This document shows positions 1-64,000 of a stretch of DNA of 64,000 nt, piece after piece. Both the position numbers and the translations under genes were made by a program. The notes under the pieces were generated by a model that was given only the letters and a program-made list of their open reading frames with translations, did not search any database and was not told the origin of the DNA. Each line of letters starts with the position of its first letter. The stretch's first letter is position 1. Source of the DNA: Octopus bimaculoides (taxonomy: Eukaryota); the NCBI RefSeq assembly GCF_001194135.2, contig NC_068990.1, forward strand, positions 29,571,209 through 29,635,208, in the 5' to 3' direction.

Positions 1-3000
1 TTCATCCAAACTTTCAAGATCCAACCTCAGATTTATCATCGCATTGTCTCTCTACTACCTCTGTCAAATGAATCACCAAAATTGGCCTTTCATTATTTAT
101 AATCTGTACCTGTTTGTTTGGTTATGAAATAAAATACACAAAACGTGTTTCTGAATTACGTGTATTTACTTTATATACATATGAGTTGAAAACTTTCTTC
201 TAGCATTCCACTTAATATCTATGTTCCATGCTGGCATGGATTGGAGAGTTATTAATGTAGAAATATGGTATCGTAGCTACTAACAGTTGAGGGTTGCGTA
301 GTCTAGACAGCGTCTTTAGATTTCATTATTCTCTTTAACCCTGGCAACGCCGGGTATTTCTGCTAGTTAATTTATAAAGTCAGACACACATTATCATCCC
401 CAGTGCAAATATACCCCTACTGGTCCTTATATACTTATGACTCACCCCTAATACTAAAATAGTTCACCACCCTTTGGTGGTTAAATGATTTACTGTTTCA
501 AGTTCTAACTGATGAAAGACCTCAATGAAATTAACCTTTTTTTCATGTATTTCCGTTGGACTGTGCTACTTTGATTTAAATTAATTTTTAAAATAAGGAA
601 GAAATTAGCAAAATAATTTTGTTGTTATTAAGCTGGTGATTGGAACACAAATTGACATGGAACTTTAATAGAAGGCTTTAATTTGAACCACTTTAAAACA
701 GTGAATTTGTGTAATAAAACCAGGGCTGGTCTCAGACAAGTTAATCTCAAGACAAATAATTATTGACTAGCAGGGAAGTTGTTTTGGTTCTAAGTGTTGA
801 TTATCTTAGTTCTGGCTTCCAAATAATAGCCTCTTGGTTTCATGCTGTTATCAAGTCTGCTATTAGTTTGGCTTTTATAATGACTGTTTTGTTGAAGTAA
901 CTACTCCTCCTCCTCCTCCTCCTCTTTTACCTCCTCCTCTTCCTCCTCCTGCTTTTCTCAGCTCTTGCTTAAGAACTTGTGAAAGACTGGCTGCTGTACA
1001 TTTAAGTCTCCTGGGGGTCATTGGGAGCATCATCTTGTCTTGAATTTCTCTTTTCAGATCTTGTGGGGTTCATCCTTCTCTAGGTCTGAGCAGGTGATTT
1101 TTTTTCCTGAAGACATTAAGTCAGACAACACGAAAGACACAAATCAACCTCAGTATAGAACTGGTACTTACTTTTTCAACCTTAAAAGGTATGAAAGGCA
1201 AAGTCGGCCTCAGCAGAGTTTGAACTCAGAGCTTAAAGAACCAGAATGATGACCACAAAGCAATTTATCTGACAATCTGATGACTCTTCCTGTCGGCTGC
1301 CTATTTCAATCGTTGCTTTTATCTATTTCGTTCAATTCCCTAGACACACCATCATGTTATATGACCACACCTAACCACTTCCATGTGGTTGTTTTCCTAG
1401 TTTTCTTCAACCCTTGGCAGACCCACGATCAAAATATGTTTCAACTGTGATCATCTCCTCTTGTTTCTCTCTCATCTCAGATTACATTATTTCCAATGTA
1501 TTTTGCTTCTTAAAGATGCGGGCATAACTGTGTGGTAAGAAGCTTGCTTCCCAACCACATGGTTCCAGGTTCAGTTCCACTACATAACACCTTGGACAAG
1601 CGTCTTTTACTATAGCCTCAGGCCGACCAAAACCTTGTAAGTGGATTTGGTCAATGGAAACTGAAAGTCTGTCATACATACATATGTATGTATGTATGTG
1701 TACCTTCACTGAAGAAGTATGGATGGCAAATTAATTTATTTTGCACATTGATACAGAAACTCAAGTATGAGGGTCACTACATAAATATTTTGTATTTTCA
1801 TTCCCTTTGAAATTGCTCTTATTCATGGTTTAGGCTTTAACTGCTCTTTCTAGCATGTAAGGTATCCTTTTAAAGGTCACCGCTTTCATGTATAAATACG
1901 TAAATTGTTTGTACACTATTATGTATGTATGTATGTATAACATTGTGTGTGTGGCTTTGTCTATTTGTCCCCCACCACTACTTGTCCTCGTAACTTAGCA
2001 GTTCAGCAAAAGGGTCCAATAGAATGAGTACCAGGCTTTAAAAAAAAGTATAATTACTGGGGTCAATTCATTCAAAATTCTTTGAGGCAATGCTCCAGCA
2101 TGGCCACAGACTAAACCAAGCAATGGAGAGAAAATAATAGACTATAAGTTGCAGTTTGAGAGAGATTTGACTACTTTTTCTAGCAGGTTGAGTGTCCATG
2201 TAGACAGGCACTTGTAGGACTTCAGGTTTTCTGCTCAGCCTGTGTCAATGTGGGAGCCTTGTAATGGTGACGAACAAGAATTTATGAAAGGTAGGCTGGT
2301 GTAATCCAACCTAGTTTCATATGATAGTGCTGCCCTCTATTTCCTTTGCGGTTCACATATAAACAATGTTGTTTTTATGGTATTTATTGGTTTGTATGTG
2401 TTTGTTTGTTTGTTTGTTTTGTTTTGCCAGACAGCCATCTTTGTTCTGCTTCAGTAGAGATAAAACATGTTCCACCCATGACTGTCAAATGTTTTTGTTT
2501 GTTTCGCTTTATGTGCAGGCAACCATGGACCTCATTAACTAAGTTTTTCCATTTTTCAGATGGTACAGTGTGATTTGAAGGAGATTCAACTGCTATATCT
2601 AGCAAGTTGAATGACCATTCACTCCACATATTTTAGCTGTAGCCATCTTTATAGGAAGACAACCCTCTTAATATAATTGTCCTTTTGTCACCCTATTTCT
2701 GTTGGAATACACTGTGTTTCATTGAATTTTGAAAATAAAATAATGTCCAATTTAGTAAACTTTGTCCTTATTAAACTAGTGTTAAAAGCACACAAATTAA
2801 CATGAAATTGTGATGGATTGTTTGAATTTAAATACTTCAAAATCAGGAAGTATCACATACACAGAGGTTATTTCAAGCAGGTTGGTATCTAAACACTTGA
2901 CAAATACTTAAGGTCACTGCTTCCCACCCTAAAGTGGCAAGCTGACAGAACCGTTAGCACACTGGGAAAATGCTTGGCAGCGTTTCTTCCATCTTTATGT

Positions 3001-4020
3001 TCTGAATTCAGATTCTGCCGAGGTGGACTTTACCTGTCATCCATTTGGGGGTGAGTAAAATAAGCACCAGTGAGTGCTGGGGGGGTCAATGTAATTGACT
3101 AACCCCATCATCATCATCATTGTTTAACATCCATTTTCCATGCTGGCATGGGTTGGACAGTTTAACTGAGGTCTGGAGAGCCAGGAGGCTGCACCTCAGA
3201 CATTGTCCTTCTGTCATGTTGTATGCTAAATAAATCTGGCCACAGATTTATAAGAGGCTAATCTACTTTTTTGTCTGGTGCAGTAGCCATCTTTATTTAT
3301 TTATTGCCCCTGAGTAGATTTAGGATCGAAATTGTTCTATCCTTCTAACCATTCCCTCTGATTAGGATTATATATTATCATTCCCATTTTAAGAAGGTGG
3401 AGTCGAGTATTTCAGCTGCTATTTCTTGCTGATTAACTGACCATGTCGAGGCTCTCAGTCATTAGCTTGTGCTGACGTAAATGATGTATGTGAAAAATTG
3501 CAAAGAAATTGGAATTTATCCCTTGGAAGAAAGAAAGCGAATAAGTTCTGGCAGTTGTCTGTGATTTTTGCAAAGGCACCTGATTTAGTGGTCAGTGTAT
3601 TCCCCTCAAAGTTGTAAGATTGTAAGTTCAATACCCAGTGGCACAATGTGTCCTTCAGCAAGGCATTCTATTTCACATTACTTCAGTGCACTCATCTGGA
3701 AAAAACGTGTGTACCTGTAATTCAACCTTGTCACATTTTGTGTCATGTTGAATCTCACTGAGAACAATGTTATGGTTATGCATGTCTGTGGAGTGCTCAG
3801 CCACTTGTACATTAATTTCACAAGCAGGCCATTCTGTTGATTGGGTCAATTGGAACCCTTGTTATCGTGACCAACGGAGTGTCAGGTAACAGCTGTGAAC
3901 ATATTTTAGTCTTATTAGATTTTATCTGTGAACAATGAAACAGACAGTTCTATATTTAAGAGATGAGGAATTATGTACATTATTTACATTTGATGGATAT
4001 TTGTCCTCATCTTGTTTGTT

Positions 4021-4066
4021 AACACAACATTTCGGCTGATATACCTTCCAGCCTTCATCAGGTGGC
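4021..4066 (-). ncRNA. Minimal type-I hammerhead ribozyme motif (HH-1)
   Basis: GCCAC CUGAUGA A GGCUG-gaagguauau-CAGCC GAAA UGU U GUGUU; one distal stem I mismatch. Confidence 0.65.
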
Positions 4067-4113
4067 TTGGGGAAATTTCAAGCCTGAGTTCTCATTCTTA
4101 AGGTATTTTTTGA

Positions 4114-4163
<50 letters not shown>

Positions 4164-4349
4164 TCACTGCTTGGAATTGAACTCAGAATCTTGGGGTTAG
4201 TAGCCCGTGTTCTTAACCACTATGCCATATGCCCGTGGGCTACTAACCCCAAGATTCTGAGTTCAGTTCCAAGTAGTGACCTGAATAATAATAATAATAA
4301 CATCGAAAAATACCTTAGGAATGAGAACCCAAGTTTGAAATTTCCCCAA

Positions 4350-4395
4350 GACACCTGATGAAGGCTGGAGGGTATATCAGCTGAAACATTGTGCT
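4350..4395 (+). ncRNA. Damaged hammerhead motif (HH-1)
   Basis: GACAC CUGAUGA A GGCUG...CAGCU GAAA CAU U GUGCU; C-A mismatch in stem III and one stem I mismatch. Confidence 0.5.
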
Positions 4396-5335
4396 AATAA
4401 CAAACAAGATGAGGACAAATATCCATCAAATGTAAATAATGTAAATGAAAGAGACTTCTCAAACTTGTTGAACAATGGATGACTGTTAAAAAGAAAAAAG
4501 TGTTACGAAGAATTTTATGCATTTTAATTTGAACAATGAACTAAGGGAAATAATTCAAATGGACCACTGACATGAAATTGGATAAGCCAAATAGGCACGT
4601 AGGTGGGTGAGTGGTAATATATTGACTGCCATATTTATAATAGGTTCTAAATGGATTTGAAGTTGGAGAAATAGAATAGAACTTTGATAGCAGTTGTTAA
4701 CACCTTTGTTAACATGTGTCACATTGTCACATGAAACTCTCCCCCACCGCACTCCTATGCCATTGTAGTTCCTTTTCAACTCCTTCATGTCACACATCAT
4801 CCCAACCATGCCACACGCTACTCCCACCCACTGTTTTTTTTTCTTTTGTTTTGACAACCAACTTCTCTTCTGCACCCTTTGCAGTCTTTGCTCCTGTTTA
4901 TTACACGTTAAAGAAACAAGCTGTCGTGTAAAAAACAAAAAACGTGTGTGTGTGTGTGTGTGTGTATGGTAATTTCTGTCCTTCTCTATGTTCTCAAACT
5001 TCCATGTTGGCCATTTCTGCTTCTGCTTATCACAGTAGGTTTATATAATCAGAGTGCTGGCCAACGGACCCTACCGTTGCAGTTATCATCATCATTTAAC
5101 GTCTGTTTCCCTTGCTGGCATGGGTTAGACAGTTCGACTGAAAACTGGTAAGCTGGGAACCCTGCTGTACTTTTACACCACAACTTTCTCTCACTCTTTC
5201 TTCCTGTTCCTGTTTCTGTATTTCAAAGGGCCAGCTTCTCAGCCACTGGCACGTTAATTTCACGAGCAGGCTGTTCCGTTGATCGGATCAACTGGAACCC
5301 TCGACGTCATAAGCGACGGAGTGCCACAATATATA

Positions 5336-5547
5336 CAAGGGAGTGCTGAAAGGTTCCTGGCTTAGAGTAAAAGAAAATACTGGAGGATCAGTCAGTTAAT
5401 TATGGTTTTATTCAACATATTCCCCTCTAAGATTCATACAGTTATTGCAGTGGGCCTTTAGTTTTTCTAAGCCCAGTAAAAGAACTTGAAAGTTTGGGCC
5501 TTTCGCAATAACCTCAAAGCCAGGCATTTTTCAGCACCCCCCCCCCC
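5336..5547. mobile_element. mariner-like MITE
   Basis: gggagtgctgaaaggttcctggctt / aagccaggcatttttcagcacccc inverted termini; the right end runs into a gap. Confidence 0.6.
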
Positions 5548-8500
5548 NNNNNNNNNNNNNNNGCCCCCCCCCCCCCCTCATATGACAGCTACCAGTACAG
5601 AGGGGAAGATATCTGACTTGAGCAGAGATTGAACTCAAAAACATAAAGTACTGAACTAAACATTACTCTATCTGTTATGCTGCTCTTCTAATACTATTGC
5701 TGGTAGATTAACTAGATCGGTAGAGCAACAGATGAAATGCCTTGTGGTGTTTTTTTTTTTTTTTTTTTTTTTTATATATAGTTAGATCGCTACTATGTTC
5801 TATGTTTAAATCCTCCCAAATGTGATTGTCTTTTATCCTTCCGACATTTATAGACTAATACTAACGAAGTGCCTGGATTAATTAAACTGGCTGCCCATCA
5901 CCTCCACCCCCACCCCCAATTATGTCTATAAGATAGCTTACTTCATTGTTTTCTTTTTGACTGTATGCAAACACCTTTTGTACTCCCTGCCTTCCATCCC
6001 CTCCCCCAATGTTATTCTTGTCTTCTTTTTGTTTCAACCCCCACCCCTCACATCTCCACACATTTTGCTGTCCTTGTATCGCCAGTCTTTTAACTGGCTG
6101 GACCACTTTACTCTTTGGGAAAGACACTTTTGGAACCATGCCTACATTTATTTACACACCGACTGCATTGCATGTAAGACTCCATCTCCTTCCTCTTCTG
6201 CCTTTGCTGTTTGTTGTATTACTTTTTCTTACATAAATAATATGTGGATTTGTATGTGTGAGAGACAGTAATAATAATAATAATAATAATAATGCTTTCT
6301 ACTAAAGGCACACGGCCTATAATTTGGGGGGTGGGGACTAGACAATTACATCAAACCCCAGTGTTTCAGTAATACTTAATTTATCGAATCTGAAAGGATG
6401 AAAGGCAAGGTTGACCTTAACATAATTTCAACTCAAAACATAAAGGCAGATGAAATACCACTAAGCATTTTTCCAGGTGTGCTAATGATTTTGCCAGCTT
6501 GCTGCTTCAATAATAATAATAATAATAATCCTTTCTACTGAAGGTATAAGGCCTTGAAATTTTGAGGGAGGGGACTAGTTGATCATATCAACCCTAGTGT
6601 TTTACTGGTACTTTATTTATGGCTTGTGCTATTTGTTCTGATTCTTTGTTTCATCCCACGGGCCAAAATAAAGAACCGGTCATGTACTGGGGCTGACTGA
6701 CACCCATCTTTCAAAACTGCTGGTCTTGTACTTAAAAACCATTATTTTTATCCAATCCTCTGCCTTTGAAAGTGCCACTCTCATCAGGAGACCTGTTCTT
6801 TTGGGAGGAAGGTGGGGAATATATACACCATTGAAACCAGGAAACTGGCCCTCGTGTGCCTGGCATAAGCTCAATTTGCAGATTGACCCACAAAATACTT
6901 TCTAATATTTTTGTCATATCACTTCCCATTCTGAGTTCAGATTGCACCTGTGTTCATTCGTTTATGTTTAATCAGTTAGACACCTCCTCCAAAATATGTA
7001 ACCATATCACTTTTTGAAGTTATCTCTGCAGACTTTTTTAGTTGCTATCTAAGCAATGTATGTGGAGGTATGTGGCTTAGTGGTTTGGATGTTGGGCTCC
7101 TGATCGTAAGATTGTGGTTTCAATTCCTGGACTGAGCGATGCATTGTGTTCTTGAGCAAGACACTTCATTTCATGTTGCTCCAGTTCACTCACCTGGCAA
7201 AAATGAGTAATCCTTCAACAGCCCAGCGTCCCATCCAGGTGGGGAATATAAACACCATTGAAACCAGGAAACCAGCCCCCATGAGCCAGGCATGGCTCAA
7301 GAAAAAAAGCATTTTTTTAAATTATTTTTTTTATCTAAGCAATATAGTCATGGCTGGTTAATTGGTCAGATGTGGTGCTGACGAAGAAGAAATAACAACT
7401 AAATTATCCATATACAGCCATTACCTATTTTTCTGTCTTCGATCACATCATTTACATAGAAGTATTCCTGTATGAAACATCATAACTTTCAGTGTTGACT
7501 CTAAATTCTATAGAAAGTCTGTGGAGATAACTTCAAAAAGTGACTGGATCGCACTGCTAACACAGGTAGGACACAGTATTGACTTATAAACCTTTTATAT
7601 AGTTTGTAGTGATGATGATGATGCAGTTAGTATATTACGGTTCCTCAACCAAATATGGAGTCCTTACTGGTGATTGATATGTTGTCATATGTCTATGACT
7701 GAAATTTAGGGAGACACGGTGTTATGCAGTGATATTTGTGTAATTGAGGAATATTTTGTTTGTTTAGAGAGTAGACCGAGCATCATTTTCTAAGATCTCC
7801 AGGAATTTGCTGGGTCATCAGAATTTCAATCTCTGAGTAATACCTCTAAAGCAATTGCCAAAATAGATCAGAATCAGTTTGTGTTCTGAAGGAAAGGGAT
7901 TCTGTTATCTTTGGGAGTGTCTTTTGGTATATGAGAGAGAACGCTTTGAAAGTGATGGAACCCCCCCCCTTTTTTTTTTTATTATTTGTGTGGGGGGTAT
8001 GGTGCATACATACACACACACTCATACATACATGCACACCACACACATACATTCATACACACACTAATACACATACATACACACACATACATGCATACAC
8101 GCATGCATACACACATGTATACATACACACACATACACACACACATACATACACACATGCATACACACACACCACACATACATACATCCATACATGCAGG
8201 TGTAGCTGTGTGATTGAGATGTTTGCTTTGTAAACACATGGTTTTAGGTTCAATCCCCTGTGTAGCACCTTGAGCAAATGTCTTGTACTATAGCCCTGAG
8301 CTGATCAAAGCCTTGTCACTGGGATTGGATTCAGTTGATGGAAACTGGAAGAAGCCTGTTTTGTATCAATATGTGTGTGTGTTAGTGTCTCCCTATCTTG
8401 TCATTACATGGTAGTTGTAAATGAGCGTCACATTCATTTCCAATCTTCCATGAAGACCTGTTGGGCTGGGGTGGAATATTACCCCACTTGGAAACAGATA

Positions 8501-9227
8501 AGAGTTGGCAACAGGAAGAGCATTCAGCTGCAGAAAATCTGCCTCAAGAAATACCATCTGAGCCATGCAAACATGGAAAAGTGGATGATGAGATTGGGAT
8601 CTGTCTGGAGAAACTGGCACAAGACATGATTCTGGTTCCTCTAGTTTGCCTCGTTATTAACTGAAATTCTTAATTACTTCATTGTTAAATAGTTGATGTT
8701 GTGAATTATTCTCACCTGCAAAAACATTGGCTTAATGATTTAAATACCAATCTGTCTGTGACCACCCCTCGTTCAATGATACTTCTTGTTTAACCTTTTA
8801 ACATTTCTCCCTGTTTTATGTTCAAACTGACCAGATCCAGCCTCTCACACCTACCCTACAATGTCATACTAAAAATAAACTGTCACATCATTGAAATCGC
8901 AAAGCTACAAGAGATTAATTAATTTATTAAAACCAATGTGAGTAAATAAGTATTACATTTGACAGAGTAATCATGAATGCCAAAAAGCATAGAAAGATTA
9001 TTTTTTTAAATTTGTTTTTCAAAATTAATTGCAAATAAAAGTAGTTTATTTCATCAGAAACCTGGTAACAAAAGGGTCAGTGATAAACTGCCCCCATCCA
9101 TTCCAGAATAGAAAAGTGGGTGCCTCTCCTATGACTTAACTGACTCCTCATAAAATGAAATCTAAGCTCACCTAGATGATATTTAAACCTCATGATTAAT
9201 CCTTAAGCTTATTACTTTGGTTTAAAG

Positions 9228-9846
9228 CAGTAGTTCTCAACACCAGGGTCCATATAAGGGTTTCTTGTTAAAATTTATCTGTGATCAGCAATATCAAAAT
9301 CAAATCAAATGAAGATTGTAGTTGTGAGCCCTGTGTCAGTAGACTTAAAAAGCACCATCCGAACGTGGCCGATGCCAGTGCCACTTTGACTGGCTTCCAT
9401 GCCGGTGGCACATAAAAAGCACCATCCGATTGTGGTTGATGCCAGCTCCTCTGGCCTCTTGTGCCAGTGGCACGTAAAAAAAGCACCCACTACACTCTCG
9501 GAGTGGTTGGTATTAAGTAGGGCATCCAACTGTAGAAATATTGCCAGATCAGATTGGAGCCTGGTGCGGCCTCCTGGCTTGCCAGACCCCAGTCGAACTG
9601 TCCAACCCATGTCAGCATCGAAAATGGACATAAAACAACAACGATGATGATGGAACTGGTTATATTTCTACAATGCTCAAAATATTTAAAGAATTTTTTT
9701 TTATTCAATTTCTAATAATATTTAATTCTAAAAATATGATAAATAAGGATTTTTTTTTTAACCATCAAATGGCTGTGAGGGTCCATTTGAATGAAATATG
9801 AATCAAAGAGGATTTGCAGGTCAAAAAAGGGGGTTGAATTCCACTG
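9228..9846. mobile_element. hAT-like MITE interrupted by a SINE
   Basis: Termini cagtagttctcaac / gttgaattccactg; 8-bp TSD gtttaaag/gcttaaag (one mismatch). Confidence 0.65.
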
Positions 9847-9890
9847 GCTTAAAGTGTTCACAGCCTAACTTGTCTATTTTCTGTTTTCAG

Positions 9891-9986
9891 ACTAATTTAC
9901 CAGTTTTCAAGTTAAAAGATTCTAGTGTCCGTCGACGTTACAGTGACTTTGAATGGTTAAGAAATGAACTTGAACGAGACAGTAAG
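9891..9986 (+). CDS. SNX3: Sorting nexin 3/12 (PX domain), internal coding exon (equivalent to vertebrate exon 2)
   Basis: ttttcag|ACT...AAG|gtaagt; 96 nt, phase 0/0; encodes [32 protein letters not shown] with the PX RRYSDF motif, near-identical to recalled SNX3/SNX12. Confidence 0.97.
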
Positions 9987-10539
9987 GTAAGTTTTACAAG
10001 TTTCATTACAATTCTGTGGATTCTATCTCTTCTGTTTCTTGAATGTTGAATTTATTGCTAGCACCACATACAAAAAAAAAAAAGGTGCCAATTATACTAG
10101 GGTGTGCCATCATCATCATTTAACATCTATTTTCCATACTGACATGGGTTAAAATTATTAACTATCGTACCAACAACCACCTTGAGCACCTTTTTGAGCT
10201 ACATGGCCATCACATGTGGGCATGCCTACAAAGTTAGAAAACCGCACAGCTCCCATGACTTTTGGAAACAACTTTTCACTCTCAGAATTGCTGCATCAGT
10301 TGTTAGTTGCCGAGACATTGCATCCTTTAAAACCTGCATGCTTCCTGAAATTTCCCAACACTACACCTGATATCCCCACCCCACCTCCATACGCATGCAC
10401 ACATGTATATCATGACTCCTACACTGTTCACTTTCCTGACTTTCGTACATAATTCCATGTACTGTACATGCACCTTTGATGAGTTGTAATACACATGGGA
10501 CACTAAACTCCACTTGCGAAAACCTGTTGAGGCAAGTGA

Positions 10540-11010
10540 AATCGAAATCGAACTAAATTCGACGACTGGCACCCATGCCAACGTCGTCTCCTTCATTGGA
10601 CACGAAACTCAGCTTGCAAAAACTTATTGGGGCAAGCGAAAGCGAAATCGTGATGGCACCTGTGCCCAGCGTCGCCTTTCTGGAACTTGTGCCCGCGGCA
10701 TGTGTAAGGACTTTCGAGAGAGATCGTTGCCAGTGCCCCTGGACGGGCTCTTGTGCGGGTGGCACATAAAATACACCATTTTGAGCGTGGCCGTTGCCAG
10801 TACCGCCTGACTGGCCTTCATGTCGGTGGTATGTAAAAGCACCCACTACACTCTCTGAGTGGTTGGTGTTAGGAAGGGCATCCAACTGTAGAAACTCTGC
10901 CAAATCAGATTGGAGCCTGGTGTAACCATCTGATTTCACCAGTCCTCAGTCAAATCATCCAACCCATGCTAGCATGAAAAGCAGATGTTAAACGATGATG
11001 ATGATGATGA
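10540..11010 (+). mobile_element. SINE-like family A (3' end ...ggcgttaggaagggcatccagc...cccatgctagcatggaa...gttaaac(GAT)n), representative copy
   Basis: More than 25 copies on both strands, e.g. 9297-9650, 12320-12690(-), 20052-20315, 21945-22333(-), 27892-28270(-), 32712-33185(-), 37790-38385, 41315-41630(-), 56230-56535, 57715-58005, 61015-61345, 63335-63535(-). Confidence 0.85.
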
Positions 11011-11729
11011 TTATTATTATTATAGATGGTTTGACGTGGACTAGCAAGCTAGAGAGCTGCTCCAGGCTCCATTTTGTCTGTTTTGGCTGAGTTTCTACAG
11101 CTGGATGATGCCCATCCAAATGCCATCCACTCTATACAGTGTTCTGGGTGCTTTCTTATGTGGCACCATCATGGACAGGGTCACTAAGTACCTTGTACAA
11201 CAAAAACCCCTCAACTGGGAGTTGTGTGGGGAGTAGTATTCAGTGGAGTGGCTTTGTACCGTCTGTGAGATTTAAGGTATTGAAGGGGCAGATATAGGTG
11301 TCTTGTAGAGTAGTCAGCCATCAGAGATTCTGTGCATGCACGCCCCCCCCCCCACACACACATGTTCTTGTCCTGATGGATCCAGCTTTCACCCACTCTT
11401 TAGTACTAACTGAGCCATGCTTGGCTGTCATTGGAATGGAACTTATTACTTCCCAGTTTTGTGGTGTCATGTTCAGTCTCTGTGTGTGCCACCTTGGTAA
11501 GTGTCTTCGGCCGTAGTGCCAGGTCAACCCAATTCTTGTGAACGTATCCAGCAGACAGAAAATCAAAAGAAGGCAGTCATATATGGGTGTGGGTATCTGG
11601 TGAATTCATCTACAACCACACACACACAACCATACACAACCATACGACCACACACACGTACAACCTCACACACATACATACAACCTTACACACACACACA
11701 CACACACACACATACAACTACACACACAC

Positions 11730-11835
11730 GCATACAACCACACACATGCATACAACCACACACATGCATACAACCACACACATGCATACAACCACACCGA
11801 CACATACAACCACACCGACACATACAACCACACAG
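11730..11835. repeat. 18-bp minisatellite derived from CA-rich sequence
   Basis: (catacaaccacacacatg)3 followed by (cacatacaaccacaccga)n. Confidence 0.85.
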
Positions 11836-12765
11836 ATAAATTGTTATAAACGAATTCACCTAAAACCATGAGTATGTGTTTATGTCTCTCCTTCTCTTGA
11901 CATCATCCCATGCTTATAAATGAGTGTCACCCACATAGAAATTGTGTCTGTTGTTCCCAGTCTTCTCTAAAAGCATCTCTGACCATGGAAAAATTATTGG
12001 CTTGCTTGGAAACAGGCAAGAGTGAGTGACAGGAAGAGCATCCATCTACTGAAACTTTGCCTCAACAAATTCTCTCTGATTCAAGTAAACAGGGAAATGT
12101 GAATGTTAAATGATGATCATTATCTCTCTCTCTCACACACGAACCAACAGAAAAACTAACCCTTTCCTTTCAGTTTCTTTGTCTACCAATGGTTTGCTGT
12201 CTCACTACTTCAGCTTTGCACAGCAACCATGTCTCAAGGAGGTGCTTCTGAATCTTCTCCACAGATAAATTTCATTTTATGACTATTTTTTATTATCAAC
12301 TCATTGTCTTATTAGTAATCATCATCATCATCGTTTAAAATCTGCTTTCCATGCTGGCATGGGTTGGACAGTTTGACTGGGGTCTGGCAAGCCAGGAGGC
12401 TGCATCAGACTCCAGTCTGATCTGGCAGGGTTTCTACAGCCGGATGCCCTTCCTAACGCCAACCACTCCGTGAGTGTAGTAGGTGCCTTTTGCGTGCCAC
12501 CGGCACAGGGGTCAGAGGTGGCTGGCATCAACCATGATCAGATGGTGCTTTTTACATGCCACCAGCACAGAAGCCAGTCAAAGTGACACTGGCATCTGCC
12601 ACGTTTGGAAGGTGTTTTTTACGTGCTACCGGCACAGGGGTCACAACTACAATTTCGATTTGATTTGATTTTGATATTGATGTTGATGTGGGCAATAAAC
12701 TCACTCCTGGTTACTGAAGGCAAACAAGGTCTGGAACATGTGCTCGATTGTCCGCGTGTGTGTGT

Positions 12766-12806
<41 letters not shown>

Positions 12807-14418
12807 TGAGTAGGTTTGTTTATTCATTATAATTGCACACTTGGATGTGTGGTAAGAAGTTTGCTTCCCAACCACATGGCTCCACGTTCAGTCCCACTGT
12901 GTGTCACCTTGGGCAGGTGTCTTCTACTATAACCTTGGGCTATAGTAACGGTTTAGTTACACAAATGTAAACAAACCAACACCAGTTGTCGAATGGTATG
13001 GGACAAACACACACACCCACACTCACACGTGTGTTTGTTTGTATGTATGTATGTATATATATGATGGGTTTTACAAGTTTCCATTTACCAAACCATTTAC
13101 AAGGCTTTGGTGAGCCTGGGGCTAAAGTAAAAGACACTTGCCCTAGATGCCTTGCGCTGAGACTGAACTCAAAACCACACGGTTAGCAAGTAAGCTCCTT
13201 AACCACACAGCCACAATATTCCTCACAATCCCCCACTGCTCCAGTTAATTTCTGATGGTAGCAATACCATTCTGCAGATGGTATTTCTCTCAAGTGGGAA
13301 TCATTCACCTGTTTTGGCCCAGATATTAAAAAGGTTGAGGAACATTGATCTAAGTTATTCTGTTAGCCATCACAACAGATATCTTGGTGATCTAATTAAA
13401 TAGTTACTGACACTGTCTTTTGTGGGGTTTTTTTAAAGCTATCAGTAATTAAATTTTACTAATTAAAATTTCTTCCTGATTAAAATTATGCCATTTAAAA
13501 GAATAAAAACATATTTATGAATAAAAGATTGCATGTATGTATACATGCATACCTACCTATATTGTTTGAACAGCGATTAATTAAATTTAAATAATTAACA
13601 TTAACCATTTGTATGATGTTGTATTGACATCACTGTATCATCATCATAATTGTTTTTACGTCTACTTTTCCATGCCTGCATGCATCAGATGAGAACGTAT
13701 TGGAGCAGAGTTTTCTATGGCTGGATGCCCTTCCTGTCCTCGACTCAACTGTTTCCAATCAAGGTGATAATATGTCAGTGTATAAAACTACAAACCACCT
13801 GGACAGGACATGCTTATGTGGAGAACAGGAATCAAGCGATACTGGAATGAGCTTTTCCTGTTTACAGAGAGGGTGCAACTTGTTAAGTCAAATCAAGAAG
13901 TCTGGACATGTCTTTATTGTGCACTGCAAGTAAATGGCATTGTTTGCCAAGCCATGGTTTATAAACCTGTGCGACACATACAGATTAGAGAAATATAAAC
14001 TCACTCTTGCGAACACACACGCAGACTACAGACTTGGTCACCTAGGTAGCAGAAGCTATTAACTTGTGCAAGGTTCAATGACATTGAGTTGGAACAAAAA
14101 AAAAAGGAGATAAAAAGCCCTGGTGATGGTGCCACATAAAAAGCAGTGGTGCTACAAAGAAAGCAGTGCTGATGGTGCCATGTAAAAAGTACCCAGCTCA
14201 CTCTGTAAAGTGGTTCGTATTAGGACGGGCACCCAGCCATAGAAATCAAACCTAAACAGACAATTCGAACCTGGTGCAGCTCTCTGGGATGCCAGCTCTA
14301 ACCATCCAACCCATGCCAGCATGGAAAACAGACATTAAATGATGAGATAGGTTAGGGTTGGTTGGTTGTGAAGAGATAAGAATCTTCTGATTGGAAAATT
14401 TAATACTTTAGTATTTAA

Positions 14419-14636
14419 CCCTTTCGTTACCAACCCAGCTGAAACCATCTCTGGCTCTGAGTACAAATGTCTTGTTTTCATAAGTTTTCAATTAAAATCT
14501 TCCACCAAACCTTAGTCACAATTTGTTCCTAACACTAGCTTAATGATAATTAAGTCATTTTACTTAATTCTTTGTTATATTTAGAATAATTGAAAGAAAC
14601 ACAGAGCATCTCAACAGAAATATGGTAACAAAAGGG
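14419..14636. mobile_element. piggyBac-like MITE
   Basis: TTAA-CCCTTTCGTTACC...GGTAACAAAAGGG-TTAA; truncated copy at ~15715-15893. Confidence 0.75.
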
Positions 14637-16211
14637 TTAAACCAGCTAGATCCAACTTCTCACACCTGCCCTACAATGTCATCCTAAAAATAATCACATT
14701 TAAATCTCAAAACAATGTGAATAAATAAGCTTCACACTTGACAGGGTAATCTGAATGTGAATGATTTAAGGGTCAATTGTTGATAGCCTGGCACTGGACT
14801 TGGCTGTATGAGAAGATATAGGTGAAAACAGTAAACACCTTACACATCTGGGTTCAAATCTTCATTTGAGTGTGGAGTTGCTGACAAGGAACCACACTCC
14901 TGTTTGTCCATCCTTCTCATCATCATCATATGTCCATTTTTCCATGCTGGCATGGGTTGGATAGGTTAATAGGAGCTGGTAAGCCAGAGAGCTGCACCAG
15001 GCTCCATTGTCTGTTTTTGGTATGGTTTCTACAGCTGGATGCCCTTCCTAACACCAACCACTTTACAGAGTGTACTGGGTGCTTTTTAGGTGGCACCAGC
15101 ATAGGTGCTTTTTATGTGGTACATTTCAGTGTATTAAAAAGCAAAAAAAAAAAAATTTAATCCTGTGAAATATTCAGTTGTTCTGTCCTTTTGTGATATT
15201 ATTATCAACAATGTTGTATGAAAATATAACATCAACATTTATCTTACTGATAGTAATTTCTTTCCTAAATTCCATCAGTTTGCAAAGACATCTGCTATCT
15301 TGATCAGTATTTCAACTTTGGACACAAATTAAAGATAATTATTCTACCAAGTATCAAAGTTCATTTCTGTGTACAAAAACTGTTCTGTGTACAAAAACTT
15401 AAATTTTATTTGTGATGCAGACATAGGTGTGTGATTAAGAAGTTTGCTTTGCAAACATTTGGATTCAGATTCAGCCCCCACCATGGGACACTTTGGGCAG
15501 GATGTTCTTTTACCATGGCCTGATTGACAAAAGCCTGGCACATGGATTTTGGTAGACCAAAGCTGAAAGAAGCCCATCGTAATATAAAATTGTTAGTCTG
15601 TATGTATGCATCATCACTATTGTTATCATTATCCTTTAATGTCCGTTTTCCATGCTGGATGGATATACATATGTGTATATATGTATATATAGTAGTGTAC
15701 AGTATATATATATAGTACAAATGTCTTGTTTTCAAAAGGTCTGTATTAAAATCTTCCACCGAACCTTAGTCACAATTTATGTTCCTGACACTGGCTTAAT
15801 GATAACAAAGTTATTTTACTAAATTCTTTGTTATATTTAAAATTAATTGAAAGAAACACAAAGCATCTCAAAATAAATACAGTAACAAAAGGGTTAAAGT
15901 CACCATGATATTTTGAAGCTTACCACCAACAACTGATGTGGCCCATTTGAAATGCTCCTGCACAGTTTCCATCTTCAGTTTCATTGACAGAACTGGGGTC
16001 AACCTGCTGTTGTAATAGAAGACATTAGCCAAAGGTGCCTTACATTGGTATTGAACTTGTAGCTGTGACTGTAAAGCAAACTCATTAACCCCACAGCCAT
16101 GCCTGTGATTTTTAATTAATCAACCTTGATCAAGTGCTTCTTAACCTAACATTGTTTTAAATCTCTGAAATTACATGTCCGTACAAGAGTCCAGCACATT
16201 GCTCTTTTTAA

Positions 16212-16242
<31 letters not shown>

Positions 16243-16489
16243 TTTTACCTTTCTCTATTTGTTTCAGTAATTAAACTACGACTATGCTGGGGCATTGCCT
16301 TGAAGACTTTTTAGTCAAACAAATTGATCCCAGGACTTTTTTTTAAAGCCTGGTACTTTATCGATTTCTTTCTTGCTGAACCACTAAATTATGGAGACAT
16401 AAACAAACCAACACCAGTTGTCAAGCACAGGCTGGAGATAAACAAAGACACACAGTCATATATATATATATTCTTTTATTCTTTTACTT

Positions 16490-16825
16490 ATTTCAGTCAT
16501 TTGACTATGGCCATGCTGGAGCACTGCCTTTTTAGTGAAACAAATCGACCCCAGAACTTATTCTTTATAAGCCTAGTACTTATTCTATCGGCCTCTTTTT
16601 GCTGAACCACTAAGTTATGGGGACATAAGCACACCAACACCGGCTGTCAAGCGATGGTGGGGGGGACAAACATAGACACATAAACACACACACACGTACA
16701 CACACACATACAACGGGCTTCTTTCAGTTTCCGTCTACCAAATCCACTCACAAGGCTTTGGTCGGCCCGAGGCTATAGTAGAAGACACTTGCCCAAGGTG
16801 CCACACAGTGAGACTGAACCCAGAA
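16490..16825 (-). mobile_element. tRNA-derived SINE family C with CORE-like domain, representative copy
   Basis: Sense reads gctgtgtggtaagaagcttgcttcccaaccacatggttc...caccttgggcaagtgtcttctactatagcc; copies at ~1515, 12838, 15415, 42170(-), 42480(-), 52500(-), 56860(-). Confidence 0.78.
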
Positions 16826-17497
16826 CCATGTGGTTGCTGAACCACTAAGTTACGGGGACGTAAACACACCAACATCAGTTGTCAAGCGATAGTGGGGGGG
16901 ACAAACAAGACACATAAACACTCTCTCACACACACACACACACGATGGGCTTCTTTCAGTTTCTGTCTCCCAAATTCACTCACAAGGCTATAGAAGACAG
17001 CAAGGTTCCACATGGTGTGACTGAACCCAGGACCATGTGGTTGGGAAGCGAACTTCTTATTTCGTTATTGCCCACAAGGGGCTAAACATAGAGGGGACAA
17101 ACAAGGACAGACAAAGGGATTAAGTCGATTACATCAACCCAGTGCGTAACTGGTACTTAATTTATCGACCCCGAAAGGATGAAAGGCAAAGTCGACCTCG
17201 GCAGAATTTGAACTCAGAACGTAAAGGCAGACGAAATACCACTAAGCATTTCACTTCTTACCACACAGCCTCACCTGTGCCTTGTATGTACTTTCTGAAA
17301 TTTTAAAAGATGAAAAGCTCACAAAGATGCAGTGAACCCTGTAGTGATGCAGGGTCTCTTTTCTGCAGAATTGGGGGCTGATGGGAAATATTATGGTTTT
17401 GCTTTCGCTTCTTTAACAAGCAAGGAAATGTTCACCCATGGGTTATGCAGATTTGTACTGGGGTGGTTCTACTGATTGATCCACTTCTCTCTCTCTT

Positions 17498-17548
<51 letters not shown>

Positions 17549-19140
17549 TTCTCTCCTTTCCTACTCGCCCTTTCTATCGCCTCTCATTCACTCTCTCTGT
17601 CACTCTCTCCCTTTTCAATAGAGATTTGACAATTAATAAGCCAACGTTTTTTTTGTTTGTTTTTTTTTTACTCTGCTTCAAGTAAATTATTTAAGAAAAT
17701 AGGGTTTAGGGGTTAGCATTGCACAACACCCTCCTCCAATCTGTCTCTTTCTGTCACAAGCACATTCCCCCTTCTCTCTCTCTCTCCCCTTCTCTCTCTT
17801 TCTCTCTTATCTCTAATTATCTCCAGTGTTCTTCCTATTGCTGCCTCAGTGTCATCTGACTCAGTCTCTACAAGCTGAGATCAATTCTGATTAGTTGCTA
17901 AGCTGACAATGTTTTGAGGGTGGTGGTGGTGGTGGTGACGGCAGCAGCTGTGGTGTTTTGTCATAGCATTAGTATGATCATTAGCTATGTGTATGTGTGC
18001 ATGTATCTATATCTCACATCTACTTCCTTATAAGTGTGTGTGTGTGCATACTTGTGTCTGTGTGTGAGAGAGAGAGAGAAGGAGAAAGAAAGAAAGAGAA
18101 TTAGACTTAGTGAAAGGAAATAAGTATTGATAATAAACAAAAGTCGTAAACAACAACAGCAGAAGAAGAAGAACGGTAAAAAAAATTATAAACAAATCCA
18201 ACCACTTCCACCCACGTCCCACATTTTTGACCTTGATGGGGGTGAGAGGTTCGGATGTTGTTAGATACACTGCACAGAGCATTCCTGTCCATGTTTTTAC
18301 TAAAAACACTTCCACAGTTACAAATGAAATACACACACACACAATGTGTGTGTGCGTGTGTGTGTGTGTGTGTGTGTGCCACTCCCAAAATGTTTGTATG
18401 TCGAGTTTCATTTCTGTGAAAAAGTTTCTTTAAATTTCAGAGAAAAAAAGGCTTCCGCAGAGTTGTTAAAGTAATGTGATTGTTTTTCGAAGTAGTGAAT
18501 AGGTTAAAAGATGGAAATGGGAAGTAGATGAACTGACGGCAGTGGATAAGACTTGTATGAGAGTGAAGGGGGGGGGGAGTCGGTTGGTAGGTGTAAGAGG
18601 CTATGTGAGGTATGAATTAGTCAGGGGAAAAATTGGTTGATGTAATTGTGTGGTGGGAAGAAGAGATGGCTGCATAGCAAGAGTTACCAAAGTTTTATTT
18701 ACTTGTGTCTGTGTCTGGTAAACATTCCAAACAGTTTAATTCTATAAACTGATCCTTCAATAAAGCGTGTATATTGCCCTCTACTTCCTAAAGTGTGAAT
18801 ACGTTGTCTTCTATTTAATAATTACGCAAGGTGGTAGGTGTTTCACATAACTGAGGACAAAACAAGGAAAAATTGAGAAGCGAAGCAAAAAAATAAAATC
18901 ATATTTAAAAAAAAAAACACAACACATCTTTAACTAGACATCTACGAAACAGGCCATTCAAATATACAGGCCCAGGGGCCTCCATGCTGCCCTTTATATC
19001 CATGAGCATCTCCCAACAAGTCTTTGGCACTCTGTGGCTGCTAACAAAATCTCTCCCTCCTGCTCTGTCCCAATTATCCACCCACCCACCATGTTGCAGA
19101 GTTTTCATTTTCATATCAGGAGAGAGCTACAAAGCCACAT

Positions 19141-19258
19141 TGTTGCCAGTCACATGATCATGTTTGTTGCCAGTCACATGATCGTGTTTGTTGCCAGTCA
19201 CATGATCGTGTTTGTTGCCAGTCACATGATCATGTTTGTTGCCTGTCATATGATCATG
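19141..19258. repeat. 24-bp minisatellite, ~5 copies
   Basis: (tgttgccagtcacatgatc[a/g]tgtt)n. Confidence 0.9.
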
Positions 19259-21067
19259 CAGATCTGATTTTTGCTGAATAGGAACTGCCCTTTCTTCATT
19301 ACAAAACTTGATATTTTCATCTACCACATGTCTGTTAGTGGACTGTGCCACCCTGAGCTATTTGGGGGATAAACCCTAATGATCCACTGGGGTTGTCACT
19401 GATGACGTCCTGGCCCCACATTATGAATTTGGATGACCATTGACAGTGTTACTCTCTATATGATGCTGGTGACACAGCATCACTCGTGACCTCCATCTCT
19501 TTCTTGACTCTCAGCACAACACTAACAGTCACTGAGTCACCGTGATTGGCAGTCAGTCATAAGTACCACATGACTTTCCATTTGTCATGTCTCATTAGAC
19601 TCTGCCATATTGGTGCTGCCCATCCCTCTGTGTCTATGTTTGTATACTTGTGTGTGTGTGTGTGTCCCTCTCCCCTCGTTTTCTCCCACCCCCCTCACCC
19701 CACATACACCTATTCATAAAACCCATTCATGTCTGTCTTTCTTGCACTATATACACATTTACATACTATCTATCACTTCAATACATCATTCAAAAGATGG
19801 CCAAAATACCACCTGGATTTACCTGGGATTTTAACTAAGGACCTGTACCTTCATGGAAGTACCGACCAACATCCATATCCTCTGAAAAAAGATGAGTTGT
19901 AAACTATTATTCTCCTGCCTATATTCTACCTTCACTCTTTATTCTTCTATCTTATTTTTTATAAACTGTGAATATATTTTATTCCTTGTAAACTGTAAAT
20001 TTTCCCTGTCTAAAATATTCATACCTTGTCTCTGATGATGGAATCCTCAGTCACCAACCTACCACTTGGGTTGGTGGCACGTAAAAAGCACCATCCAATC
20101 GTGGTCGATGCCAGGTCGTCTGGCCCCTGTGCCAGTGGCACGTAAAAAGCACCCACTACACTCTCAGAGTGGTTGGCGTTAGGAAGGGCATTCTGCTGTA
20201 GAAACACTGTGAGATCAGATTGGGGCCAGTGCAGCCTCCTGGCTTCCCAGGTCCCAATCAAACTGTTCAAACCCATGCCAGCATGGAAAACGGATGTTAA
20301 ACAATGATGATGATGTGTGTGTGTGTGTGTGTATTGTTGTACTTGGGGATGGTCATATTGCCAGTTTAGCCAATAAAAACACGCGCACTGTATATTTGGT
20401 GTTAATTTGCTTCAGCTTTATATTACATTAATCTTAATCTTATTTCGGCCAGAGTTCTTTCGTCACACTTCTGTGATCTCATCTGTGGTCCTTTGTTTCC
20501 TTCCTTCTTATGTGTGTCTCACCTTGCTAAGTCATCATCATTATCATCATCTTTAATGCGCATTTTTCTATGCTTGCATGAGTCAGACAGAATTCATTGA
20601 AGTAGATTTGCTACAGCCAGATACCCTTCCTTTTGCCAACCCTCACCTGTTTCCAAGCTAGGTAATATCCCCCAACTCCACCCCCATGGCCAGACAACCA
20701 GTGGTTAGGGCAACAGACTCGCGGTCGTGGGATCACGGTTTTGATTCCCAGACCGAGTGTTGTGAATGTTTATTGAGCGAAAACACCAAGCTGCCCGAGG
20801 CTCCGGCATGGGACGGTGGCAAACCCTGCTGTACTCTTTCACCACAACTTTCTCTCACTCTTTCTTCCTGTTTCTCTTGTCTAAATATTCCACCTGTTTT
20901 ATGGTCACACCAGCCAGATCCAGCCCCTCACACCTACCCTACAATGTCATTCTAAAAATAAATCTCAGAGCCATGAAATAATTCATGATTCATTCAAAAC
21001 AATAAGAATGAATAAGCATTACATTTGACTGAGTATTTTACTAATTTTTCTTAATCTTCCGCTGCAG

Positions 21068-21192
21068 ATTGTTGTTCCAGCTCTCCCCAGAAAAGCATGG
21101 GAAAGGCAGTTACCATTCCGTGCAGATGATGGTATTTTTGAATCGGATTTTATTGAAGAAAGAAGAGAAGGCCTAGAATCATTCATAAACAA
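21068..21192 (+). CDS. SNX3: Sorting nexin 3/12, internal coding exon (equivalent to exon 3)
   Basis: ctgcag|ATT...AA|gtaaga; 125 nt, phase 0/2; encodes IVVPALPRKAWERQLPFRADDGIFESDFIEERREGLESFIN(K). Confidence 0.97.
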
Positions 21193-21626
21193 GTAAGAAT
21201 ATTCATCTCTTTTCTTTCTTCTTTCTTTTTTTTTTTTCTTAGTTGTATGCCACATTTAAGTTATATGCAGCATATTGTCAACATCATTTTCTGTGGCCTT
21301 GTCCATATTTTCCTGTCATCATGAATTGGTTGAGCCTGCAATAATATTATCTCATGCCTTTTATCAGCATCAGTTTTCATCATCACTGCTTTAACATCCA
21401 CTTTTCCATGCCTGCATGGGTCGGATGGAAATCATATTGAGGTAGATTTTCTACAGCTGGTGGCCCTTCCTATTGGCAACCCTTACCTCTTCCCAAGAAA
21501 ATATTTCCCCATGGCCAGACATGTTGTAGAATATTGGAAAGGAATGAGGATTCTGCTTATAGGACAGTGGCAACCATTTACAACTACTACACTGTGAAGG
21601 CAAACAAACAAACAAACACATATGTT

Positions 21627-21629
<3 letters not shown>

Positions 21630-21708
<79 letters not shown>
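21630..21708. repeat. (TG)n microsatellite (one of many; also (CA)n 28599-28683, (CT)n 17485-17547, (TAT)n 26864-26919)
   Basis: Direct inspection. Confidence 0.95.
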
Positions 21709-21712
<4 letters not shown>

Positions 21713-24216
21713 AATCCAAAAAAAAGCAAAGAACAAATACAAAAACACAACACCATAAGGATGTGGTACAAGTAAAGTATTAGCAAACATTCAAGGAAGG
21801 AAAGAAAGGTGGTTTTACGTTTCGAGCAAAGCTCTTCTTCAGAAACAGGAGACGGAGGAAAGTCTAATAGAGAAGGATGACGGAGGAAAAAAAATTGCCA
21901 ACGATTCACATGTGGTTACATTTTGAAATGACCAGAAGGGAATATCATCATCATCATCATCATCGTTTAATGTCTACTTTCCATGCTGGCATGGGTTGGA
22001 CGGTTTGACTGAGGACTGGTGAGCCAGAAGGCTGCACCAGGTTCCAATCTGATCTGGCAAAGTTTCTACAGCTGAATGCCCTTCGTAATGCCAACTATTC
22101 TGAGAGTGTAGTGGGTCCTTTTACGTGCCACCAGAACGAGGGCCAGTCAGGCAGTACTGGCATCAACCACACTCAAATGTTATTTTTCACATGCCACCGG
22201 CACGTGTGCTGGTAAGGCGACACTGGCAACAATCACACTCAAATGGTGCTTTTTACGTGCCACTGGCACAGGAGCCAATCCATGGCCCTGGCAATGATCA
22301 TGCTCAGATGTGCTTTTAACATTCCACTGGCACNNNNNNNNNNTATATATATATATATATATATGAATTAAATATTTCCTTCTCAAGGCATGCCAGGTTC
22401 ATGAGGGCCAGTTTCCTGGCTTCAGTGTCGTATAAATTCCCCCACCTGGATGGGACGCCAGTCCAGTCACAGGATGACTCACTTTTACCTGGTGAGTGGA
22501 CTGCAGCAACATGAAATGAAGTATTTTGCTCAAGGACACAACACATCACCTGGTCCAGGAATCCAAGCCCCTAACCACTAAGCGACATACCTCCATCTCA
22601 TCATCATCATTTAACGTCTGTTGTCCATGCTGGCATGTTGGAAGGCTGCACCAGGATCCAGTGAATTTGGCATGGTTTTCTACAGCTGGGTGCCCTTTCT
22701 AATGCCAACCACTCCGAGAGTGTAATGGGTGCTTTTACATACCACCAGCACGAGTGCCATTTGCGTGACACTGGTATCTGCTATGAGTGCGATTTTGCTT
22801 GGCTTGATGGGTCTTCTTCTCAAGCACGACATAATGCCAAAGGTCCCAGTCATTGCCTCCGTAAGGCCCATCCCATGGCACGTAAATAGCACCCACTACA
22901 CTCTCAGAATGGTTGGCATTAGGAAGGGCATCCAGCTGTAGAAGAAACCTTCCCAAATCAGATTGGAGCTTGGTGCAGCCTCCTGGCTTCCCAGTCCTCA
23001 GTCAAACCATCCAACCCATGCCAGCATGGAAAACGGCAATCCCACCCATGCTTGCATGGAAGGTGGACGTTAAACGATGATGATGATGATATAAATATTA
23101 TTTGTATGAATGTCCATCTGACCCATGCAAGCATGGATAAGTAGACATTAGATTATGATGATGATGGTGATTATAGAAAGAGCTTTTGGCCTGTCTGTTT
23201 CCATGTGCAAACATCACGATAGTCTTTTATAAACCACAAATCTTTTGAAAAACTGGAATCAGTCTTTTATAGATGGTTTGGAGACTGTTTGTGTACCACT
23301 ACTTTTGTAATGGTTTTTATCTTATATGTTTCCTATTCGGAAATAGATAATAAATATATTTTACTTTTGAAGTAGGAATCTATATTGATAAAGATGTCAC
23401 TTATAACTTACTTATAAGTGTTATCATTATACGTAAATCCTGACTCCAGCTACATAAACGCCATAGCAAGAAATATATACTCTGAAATGCTAACAGACAT
23501 TTTATGCGTGCATGTATGTTGAAGATAAATAAATTTGTGTTCTTTTAACTGCTATAAAAAAATACAGTTTCATAATTGCAGAAATAAATTTCATTAACAA
23601 GTTGAAGAATGTGAAGAAAGAGAAAATAATTACTACATTAGTTTATTTATGTACATTTAGCATTTATAATACAATTGGAAAGTAAAGTCATTTTGTCATA
23701 GAAAATTACAACTTAAAATTCACACTAAGCTAATCCTTCATACTAACTATTAGAGTTCACAACAATTCAAATAAGTCTTGTTGGATTTAGGTCATAGACA
23801 TGGCATAAAAAATAGCCAATATCTCAAGGAGTGAATGTTGTGGAGTTTAGTAACATCCTACAAACACTGAGTAATTTCCCCAAAAAATCAGCAGTTTTTA
23901 TAACTGCTCATATCTGAATTCTAAGAACTGTATTTCGTGAAAGAATTCTTTGACAAAAGTTTAGAATTCGTATATGGGCAGTAATTTTAACCAATGGGAT
24001 TACCAACAATTATGCTTGTTCGGGCAAACGACCATTACGTCATATTGCCACCTTTTTTCACTTGCTACAAGTCTAAAAATATTTTCATTAAAGGTAAACT
24101 AAAGTTTGCTTTACTCAATTTTCTTTCTAATGCCATTTTTGTTGTTTCTTGAAATCAAAACTGATTTACATTCGTAATTTTTTAATTACAAAATTTTTTT
24201 CTTTTGTCTCTTCCAG

Positions 24217-24244
24217 GGTTGCTGGTCATCCATTAGCACAAAAT
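24217..24244 (+). CDS. SNX3: Sorting nexin 3/12, start of last coding exon (runs into N-gap; stop codon not visible)
   Basis: ctcttccag|G GTT GCT GGT CAT CCA TTA GCA CAA AAT = (K)VAGHPLAQN; the phase completes the AA|G codon from the previous exon. Confidence 0.95.
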
Positions 24245-24883
24245 NNNNNNNNNNNNNNNNNNNNNNNNNNNNNNNNNNNNNNNNNNNNNNNNNNNNNNNN
24301 NNNNNNNNNNNNNNNNNNNNNNNNNNNNNNNNNNNNNNNNNNNNNNNNNNNNNNNNNNNNNNNNNNNNNNNNNNNNNNNNNNNNNNNNNNNNNNNNNNNN
24401 NNNNNNNNNNNNNNNNNNNNNNNNNNNNNNNNNNNNNNNNNNNNNNNNNNNNNNNNNNNNNNNNNNNNNNNNNNNNNNNNNNNNNNNNNNNNNNNNNNNN
24501 NNNNNNNNNNNNNNNNNNNNNNNNNNNNNNNNNNNNNNNNNNNNNNNNNNNNNNNNNNNNNNNNNNNNNNNNNNNNNNNNNNNNNNNNNNNNNNNNNNNN
24601 NNNNNNNNNNNNNNNNNNNNNNNNNNNNNNNNNNNNNNNNNNNNNNNNNNNNNNNNNNNNNNNNNNNNNNNNNNNNNNNNNNNNNNNNNNNNNNNNNNNN
24701 NNNNNNNNNNNNNNNNNNNNNNNNNNNNNNNNNNNNNNNNNNNNNNNNNNNNNNNNNNNNNNNNNNNNNNNNNNNNNNNNNNNNNNNNNNNNNNNNNNNN
24801 NNNNNNNNNNNNNNNNNNNNNNNNNNNNNNNNNNNNNNNNNNNNNNNNNNNNNNNNNNNNNNNNNNNNNNNNNNNNNNNNNNN
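24245..24883. other. Assembly gap hiding the end of the SNX3 CDS
   Basis: N run. Confidence 0.99.
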
Positions 24884-24925
<42 letters not shown>

Positions 24926-25789
24926 CAGCTGTTGGGCCACTTTTGATTAATGCTTCGTACTGTTCCCTCAATTTAACAATAATATGATTTTTTTAAATGG
25001 AGATTATTAAAAAAAAATAAAAATTTAGTTATTTACAAAAAAAAATACATTGTTTACATCGACTTATTGTGTTAAATCGTCATCATCACTGTTGTTTGTG
25101 ATTTGTTCTTCAATTTTTCCCAATTATAATATTTTATTTTCTTTAATTATAACAACCAATTTACTATTTACTGTTTTGTAAAATTGTTTCCAGCCTATTT
25201 GCTTTTCTGTTTGACAACAAGATAAATTTTAGTTTCTTCGTTTTAATTTACTCCAGAAATGCTAAATTCGTTCAAGGCGGAAGTATGACTGTGTAGTAAG
25301 AAGTTTGCTTCCAAACCATGCAATTCCAGGTTCAATCCAACCTTGTGAAACTATTATAATTATTCATCATCATCATCATCATCATCATTATTATTATTAG
25401 TTTATTAAGGTTGTGAGCTGGCAGAGTCGTCAGCACTCTGGGAAAAATGCTTAGAGACATTTTGTCCGTCTTTACATTCTGAGTTCAAATTCTGCCAAGG
25501 TCTACTTTGTCTTTCATCCTTTTAGGGTTGATAAAATAAGTACCAGTTATACACTGGTCAGTGTAATTGATTTCCCCCTCTCCTATCAAATTTACTGGCT
25601 TTGTGCCAAAATTTGGAACTGTTATTATTAAATGCTGACCATGTGACTGGACGAGAAACCAATCACAAGTATTGCTGGATTTAACTCTCTCGGCACCAAA
25701 ATACAATGGATGGAGACTGCATTCATTCATGAAATAAATATAAGAATCAGCAAAGCCAACCAATCATTCAGTGTGTGGAATATGGAAAT

Positions 25790-26230
25790 CATCGATTCTC
25801 AACAAGAGCACCAAAATAGGGTTCTACAAAAGCAACATACATAGTACTTTCCTCTAGGGATCTGAATGTTGCAAAACAACCAAAAGTAAAGAAAAGAAAT
25901 TGGAAGGGTTTCAAAATAAATGTCTGTGGAAAATTTTGAAGGTCTACTGGCCGAATATGGTCTTGACCAGCCAACTACACACCAAGGCTAACATGAAACC
26001 AATTAGAGAAACTATTGAAGCAAGGAAATGGAAATGGCTGGGTTGAGTTTGTCGCTATAAATCGAACCCAATTGTCAGGATCACAAAGTAAAAGAAGACA
26101 TGGCTGACCAAAGGAAACATGGCGGAGAACAATAACAAAAGATCTTAAAAGCAGAAGGGTTAACAAGAATGTCAAGGATGCTTTCAGTGTTAGAAGGTAG
26201 AATGATCTTGGTGTCACCTCAAGTGCCACA
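25790..26230 (+). mobile_element. RTE-clade LINE fragment (post-RT C-terminal region), decayed
   Basis: KIGFYKSNIHSTFL*GSEC, KLEGFQNKCLWKILKVYWPN, PIRETIEARKWKWLG, PKETWRRTITKDLK. Confidence 0.85.
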
Positions 26231-26454
26231 AGGCACATTGAGAACTGAATTATTATTCAGGTGGTGATCTAGCAGAACCATTAGCATGCCAGACAAAATG
26301 CTTAGCAACATTTTGTCCACCTTTGTGTTCTGGATTCAAATTCTGCCAACGTCAACTTTGCCTTCCATTCTTTCAGGGACAATAAAATGAGAATCACATG
26401 AGCATTGGGGTTGATCTAATCGATTATCATTTCCCCTAAAATTTCAGACCTTGT

Positions 26455-26862
26455 GCCTTCGTTAGCAAAGGCAGAAGTATTGTTTTCAGTGGTGTTTGTT
26501 TGCTTGTCCGTGGACAAGATCTTTCAAGAACCGCTGGATGGATTCGGATGAAACTTTCAGGGATGATTGACCTCATGACTGGCACAAACTGTGCCACACA
26601 GCATTACAAACATAGCCCGCATACCCACCTTCACATTCCATGACAACCACTGGGATTGATCTGGTACTGGACAAGGATTCTGGATTATTTTACCTGTTTT
26701 TTCACTTAATTTTTGAGAGCGGTCGGGTTCTTTCTTTGTATTCTCACTTGTGAGAGCAGTCGAGTTTATTTCAGATATTCTCATTTTAAAAATCATCTCC
26801 AGCTAATCGTTGAGAGGACATTGGTGTTGCCTTGGCGGAGGTTTGCGCTCTCTGAGTGCTCG
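26455..26862 (+). mobile_element. Non-autonomous element resembling Helentron-associated (HINE/DINE-like) repeats
   Basis: 3' end ccttggcggagg plus hairpin gcgctc-tct-gagtgc running into (TAT)n; the 3' part recurs inverted at ~29885-30060. Confidence 0.45.
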
Positions 26863-26865
26863 TTA

Positions 26866-26921
<56 letters not shown>

Positions 26922-28283
26922 GGTGGCAAGCTGACAGAATTGTTGGTGCATCAGACAAGATGCATTGCAGCATTTTTTTCTGGCTCTGTACGTCCTGAAT
27001 TCAAATTCTGCCATGGTTGACTTTGTCTTTCATCCTTTTGGGAGTCAGTAAAATAAAGCATGAGTCAAATATTCTTTTCTACTCTAGGCACAAGGCCTGA
27101 AATTTTGGGGGAGGGAGCCAGTCAATTAGATCAACCTCAGTATGCAACTGGTACTTAATTTATCGACCCCAAAAGGATGAAAGGCAAAGTCAAACTCGGT
27201 GGAATTTGAACTCAGAACATAAAGACAGACAAAATACTGCTAAGCATTTTGCCCGGCGTGCTAACGTTTCTGCCAGCTCGCCACCTTAAAGCAGGAGTCA
27301 AATACTGGAGTCAATGTAATCAAGCTGCACTCTCCTCCTCCTTCTCCTTTATAATTGCTGGCTTTGTGCAAAAATCAGAATTCTTAAGAGAAATTCATTA
27401 AGCACTAAAAATAAAAGTTGCTAAATATTCAGTAGCATGTTGGTTGTTCCATATTGAATCAATTTGAGTTAGAATTCTCTTTTATCAAGAGAAAAATGGC
27501 TGCTAATACAGAACAGCTGTCAATTTGGTGAAGAAATTTATACACAGTTAATTTCAAACACACACATGCACACACACACACATACACACACACACACACA
27601 TTGAGATGTGTTTTAATTGATTTTTATCTGTTTTTATTGTTTAAAAACTTGAAAGCTTAATAAAAAGCAACTTCCCCACTTTGTGCCCTGACATGATATT
27701 TATAACCTGCTGCTTCAGCTGGTTATGAAAGAAATACGTAAGAAAAATCTAAGTGTTCCTTGTAATTTAATTTTTTTCTAGCTGCACACACACCTGATAA
27801 AAATACCTGGTTTCTTGCATCCTGTTAATTAAACCTATTCCGATGCAGACCACAACCAGTCTCAGGGGATTTTGCTTAATCTAATCCATACATCATCATC
27901 ATCATCGTTTAACGTCCACTTTCCATGCTAGCATGGGTTAGGCAATTTGACTGAGGGCTGGTGAACCAGAGGGCTACACCAGGCTCCAATCTGATTTAGC
28001 AGAGTTTCTACAGCTGGATGCCCTTCCTAACGCCAACCACTCCGAGAATGTAGTGAGTGTTTTACGTGCCACCGGCACGAGGTACAGTCAGGCGGTACTG
28101 GCGACAGCCATGCTCGAAATGGTGTATTTTACGTGCCACCTGCACAGGAACCAGTCCATCGGCACTGGCAACGATCTCGCTTGAATGTCTTTTCACGTGC
28201 CACTGGCACAAGAGCCAGGAAGGCGACGTTGGTTACGATCACGCTGGTGCTATTTACGTGCCGCACTGGTAAAATTCAGATTG

Positions 28284-28500
28284 AATCCTTTAGCATTTAA
28301 ATTACTCTGTCAAATATAATTCTTATTCACATTGTTTTCAATTAATCATGTATTACCTTGTAACTTTGAAATTTTAATGTTGTAATTGTTTATTTTTAGA
28401 ATGACATTGTAGGATAGGTGTGAGAGGTCAGATGTGGCCAGTCAGAACATAAATCAGGTAGAAATTCAGGCTGGATGTGGTTGGATTAAATGCTGAAGGG
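28284..28500. mobile_element. Second piggyBac-like MITE family
   Basis: cctttagcatttaa...ttaaatgctgaaggg termini; related inverted copy at ~8790-8990. Confidence 0.55.
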
Positions 28501-28592
28501 AGCAGAGTTTGCAGTTACTTTATGTAAATGTTTTTTCTTTAAAATAATGTGATTACAAGTTTATTAAATATCCTCTGGTTATTCAACTTATT

Positions 28593-28686
<94 letters not shown>

Positions 28687-31156
28687 TTCTCTGTTGGACA
28701 AGAACAATGGATACTTGACTGGCTCTCCATCGGTTACGAAGACATCTGTTCCAGTTGATCTGGAACAGCTTCCTCATGAAATTAACTTGCAAGTGGCTGA
28801 GCGCTCCACAGATATGCGTCCCCTTAACATAGTTCTCAGGGAGATTCAGTGTGACATGTGACAAGGCTGGCCCCTTTGTATTACAGGTACAACTCCTGCC
28901 AGTTGAACTGGAGCAACATGAAATAAAGTATCTTGCTCAAGGGCACTGCTGGAGATTGAACTCTCAACCTTACTATTGTGAGCCAAATACTCTTACCACT
29001 AAGCTATGTGTCTTCACCAGGGACACCTAAAAAACACTCAGCTTCACGACAAAGGGATCTCTCTCTCTGAAGATCTCTGATGGCAATCCCTCATCTATAA
29101 CGTACCCAAAGCAACACCCCAAACACTAAGATTCTTTGTTCTAGTCAGAAAATATGCTTCCCTGGTTAGTTGTTGATCTTCTGCATGGCCCCACTGCAAC
29201 CCCATATTAAAGTATTTCTCACCCATCTGTAACCGTGCTGCTGTCGCACACAAACCTTTGGGACCACATTCAGCTGGTTCTCAACCATTTTAATATCCCG
29301 GTCAGATCCAAAAACCTGGATTTTTTTTAGGGAGTCAAACAAAAAAAAGTAAAACAAATCAATTAAAGAAAAATTTATATTTAGAGAGGAAAGCCCATTA
29401 AGAGCCACACGAGGCCCAGAGATCCACAGTATAAACTCTAAACTTCTTGTGTCATTGCTATATTGATCTTTACTCTGCTCCTCTCAACTAGAAAGCTACA
29501 TCCATCATCCAGTCTTCAGCAGTCATCATTGTCTCTATTTTTTCTGTTTCTTTTATTTATTTTTTTATTTTTTATTTTTTTGTCATTCTTACTGTATTTC
29601 ATGTCACAAATCCTGTATTTAATATTTTACCTTAATTGTTCCCTGTCAGAACTGCAACCCTCAAATATTTCTTTAAACCCCACCCCCANNNNNNNNNNNN
29701 NNNNNNNNNNNNNNNNNNNNNNNNNNNNNNNNNNNNNNNNNNNNNNNNNNNNNNNNNNNNNNNNNNNNNNNNNNNNNNATTGATTATCAATCACTTTGAT
29801 CTCATCTGAGGAATGGTTTATCAAAGTCATGGACACTGTTTTTTCCGCTACTAAGTTGTTAATAATAATAATAATAATAATAACAAGAGCACTCAGAGAG
29901 CGCAAACTTCCATCAAGGCAACACCAATGTCCTCTCAACGATTAGCCTGAGATGATTTTTAATATGAGAATGTCTGAAATAGACTCGACTGTTCTCACAA
30001 ACGAGAACACTAAAAATGAACCTGACTGTTCTCAAAAATTAAGTAAAAAAACTGAAAAGATGAGGGGCAAAGATGATTTGGGTGGTATTTGAACTCAGAG
30101 CATTTTGTCTGATGTGCTAATGACTCCACTTGCCACCTTAAATGATGATAATGATCCGTTTTACTGTAGTCACAAGGCCTGAAATTTCGTGGGAGGCAGG
30201 GACAGTCAATTAGATCAACCCCAGTACTCAACTGGTACTTAATTTATCAACTCCGAAAGGATGAAAGATAAAGTCGACCTCTTTGGAATTTGAACTCAGG
30301 AGGTCAAAGCAGACAAAATACTGCTAAGCATTTCGCCCAGTGTGCTAACAATTCTGCCAGCTCACTGCCTTGATAATAATAATAATAGTAAAAACGGTTT
30401 CAAATTCTGGCACAAGGCCAGCAACTTCAGAGGAGTGTCCAAGTTGATTACATCGACACCCAGTACTCAACTGGTACTTATTTTGTCTATCCCGAAAGGA
30501 TGAAAGGTTAAGTTAACCTTGGCAGAATTTGAACTCAGAACGTAAAGGATAGACGAAATGCTACTAAGCATTTTGCTCAGCATGCTAATGGTTCTGCTAG
30601 CTCAGCCCCTTAATAATCCTTTGTGTTATAGGCACAAGGCCTGAAATTTGGGGGAGGGGGATGTTCGATTACATCGACCCCAGTGTTTCACTGGTACTTA
30701 ATTTATCGACCCCGAAAGGATGAAAGGTAAAAATCGACCTTGGCAGCATTTGAACTCAGAACATAAAGTCAGAAGAAATGCTCCTAAACATTATGTCCGG
30801 TGCAGTAACAATTCTGCGAGCTTGCCATCATCATCATCATCATTTAACATCCATTTTCTATGCTAGCATGGGTTGGACGGTTTGACTCCGATCTGCAAAG
30901 CCAGCGGCAGCACCAGGCTCCAATATGATTTGGCATGGTTCCATTGGCTGGATGCCTTTCTTAACGCCAACCACTCTGAGAGTGTAGTGGGTCCGTTTTA
31001 CGTACCACCAGCACAGGAACCAGTCAGGTGGGCCTGACATCGATCATGTTTGGATAGTGCTTTCTACATGCCACCGGCATGGGAGCCAGTCAGTGGGTAC
31101 TGGCATTGGCCATATGCAGATGGTGCTTTTTACATGCCACCAACACAGAAGCCATA

Positions 31157-31481
31157 TGTTGAACTTTGATTTCAAGAGAAGTCTAAGGCACATAAAATAT
31201 GCAGTGATGACCTTGTCTTTCATTTCTCTGTGCAAGATATTGTCCAGCTCCAGGACCCCAAAGTAATTATACCTGTCATCATCTGGGTCTTCCATTCTCT
31301 CTCCGTTTGGCAATTCTATGCCCCTACAATTTACTCTTTTCTCCCACTTCAAAGTGAGCACTGCACACTTCGAGATACCGAATTCCATCTTTATATCCTT
31401 GCTGCACATCTGCGCAATTTTAACCAGCTTCTCCATTTCAGGCTCTGTTTTCGCAAACAATTTTAAATCATCCATGAAGAG
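31157..31481 (-). mobile_element. Non-LTR retrotransposon RT fragment, R4/Dong-like
   Basis: LFMDDLKLFAK...MEFGISKCAVL...IELPNGE...YNYFGVLELDNILHREMKDKV...SKFN; truncated by a SINE. Confidence 0.8.
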
Positions 31482-31524
31482 GTGGTTGAGACAAGGTCTG
31501 TTCTTTTAAGACGAGGTCCTATTA

Positions 31525-31735
31525 TTAAGATGGCAAGCTGGCAGAATCATTAGCGTGCTGGACGAAATGCTTAGCAGAATTTCACCTGTCACTACGTTCT
31601 GAGTTCAAATTCCACCGAGGTCAACTTTGCCTTTCATCCTTTCAGGGTCAATTAAATAAGTACCAGTTACAAACTGGAGTTGATATAATCAACTTAATCC
31701 CTTCCCCCAAATTTGTGGCCCTGTGCTTCCAGGAG
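31525..31735 (+). mobile_element. tRNA-derived SINE family B with Meta-domain-like core, representative copy
   Basis: Head ggcaagctggcagaa...gttcaaattcc; core gcctttcatcctttc.gggtc.at.aaataagtaccag; copies at ~2930, 6295(-), 17095(-), 25405, 27080(-), 30165-30830(-, three in tandem), 55415, 55645, 56545. Confidence 0.8.
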
Positions 31736-31747
31736 AAAGGTTTGTTT

Positions 31748-31781
<34 letters not shown>

Positions 31782-34700
31782 GACTGTTTTCCTCCAGTAA
31801 CAGCTGTGTCCTTTCCTGTTGTTATCTAATGACCTGCTAAATTAAAGTAGAACCTGTTTGTCAGCCAGACCAATTCTCTCCTTTGTATTGAATATTGAAT
31901 TACCCATACAGTCATCTGTGTTGGCACCTTAACCTCGTAGCTTTTATGCTTCATCGATATTAGAAATGAATAATTAATACTCGTGTTTACTCTCTAAATA
32001 ACGGCTTGAGAAATACGGCTAATCTTGACTGACTACCCAAATATCTCTACACCTCGCTTTTATTTAAGTTTTTAATTTCACTCACTCACACACATATTCA
32101 ATGCCTGATCTATTTTCTATTTACGCAATGATTTAGTAACTGTGAGGTGTTAACTAGAAACGATGTTATAAACAGAAGCTTAGCCTTTATTGCAGCTGAT
32201 GTCAGGTGTAGCTGGACAAGGGACATAACTCTACATATTTCAACTTTTGTTAACCACTAAAGACGTCATGGAGAAAGAGGACGCAATGAGATGGCGGCGG
32301 TAGTGGTAGTGGTGGTGGTGGTGGTGGCAGTGACGACGGTGCGGGGTTTTGGTGGTGGACTATTTTCAACACTGTTTAAAACTATGTGAAGGTAGTGGCA
32401 ATCCATCAGCAGACGACGTCATTCATCCACACAATCTAACTTCATGACATAAAGAGCGTGAACGTTGTTGTCTCCTCGCACCATCACTCTTGAGCCCAAT
32501 ACCGAAGGAACGCCAAGATAACTACAGAAAGATTACATCTATGCCAATAGTAAACAAAGATATATTTGTACAGTGAATATGTTTACATTTTGTTAACGGA
32601 ATTCTGTATAAAGTCAACAAATGATTTCACGTTGGCTTTGTATGTCTACGGAATGTTTTTGCTTAGGAAATGTACCTTTGATATTCACTCTCAGTTTACC
32701 CATCAATCATCAATCATCATCATCATCATCATCGTTTAACGTCCGCTTTCCATACTGGCATGGGTTGGACGGTTTGCCTCAGGCTCCAATCTGGTCTGGC
32801 AAAGTTTCTACAACTGGAGGCCCTTCCTAACGCCAACCACTCTAAGAGTGTAGTGGGTGCTTTTTACGTGCCACCGGCATGAGGGCCAGTCAGGCAGTTC
32901 TGGCAATGACCACGCTCACGCTCTAAAAGTGTTTTTATGTGCTACCTGCACATGAGCCAGTCTGGTAGCAGTGGCAATGACCATGCTCGAATGTTGTTTT
33001 TCACATGCTACCGGCACATGTGCTGGTAAGGCAACACTGGCAATGATCATGCACAAATGGTGCTTTTCGCATGTCACTGGCACAGGAGCCAATCCGTGGC
33101 CTTCGCAATGATCACACTCAGATGTGTTTTCAACGTTCCACTGGCACGAGTGCCAAACAGGTGGTACTGTCATCAGCCATGTCAGCAAAAGTTCCGTTCG
33201 ATAATTAGACCAATAAATAGGTTGGAATGTACAATCGAAGGCACAGAGGTCAGTGGTTGAGAGTTGTTGCCTTCATGGTTGTAAAATTGTGGTTTTGTGT
33301 CCTGGACCAGGCGATACGTGTGTTCTTGAGCAAAGTGCTGCATTTCACCACTGTTCCACTCCATTCAGCTGTGAAGGAGTTAACAGGGTCATGGACTAGC
33401 ATCTCATCCAGGTGGTGGGTTGCTTGGATCTCACCATCTCATCATCATTGTTATTATTTCCACATTTCCATGTTTTCATGTATCAGGTGGAATTTGTTGG
33501 GTCAGATTTTCTATGGCTGAATGCCCCCCCCCCTTGCTGCCAGTCCTCACCTGTTTCCAAGCAAGGTAACATTTCGTCATGACCAAATATGTTTTCTTGG
33601 AGGATTCATAATGAGGGACATAGCTTGCATGATGGTGACACTCCTTTACAATGATCACTCAAAGCATGTGGTACGCTTGAACAATTGTGAAGATCTCTTC
33701 ACATGAAACCATTGGTTGCCTTGTTAACCAACAAAAAAAAATGTATATATATCTATTATTATCATCTGTAACTGACAAACCAGAGGCTATACCAAGCTCC
33801 ATCATCTGTTTTAGCATAGTTTCTATGGCTGGATGCCCTTACTGGTTTATATGTATGTATGTGTGTGTGTAAATCAATTTGTATTTCACCATGTTTGAAC
33901 ATGAGTTCATGGAATGTAGACAACAGCTGCACAGTTCATGCAGATGGTATCATTTGTTTCCTGTTCTTTACATAACCACATCCAGGCTGTTTGTGAGGGT
34001 TGATGCGGAAAGGGCACCCAGCCATAGAAAAATGTCAAGGACTTCTTCCATTTTTCCTGAGCATCAAACTAATCCACCTTGTTTATTGTTCCATCACTTG
34101 TCTCTGTTTTTTTTTTGTGTTCTGCATCATTTTGAACCATCTATCTATCCATCCATCCATCCATCCATCCATCCATCTACCTACATACTCACATACATAT
34201 ATGCATACACACACACATACATACATACATACATACATACATACCACTGGAACTCTAAAAATCTGTAAAACTTTCCAGAAGTTTATCATTTAAATATATA
34301 TGAGCATGTCTAGATATGTAACTATATGCATGGGAATGCATACATAAAACAAAACATACAAATCTGCACACATACATACATAATTACAAACAAAAAACCA
34401 TGTTGTTGATGTTGAAATTCTAATGAAGGAGCCTTGGATCTAGGTTAGAAACTGGCTCTTTCTCTATTGACAAATCTTGAAATAAAACTGAACAATGACA
34501 CACACACAGAGATATATATACTGGGTTCCTTCCAGTTTCTGTCTCCTAAATCCACTCACAAATCTTTGATCAACCTGGGGTTATAGTAGAAAATGCTTGG
34601 CCAAAGTACCATAGTGGGTGTGAACCCAGAACCATATGATTAGGAGGTGAACTTCTTAACCACACAACTAATCATGCACCTGAAATATGCTGTGGAGAAA

Positions 34701-35289
34701 AAAAAAACAATATTATTTGAGTAATAAATTTGTCTCTTCTAGAGAATAACTACAGATGTCCCACCATCATTTGCAACCTCAAGTGGAAAAATAACTTCAC
34801 CATATTTGTTGAATTACTTTTTACTATTAAATGAATTATTATAGAATGGAATTATATATTTATTGGTATATCACTGTATGGTACCTCCAGCAAGTGTCTT
34901 CTACATTCACAGATTTTCATCTTTATTTTTTCTCTCTCTCTCTCTCTGTATGTATGTACCCATCAGGGTCCCATCTATCAATTAAACAGATTTCCTAGGA
35001 GTAGTGGAGGCTCCTGTTATTTTTTACAAAGAAGACAACTTTTCCAGGGGAAAGATACTCTGACAAAACTTGCAGTCAAAACAGTAGCAGTCATCTTACT
35101 AACTTGGTAGTGGAATCTACTATGGTGACCGAGAGGAAGTCAAAAGTGTTGTACAATTTTTTGTCATAGATGTCTTACAATCATTTCCTTTCTTGGTTTG
35201 TTTTGTAGGCAATCATCATCATGTATGTATGTATATAGTTGTCAATTAGTTCTCCAGATGCCAGAAACAAAAGCACGCTCAATATAAGA

Positions 35290-36385
35290 GAGCAGATATA
35301 TTTTCAACCTTATTAGGCACATAAGATGGAAAGCTTCCTTCTATAACCAAGCAACCCCATCCACACAGTCTGAATACCAGCAAGTCAGATTTCAGAGATT
35401 ACCACTCAGGTTCAAAGTAACTGGAAGCCTTCATAGCAGACTTCTTAGGCATTATCCCCCCCCCCCCACACACACACACACCCAGGCCTATAATAACATA
35501 AACTGTAAGGGCAGCAGATAGAATAGAACCTTTAGCAGAGGAAAGACCACAAGCTAAATATCACCTCCAGCCCCAAGTACCATTTGATTAACCTGATCAA
35601 ATCTGAGGTTGGTCAGGTGAGCAAGCACATTCTCAGGAAGATCAATGATAAATCAAGGAAATTATCTTGTATCTACCCATGGCAAATTTGCAAAAAAGAC
35701 GTTATTTCTTGGTTTAAGGTCAACCAGGGTAGAGGTAAGTCAAGGGTCACCCAATTCAATAGAGTGGAATTTTATCCATTCATATCAAGAGGGTTGTCAC
35801 ATAAAGGACTTATTTTACTTGGAAACTTACCAACAATTGTGTTAGGGCCTTGGATGTAATAATGCATGCCAGAAAAACTCTCCTCTTTAATGAATGTTGA
35901 ATTTGAGTCAAACAACCAAACTCAGAAGGTGCCATCAGTATCATGACAGGGCACCTTCAGCAACGCACATATCTGCAATTTTATAACATTTTTATATTAC
36001 ACACCTGAGATCTGAAATTTAATTCAACTCACTTTGGTTATTGAACACCTAAGCTTAAAAAAGACCTAATTCAGACCATTAAACCCCCTAAAGTCCAAAG
36101 CTACTATAGAGGCTAACCTAATTGTAGATAATTTTTTTATAGATAACGTATGATTTAGGCACAAGTTCATATAGGCTCCCCACTGTAAAACCAAATATGA
36201 AGCTGTCGTACATCAATACAACTTCAAGCCACCTGTTTATATTGTTTGAAAACTTTGTAATGGGTGTCAATAGGTGGTTCTGAAGCCTACCCCACCAAAG
36301 TGGATGTCCTCAATACAGCAGCATCCTACTACAATGAGGCTTTCACTTCAGTAGATTTAAGGACCACATTATTCACAAGCTGCAA
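35290..36385 (+). pseudogene. Decayed Penelope-like retroelement ORF (reverse transcriptase region)
   Basis: Collinear motifs across stops and frameshifts: IRWKASFY (35321), KDHK...HLINLIKSEVGQVSKHIL (35542), ISWFK, TQFNRVEFYPFIS, IMHARKTLLFN (35859), GTFSNAHIC, TIEANL (36103), KPNMKLSYIN, AASYYNEA; recognised from memory of PLE RT signatures. Confidence 0.85.
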
Positions 36386-36704
36386 GGTAACCCCCACAGT
36401 GCTGGTGCCATGGAAAGCACTGAATACTCCCTAAATGAAGAGTAATTGATTCAGAGAGAAACTATACAGGGTTTGAGAGAGTTTTTTTAGTCTTCCTGAT
36501 GACATGGCAAGCTCCATGGTGCTGGTGCTAATGAATAATAACTGCAATAAAGCAGTTGGTGTTAGGAAGGGCATCCTGCTGTAGAAACCTAGCCCCAAAA
36601 ATAGAGATATTGGAGAAAGGTGTGGGTCTTAGATATGTTGAGTTCTGTTGAACCATCCAACCCATGCTACCATGAAAGATAGGCATCAATTGATGATGAT
36701 GAAG

Positions 36705-36741
<37 letters not shown>

Positions 36742-36817
36742 GTTAAAGAGGACAACAAACATTAAGGCAAGGCAAACATCTCAAGTCATACATTATTATT
36801 ATTGGAAAAAATTCAAA

Positions 36818-36856
36818 GTCTTACAGCTGTTTCTGGGATATTCCATCATCAGAGAC
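36818..36856 (-). ncRNA. Minimal type-I hammerhead ribozyme (HH-4)
   Basis: GUCU CUGAUGA UGG-aauauc-CCA GAA ACAGCUGU A AGAC; stems I and II paired, palindromic stem III, GUA cleavage triplet. Confidence 0.8.
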
Positions 36857-37537
36857 AAATGGGGAAAATGAGAATGGTATATATTAATGAGATGATGACA
36901 TAGAAGAAAGGAGTAAAAGAATAAGGAGATGGAAAGAAAGAAGAAAAAAAAGAAGCATAAAAGTTCATAGTTCAACTTTCTGAAGTTATAGAAACCAAAG
37001 CATAAGCCCTTAGATGCAATCCTGTGTAGATCCATGAGTGTAAGTCCTTAGGGGCAATCCTGCATAGATTTATGTGGGCTAAAATCCTGAAATAGTAGAC
37101 ATCTGCTGCATCGGAAATCTGCAATGGCTCCATAACTACTGTCTTGGCTATAACCTTGGAGCCCTAGTAATCCGTTACACCACTTACCTAGTGTACCTAA
37201 TCATTTAGATCACTTATGAACTAAACCCCCATATTTTGTGTGTTTATACACTCACACACACACATATGTATGGGGAAGTACCAGCTGGACACAAACAGGG
37301 ACTCGATCAATCATGGCTGAGTCACTTGAGTGAGGGTGTCTGGTGTAGAAAAATTGGTAACACCTAATGACTTCAAGAAACATCACTGACGATGTGTATG
37401 TGTGAACCCGTTTATGGATGTGAAACTATTGGTCCCTCTTTGACCAGACATAGACTTAACTCCTTACAAATACATTAATGCTTGGCACTTTAGAGTGTGG
37501 TTCTTTTTCGGATATGATACACTAACGATTGTATATA

Positions 37538-37770
37538 CAGGGCTGGCCAAAAGTCACCTGACAGTGAATCAAAATTTCATAAATACTATCTGTAATTCCG
37601 TATTGACTCAAATGGAAAAATGTGTCGCTCAAGAAGGATTTCAGTTTGAACAATTTTCATGATATTTCACATTTAGATGCTTTTATTAAATCCATTCAGT
37701 TGTTAAACATAAATAAATCTTGGAATTAAATGGTTTTGATTTACTGTCAGGTGGCTTTTGGTCAATCCTG
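37538..37770. mobile_element. Tc1/mariner internal-deletion derivative
   Basis: TA-cagggctggccaaaagtcacctgacagt...actgtcaggtggcttttggtcaatcctg-TA; interior reads MEKCVAQEGFQFEQFS*, like a transposase C-terminus. Confidence 0.75.
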
Positions 37771-37993
37771 TATATATATACAGTACAGTTGCCAGTACCG
37801 CCTGACTGGCCCTTGTGCCAGTGGCATGTAAAAGCATCCACTACACTCTCGGAGTGGTTGGCGTTAGGAAGGGCATCCAGGTGTAGAAACTCTGCCAGAT
37901 TAGAGCCTGGTGCAGCCATCTGGATCGCCAGTCCTCAGTCAAATCATCCAACCCATGCTAGCATGGAAAGTGGATGCTAAACGATGATAATGA

Positions 37994-38029
<36 letters not shown>

Positions 38030-39460
38030 ATGAAAGGAAAACCGTCAATGGCACCTGTGCCCAGCATCGCATCGCCTTCCTGGCACGTATAAAGACATTC
38101 AAGCGAGATCGTTACCAGTGCCACCTGACTCCTGTGCAGGTGGCACGTAAAATACACCATTTTGAGCATGGCCGTTGCCAGTACCGCCTGACTGGCCTTC
38201 GTGCCGGTGACATGTAAAAGCACCCACTACACTCTCGGAGTGGTTGGCGTTAGGAAGGGCATCCAGCTGTAGAAACTCTGCCTAATCAGATTGGAGCCTG
38301 GTGTTGCCATCCGGTTTCACCAGTCCTCAATCAAATCGTCCAACCCATGCTAGCATGGAAAGCGGACGTTAAACGACGATGATGAATGTATATATATATA
38401 TATATATATTTATGTATGTATGTATGCATAAGTGTACGTGTGCAGACATATGCATGCAATGCAGTGTAGCACCAAAGTCCTTCAAATTCCAGATAAACTG
38501 CTTTCTGATATCTATTTCTCTTCTCTATATGTTCTGGATAAATTCTTGTCCAAAATGACAAGGGAGGCAACTATGAAATCCAAATTAGGAGAAAAATTGA
38601 ATTATGAGGAGATAAAGGGTCGACACGTATTGTTTTCTGTATCATCAATATTAGTATTTGTATTGGTTAAACTAAAGCGATATTAGTTTAACCAAAGAAT
38701 TTATATCAGGAGTTTCAATCGAGTTTTTAGCCTTCATAGAAATAACAACCAGCATTGTAGCTTCTACCAAATCCTCCTCAACTTATTAGAAATAGCAGTT
38801 TCATTTCTACTAAACCCTATCTTGAGATCTTCAATGGATAATGTAGTCTTAAATAAGGTGTTTGAAATAATGGCATGATGGCCTCAGCATGAGCACCTTG
38901 GACTACAACTGACCTGGAGTTTAACAATAGCAGCACTAATAAATTCACCTTTAAAATAATCTAAAGCAAAAACTGTATTATAATAAAGGAAATGAAAAAA
39001 ATTAATTAAAAAATATTCAAATGTAAGTTAGAAGAAATTATTTAAGCTATATCGTGAATTTCGAAGCCCTACATTACTTATTAGAGATAATAGCTAAATT
39101 ATCCTCAAATCACACACTGCCATCTTTCAGAAGGACAGGAAACATTACATAATGTAGTCTTAAAAGACGTTGTTCTGATTGGAATGTCTGAGATCATAGG
39201 CGCGTGGTAGACCAAGATTGACCTAGGGTTAAACAACTTCATTATTACCAACAGTTAGTTCCCTTGATAAAGTAGAGTTATGTAGTTTCGTATATATTGG
39301 ATTTTATAAAATTTCATTATTGGAAAATATTTACTATAAAATAATTGATAGAATATTCGTTAATGAATTTTTAAAAGGTACATAAATGTGTTAATGGTTT
39401 GAGCGCGTTGTTCCTTTAGCTGTGGTACTAATGTATGGGTTAACCATGCCGGTGGTATTG

Positions 39461-39476
39461 GTGCCAAGATGGCGGC
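39461..39476 (+). promoter_or_regulatory. YY1-type motif overlapping the INTS10 start codon
   Basis: gccAAGATGGCGGcag matches the YY1 consensus CAAGATGGCGGC; function not demonstrable from sequence. Confidence 0.4.
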
Positions 39477-39615
39477 AGTTGTAAATAGTGACAACTTCAG
39501 CGACGAAGAATGGTTGGTGCAGAGGGCTCAGAGCTGCATCAAGACAGACACCTATGCTGCCAAAGCATGGATGATCACAGCCAGAAGTCTATTCCCCAAA
39601 AACTTCAATATACAG
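39469..39615 (+). CDS. INTS10: Integrator complex subunit 10, first coding exon
   Basis: ATG in ccaagATGgcgg; 49 codons [49 protein letters not shown] then gtaaac; matches the INTS10 N-terminal motif LVQRA...AAKAW.ITARSL.P..FNIQ. Confidence 0.96.
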
Positions 39616-42600
39616 GTAAACATATCACTTACATTACCTTCATTTAGTGTCTTCACTGGAATATTCTGCTGCTTAAGAACTTGAATCAGGCTTCAATTCC
39701 AGACAATTGACGATCCGGTTTCGATTCTCAACTGGAATTGCTCCTTGTATGTTTTTATGAGCAGTACTTAGGAAAAACACGAATGTTGTAAATTGTCCTT
39801 ATACTTTTCCCCCTTTTGCGTTAATATAAAAATAATCTCTATTGACAGATATTTTGTAAAAAATACAAAGTGCTAAAAGAGAAATTCTTTCCACTTATAA
39901 CAACAAAGAATTTAACGATGAAATGAGTTTGAATAATTACTCCGTGTGTTGATAATTATTGTTCTTTCGTTTCTGATTAATTCTAGTCTTCTATTTGAAA
40001 CTAAACAAATAAAGGAGAACACGCTTCATCCAGGAACTATTATATGCACGTTCCAGTTCTGTTAGAGTATATTTTGAGTCATTAATATATATTTTTAGAA
40101 CCCGTACACGAATTAAGGCCGCTAAAGGTGTTTTAACTTTTCTAAACGTGTTTTTACACTCATCTAATTACATTGTTCGGGTCCCTACTTGTGCACTAAA
40201 ATCCTTTAAATATGTTGTTAGGACCCATTAAAATGCATTGTTAAGGTCCCTCAATTTATTGTCAGTATCCCTTAAATTTGTTGCTAGAACCCATAACTGT
40301 GTTTTTAGAGGCTCCCTAAATGTTCGTTTAGCACTCGATAAATATCCCCTAGGCTCCTATCAAAAAGTTCCGAGGTTCCTACTTATTTGTGATATATTAA
40401 AGAAACGAGCCAACGAAGGAGCAACTACATAAGCGCTCGAACTGCTAGAAATAGCAACCAAATGCCACCTTACTGTTTAGAAATACACAGCCTTTGTTTC
40501 AATTCTTAAAATACTGAAGAATTTAGAACACTAATTTTGTCATTATCAAGCTGGTACTTGGAACAAACTAACGTGAAATTTTGATGGAAAATTTTAATTT
40601 AGATAATTTTAATACAAGAATTTTGTATCACAGATTTAGGGATAGTGTTAGTGAGTTGGTTCCAAAATGGATAAAATGTGAAAATACATTGGATAATAGT
40701 CTCAAAAAGACGAGATAGCCATGGTTGGAACGCCTTTGATAATAGGTCTACTTTTTCAGTGCAGAGCTGGGAATAAATGACCCAGTAGCATATTATCTTT
40801 TACTTGTTTCTGTCATTAGACTGCGGCCATGCTGGAACATTATGTTGAAGAATTTTTTTGGTAGAATAAATCGACCCCAGTAGTTATTTCACTGATTTCT
40901 TTTGCTAAATTGTTAAGCTACAGGAATGTAAACACACCAACACCAGTAGTGGGGGATAACTGCACGCACATACACATACATAAATATATATATGGGGGTC
41001 GTTTAATCCCATCTCTGTACTGAAGAAGTAGACCTGTTATCAAAAGCTTTCCAGCCATAGCTATCTTGTCTTTTCTAGACTATGTTATCCGATATATATA
41101 TGTGTGTGTGTGTGTATTTATATGTCAAATGGCTGAAACAAAAAAAAGAATATGGCGTTTTGGGTAAGAAGATGGTGCCATGTAATAAAAGCAAAACCCT
41201 CTAACCCATGCCAACATTGAAGTGGAATGTTGTTTCTTCGCATAGGGAGCTTCTACATCATTGCTCAACCTGTTATAAATGGCAGCTAATTCTCCCTCAA
41301 GGCACAGCCTTTTCATCATCATCATCATCGTTTAACGTCCGCTTTCCATGCTAGCATGGGTTGGACGACTTGGCTGAGGACTGGTGAACCAGATGGCTAC
41401 ACCAGGCTCCAATCTGATCTGGCAAAGTTTCTACAGATGTATGGCCTTCCTAATGCCAACCACTCCGAGAGTGTAGTGGGTGCTTTTACGTGCCACTGGC
41501 ACGAAGGCCAGTCAGGCGGTACTGGCAACGGCCACGCTCAAAATGGTGTCTTTTACGTGCCACCTGCCCGGGAGCCAGTCCAGCGGCACTGGCAACGATC
41601 TCGCTCGAATGTCCTTACACATGCCACGTTAAAAATTGATGGATACATTGGATAATATAATCATAGACTCACTGGATCCGAAAATAAATGAAGTGGTCAG
41701 AGATGGCATCTTTCTGATCATATAATTAAGGACTGTGGATAAATTAATGTAATTACATCAAGTAAGGCAGTGAGCTAGCAGAACCCTTAACATTCTGGAC
41801 AAAATGCTTAGCAGCATTTCATTTGACTTTACATTCTCAGTTCAAATTCTATGATGGTTGACTTTGCCTTTCTTCCCTTCAGGATCAATGAAGTACCAGT
41901 TGTGTATTGGGGTCGTTGTTATTGATTTAACCCTCTTCCGCAATAATTCCAGGTCTTGAGTAAAATTGAAGCTAGTAATATCTTTCATCTTTTACTTGTT
42001 TCACATTTTAGACTGGCCATATTGGGGCACCAGCTTGAAGAATTTTTAGTCAAATCAATCGACTCCAGCATGTTTTTTTTTTTTTAAGCCTGGTACTTAT
42101 TCTATCAATCTCTTTTGCTGAACCACCAAGTTATGAGCATGTAAACACAACACCAGATGTCAAGCAGTGGTAGCGGACAAACAGACACAAAAGCCCACAC
42201 ATATATACATATGATGGGCTTCTTTCAGTTTCCATCTTCCAAATCCACTCACAAGGCTTTGGTCGACCCGAGGCTGTAGTAGAAGACACTTGCCCAAAGT
42301 GCCACGCAGTGGGACTGAACCCGGAAGCATGTTGTTGAGGAGTAAACTTCTTACCACTCAACCACACCCATGCCTATGTTTTTTGTCTTGAGAAATAACA
42401 TGGTGCTTATAGCATGGTTGGACCCATTAACTCAGAACCATCATCCTGCAAGGCCCTGTAATTGTCAATCCAAAATTCTTATACTCTTACTCTTTACTTG
42501 TTTCAGTCATTTGACTGCGGCCATGCTGGAGCACCGCCTTTAGTCGAGAAAATCGACCCCAGGTCTTATTCTTTGTAAGCCTAGTACTTATACTATCGGT

Positions 42601-42759
42601 CTCTTTTTGCTGAACTGCTAAGTTACAGGAACATAAACACACCAACATTGGTTGTCAAGTGATGGTGGGGTGACAAACACAGACACACAAACACATATAT
42701 ATATATATATATATGATGGGCTTCTTTCAGTTTCTGTCTTCCAAATCCACTCACAAAGC

Positions 42760-43080
42760 NNNNNNNNNNNNNNNNNNNNNNNNNNNNNNNNNNNNNNNNN
42801 NNNNNNNNNNNNNNNNNNNNNNNNNNNNNNNNNNNNNNNNNNNNNNNNNNNNNNNNNNNNNNNNNNNNNNNNNNNNNNNNNNNNNNNNNNNNNNNNNNNN
42901 NNNNNNNNNNNNNNNNNNNNNNNNNNNNNNNNNNNNNNNNNNNNNNNNNNNNNNNNNNNNNNNNNNNNNNNNNNNNNNNNNNNNNNNNNNNNNNNNNNNN
43001 NNNNNNNNNNNNNNNNNNNNNNNNNNNNNNNNNNNNNNNNNNNNNNNNNNNNNNNNNNNNNNNNNNNNNNNNNNNNNNNN
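42760..43080. other. Assembly gap, likely location of INTS10 exon 2
   Basis: N run; no candidate exon found elsewhere in the intron. Confidence 0.9.
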
Positions 43081-43262
43081 TTTCATTTTCATTTATATTT
43101 TAATCTCTTTGTGGCTTTTTTTCTTGTCAAAAACTTTATTTTCAGTCTCATTGCTTCATCTTCATCACTTTCTGTTTCTTTTTATCTGATAAAAACCATA
43201 AAAACGATAAATTGTTTTGCTTTAACCTTTCAACATTCAGATTTCTCTGTCAAATGTTGTGC

Positions 43263-43671
43263 TTGATATTGTATGGACTAAGATCCCTGTTGACAAGCCA
43301 CTGGTATTTATAGTGTTAAACACTTTCGGTATGCAAATTAGGGACTCCTTCACAGAGTAACTGCTGCATTTGTTAAGTATATAAACAGTTTGGCTGCTTG
43401 TTTCTCTGGAGACTGTCAGAATGATGTGGACGCCTCTGATGAGAAGCCAATAAGGTTCGAAAATCAATTTTTTTCAGTTTGCAGAGAAATGGCTAAAATT
43501 TGCCCTGTTTATAATTATTCCATATGTTACATATAAGATAGACTTCTTTAGTTTCCATTTACCAATTTCATTCATAAGACTAATGTTGTCATGAGGCTTT
43601 TGTAGAAGACACTTGCCCATCCTGCTAGAAATAACAGCTGAATCTCATGCACATTTCACTCTACAGTCTTA
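43263..43671 (+). mobile_element. Family HH-2 copy A (pLTR-like, damaged hammerhead core at 43436-43462)
   Basis: Direct repeat of 46018-46456 and inverted repeat of 45686-45943. Confidence 0.75.
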
Positions 43672-43903
43672 AAGAAGAAAGAATGCATGGTTGCATCTGG
43701 AATGTCTTTGGTCATGTCTGCTAGACAAGGTTGACCAGGGGCTAAACAACAACCACAGCAACACAACCATCACTTGACAACCCAACATATGTGTCTCTGT
43801 ATGTGGTCGACTTGCTAGAAATAACCACCAACTCTCTCTCTCTCTCTCTTTCAACTCATCTGGAAACACTGGAAGACATATAATTCTACAGATATGGGAT
43901 ATT

Positions 43904-44181
43904 ACAGTTCTATATTTGAGAGATGAGGAATTATTTACATTTGATGGACATTTGTCCTCATCTTGTTTGTTGTTAACACAACATTTCGGCTGATATACCC
44001 TCCAGCCTTCATCAGGTGTCTTGGGGAAATTTCAAACCTGGGTTCTCATTCCTAAGGTATTTTTCAATGTTATTATTATTATTCAAGTTACTGCTGGAAT
44101 CGAACTCAGAATCTTGGGGTTAGTAGCCCGTGCTCTTAACCACTACGCCAAGATGAGGACAAATATCCGTGAAATGTAAAT
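43904..44181 (-). mobile_element. Family HH-1 locus 2: full element on - (43904-44150) plus ~30-bp inverted 3' fragment (44151-44181)
   Basis: Same sequence as 3944-4234; head tggcgtagtggttaagagcacgggctactaacc; directly abutted on + by agatgaggacaaatatccgtgaaatgtaaat. Confidence 0.85.
43975..44020 (-). ncRNA. Minimal type-I hammerhead ribozyme motif (HH-1), best-preserved copy
   Basis: GACAC CUGAUGA A GGCUG-gaggguauau-CAGCC GAAA UGU U GUGUU; stem I GACAC/GUGUU and stem II GGCUG/CAGCC fully paired. Confidence 0.72.
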
Positions 44182-44857
44182 TCAGCTGTTAAAATATAGG
44201 AATCTGAGAATAAAAAAATTCTAAATAATAAATGATAGCTTTATAATTATTTACTGAAAAACGATAATCCTGTCTATTATAGACACAAGGCCTGATCGGA
44301 ACTTATTTTATCGACTGCCAAAACGATGAAAGGCAAGGTTGATGTTGGTGGAATTTGAACTCAGAACTTCAAGAGCCAGAAAAAAATTGCTGCTAACCAT
44401 TTTGCTCTGAGTAGTAATGATTCTAGCATCTCATTGTCTTTCTATTGAAGTAATGACCAAGACCTTTGGCATTATGTCATGCTTGAGAAGAAGAGCCATC
44501 AAGCTGAGCAAAATCGCAGCCGTGGCAGTTACCAGTGCCATGCAAATTGGCAGCCATGCTCATGGCACGTAAAAAAATACCCTGGTGTCATGCAAATGGC
44601 ACCCGTGCTGGTGGTACGTAACAGCACCCATTACACTCTCGGAGTGGTTAGCGTTAGGAAGGGCATTCAGCCGTAGAAAACCATGCCAAGTCAGACTGGA
44701 GTCTGGTGCTGCCTTCCAGCATGCCAGCCCCGTCAAACCACCCAAACCACGCCAGCATGGAGAATGGACTGCCATGTTATATTGGCAAACAATCTTTACT
44801 ACAAAATATATTGAAATTGTTACAATTTGATTCTTCATCTGTTTTTAAATTTTGCAG

Positions 44858-44961
44858 GTTTCAAAATTTCCCCCATGAGCCCAATCTTTGGGCTGAATTG
44901 CAATCAATGTTAGAAGCTATGCAATCGGACAACGTTGATTCAAAGTCTCAGTTACTCACAG
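44858..44961 (+). CDS. INTS10: INTS10 coding exon (equivalent to exon 3)
   Basis: tttgcag|G...ACA G|gtattt; 104 nt, phase 2/1; FQNFPHEPNLWAELQSMLEAMQSDNVDSKSQLLT resembles recalled FVNFPDQPVVWREI... Confidence 0.92.
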
Positions 44962-45685
44962 GTATTTCATTTGTTTTTATTTTTTCTTGTGGTTTTCATC
45001 GTCGTCATCATCATCGTTTAACAATTGTTTTCCATACTGGCATGGATGGTTTGACTGAGGCTGCACCAGGCTCCAATCTGATCTGGTAAGGTTTCTACAG
45101 CTGGATGCCCTTCCTAACGCCAACCATTCCGAGAGTGTAGTGGGTACTTTTTACATGCCACCAGCACTGGGGCCAGTCAGGTGGCTCTGGCATCGACCAC
45201 ACTCAAATGGTTTTTTTTATGTGCCACTAGCACGGGAGAGAGTCAGGCGGCACTGGCATCTTGTTTTATATTACAATTGAGGAAAGAATGACATTGTTGC
45301 TTGCAGGTATCCAATGTGTCAAGCACTGGCTCATTACATGTCTTGCAGCAAGAGTGAGAACAAAGGATTATCCATAACTCATTGTCGTCGTTGTCGTTTA
45401 ACATCCACTTTTCCATGTGCGCATGGGTCAGAAGAATTTTCTACCTGTTCCAGTGCCGCATAAAAAGTATCTGTACCGATGCCACGGTAAAAGCTCCTCT
45501 GCTGGTGTTATGTCAAAATCACTGGTACTGGTGCCATACAAAAAGCATCCAGTGCACTCTGTAAAGTGGTGGGCATTTTCTGCCAAAATGGAACCTGGTC
45601 TGACTCTCAGCCTTGCCAACTCCTGTCAAACTGTCCAACCCATGCCAGCAGTGAAAACAGAGCTTAAATGATGATTATGATGATA

Positions 45686-46456
45686 GGGCAAGTTTTAGCC
45701 ATTTCTCCACTGAAAAAAATGATGAACAACCTTAATTGATTTTCGAACCTTATTGGGTTCTCATCAGAGGCGTCTACATCATTCTGACAGTCTCCAGAGA
45801 AACAAGCAGCCAAACTGTTTATATACTCAACAAATGCAGCAGTTTCTCTATGAAGGAGTCCCTAATTTGCATACCGAAAGTGTTTAACACTCTATAAACA
45901 CCAGGGGCTTGTCAACAGGGATCTTTGTCCACACAGTATCAACATATGATATAATAAATATGTAACATATGGTATAATTCATCATTTTTTCAGTCTGCAT
46001 ATAAATTATATCATACCTTGATACTGTGTGGATTAAGATCCCTGTTGACAGGCCACTGGTATTTATAGAGTTTTAAACACTTTCAGTATGCAAATTAGGG
46101 ACTCCTTCATAGAGAAACTGCTGCATTTGTTGAGTATATAAACAGTTTGGCTGATTGTTTCTCTGGAGACTGTCAGAATGATGTAGATGCCTCTGATGAG
46201 AACCCAATAAGGTTTGAAAATTAATTTTTTTAGTCTGCAGAGAAATGGCTAAAATTTTCCATGTTTATAATTATACCATATGTTACATATAGGATAGACT
46301 TTTTTTATAATGTTACATATAGGATAGACTTCTTTGGTTTCCAGTTACCAATTTCATTCATAAGGCTAATGTTGTCATGAGGCTTTTGTAGAAGACACTT
46401 GCCCATCCTGCTAGAAATAACAGCTAAATCTCATGCACATCTCACTCTACAGTCTT
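45686..46456. mobile_element. Family HH-2 copies B (-, 45686-45943) and C (+, 46018-46456), head-to-head
   Basis: ~250-bp inverted arms around a ~75-bp spacer that itself contains fragments of the element. Confidence 0.78.
45724..45774 (-). ncRNA. Minimal type-I hammerhead ribozyme motif (HH-2, copy B)
   Basis: GACGCCU CUGAUGA GAACC-caauaa-GGUUC GAA AAUCAAUU A AGGUUGUUC; perfect 5-bp stem II; stem I GCCU/AGGU. Confidence 0.68.
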
Positions 46457-47124
46457 TATATATTAAAACTTGAAGGTTTTAATATATAAAACCTTCAAGC
46501 AGTTTTATATATTAATCTATTTTTTTGTTAAGGAAGGTCATGTCTGGAAGTATTTTCTGCTGAGATATGTCAAGTTTATGAAAGCAGCGTGGCTTGCAGA
46601 AAATGCCAGTTCTTTTATCTTTTTACTTGGGTCATTAGATTGTGGCAATTGTGGCCATGCTGGGGCACTGCATTGAAGAATTTTACTCGAATGAATTGAC
46701 CCTAGTGCTTTTCTTTATTTTTAAACCTCATACTTATTCTGTTTGTCTCATTTGCTGAACATCTAAGTTACAAGGATGTAAACACACCAACACTGGTTGT
46801 AAAGCAGTGTCATGGGCGACAAACATACATGCATATATGACAGGCTATTAAATCCACTCATAAGGCTTTGGTCAACTTGAAGCTATTGTAGAAGACACCT
46901 GCTCAAGGTGCTGCCATGCAGTGAGACTGAACCCAGGACCATGTGATTGGGAAACGAACTTCTTACCACACAGCCATGCTTGCACAAATAGATATTTAAC
47001 ATCGTAACTGGAATAATGAAGAAATTTAATTTCTCTGTTGAAGGCTGAAGCAGAAATAGGTTATGTTTACGTTGATGTTAACCATTTTGTCATTAAAGTC
47101 TCAAAATGTTTTCCTATTCCACAG

Positions 47125-47264
47125 ACATATTTGCTGCCGTGCCAACAAATGTCCAGTGTGGAATGTTGCTGTGTATGGCAAAGAAAATCAGTGATATTCT
47201 TGAGCAATGCCGACTTCTACTTTTGGCCATGAGGAAATTCCCAAATCTGGTTACGGAACAAGGA
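47125..47264 (+). CDS. INTS10: INTS10 coding exon
   Basis: ccacag|AC...GGA|gtatgt; 140 nt, phase 1/0; (D)IFAAVPTNVQCGMLLCMAKKISDILEQCRLLLLAMRKFPNLVTEQG. Confidence 0.93.
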
Positions 47265-48578
47265 GTATGTATCTAGATTTTGTTGTCTTGTTTTACTGAT
47301 GAGAGTGCACCTGTGCACCTATGTGTGTGGGGGGTTAAGATATTTGTAATACATAATGAATGTGTTTTAGTGGTGTGATTACAAAAATTTCATTACCATT
47401 CTTGTTGCATGGTAGAGGCACATGGCTTAGTGGTTAGTGTGTTGCACTCCTAATTATAAGATTGTAGTTTCAGTTCCTAGATGTGGCAGTGCATTGTGTT
47501 CTTGAGAAAAACACTTGATTTCACATTGCTCCAGTTCACTCAGCTGGCATAAAGGAGTAACCCTGCGACAGACTGGCGTCCCATCCGGGCAGGAGTATAT
47601 ATATATAATAACAGCTACTTTACAGACTGTTATTGGTTTCTTTTTATGTGCCACTGTGCCTCATGTAAGGTCACCAAGTAACTGGCAAAACGACACCCTT
47701 CAGCTGAGGGAGGTGGCTTAATGCCAGATGATGAAAGATTAAAGTATGATATAGAGACATTGAAACAGACATTTTGCTGCAGAAGAAATGTATTTTTACC
47801 TAATCCTCTTTTCTCACAACTGAAATCTCTTTTCCTCTGTTTTCCAACACATCAAGGCTATACAAAGAATATGTTTACATTTTTTATTTCACTGACAGTG
47901 AGGCTTTGTACTACTTAGATTTATTCCATTTCTACTAATGATGATGATGAAATCTAATTAGAATTTATGTTTTACCTGTTATCCATTAAAAAGAATTCCC
48001 TATTATAAGATTTATATTCTTGCCACATAGAAAGCACCCATGCCAGTGCTACATGGCACCCATGCTGGAGTCACATAAGAAGCAACTGTGCCAGGGCTAC
48101 ATAAGAAGCACCTGACTTAGGTGTCACCTGTATTGATGCCAAGTAGAGAGCACCCATTATACTCTGTAAAGTGGTTGGTGTTGGAAAGGGCCAAATCAGA
48201 CGAGTGGAGGCTTGGTGCAGCCCTCTGGTATGCCAGCTCCTATGAAACCATCTAACCCATGCCAGCAAGAGAAACAGATGTTAAATGATGATGATGATGA
48301 TGATCACTATAAGTATATCACTGAAATTGCCAATTGTGAGTCCCACATAAATACAAGGACTTAGAATTATCCAACAGGATTACTTCAGTCTCTCAACAAC
48401 TGACATCAAACCACTGCTCCTCCTCTCAAATATTCCCTTCATTTAGTTGAGGTGGGAGTGGCTTTTTCCTCTTCCCTGTTCTGTTTTTTCTTTGTCTTGC
48501 AAGTTACTTGATGACCTCACTGGACAGGTAGCATAAAGAAGGTACCCAGTATGGCTATGCTCGAATAGTGCTTTCTAC

Positions 48579-48976
48579 ATGCCACCAGTACAGGAGCCAG
48601 TCAAGCAGTACTGGCACCAACCATGCTTGAATGATGCTTTTTACATGCCACCAGCACGGGAGCCAGTCAGCCGGCACTGGCTTCAACCGTGCTTGAACGG
48701 TACTTTTTACGTACCACTGGCATGGGACCAGTCAGCCAACACAGGCAACGACCACGCTCAAATGGTGCGTTTTATGTGCCACCGGCATGGGAGCCAGTCA
48801 GCCAGAACTGGCAATAATCATGCTTGAATGGTGCGTTTTACATGCCACCAGCATGGGAGCCAGTCAGGCAGCACTGGCTTCAACCACACTTGAACGGTAC
48901 ATTTTTATGTGCCACCAGCATGGGAGCCAGTCAGCCAGAACTGGCAACAATCATACTCAAATGGTGCTTTTTACTT
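48579..48976 (-). repeat. Tandem array of six ~66-bp modules from SINE family A
   Basis: Unit ~gtgccaccagcatgggagccagtcagcc.g.actggc...a.catgcttgaatggtgc.tttta. Confidence 0.85.
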
Positions 48977-49154
48977 GCTACCTTATATAATAAGGTGTTT
49001 GATGGCCATCAAGGAGTTTAGGAACGAAGTAGTTGAAGGGTATTTATTGGTGTCATTTGCACCTTTGGGGTGACATTTTAACTTCTGTCCTCAGAAATTG
49101 AAACTTCTGTCTTGTTTTTTCTTTTCTTTTTTTTTGGTTTCTTTTACTCTGCAG

Positions 49155-49236
49155 TTGACATTAATAGAAACTTTGATCTTGTCAGAATCAATCACAAACG
49201 TACCCTCACCTGTTAATTGTTACAGGAAATTGTTAG
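49155..49236 (+). CDS. INTS10: INTS10 coding exon
   Basis: ctgcag|TTG...TTA G|gtaagt; 82 nt, phase 0/1; LTLIETLILSESITNVPSPVNCYRKLL (SPVNC.RKL motif). Confidence 0.94.
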
Positions 49237-49308
49237 GTAAGTCAAACTTCTTAATTATTGTCAGTGTTGTTGTTGTTATTGTTATTATTGTTGTTGTTGT
49301 TGTTGTTG

Positions 49309-49339
<31 letters not shown>

Positions 49340-50030
49340 CAGACTGGAGCCTGGTGTTGCCATCCGGTTTCACCAGTCCTCAGTCAAATCGTCCAACCCA
49401 TGCTAGCATGGAAAGCGGACGTTAAACGATGATGATGATGATGATTATTATTATTATTATTATTATTATTACATAAAGTGACAAGCTAGCAGAATCTTTA
49501 GCATGCTGGGCAAGATGCTTAATGGCATTTCATCCATTAATCACTCCTTCTTGTTAAAGGTCTTATCTTTTGTATCTGATATTTTCTTCACTTGAGAACG
49601 CGTTACAAAAGGGTTCTGAGTTCAAATGCTGCTGAAGTCGACTTTGTTACAATAGGGTTTAAAAACAGCTGAGCCAATGAGAGAGTCATTACCTGGTCAC
49701 TTCTCTTGCTAGAAATAACAACCAAGTATCCTTCAAATCATACACTGTTATCATTTTCATCATTTCACATCCATCTTCCATGCTGGCATGGGTTGGACAG
49801 TTCGACGGGAACTGGCAAGCCAGAGGACTGCACCAAGCTCCACTGTCTGTTTCGGCATGATTTCTATGGCTGGATGCCCTTCCTAATGCCAACCACTTTA
49901 CAAAGTGTACTGAATGCATTTTATGTGGCACCAGCTCTGACAAGGTCTGTTATGATATGGCTTTTCGAAACAAAGATACATTACATTATTTACATTTGAC
50001 GGGTATTTGTCCTCATCTTGTTTGTTGTTT

Positions 50031-50076
50031 AACATAACATTTCGGCTGATATTCCTTCCAGCCTTCATCAGGTATC
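50031..50076 (-). ncRNA. Hammerhead motif (HH-1) with stem I mismatch
   Basis: GAUAC CUGAUGA A GGCUG...CAGCC GAAA UGU U AUGUU; core intact, first stem I pair is C-A. Confidence 0.55.
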
Positions 50077-50333
50077 TTGGGGAAATTTCGAATCTGGGTT
50101 CTCATTTCAAAGGTATTTTTTGATGTTATTATTACTATTATTATTATTATCATTCAGGTCAGTGTCTGGAATCAAACTTGGCATATGGTGTAGTGGTTAA
50201 GAGCGCGGGCTACTAACCCCAAGATTCCAAGTTCGATTCCAGGCAGTGACCTGAATAATAATAATAATAATAATGATAATAATAACATCGAAAAAGCCTT
50301 AGGAATGAGAACCCAGGTTCGAAATTTCCCCAA

Positions 50334-50379
50334 GACACCTGATGAAGGCTGGAGGGTGTATCAGCCAAAACATTGTGTT
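50334..50379 (+). ncRNA. Inactivated hammerhead motif (HH-1), G12A
   Basis: GACAC CUGAUGA A GGCUG...CAGCC AAAA CAU U GUGUU; GAAA has become AAAA. Confidence 0.5.
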
Positions 50380-50799
50380 AACAATAAACAAGATGAGGAC
50401 ATATATCAGTCAAATGTAAATAATGAACAGACCAATGATCTAAAGCATTCCAAATGTGACCATCAAATGTAAATAATCTGCATAATTTCTCATCTCTTAG
50501 ATATAGAACTATAAAGATAAATTAGTCTGAATCTTTTGAAGAATTAGTGAAGAAATCTCAGACATGGAAGTAACTCCTAGAATTGGAAGGTCTTTAAGTG
50601 AAGGTAGCAGAAACTAAAGTTTTAGTAAAACCAAAGCCAGGATTTTATGTTGTGAAGTCATTATATCCAGCATAATGTAAAGAAGCTGGAGTTCCATAAA
50701 GTATCTCCAATATAAACCATGATGAAGGGTAGAGAAGAAGAGGTGGAGTGGCTTTGTAGGTTGGCTGGCAGAGAAGGGCTTCTTGTGGGCTAATGGTTA

Positions 50800-51120
50800 G
50801 GGTACTCGGCTCATGATAGTCAAGTCATAAGTTTGATTCCCAGCAGTACATTGTATCCTTCAGCAAGATACTTTATTTCATGTTGCTGCAGTCCACTCAG
50901 TTGGGAAAAAAATGAGTTGTACCTGTAATTCAAAAGAACCTAGCCCTTGTTGTATTCTGTGTCATGCTGAATCTCCCCCAGGACTATGTTAAGAGTATGT
51001 ATGTTTGTGGAGTGCTCAGCCACTTGCAAATTGATTTCATGAGCTGACCAGCTTATCGGTTTCACTGATTGGATCAACTGTAACACTTGTCACCGTAACC
51101 AACAAAGTGCCAGTTATGAA
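50800..51120 (+). mobile_element. tRNA-derived SINE family D, representative copy
   Basis: tggttagggtactcggctc...ccttcagcaagatacttt...ggagtgctcagccacttgca; related pieces at ~3620-3890, 5160-5330, 7070-7290, 20700-20880, 28780-28900(-), 47420-47590. Confidence 0.7.
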
Positions 51121-51308
51121 GAATGGTTAGCAAAAACACTGCCATCATCGTTTGAACACTTCCATGCATGATGTTTTCAATACCAACAATATTTTATTTC
51201 TGGTTCTTTCTTTGATTTTGTTATTCATTTATCCATCCTTGTCTCTATAAAAACTAATAACGATGCAACATGTTTGAGTTATTTTCCCTTTTCTTTTCTT
51301 CATTTCAG

Positions 51309-51464
51309 TATGTGATGTGTTGCCATTGGTTCTTCAGAAATGTCGGGTGTCTTTTACGTCAGCAGACCTCTACACATGGATGCAAAAAGCAATACAATTT
51401 TATATTTCATACGTCACACAACCACCAAGCCCTTTAGAATGTAGTACGGCTCCATCCTCATCAG
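51309..51464 (+). CDS. INTS10: INTS10 coding exon
   Basis: tttcag|TA...TCA G|gtgaga; 156 nt, phase 1/1; (V)CDVLPLVLQKCRVSFTSADLYTWMQKAIQFYISYVTQPPSPLECSTAPSSS (VCDVLPL motif). Confidence 0.93.
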
Positions 51465-51899
51465 GTGAGAAGTAATTTTTCTCTTTTAATTTCATGGCAA
51501 TGGATTGACAGACTTGGTAGAGCATCAGAGAAAATGCCCAGCAGCATTTGTTTCAGCTCTTTACATTCATCATCATTTAACGCTCGTTTTCCATGCTGGT
51601 GTGGGTTGGATGGTTGGACAGGAGTCACACCAGGTTTCATAGTCTGGTTTGACTTGGTTTCTTCAGCTGGATGCCCTTCCTAACGCCAACCATTTTACAG
51701 AGTAGACTGGACTGAGTATATTTTATTGTGTTATTAGGAATTTGGTTGACAGGACCAAACTAGCTTCTCTTCACTCTATCACTTGACAATCATCCGAATT
51801 GCTGCCCGTCTTGATGAGTTACCTCCCCTGTAGTTCATGGAGTTTTCATTCCTCTCCGTACTTCATCATTGTCTTCTCCTTCTCTTCTTTCTCCTGCTT

Positions 51900-52430
51900 C
51901 TGCCCATCGTAGGTCAACAACACGTTGCGTGTTCTTGTTCAGTAACCATCTCTAGCAGGTTCGCATGTGGGCTACATGGCCTGCTCCTGATCTGCTGCAA
52001 GTGAAACTACTTGACACAATGGAGAAGTGCCGACTCTCATGTGCCCTTTCATATCTTCTCTGTTGTTTCTCCTAAATGGCTGGAATTATGAGCTTCAATG
52101 ATCGGTGCCATTCATCCTGCCACAGGGCCTTCTCCTCCTCCCAGGTGTCAGGGGAGATGCTGGAGTTCTTCGTATATCTATTCAGTACATCACTGCATCA
52201 CAACATCTGGCCACCACAGCTCCACCTGCTCTGATCCAGTTCAGCATAGGACGCTGCCTTTGGGAGCCTGCTGCTCTCCATCCTGCAAACAGATGCTTAT
52301 TGACTTACTGCTGCTCTTCTTGGCGACTCACAGACAACACAACCCCTCTCCATGTAGATTCTTCTTCAGAGTTACTGCTCCCCTGGATGGGTTGCTATCA
52401 CTGCAGCTTGCAGAGCTCACCTTTCCTCTA
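51900..52430 (-). mobile_element. RTE/BovB-like LINE 3' fragment, decayed
   Basis: CRMESSRLPKAASYAELDQSRWSCGGQ...ISPDTWEEE resembles RM...RLPK...Y.EL..G.R..GGQ...TWEE. Confidence 0.75.
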
Positions 52431-53286
52431 TGACTATGAAGATTAAGATGTGGTGTGAAAGTACTCAGTACATGCGGGAGAATTTATATCTTTTATCTTT
52501 TACTTGTCTCGATCATTATGCTGGGGCAACACCCTGAAGAATTCTAGTTGAACAAAACGACTCCAGCACTTATTTCTTTGCAAGCCTGGTACTTATTCTA
52601 ACAGTCTCTTCTACTGAACTGCTAAGTTATGAGGATGTAAACACACCAACCCTGGTTATCAAGAATGGCAGGGGACAAATATAGTCACACAGGCATTCTC
52701 ACACACACACACACACACACACATTCTGGGCTTCTTTTAGTTTCCATCCACCAGATCCATTCACAAAGCTTTTGTTGGCCCAAAGCTATAGTAGAAGACA
52801 CCCAAGATGCCATGTAGTGGGACTGAACCCAGAACAATATGGCTGGGAAGCAAACTTCTTACCACACAGCCATATTTATAATGTGACCATGCCGGCCTAG
52901 TGGTCATGGTGTTGTAGTCATGAGATAGGAAGGTCATGGTTTCTATTCCCAGACCAGCTGTACATTGTATTCTTGAGCAAGATCTTCATTTTATGTTGCT
53001 TCTATCCACTAAGCTTTAAATATGTAACCCTGCAATGGACTCATGTCCCATTCAGAATAAAGATATTGTGATCTCGGTCCCTTCGCCACTTTGGAAACCC
53101 AGTAACCAGTTCTGTGTATCCTAGGACTTGAAGAGATATTTGTATGCTACCATTACTCTTCTCACCAAGTTGTCAGAACCCAATACAGTGGTTATCAGAC
53201 TTGTTAATATCCTGGCCAGATCCAAAACCTGGATTTTTTTAGGGGGCTGCATTAAAAAAAGTAAAACACTAGTAAGTAAAGAAAAA

Positions 53287-53659
53287 TTTATAGTAAAGAT
53301 TGTTTGCCAACATAACATGGCAGTCCTAGTTTAGGACGAATGTTGCTGTAATTTAACCCCAGGAGACATCATCTCTAGCTAGCTATACGACACAATCTGT
53401 GTCCTTATATTTTCAAACAAAGAAATCTAGCACCCCCTACTCAGCTCAAAACAATATCTGTGTATCGTGATTTCCGGGTTGTATCCCTTCATCAGCGCAG
53501 AATAATTGTTCAGCTGGAGGTGGTGCTGTCTAATTCCCGTTTGAAATATATAGTTTTCAAAGTGACAATATAAGGACACAGATCGTGTAGTATAGACAGT
53601 TGGAGACGATGTCTCCTGGGGCTAAATTACAGCAACATTAGTCCTAAACCACGACTGCC
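53287..53659 (-). mobile_element. Family HH-3 element with inverted 3' fragment (arms 53319-53411 and 53567-53659), nested in a hAT-like MITE
   Basis: ~93-bp inverted arms flank the hammerhead; the 3' tail recurs at 44767-44806. Confidence 0.72.
53457..53501 (-). ncRNA. Minimal type-I hammerhead ribozyme motif (HH-3)
   Basis: UCUGCG CUGAUGA A GGG-auacaa-CCC G GAA AUCACGAU A CACAGA; near-palindromic stem III; stem I 5 of 6 paired. Confidence 0.65.
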
Positions 53660-53910
53660 TATCTCTCATTGTGAGATTTAAAAATAGTAATTTTCTAAAG
53701 AAAAATTTGTTATATTTATTGTGGGAAGACCATCAGGGGCTGCCAGAAGGATGATTGTGGGCTGCTCGAGGGCCTGGGAGCCGTGGTTGAGAACTGCTAG
53801 CCCAACATATAGCATTTTATTCTTTCTGTAAAACATTATAAAAATGCTGTCACTCCTCGTAGAGATTTGAAGGGTTTTTTGTCTTATGCAGTTTTTATTT
53901 CCTTTTCTAG

Positions 53911-54079
53911 ATATTTTGTCACCAACCAAGCAGTCTATGAAGAAATATCCATTAATTGTTGGTTTACAAGAAAAAGAAAGTCAGGTTTCTGATCCGTGGG
54001 GAAGTCTCTTCAAACTGATCCAGCAAATATCAGTTTTACTCAAATGGGATATTGATCCAGATTTTTTTTCTAAACCCAG
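53911..54079 (+). CDS. INTS10: INTS10 coding exon
   Basis: ttctag|AT...CCC AG|gttagt; 169 nt, phase 1/2; (D)ILSPTKQSMKKYPLIVGLQEKESQVSDPWGSLFKLIQQISVLLKWDIDPDFFSKP (I.GL.EK.SQ..DPW..LFK motif). Confidence 0.93.
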
Positions 54080-54324
54080 GTTAGTATAGACATCATCATC
54101 ATCATCATCATCTTCATTGTATTGTTTGCTTTTCCAGGCTTGCATGGGTTGGACAGAGTTTATTGAGGCAGGTTTTCCCCAAGCTGGATGCCCTTCCTCT
54201 CACTGATCCTCACCTNNNNNNNNNNCCCCAGCTGGAAATTGCTTTTGCAGAATATTGCAAAGGATAAGAGCATGACTCTCATTTACAACTACCATGCACT
54301 GTCAAAATAAGGAGACACAAACAT

Positions 54325-54361
<37 letters not shown>

Positions 54362-55147
54362 TACATGTGTGTGTGTGTGATGGGATTCTTTCAGGTTCTG
54401 TCTACCAAATCCACTCATATGGCTTTGGTAAGTCCAGGGCAATAATAGTAGAAGACATTTGCCTCAGGTCCCATAGTGTAGGACTGAACTGAAAACCATG
54501 TGGTTGAGAAGCCAACTTTTTACCATACAGCCACACTTTTACCTTTTGAAAATTTGAACAAAAATGATTTTTGGTTCAATTTTTCAGTTGAACGAATGAA
54601 AGTGTTAATAAAGAATTATCCAAAATTCTAACAGCCTCCTTTTTCATAATATATATGTGTGTGTATGTGAGCATATGTGTGTGTGTGTGTGTTTGTATGT
54701 GTGAGTCTGTGTGTGTGTGTGTTTGTGTCTGTGTTTGTCCCCTGCCACTACTGCTTGCCAGCTGGTGTCGGTGTCTCCATAACTTACTGCTTCAGCAAAA
54801 GAGACCGATAACCATAAGTACCAGACTTAGAAAATGGTAAATTCTGGGATTGTTTCATTTGTCAGAAATTCCTTCACAGCAGTGCTCCAGCATGGCCACA
54901 TGGCTGCAACAAGTAAGAAATAAAAAAAAAAAGATATATAATTTTTCATTTGCTTTCATAAATTTGAATTTCCCATCTCCATTCATTCCTGATACAATCA
55001 CAACAAACTGGACAAAAAACAGTTGCATCTAATTATTCTTTGGACAACATATGAAACGATTGTAGAGAAACATAAATTAATGCTTTTCCATAAAGAATTT
55101 TGTGATTGCTAATTTTTCTTGTATTTCTGTCTCGCTTTCACTCTCAG

Positions 55148-55305
55148 AGACTACCAATGGCAGCAGATATTGATTTTACACTCAAGAGCAGGACAAACCA
55201 ATCAAGAAAGCAGCTATCACCAGATATTATATATGACTGCAGTTGTGTTCCTTAATTGCCTCTACTCCTATATCAGTTGTGTTGATGCAGAGATTTTTGT
55301 GTCAG
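55148..55305 (+). CDS. INTS10: INTS10 coding exon
   Basis: ctctcag|A...TCA G|gtaaat; 158 nt, phase 2/1; (R)DYQWQQILILHSRAGQTNQESSYHQILYMTAVVFLNCLYSYISCVDAEIFVS; phases fit both neighbours. Confidence 0.88.
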
Positions 55306-56761
55306 GTAAATATAGGAAGCTAAATAGAGCTTCTTCCTTCTTTTAATTCCTCTTCTTTGTCCTTGATGGAGACATTATTGTTTTTATTGTTGTTATTATT
55401 ATTATTATTATAAATAAGGTGGTGAGCTGGCAGAATTGTTAGCACACCGGGCAAAATGCTTCACGGCATTTCATCCGTCCTTGGTCGACTTTGCTTTCAT
55501 CCCCTTTGGGGTCGATGAATTAAGTACCAGTTGCATACTGAGGTCAAGCTAATCAACTGGCCTCCTCCCGCCCAAATTTCAGGCCTTGTGCCTAGATGTA
55601 GAAAGGATCATTACTATTGTTGTTGTTGTTGTTGTTGTTGTTGTTATTAAGGCAGTGAGCTGGCAGAACCGTTAGCACACTGGACAAAATGCCTCATGGT
55701 ATTTCACCCATTGCTACGTTCTGAGTTCAAATTCCACCAAGGTTGACTGTGCCTTTCATCCCATTTGGGGTCGATAAGATAAGTACCAGTTAAATACTGG
55801 GCTTGATGTAATCGACTAGTCCCCTCTCACCAAATTTCAAGCTTTGTGCCTTTAGCAAAAAGTATTATTGTTATTATTATTATTATTATAAAGTGATTGG
55901 CATTAGGAAGGGCCTCCAGCTGTAGAAACTCTGCCAGATCAGATTGGAGCCTGGTGCAGCCATCTGGCTCACCAGTCCCCAGCCAAACCGTCCAACCCAT
56001 GCCAGCATGGAAAGCCGATGATGATGATGATGATGATGATGATAAAGGTGGCAAGCTGGCAGAATTATTAGCATACTGGACAAGATGCATGATATGAGTT
56101 CAAATTCCGCCAAGGCCTATAAAATAAGTACCAGTGGAGCACTGGGGTTGATGTAATCGACTTAGCCCTTCCCCTGAAATTGCTGGCCTTGTGCCAAAAT
56201 TTGAAGCTGTAGATGTGAGCTCCATGCTGGTAGCACATGAAAAAGTACCATCCAAACATAGCCAATGCCAGTGCCACTTTGACTGGCTTCTGTGCCGGTG
56301 GCACGTAAAAAGCACCATTTGATCGTGGTCGATGCCAGCTCCTCTGGCCCCTGTGCCAGTGGCACATAAAAAACACCCACTACACTCTTGGAGTGGTTGG
56401 CGTTAGGAACGGCATCCAGCTGTAGAAAAACTGCCAGTCAGATTGGGGCCTGGTGTAGCCTCCTGGCTTCCCAGACCCCAGTCAAACCGTCCAACCCATG
56501 CCAGCATGGAAAACGGACGTTAAACGATGATGATGATTGTTATTATTAAGGTGGTGAGCTGGCAGAACTGTTAGCATGCCAGACAAAAAGCTTAGTTGCA
56601 TTTCGTCTATATTTATGTTCTGAGTTCAAATTCTACCGATGTTGACTTCACCTTTCTTCCTTTTGGGGTCAATGAAATAAGTACCAGTTATGCACTGGGG
56701 TCGATGTAATCGACTAGCCTCCTCCTTCAAAATTTCAGGCCTTGTGTTTATAGTAGAAAGG

Positions 56762-56796
<35 letters not shown>

Positions 56797-57110
56797 CACC
56801 GCTTATGTGGTGGTAACACTCATTCACAACTATCACCTGATGTCAAGGCAAAGAGACACAGACACTCACACACACCCGCACACACACACACACACACATA
56901 CAATGAGCTTCTTTCAGTTTCTGTTAGTCTACTAAATCCACTCACAAGGCTTTGGTTGGCCTGAGGTTAAAGTAGAAGACACTTGCCCAAGGTGCCACAC
57001 AGCAGGACTGAACTTGAAACCTCCTGGTTGAGAAGCATACTTCTTAACCACACAACCATGCCTTCCCATATTTCATTTTACACAAATATTATGACTGTTA
57101 TTTCTTGCAG

Positions 57111-57180
57111 GTTCTGCCATAGGCCTACCGGCACCCCTTGTTCTTTTAGAAGGAATTAAAACAGAACGGTCAAATTCCGA
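57111..57180 (+). CDS. INTS10: INTS10 coding exon
   Basis: ttgcag|GT...TCC GA|gtaagt; 70 nt, phase 1/2; (G)SAIGLPAPLVLLEGIKTERSNS (PLVLLE motif). Confidence 0.88.
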
Positions 57181-58210
57181 GTAAGTCTATTTTATGATTT
57201 TTTGTCTATTATATTTCAAAATTTTGTTAGTTTTCATTTCCTTATTCATTCATTTAAGACTTCAGGTGGCAAAAATTGGTGGAGCATTTAGCAAAATGCT
57301 TAGGTCCAATGCTTTACATTCTGAGTTCAAAACCCACCAAGATCAATAAAATAAATTCTAGTTAAGGATTAAATCAACTCTTTTCATACCAGCCTGTCTG
57401 AAGATCAACTCTGGTTTTATGATACAAACTTTGTTCCAAAATTATCTGAACCAATGTTTTACAACCATCTTTTTACCTATGTACACCTTGGATTACTATA
57501 TTGTTCTTGTGCACCTCTACAGCCCTTCAGTGTTTAAAAGCTAGTTTTATAGATACTTCTTTCAGAATTCCTATTTTGTTATTCACACATTCACTCGTGT
57601 AGGTTTTCAAAGAACATGTTTCAGGGGCCAGAAACATGTTGAACTACGGAAGGTATAAGAGAAAGAAATCAAGCTGTTTCTGGCATTAAATACATCTGAA
57701 GCTTGGTCCCATGTTGGGGACACGTAAAAAGCACCATTCGAGCGTGGTCGTTGCCAGTGCCACCTGACTGACTCCTGTGCTGGTGGTACGTGAAAAGCAC
57801 CATTTGAGCGTAGTCGTTGCCAGTGCCACCTGACTGACTCCTGTGCCAGTGGCATGTAAAATGCAACCACTACACTCTCGAAATGGTTGGCATTAGGAAG
57901 GGCATCCAGCTGTAGAAACTTTGCCAGATCAGATTGGAGCCTGGTGCAGTCTTCTGGCTTGCCAGCCCTCAATCAAACCGTTCAACCCATGCCAGCATGA
58001 AAAACTGGGAACAAGGAGTTAAAGTATATACAAGTATGAGAAAGGGGTGAACAGTTTCGTTCTTGTAGAGGAGCTGAGCATTTTAATATAATCTATTATC
58101 TTTCATCATTATCATCATCGTTTAACGTCCACCTTCCATGCTAGCATGGGTTAGACGATTTGACTGAGGACCGGTGATTCAAATGGCTGCACCAGGCTGT
58201 AATCTGCCTT

Positions 58211-58244
<34 letters not shown>

Positions 58245-58384
58245 TGAAAATTAAATTATTAATTACTCTGGCTCTTTATATTTTAATTTTTCTTTCTGAA
58301 TTAATAATTTTGAATTGTTTTAAATATCTTCTTTATTTAATTTTAATTCTATTTATTTATTTATTTTTTCTCGGTTTACCAAAG

Positions 58385-58542
58385 AACGAAAGTAAAGAAG
58401 CTTCGACCAGAGATTCAGACTTCTTCTTACCCTCATGTTACAGCTAGTGCTGAAATTCCAGATTCTCAAATGATCATCAATCATTTTATAATTGCTCACA
58501 AATGTTACGAATTGCTCCATTCAAACGATATTTTACAGAGAG
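58385..58542 (+). CDS. INTS10: INTS10 coding exon
   Basis: ttaccaaag|A...AGA G|gtaaga; 158 nt, phase 2/1; (E)TKVKKLRPEIQTSSYPHVTASAEIPDSQMIINHFIIAHKCYELLHSNDILQR; the acceptor is a weaker AAG, so the 5' edge is less certain. Confidence 0.85.
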
Positions 58543-59079
58543 GTAAGAAGAAAAAAAGGAACCTGTTTATGGTCTCTACCCAGTTATCTCCCCTCGGTAT
58601 TCCTAAACAATCCGTTGAAATGTACGCACGCACACACACATCTACTTTTATATGTAATAATAATATTAGGAATAATAATATAACACAAGAGAACGAATTT
58701 TGCCTTTCCTTACTGGCAGTTTCACTCTATATTTCTCACACACTCTATAAGGTGATGTGATTCTGTGCATACGTGTGTGTGTGTGTGTGTGTGTTCATTT
58801 TTACGTCTGTTTTTCCATTCTAGCATGGGTTAGACAACTATGTATTGGAAAGGCATTATGCCCTTCTTGGCACTTACCCTTATCTGTTTTTTAAGTAAGG
58901 GACTTCTTATTTCACATGTCTTTCAAAGTGCAAAGTGAGTGGACAGGTTGTGGACAGCAGAAGTGCCAACACCACAAGTGTGGCTGTGTGGTCAAGAAGC
59001 TTGATTCCTGACCACAAAGTTTCAGGTTCAGTCACACTGAATGACATTGCAGGCGTGTGTCTTCCACTGTATATATATA

Positions 59080-59542
59080 NNNNNNNNNNNNNNNNNNNNN
59101 NNNNNNNNNNNNNNNNNNNNNNNNNNNNNNNNNNNNNNNNNNNNNNNNNNNNNNNNNNNNNNNNNNNNNNNNNNNNNNNNNNNNNNNNNNNNNNNNNNNN
59201 NNNNNNNNNNNNNNNNNNNNNNNNNNNNNNNNNNNNNNNNNNNNNNNNNNNNNNNNNNNNNNNNNNNNNNNNNNNNNNNNNNNNNNNNNNNNNNNNNNNN
59301 NNNNNNNNNNNNNNNNNNNNNNNNNNNNNNNNNNNNNNNNNNNNNNNNNNNNNNNNNNNNNNNNNNNNNNNNNNNNNNNNNNNNNNNNNNNNNNNNNNNN
59401 NNNNNNNNNNNNNNNNNNNNNNNNNNNNNNNNNNNNNNNNNNNNNNNNNNNNNNNNNNNNNNNNNNNNNNNNNNNNNNNNNNNNNNNNNNNNNNNNNNNN
59501 NNNNNNNNNNNNNNNNNNNNNNNNNNNNNNNNNNNNNNNNNN
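59080..59542. other. Assembly gap (smaller gaps also at ~5548, 22334, 29689, 54216)
   Basis: N runs. Confidence 0.99.
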
Positions 59543-59794
59543 ATACCTAATTAAATTAATTTAGTTTTTTCCATGCTTTCTTACATATCAGTATTATCAT
59601 TCGAAACGATTGTATGGATTAAAAATTTTATAAAAACTTTTAACATCTTCTCTAATCCATGTGTCGCTGAATTTTTACTGAGAACATATATTTTTTTCGT
59701 GGTTAGATGATTCAGCATCTATTTCTAGCATATAGGAGTCCACTTTTGCTGGTCATTCCTCTTATTTTTGTATATATATGTATATATGTATATG

Positions 59795-59844
<50 letters not shown>

Positions 59845-59887
59845 ATATTATGTAGATATTGTTTCTCTTTCTTTTCTTTTAATATAG

Positions 59888-59970
59888 GTTTTATAAAGCT
59901 TTGTCAGAACTGGCAGTCTGAGACATGGTCATGGATGGCTCATTTTCAAACAGACATGTTTATTTATCAG
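59888..59970 (+). CDS. INTS10: INTS10 coding exon
   Basis: aatatag|GT...CAG|gtaaac; 83 nt, phase 1/0; (G)FIKLCQNWQSETWSWMAHFQTDMFIYQ (W...TW.W...F.TDM.IYQ motif). Confidence 0.94.
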
Positions 59971-61608
59971 GTAAACAAACAGTTCTGCTTCTTTCCTTTT
60001 CACCATTCAAGATATTTTTCTTGTTTGTCATTGACCATCTTTTGTTTGTTTTTCAATGTACAGACCTCACCGGTGCTGGTGCCACGCAAAAGCCACCTAA
60101 GCCACCCTGTGAAGTGGTTGGCATTAGGAATAGCGTCCCATGTAGAAACCATGCCGAAACAGACCTCGGCAGTGTTGCTGTCACGTAAAAATCACTCAGT
60201 CCACTCTGTAAGGCAAATTAGGGTTAGGGTCAGGGTTTGAACCCAGAATGTAGATGTGATGAAAGAAATGCAAAGTTGACCTCTGTGGAATTTAAACTCA
60301 GAATGTAAAGGGCACAAGATGCTGCTAAGCAGTTTTCCTAGCATGGTAATCATTCTGCCAGCTCATTGTCTTCTTAATAATAATAATAATAATAATAATG
60401 ATAATTTCCAAAATGTACCCAGAATCTGAAATTTCCACCTCTGGTCACTCTTGATGTGTCCAACCCGTGCCTCTCTTTGTACAAACTATTACATGCTTGG
60501 TCTTGGGAACATCCCCCCATCCTCTGGAATCTCCACTCTACTCATTTCTCTACAAAAATATAAACAGAGCATTAACACCATCCACCTCAACACTGTCACG
60601 GGGGCTGCAAGAGCCATGAGCTCTGCCCCTCTTTACAGGGGACATCAGATAAAGACTAAAAAGTGTTTCAGAGTTAGTTTAGCTATTATTACTTCATGGT
60701 TTCGCTCCTGTAGGGCAACAAACTGGCAGAAACATTAGCACCCTGGGCAAAGTGCTTTGTAGCTTTTCATTCCTCTTCACATCCTGAGTTCAAATTCCAC
60801 CGCGGTTCACTTTGCCTCCCATCCTTTCAAGGTCAATAAAATAAGTAGCATTTGAGCACTGGGGTCAATGTAATCGACTGGCCCCCTTCTAAATTTCAAG
60901 CCTATTGTACAAAGGATTATTACATGGTTTCACTGCTGTGCAGTGTTTACTTTTGGCTGTCAGTTTCCTCTTGTATAAACAATAAACAATGTGTGAGCTA
61001 TACCTAGGGCCACAGATTGGCTCCCCTGCCGGTGACACGTGAAAAGCACCATTCAAGCGTGGTCGTTGCCAGTGCCGCCGAACAGGCTCCCATGCAGGTA
61101 GCACATAAAAACACCTTTTGAACGTGGTCGTTGCCAGAACCGCCTGATTGGCCCTTGTACCAGTGGCACATAAAAGGCACCCACTACACTCTCAGAGTGG
61201 TTAGCGTTAGGAAGGGCATCCTGCCGTAGAAACTTTGCCAGTCAGATTGAACCTGCTGCAGCCTCTGGCTCACCAGTCCTCATTCAAACCGTCCAACCCA
61301 TGCCAGCATGGAAAGCAGACGTTAAACGATGATGATGATGATGCAGATTTAGGTCCCAGTGGAGGACTGGGGGCTGTCTGGTTACTTATTCTGCATGTTT
61401 TTTACTATCATTTTCCAGTTGCCTATTATGTATTGTGGAGATTGTTTCTGTTTTCTGGCCCCACATTCTGGTTAAATCTATTTCTAGATCTCTTATATTT
61501 GACTAATTTTTTCTTTTTTCTGCAATACCGTTTCCTCTATCTCCATCATTATCATCATCATCATCATCATTCTTTGAATTTATTGCTTACCATTTTTATT
61601 CCAATCAG

Positions 61609-61674
61609 GGTTTATTCCAAGATGCTGTGAGTAATTTACAAAATTTCCAGATTAACTTGTCAGAAAAAATGCAA
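61609..61674 (+). CDS. INTS10: INTS10 coding exon
   Basis: aatcag|GGT...CAA|gtaagt; 66 nt, phase 0/0; GLFQDAVSNLQNFQINLSEKMQ aligns to recalled GQYKKAIASLHHL. Confidence 0.82.
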
Positions 61675-62424
61675 GTAAGTTGAAATATTTTGGTTATAGT
61701 TTCTTATCTTATCATCACCATCATCACCATCATCATTGTCATCGCCTCTACCATCAACATCATCATCACCATCACCACCCAACACTTCTCCCAACAAAGC
61801 CCTTCTCCTTCAATAGGGACCACCTCTAAGTGATTGGTTGGTCTCTTAAAAATTATAAATCTCCCTTAAATCATATCCTGTTATCTAACAAAACAAAACA
61901 AAACAAAAAAAGGGTCAAACACAGAGTATGTTGTAGTCCTAGGTACACTATGTATGTCTGAAAAGAAGTGGATGGTTATGACTAGAATGCTTTTTATTCT
62001 AGGACAGCTTGATCAGAATTGGCCTAGGGCTACAGGAAAATTTAAATTATCACTACCATTGCCTCCATCACCACTACCACCAACATCACCCCATTGCCAC
62101 CACTACCACCACCATCATCATCACTGCCACCCTCACCTCCACCACCACCACCACACTTTGTATGGCCATTATTGTTGTGTTAATGAAGTTTGGCAAAGTG
62201 ATAAGACCATCTTCATGTAGCTAATGTTTTACCATTTTGTTTTTGCTGCCTTTCATGGTTTGGATCAGTGAATAATGTGTGCTTGGGGTTGAATTACTTG
62301 TCAACCTGTAACATGTAGCTGTGTCCTTTTCTGCCACACCCTAGGGACAGGAAAAAAAAAACCAATCTGACTTTCAACCATTTTCATTCCAATTCAAGAA
62401 TTTCCTTTTTTTCAATTGTTTCAG

Positions 62425-62478
62425 TTACGGAAATCGTTACAGCTTGCCTCCTGCTTTCATTGTTTGGGTACATATTCT
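62425..62478 (+). CDS. INTS10: INTS10 coding exon
   Basis: tttcag|TTA...TCT|gtaagt; 54 nt, phase 0/0; LRKSLQLASCFHCLGTYS aligns to QLATCHFALGEY. Confidence 0.9.
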
Positions 62479-62484
62479 GTAAGT

Positions 62485-62493
62485 TGTTGTTGC

Positions 62494-62532
<39 letters not shown>

Positions 62533-62563
62533 GATCATCATCATCATCATCATCATCATATCC

Positions 62564-62597
<34 letters not shown>

Positions 62598-62602
62598 TCA
62601 TT
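62485..62602. repeat. Compound trinucleotide microsatellite (TAT)n-(CAT)n-(CAC)n-(CAT)n
   Basis: Direct inspection; immediately after an INTS10 donor site. Confidence 0.9.
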
Positions 62603-63788
62603 CCACTGAAGTTGATTTTGCCTTCTATCCTTTTGGGATCAATAAAATAAGTCTCAGTTGAGCGCTGGGGTTGCTCATCTAACCCCTGCCCCCAAAATTT
62701 CAGGCCTTGTGCCTATATAATAGAAAAGACTATTATGATGTTACCTGTCTTATGATGGGTAACTTCAAAAGTATATTTTTGCCACCCTGGGTAATATCAG
62801 GAATTTCTTGGTGCTTATACAAAACAGTGAACTGAAAACCAATTTTCAAGAGAAAAGAATGTATTTATTAAACAATAATATTTATCTCCACTTAAAAATG
62901 GGAGTTGTGTTAGAACACAAAATACTGTGTAATTTACGAGAGAAAACTCTCATTATTGACTTGTGGTGCATATAAGCACTCATGTTTATGTTGCTAGTGA
63001 GCGATAATCATCAGCTACTGCTGCCAGAACATGTGATTTTGGCTTCTAAGGCTAGACATAACAGTGATTTCTCTATTAGCAATATATATAGAGATTTTGT
63101 TGTGTCTGGGGAGAGTCTGTCTGTTTGAATATTTTATTAATTAACATATTTACTGATTCAATTTCCACTCATTTATTATATTTCTTTCTTAAATTTTCGT
63201 TGCTTCTTGCAACCTCTTCAATATATATGTGTGTGTATATATATAAACAAAATATATATATATAATCACAGTGTTTATTTAGACAGTTGTGTTGCAGATA
63301 GTGATGGGTTTATTAAAAAATGATTATCATTACCATCATCATCATCATCATCATCATCATCGTTTAATGTCTGCTTTCCATGCTGGCATGGGTTGGATGG
63401 TTTGACTTAGGACTGGCGAGCCAGAAAGCTGCACCAGGCTCCAATCTGAACTGGCAAAGTTTCTACAGCTGGATGCCCTTCCTAACGTCAACCACTCCGA
63501 GAGTGTAGTGGGTGCTTTTACATGCCACCGGCACAAGTTGAATTTCAGAACATTCCAAAAAAATCATATCGCACCACAGCCTCATGCTGATTGGTCGATT
63601 TATGGGCCAATCACGTGAGACTGTGGTGGTTCACTAGTGTCTGGCTGAGTATCCAGCAGTAAGGTTTCAAATCACTGCTACAATGTGAAATGTTTTGTAG
63701 AATGTTTTGTAAATTTCTCCTTTTATCCTTTCTAATATTTGGGTACTTATTTTCCTCTTCTTCTTCTTCTGCTTATCATCATCATCAG

Positions 63789-63986
63789 AAAGCGTGTGAA
63801 CTCTTACTCGATATCATCGGATCTCTGAAGCAGTTTTCAAACTCTGATCCCCTGACTTCAACTCATTCGATCGAAGAAGAAAGCAAAAACAAGAAACTAA
63901 CCCCTGGTCGCCAGCTATGGCTGACCTTATGCACCGAGATAGAAATCCTGTCTTATTGTATACAACTGCTACTCTCTTGTTTTAAG
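63789..63986 (+). CDS. INTS10: INTS10 coding exon (gene continues past the window)
   Basis: catcag|AAA...AAG|gtaaaa; 198 nt, phase 0/0; KACELLLDIIGSLK...RQLWLTLCTEIEILSYCIQLLLSCFK aligns to CE..LD...YC..L.L.CFK. Confidence 0.9.
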
Positions 63987-64000
63987 GTAAAAATCAAGAT

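Follow-up and report, generated by a model that had tools for sequence, protein, structure and literature searches.

By the usual definition, SINEs depend on LINEs. Ohshima and Okada reportedly described, in 1994, tRNA-derived SINEs with LINE-derived tails, among them OR1, OR2 and OK of octopus, and the hammerhead retroposons SMalpha and Sjalpha are said to go back to Ferbeyre et al. in 1998 and Laha et al. in 2000. The minimal hammerhead ribozymes of Penelope-like elements (PLEs) were reportedly studied by Lunse et al. in 2017, and animal non-LTR retrozymes by Cervera and de la Pena in 2020.

The minimal hammerheads of PLEs share four hallmarks, namely an extra nucleotide between A9 and 10.1, a G10.1-C11.1 pair, a palindromic 15.2-16.2 without loop 3, and a short helix I (Cervera & de la Pena 2014, PMC4209133). 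They are weak in vitro, and their cleavage depends on dimers or on protein (PMC4209133, PMC11167929). Insertion of PLEs leaves a characteristic signature, in which the main copy has an inverted, 5'-truncated copy joined directly to its 5' end and a 'tail' of 30-40 nt is present at one end only (PMC8557442). In Poseidon_Ac (Frangieh et al. 2024), the ribozyme cuts at nt 29 of the ORF and reverse transcription starts at nt 111-118, or 82-89 nt past the cut; the tail corresponds to the stretch between two such start sites, and the hammerhead is dispensable for insertion in vitro (PMC11167929).

Hammerheads have also been found in short elements. Pairs of hammerhead motifs, a few hundred bp apart and on opposite strands, have already been noted in Schistosoma (PMC4209133), where SMalpha and Sjalpha are SINE-like, apparently Pol III-transcribed and carry a type-I hammerhead (PMC6765202, PMC6155905). 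Animal non-LTR retrozymes have been argued to be non-autonomous derivatives of PLEs (Li, Clavereau & Pollet 2026 preprint, 10.64898/2026.07.22.740005). A Pol III promoter derived from a tRNA or 5S RNA is found in the TRIMp3 elements Helenus and Ajax, which are non-autonomous LTR retrotransposons (Kojima 2024, PMC10886601). SINE-like elements with hammerheads and PLE-derived retrozymes are therefore already known, and the statement of an earlier note on this DNA, that a Pol III element with a PLE ribozyme was an undescribed combination, was too strong in view of SMalpha/Sjalpha (PMC6765202) and the retrozymes (10.64898/2026.07.22.740005).

We analysed a 64-kb stretch of Octopus bimaculoides DNA (the window), which contains a SINE-like element of ~280 bp (consensus 278 nt) in five arms at three loci (Table 1). 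The earlier note had counted five ~300-bp copies at three loci; their presence and positions hold, but they are not independent, since the arms make up three head-to-head inverted pairs. The parts it had listed, an A box, a B box, an (AAT)n linker, a hammerhead and an end in tatagaactgt, were all recovered in the consensus of the five arms. At each of the three loci, a full-length primary arm with a 30-32-nt 3' tail is joined head-to-head to an inverted secondary arm without the tail, which is 5'-truncated at consensus position ~27 (locus 1), ~215 (locus 2) or ~50 (locus 3). The inner junction of the two arms is different at every locus. Target-site duplications (TSDs) of 12 nt, with 1 mismatch each, surround the whole pair at loci 1 and 3, and a convincing TSD was not found at locus 2. 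Identity between arms did not discriminate comparisons within a locus from those between loci; divergence from the consensus did, and was similar for the two arms of one locus (0.034/0.052 at locus 1 and 0.094/0.088 at locus 3). A defined 5' end, short length, TSDs (12 nt, 2/3 loci) and the lack of coding capacity are features shared with tRNA-derived SINEs, and a search of the antisense ORF of the SINE against a 5.8-billion protein set gave no candidates.

Table 1. Positions in the window of the three insertions and their parts
Feature	Position	Strand	Remarks
Locus 1, flank	3934-3945		AATGAAACAGAC
Locus 1, primary full-length arm	3944..4233	-	5' end GGCATATGG at 4233
Locus 1, primary tail	3944-3975	-
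Locus 1, primary hammerhead	4021-4066	-
Locus 1, primary B box	4173-4183	-
Locus 1, primary A box	4217-4227	-
Locus 1, secondary arm	4234..4443	+	truncated at ~consensus 27; short end ...AAATAATGTA
Locus 1, secondary hammerhead	4350-4395	+
Locus 1, flank	4444-4455		AATGAAAGAGAC
Locus 2, primary arm	43904..44149	-	complete but for 7 nt at the start of the head; tail present
Locus 2, primary hammerhead	43975-44020	-	best-preserved copy
Locus 2, secondary arm	44150..44181	+	severe 5' truncation, begins AAGATGAGGAC, 15 nt 3' of the cut site; short end
Locus 3, left TSD	49972..49983		AAAGATACATTA; 12-nt match to 50513-50524, 1 mismatch
Locus 3, secondary arm	49984..50179	-	truncated inside head, ~consensus 50; ends short (...AAATAATG), no tail
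Locus 3, secondary hammerhead	50031-50076
Locus 3, primary full-length arm	50180..50512	+	subject of the earlier note; tail reaches 50512
Locus 3, primary head	50180-50252	+
Locus 3, candidate Pol III-type boxes	50186..50240	+	A box TGGTGTAGTGG 50186-50196; B box AGTTCGATTCC 50230-50240; 33 nt apart
Locus 3, primary (AAT)n linker	50254-50285	+
Locus 3, primary body	50286-50333	+
Locus 3, primary hammerhead	50334-50379	+	minimal type-I; predicted cut after 50374
Locus 3, primary hairpin strands	50391-50399 and 50487-50495	+
Locus 3, primary internal insertion	50426-50477	+	52 nt
Locus 3, right TSD	50513..50524		AAAGATAAATTA

Analysis of the insertion boundaries showed that both outer ends of each insertion are 3' ends of the element, one long and one short, and that at all three loci these termini differ by 30-32 nt of element sequence. 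Both the inverted, 5'-truncated partner and the one-ended tail (30-32 nt) of PLE insertions are thus present at 3/3 loci of the window, and the inverted partner is also seen in five sequences from other assemblies (L003, L004, L009, L010 and L011, described below). Since an inverted pair with a one-ended tail and flanking TSDs is the published signature of PLE insertion, the element looks like a SINE that parasitises PLEs and not LINEs. Each locus is also a long inverted repeat with short direct repeats at its flanks, as would be expected of a foldback element or a MITE with terminal inverted repeats, moved at the DNA level by a transposase. We find this hardly credible, because the arms are unequal, with the 30-32-nt extension on only one of them, and the inner junction varies between loci. 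Moreover, a 12-bp TSD is atypical of cut-and-paste families, direct tandem units lie beside the inverted copy in the relatives, and the element has a defined polarity from head through linker to ribozyme.

The 3' module of the element is ~128 nt long and probably of PLE type. It comprises a ~25-nt conserved leader, a hammerhead with a loopless helix III and a hairpin of 9 bp, and its 3' end exists in two versions. The fixed tail ending in tatagaactgt that had been ascribed to all copies is present on the three primary arms only; in the two long secondary arms the element breaks off 30-32 nt before this point, at ...AAATAATG(TA). The long end (...TATAGAACTGT) is unique sequence without the A-rich or microsatellite tail of neighbouring SINEs, and no copy of the tail was found in the window beyond the element. 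The distance from the cut site is 82 nt to the long end and 50-53 nt to the short end, with the tail of 30-32 nt between them. The 82 nt in octopus agree with the 82-89 nt to the distal start site of Poseidon_Ac; collinear similarity between the two sequences is weak, and was reached by 8/300 shuffles. Like classical tRNA-derived SINEs, including OR1, OR2 and OK of octopus and the CORE-SINEs (PMC4824008), the element has an A/B-box head, a modular head, body and tail, TSDs and a length of ~300 bp. Unlike them, it has neither a LINE-type 3' end nor an A-rich or microsatellite tail, its insertion is PLE-like, and no CORE domain was seen.

These observations bear on whether the element could be an ordinary tRNA SINE mobilised by a LINE, with a hammerhead-like motif that is a chance occurrence or a relic, and with inverted pairs produced by twin priming or later rearrangement. 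The abundance of conventional SINEs in the window, together with a LINE RT fragment, would suit such an origin, as would the failure of Rfam to see a hammerhead and of our searches to find a PLE nearby. However, what twin priming inverts is a 5' segment; it does not leave two copies of one 3' region in opposite orientations. Outer ends that are both 3' ends, with two termini 30-32 nt apart, were found at 3/3 loci and again in L003, L009 and L010; a poly(A) or microsatellite tail is missing; and the tail is shared by no other sequence in the window. A strict descriptor of the minimal hammerhead found no match in 1500 Markov shuffles of the window, and in distant relatives the motif is conserved, with its CpG intact and one compensatory change. 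We therefore regard mobilisation by a LINE as very improbable, and favour a PLE as the partner of this SINE.

We then examined the hammerhead itself. A 32-nt hammerhead pattern, with up to 3 mismatches allowed, gave 5 matches in the window and 0 in 100 shuffles. The consensus of the five arms reads GACAC-CUGAUGA-A-GGCUGG/UCAGCC-GAAA-(CG)-U-U-GUGUU. Stems I and II pair, as had been proposed, through GACAC/GUGUU and GGCUGG/UCAGCC, helix II being of 6 bp and not 5. The loopless ACGU that had been put forward as the ancestral helix III is intact in relatives from elsewhere but in no copy of the window, where three arms have UG and two have CA, the two decay products of CpG; Poseidon_Ac shares the GAAACGUC of this part. 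CUGAUGA is intact in 5/5 arms and GAAA in 4/5, the exception being G12A at 50367, and H17 is U in all. Single decay mismatches in the helices affect four of the five arms. With a 5-bp helix I, the strict descriptor was passed by only one extant copy, the minus-strand primary hammerhead of locus 2, and the other arms differ by single decay mutations. The primary motif of locus 3 is GACAC-CUGAUGA-A-GGCUGG-(8-nt loop)-UCAGCC-AAAA(G12A decay)-CA-U-U^GUGUU, where the caret marks the predicted cut.

All four hallmarks of PLE minimal hammerheads (PMC4209133) are present in the consensus, though they formed no part of the search, and the same descriptor parses the SINE consensus and the experimentally tested ribozyme of Poseidon_Ac alike. 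The octopus motif agrees with these ribozymes (PMC4209133, PMC11167929) in being type I, with CUGANGA, one unpaired nucleotide between A9 and G10.1 (an A in the consensus, and A, U or G in the relatives), G10.1-C11.1, a 6-bp helix II, a short helix I and GAAA-CG-U-H. It also has no loop 3, so that the palindrome pairs only between two molecules. It differs in its setting, which is a ~280-bp unit with an A/B-box head and not the pseudo-LTR of an element coding for RT and GIY-YIG. By its layout, the hammerhead is of the minimal, dimer-type variety of PLEs, and may self-cleave.

No Rfam hammerhead family (Hammerhead_1, _3, _II, HH9 or HH10) matched the whole window at the gathering score. At E<=10, the long loci, the best hammerhead alone and the intact units of L003 likewise gave no hammerhead, and only chance matches to miRNAs and snoRNAs. 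The Rfam hammerhead models appear not to cover a loopless helix III. MFE folding of the whole element and of a dimer was uninformative for a 4-bp intermolecular helix. A covariation analysis of 14 sequences found 82% of cells paired, against 30-52% in slid controls, but with 55/500 shuffles reaching the observed pairing this was not significant. The signal comes from about three events in few families, namely one double change in each of helices I and II and another in the 3' hairpin. Scanning of metagenome and viral contigs with the exact hammerhead pattern gave 0 matches.

Relatives of the module were found in other assemblies. The ENA contigs L003, L009 and L010 contain units of 129 nt with an intact CUGAAGA...GAAACGUU, arranged as seamless tandems in which each unit is the hammerhead plus 84 nt. 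ACGU is intact in four copies of L003 and on the minus strand of L004, and reads ACGC in L008. N7 varies, with CUGAAGA or CUGACGA in the relatives, and the rest of the core is constant. Helix II is GGCCGG/UCGGCC in L003, L009 and L010 and GGCUGG/UCAGCC in octopus, which amounts to one compensatory change. The modules of octopus and L003 align far above chance (0/300 shuffles). In L003, the module is fused to a different A/B-box head, with TGGCGTAACGG and GGTTCAATTCT. The layout in L003, L009 and L010 is inverted plus tandem; in each of them a long end is opposed to a short one, the tail is ~36 nt, and TSDs flank the insertions in L009 and L010. L004 and L011 provide further inverted pairs of the octopus-like family, and the head in L011, which comes from another dataset, is the same as that of the octopus element.

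The head of the octopus element has sequence features of a Pol III promoter. The consensus A box TGGCGTAGTGG, seen in the arm of locus 2, fits TRGCNNAGTGG, the B box AGTTCGATTCC fits GGTTCGANNCC at 10/11 positions, and the spacing of 33-34 nt between them is tRNA-like. The T arm and variable loop presumably resemble those of tRNA-Arg(ACG). A recognisable cloverleaf is missing, and neither the acceptor stem nor the anticodon stem pairs. ARAGORN reported no tRNA in the window, in the consensus head with relaxed thresholds or in the related loci, and the Rfam tRNA model matched neither the window at the gathering score nor the two long loci, the head alone or the intact relatives at E<=10. We infer from the boxes that the element would be transcribed by Pol III.

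The negative results with the tRNA finders and the Rfam tRNA model, and an A box that begins only 7 nt from the 5' end, would also be in keeping with a PLE derivative that is not a SINE. Such an element would consist of terminal, pLTR-like fragments or be a derivative of the retrozyme type, with A and B boxes that are fortuitous or irrelevant and with transcription by Pol II or read-through, and may have spread through hammerhead-processed, possibly circular, RNA and rolling-circle reverse transcription. The retrozyme-like, seamless 129-nt tandems of L003, L009 and L010 favour this, as does the argument that animal retrozymes derive from PLEs; the octopus element resembles retrozymes in being non-coding and hammerhead-bearing, with a proposed dependence on PLEs. 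On the other hand, retrozymes are head-to-tail tandems that give rise to circular RNAs, whereas the copies in the window have a Pol III-type head and include no head-to-tail tandem. The primary arms share a 5' start, at the identical nucleotide (GGCATATGG) in two of the three and within 7 nt in the third, although secondary arms truncate anywhere. The same head recurs in L011, a second A/B-box head is found on the homologous module in L003, and the sense strand of the consensus contains no TTTT. A non-SINE origin is thus unlikely, though it is the most serious of the competing accounts.

A SINE that depends on PLEs would require an autonomous partner. The proposal that a SINE had borrowed the 3' module of a PLE together with its ribozyme is favoured by the insertion signature, the layout and spacing shared with Poseidon_Ac and the relatives with ACGU, but an autonomous PLE sharing the module was not found. 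No PLE ORF was detected by tblastn of the Poseidon_Ac protein in the window, L001, L003, L009 or L010, and no RT-containing protein was retrieved when the module's sense frames were used as protein queries. An 800-aa RT in L009 was rejected as a PLE, being an RTE-type LINE. The genome of O. vulgaris has 30 recently active Penelope families, so that octopus genomes do hold active PLEs (PMC13282606). Conventional SINEs abound in the window, as noted above, and the matches of its LINE RT fragment in ENA were only 46-48% identical and came from unrelated organisms.

Taken together, these results suggest, with a probability of roughly 0.7, that the family consists of short (~280 bp), non-autonomous retroelements with a tRNA-related A/B-box head, an (AAT)n linker, a PLE-type module of ~128 nt at the 3' end and PLE-type insertion. 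RNA polymerase III would transcribe the unit from its head, and a PLE RT/GIY-YIG protein supplied in trans would bind the 3' module. By analogy with Poseidon_Ac in vitro, this protein may nick both strands of an AT-rich target and initiate reverse transcription at one or the other of two internal sites. The junctions show directly that the two cDNAs are joined head to head, at a point that varies between loci. The hammerhead would have been inherited with the module and, if it behaves as other PLE ribozymes do, would need to dimerise or be helped by a protein in order to cut after GUU; it may not be needed for insertion. Efficient cleavage would sever the head from the module that initiates reverse transcription, and this counts against the mechanism proposed here.

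A broader interpretation, to which we give slightly less than even odds, is that these elements represent a class of Pol III SINEs, so far undescribed, that are parasites of PLEs and not of LINEs. In at least two invertebrate lineages that are distant from each other, tRNA-like heads of different kinds would have become fused, in separate events, to a single conserved PLE cis-module of ~128 nt, composed of a leader, a minimal hammerhead, a hairpin and two RT start sites. By itself, this module would be enough for PLE-type reverse transcription that is double-ended and starts internally, and it would also spread as 129-nt retrozyme-like tandems. SMalpha is likewise a short, non-autonomous element with a type-I hammerhead, but its hammerhead is canonical and fast, with loop-loop contacts, and it occurs mostly as tandem, satellite-like repeats. 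The octopus element, in contrast, has the minimal PLE variant, dispersed inverted pairs and the PLE tail signature, and shows no sequence relationship to SMalpha. TRIMp3 elements provide a parallel in that Pol III heads derived from small RNAs can join the cis-elements of a non-LINE class of retroelement; their partner class is LTR and not PLE, and they have no ribozyme.

If this is true, PLEs would be a third class of partner for SINE-type elements, after LINEs and the LTR elements on which TRIMp3 depends. Some of the 'orphan' minimal hammerheads, which lie scattered in their thousands over invertebrate genomes, would be accounted for as well, as would some of the 'unclassified SINE' families, of which hundreds have been reported in octopus. 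With its ~128 nt and both start sites aboard, the module is a natural minimal template that PLE RT apparently recognises, and thus offers a ready substrate for studies of PLE integration and of the role of the ribozyme.

There are consequences for annotation as well, since even intact ribozymes of this kind are missed by Rfam models, and gene predictors render the module as small 'proteins' and, at least once, as an annotated exon. We found ~28 predicted small 'proteins' that are translations of the same 3' module; a match to a 2124-aa protein (P0026) was spurious, as this is a repeat protein. Two proteins of O. bimaculoides match the module, and the gene of one of them spans 132 kb.

An earlier note had described a ~300-bp element with a hammerhead at three loci of the window, and direct reading of the sequence bore this out at each of them. 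A BLAST search of the window with the copy at 50170-50520 returned the three loci and otherwise only (AAT)n microsatellites, and a 32-nt hammerhead pattern gave five matches in the window and none in 100 shuffles. The evidence from the window comes from these three loci (L1, L2 and L3), and alignment of the arms yielded a 278-nt consensus, of which the 3' ~128 nt (leader, minimal hammerhead, hairpin and two alternative 3' ends) are referred to here as the module. The element also occurs in translated form in two Octopus bimaculoides database proteins (89% and 70% identity). The window has a G+C content of 38%, contains assembly gaps totaling 1548 N, and harbors many other SINE families, several of them tRNA-like. 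A very abundant one ends in (GAT)n with or without a following (TAT)n (...CCATGCTGGCATGGGTTGGACGG..., e.g. 21944-22014, 49380-49461 and 63341-63411); unlike the abundant SINEs of the window, the element studied here lacks a microsatellite tail.

Features of the element, its relatives and neighboring sequences (window coordinates unless an accession is given)
Feature	Position	Strand	Sequence or description
Inverted pair L1	3944-4443
Inverted pair L2	43904-44181
Inverted pair L3	49984-50512
Consensus head			GGCATATGGCGTAGTGGTTAAGAGCACGGGCTACTAACCCCAAGATTCTGAGTTCGATTCCAAGCAGTGACC (5-arm alignment)
Consensus linker and body			(AAT)n, then ~50-nt body
Consensus hammerhead			GACAC-CTGATGA-A-GGCTGG-AGGGTATA-TCAGCC-GAAA-CG-T-T-GTGTT
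Consensus 3' part			82 nt beyond hammerhead, terminating ...TATAGAACTGT
Tandem arrays of 129-nt unit	L003 10121-10378; L009 10154-10507; L010 10156-10374		ENA ERZ21867824
LINE-type RT fragment	31044-31475	-	143-aa ORF (MDDLKLFAKTEPEMEKLVKIAQMCSKDIKMEFGISKCAVL...)
Third hammerhead candidate	21806-21848	-	Single-copy, ACGT intact
Family B	43284-43535; 45680-45962; 45998-46290	+; -; +	Repeat unrelated to main element, hammerhead-like core

The count of five copies in the earlier note was right, but alignment of the arms showed that these are not separate, and form three head-to-head inverted pairs. Each locus contains one primary arm with a complete or nearly complete head and a full 3' end; two of the three primary arms start identically, at GGCATATGG, and the third lacks 7 nt at its start. 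At all three loci the secondary arm runs the opposite way and adjoins the primary head without filler, its 5' truncation differs from locus to locus (about positions 27, 50 and 215), and it ends 30-32 nt short of the primary 3' end, at ...AAATAATG(TA). Because of this inverted layout with a tail on one side only, both outer ends of a pair are 3' ends of the element, one long and one short. Direct repeats of 12 nt with one mismatch bound the pairs at L1 (AATGAAACAGAC / AATGAAAGAGAC) and L3 (AAAGATACATTA / AAAGATAAATTA), and no convincing target-site duplication (TSD) was found around the L2 pair. Divergence from the consensus was alike within a locus (0.034 and 0.052 for the arms of L1, 0.094 and 0.088 for those of L3), which fits a single insertion event for each pair.

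An inverted pair with one long and one short end is given as characteristic of Penelope-like elements (PLEs) by Craig et al. (2021; PMC8557442), and the insertions described here share that pattern exactly. The protein of Poseidon_Ac, a PLE with an experimentally tested minimal hammerhead, cuts and extends both DNA strands in vitro (Frangieh et al., 2024; PMC11167929), and its RT starts internally at two adjacent sites, the tail being the interval between them (PMC11167929). In ORF coordinates, the Poseidon_Ac ribozyme cuts at nt 29, and RT begins at its distal site at nt 111-118, 82-89 nt past the cut (PMC11167929); in the octopus element, the predicted cut (after GUU) lies 50-53 nt from the short end and 82 nt from the long end. 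The module contains a 9-bp hairpin (AGAUGAGGA...UCCUCAUCU), whose loop contains the short end and whose 3' strand comes from the tail. The corresponding stem of the distant relatives is AGAUGAAG/CUUCGUCU, in which a double change replaces one G-C pair by A-U. The primary arm of L3 carries a 52-nt insertion (50426-50477) precisely at the short-end position, composed of 34 nt of unassigned sequence followed by a second CCATCAAATGTAAATAAT that is closer to the consensus than the upstream copy. Reverse transcription may have restarted or switched template at the internal RT start site, or a very short tandem copy may have arisen there.

Minimal hammerheads of PLEs have features outside the original search descriptor, namely an additional nucleotide between A9 and 10.1, G10.1-C11.1 and a palindromic 15.2-16.2 without loop 3, with helix I short and helix II long (Cervera & de la Peña, 2014; PMC4209133), and every one of these is present in the element consensus. 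The Poseidon_Ac ribozyme (ACCU-CUGAGGA-U-GCCUGC...GUGGGC-GAAA-CG-U-C|AGG; File S1, PMC11167929) has an identical layout, including the loopless ACGU. A purpose-built strict descriptor of minimal hammerheads, which accepts both Poseidon_Ac and the consensus, recognised three window sites and gave 0 matches in 1500 Markov shuffles. At the position of the inferred CG, three window copies have UG and two have CA, both of which arise by CpG decay; CG is kept in relatives from elsewhere, in agreement with the ancestral ACGU stem III proposed earlier. Disabling or weakening mutations are present in four of the five window copies. The hammerhead models of Rfam, suggested as a check, gave no match at E<=10, even for intact relatives. 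The shortfall appears to lie with the models, but formally the element falls outside the Rfam families. Rfam-based genome annotation will systematically overlook intact minimal hammerheads, as Rfam 15 returned nothing at E<=10 for positions 9700-10400 of the related locus L003 and for the window sites. A third candidate (see table), reading GTTT-CTGAAGA-A-GAGC-TTT-GCTC-GAAA-CG-T-A|AAAC and located ~115 nt 5' of a (CA)n tract, meets the strict descriptor (0 matches in 1500 shuffles); no further copies were found in the window or the fetched loci.

The sense frames of the module, searched against protein sets, recovered the two octopus proteins mentioned above, one of which was used for an exhaustive HMMER search. 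About 28 of its 31 matches were small ORFs translating the same module, and one large match was spurious. Public protein sets hold about 30 clusters of module translations (P0001, P0013-P0042; e.g. A0A0L8FV75_OCTBM), which is probably ascertainment, only open copies being predicted, and less likely a sign of coding. In the CpG-restored consensus, the body ATG opens a reading frame of 50 codons (MRTQVRNFPKTPDEGWRVYQPKRCVNNKQDEDKYPSNVNNVHNSSSLKYRT) that runs uninterrupted to the element end (e.g. 50303-50512). The DNA of several matches fell into two groups. The octopus-like group, from Logan assemblies SRR11869384-94, has the head, (AAT)n and body of the window element, and two of its loci (L004 and L011) are head-to-head inverted pairs too. 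The distant group, from ENA assembly ERZ21867824, has no other repeats in common with the window; its module (CUGAAGA-A-GGCCGG...UCGGCC-GAAACGUU...) forms seamless, retrozyme-like tandem arrays of 129-nt units, each a hammerhead plus 84 nt with core and ACGU intact, with an inverted copy in front. Every distant complex ends long on one side and short on the other, and TSDs of 12-19 nt surround L009 and L010. These units are about 80-83% identical to the octopus module over ~80 nt, and none of 300 shuffles reached the alignment of the octopus and L003 modules (z about 12). Poseidon_Ac and the L003 module gave a weak but collinear alignment, matched by 8/300 shuffles, in which TTCGACAACA from the RT start of Poseidon_Ac lines up with TTTAGACAACA from the long end of L003. 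Across 14 sequences, 82% of cells were paired vs 30-52% in slid controls, with one double change per helix, values that are not significant vs shuffles. The inverted/direct junction of L009 (10130-10165) coincides with the base of hammerhead helix II (..CCTCCGGCC|GAAATG..), and looks as if nascent cDNA had snapped back on the helix II hairpin; that of L003 (10000-10040) is found at the head's 5' terminus.

The head, which may derive from tRNA-Arg(ACG), has A and B boxes that fit the Pol III consensus and lie 33-34 nt apart. Neither ARAGORN nor the Rfam tRNA model sees a tRNA in it. Base pairing of the acceptor and anticodon stems is absent from the head. TTTT is absent from the sense strand of the consensus, and TTTTT occurs on the antisense strand. 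The inverted copy at L003 is a full element with a different head containing A- and B-box-like motifs (TGGCGTAACGG and GGTTCAATTCT). Because the head is unrecognised as a tRNA and these stems are unpaired, Pol III transcription is something we infer, from the constant 5' end and the second independent head on the same module.

The modular anatomy, the TSD-flanked inverted insertion with two 3' ends, the pair of alternative termini and the module's conservation are observed, and a putative course of insertion can be built on them. RNA would be made by Pol III; PLE RT/EN acting in trans would bind the hairpin/tail region and nick both strands of an AT-rich target; it would prime cDNA on one strand at the distal site and on its partner at the proximal one, and the two cDNAs would then be joined head to head. 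No autonomous partner PLE with the same module was identified in the window or the fetched loci. Efficient ribozyme cleavage would split the head from the RT-initiation module. The Poseidon_Ac ribozyme works with help from the protein and is not needed for insertion in vitro (PMC11167929). That of the octopus element may be a passenger, either regulated or vestigial; a possible role in the tandem relatives is as a processing site for unit-length RNA.

The suggestion that a ribozyme-SINE was undescribed needs narrowing, since Pol III SINE-like elements with a hammerhead, SMα/Sjα, are known from schistosomes (PMC6765202, PMC6155905, PMC8490949); these differ in their canonical fast ribozyme and satellite-like nature. 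Dispersed minimal hammerheads have been ascribed to ‘truncated PLEs’ (Cervera & de la Peña, 2014; PMC4209133), animal retrozymes have been argued to be non-autonomous PLE derivatives (bioRxiv 10.64898/2026.07.22.740005), and active PLEs are present in octopus genomes, along with about 900 unclassified SINE families (PMC13282606). The giant squid has 235 Hammerhead_1 matches. A tRNA-headed SINE with a PLE module was not found in full-text searches of the literature on hammerheads, SINEs, Penelope and octopus in combination, and the family may already be named in repeat collections (Repbase, Dfam, SINEBase).

In the O. bimaculoides protein P0002 (‘dystrobrevin beta isoform X1’, GCA_001194135.2), encoded by a gene of 132 kb, the first ~33 residues (..GEGWRVYQPKCCVNNKQDEDKYPSK) are a translation of the hammerhead and downstream region, corresponding to the module (e.g. 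window 50339-50420). The match stops at the element's AAATGTAAAT, a possible GT splice donor, which suggests exonisation of the module as an alternative first exon of this isoform. The LINE-type RT fragment has its best database relatives (46-48% identical) in other organisms, and did not match the PLE protein of Poseidon_Ac. Family B has the core GCCT-CTGATGA-GAACC-CAATAA-GGTTC-GAAA-ATCAATT, a weaker ribozyme call because the 4-bp helix I is complete in one copy only. Two of its copies lie head to head as an inverted pair, with 229-nt arms that are 93% complementary and a spacer of 35 nt; a ~29-nt 3' extension is present on one arm only, again a PLE-type signature.
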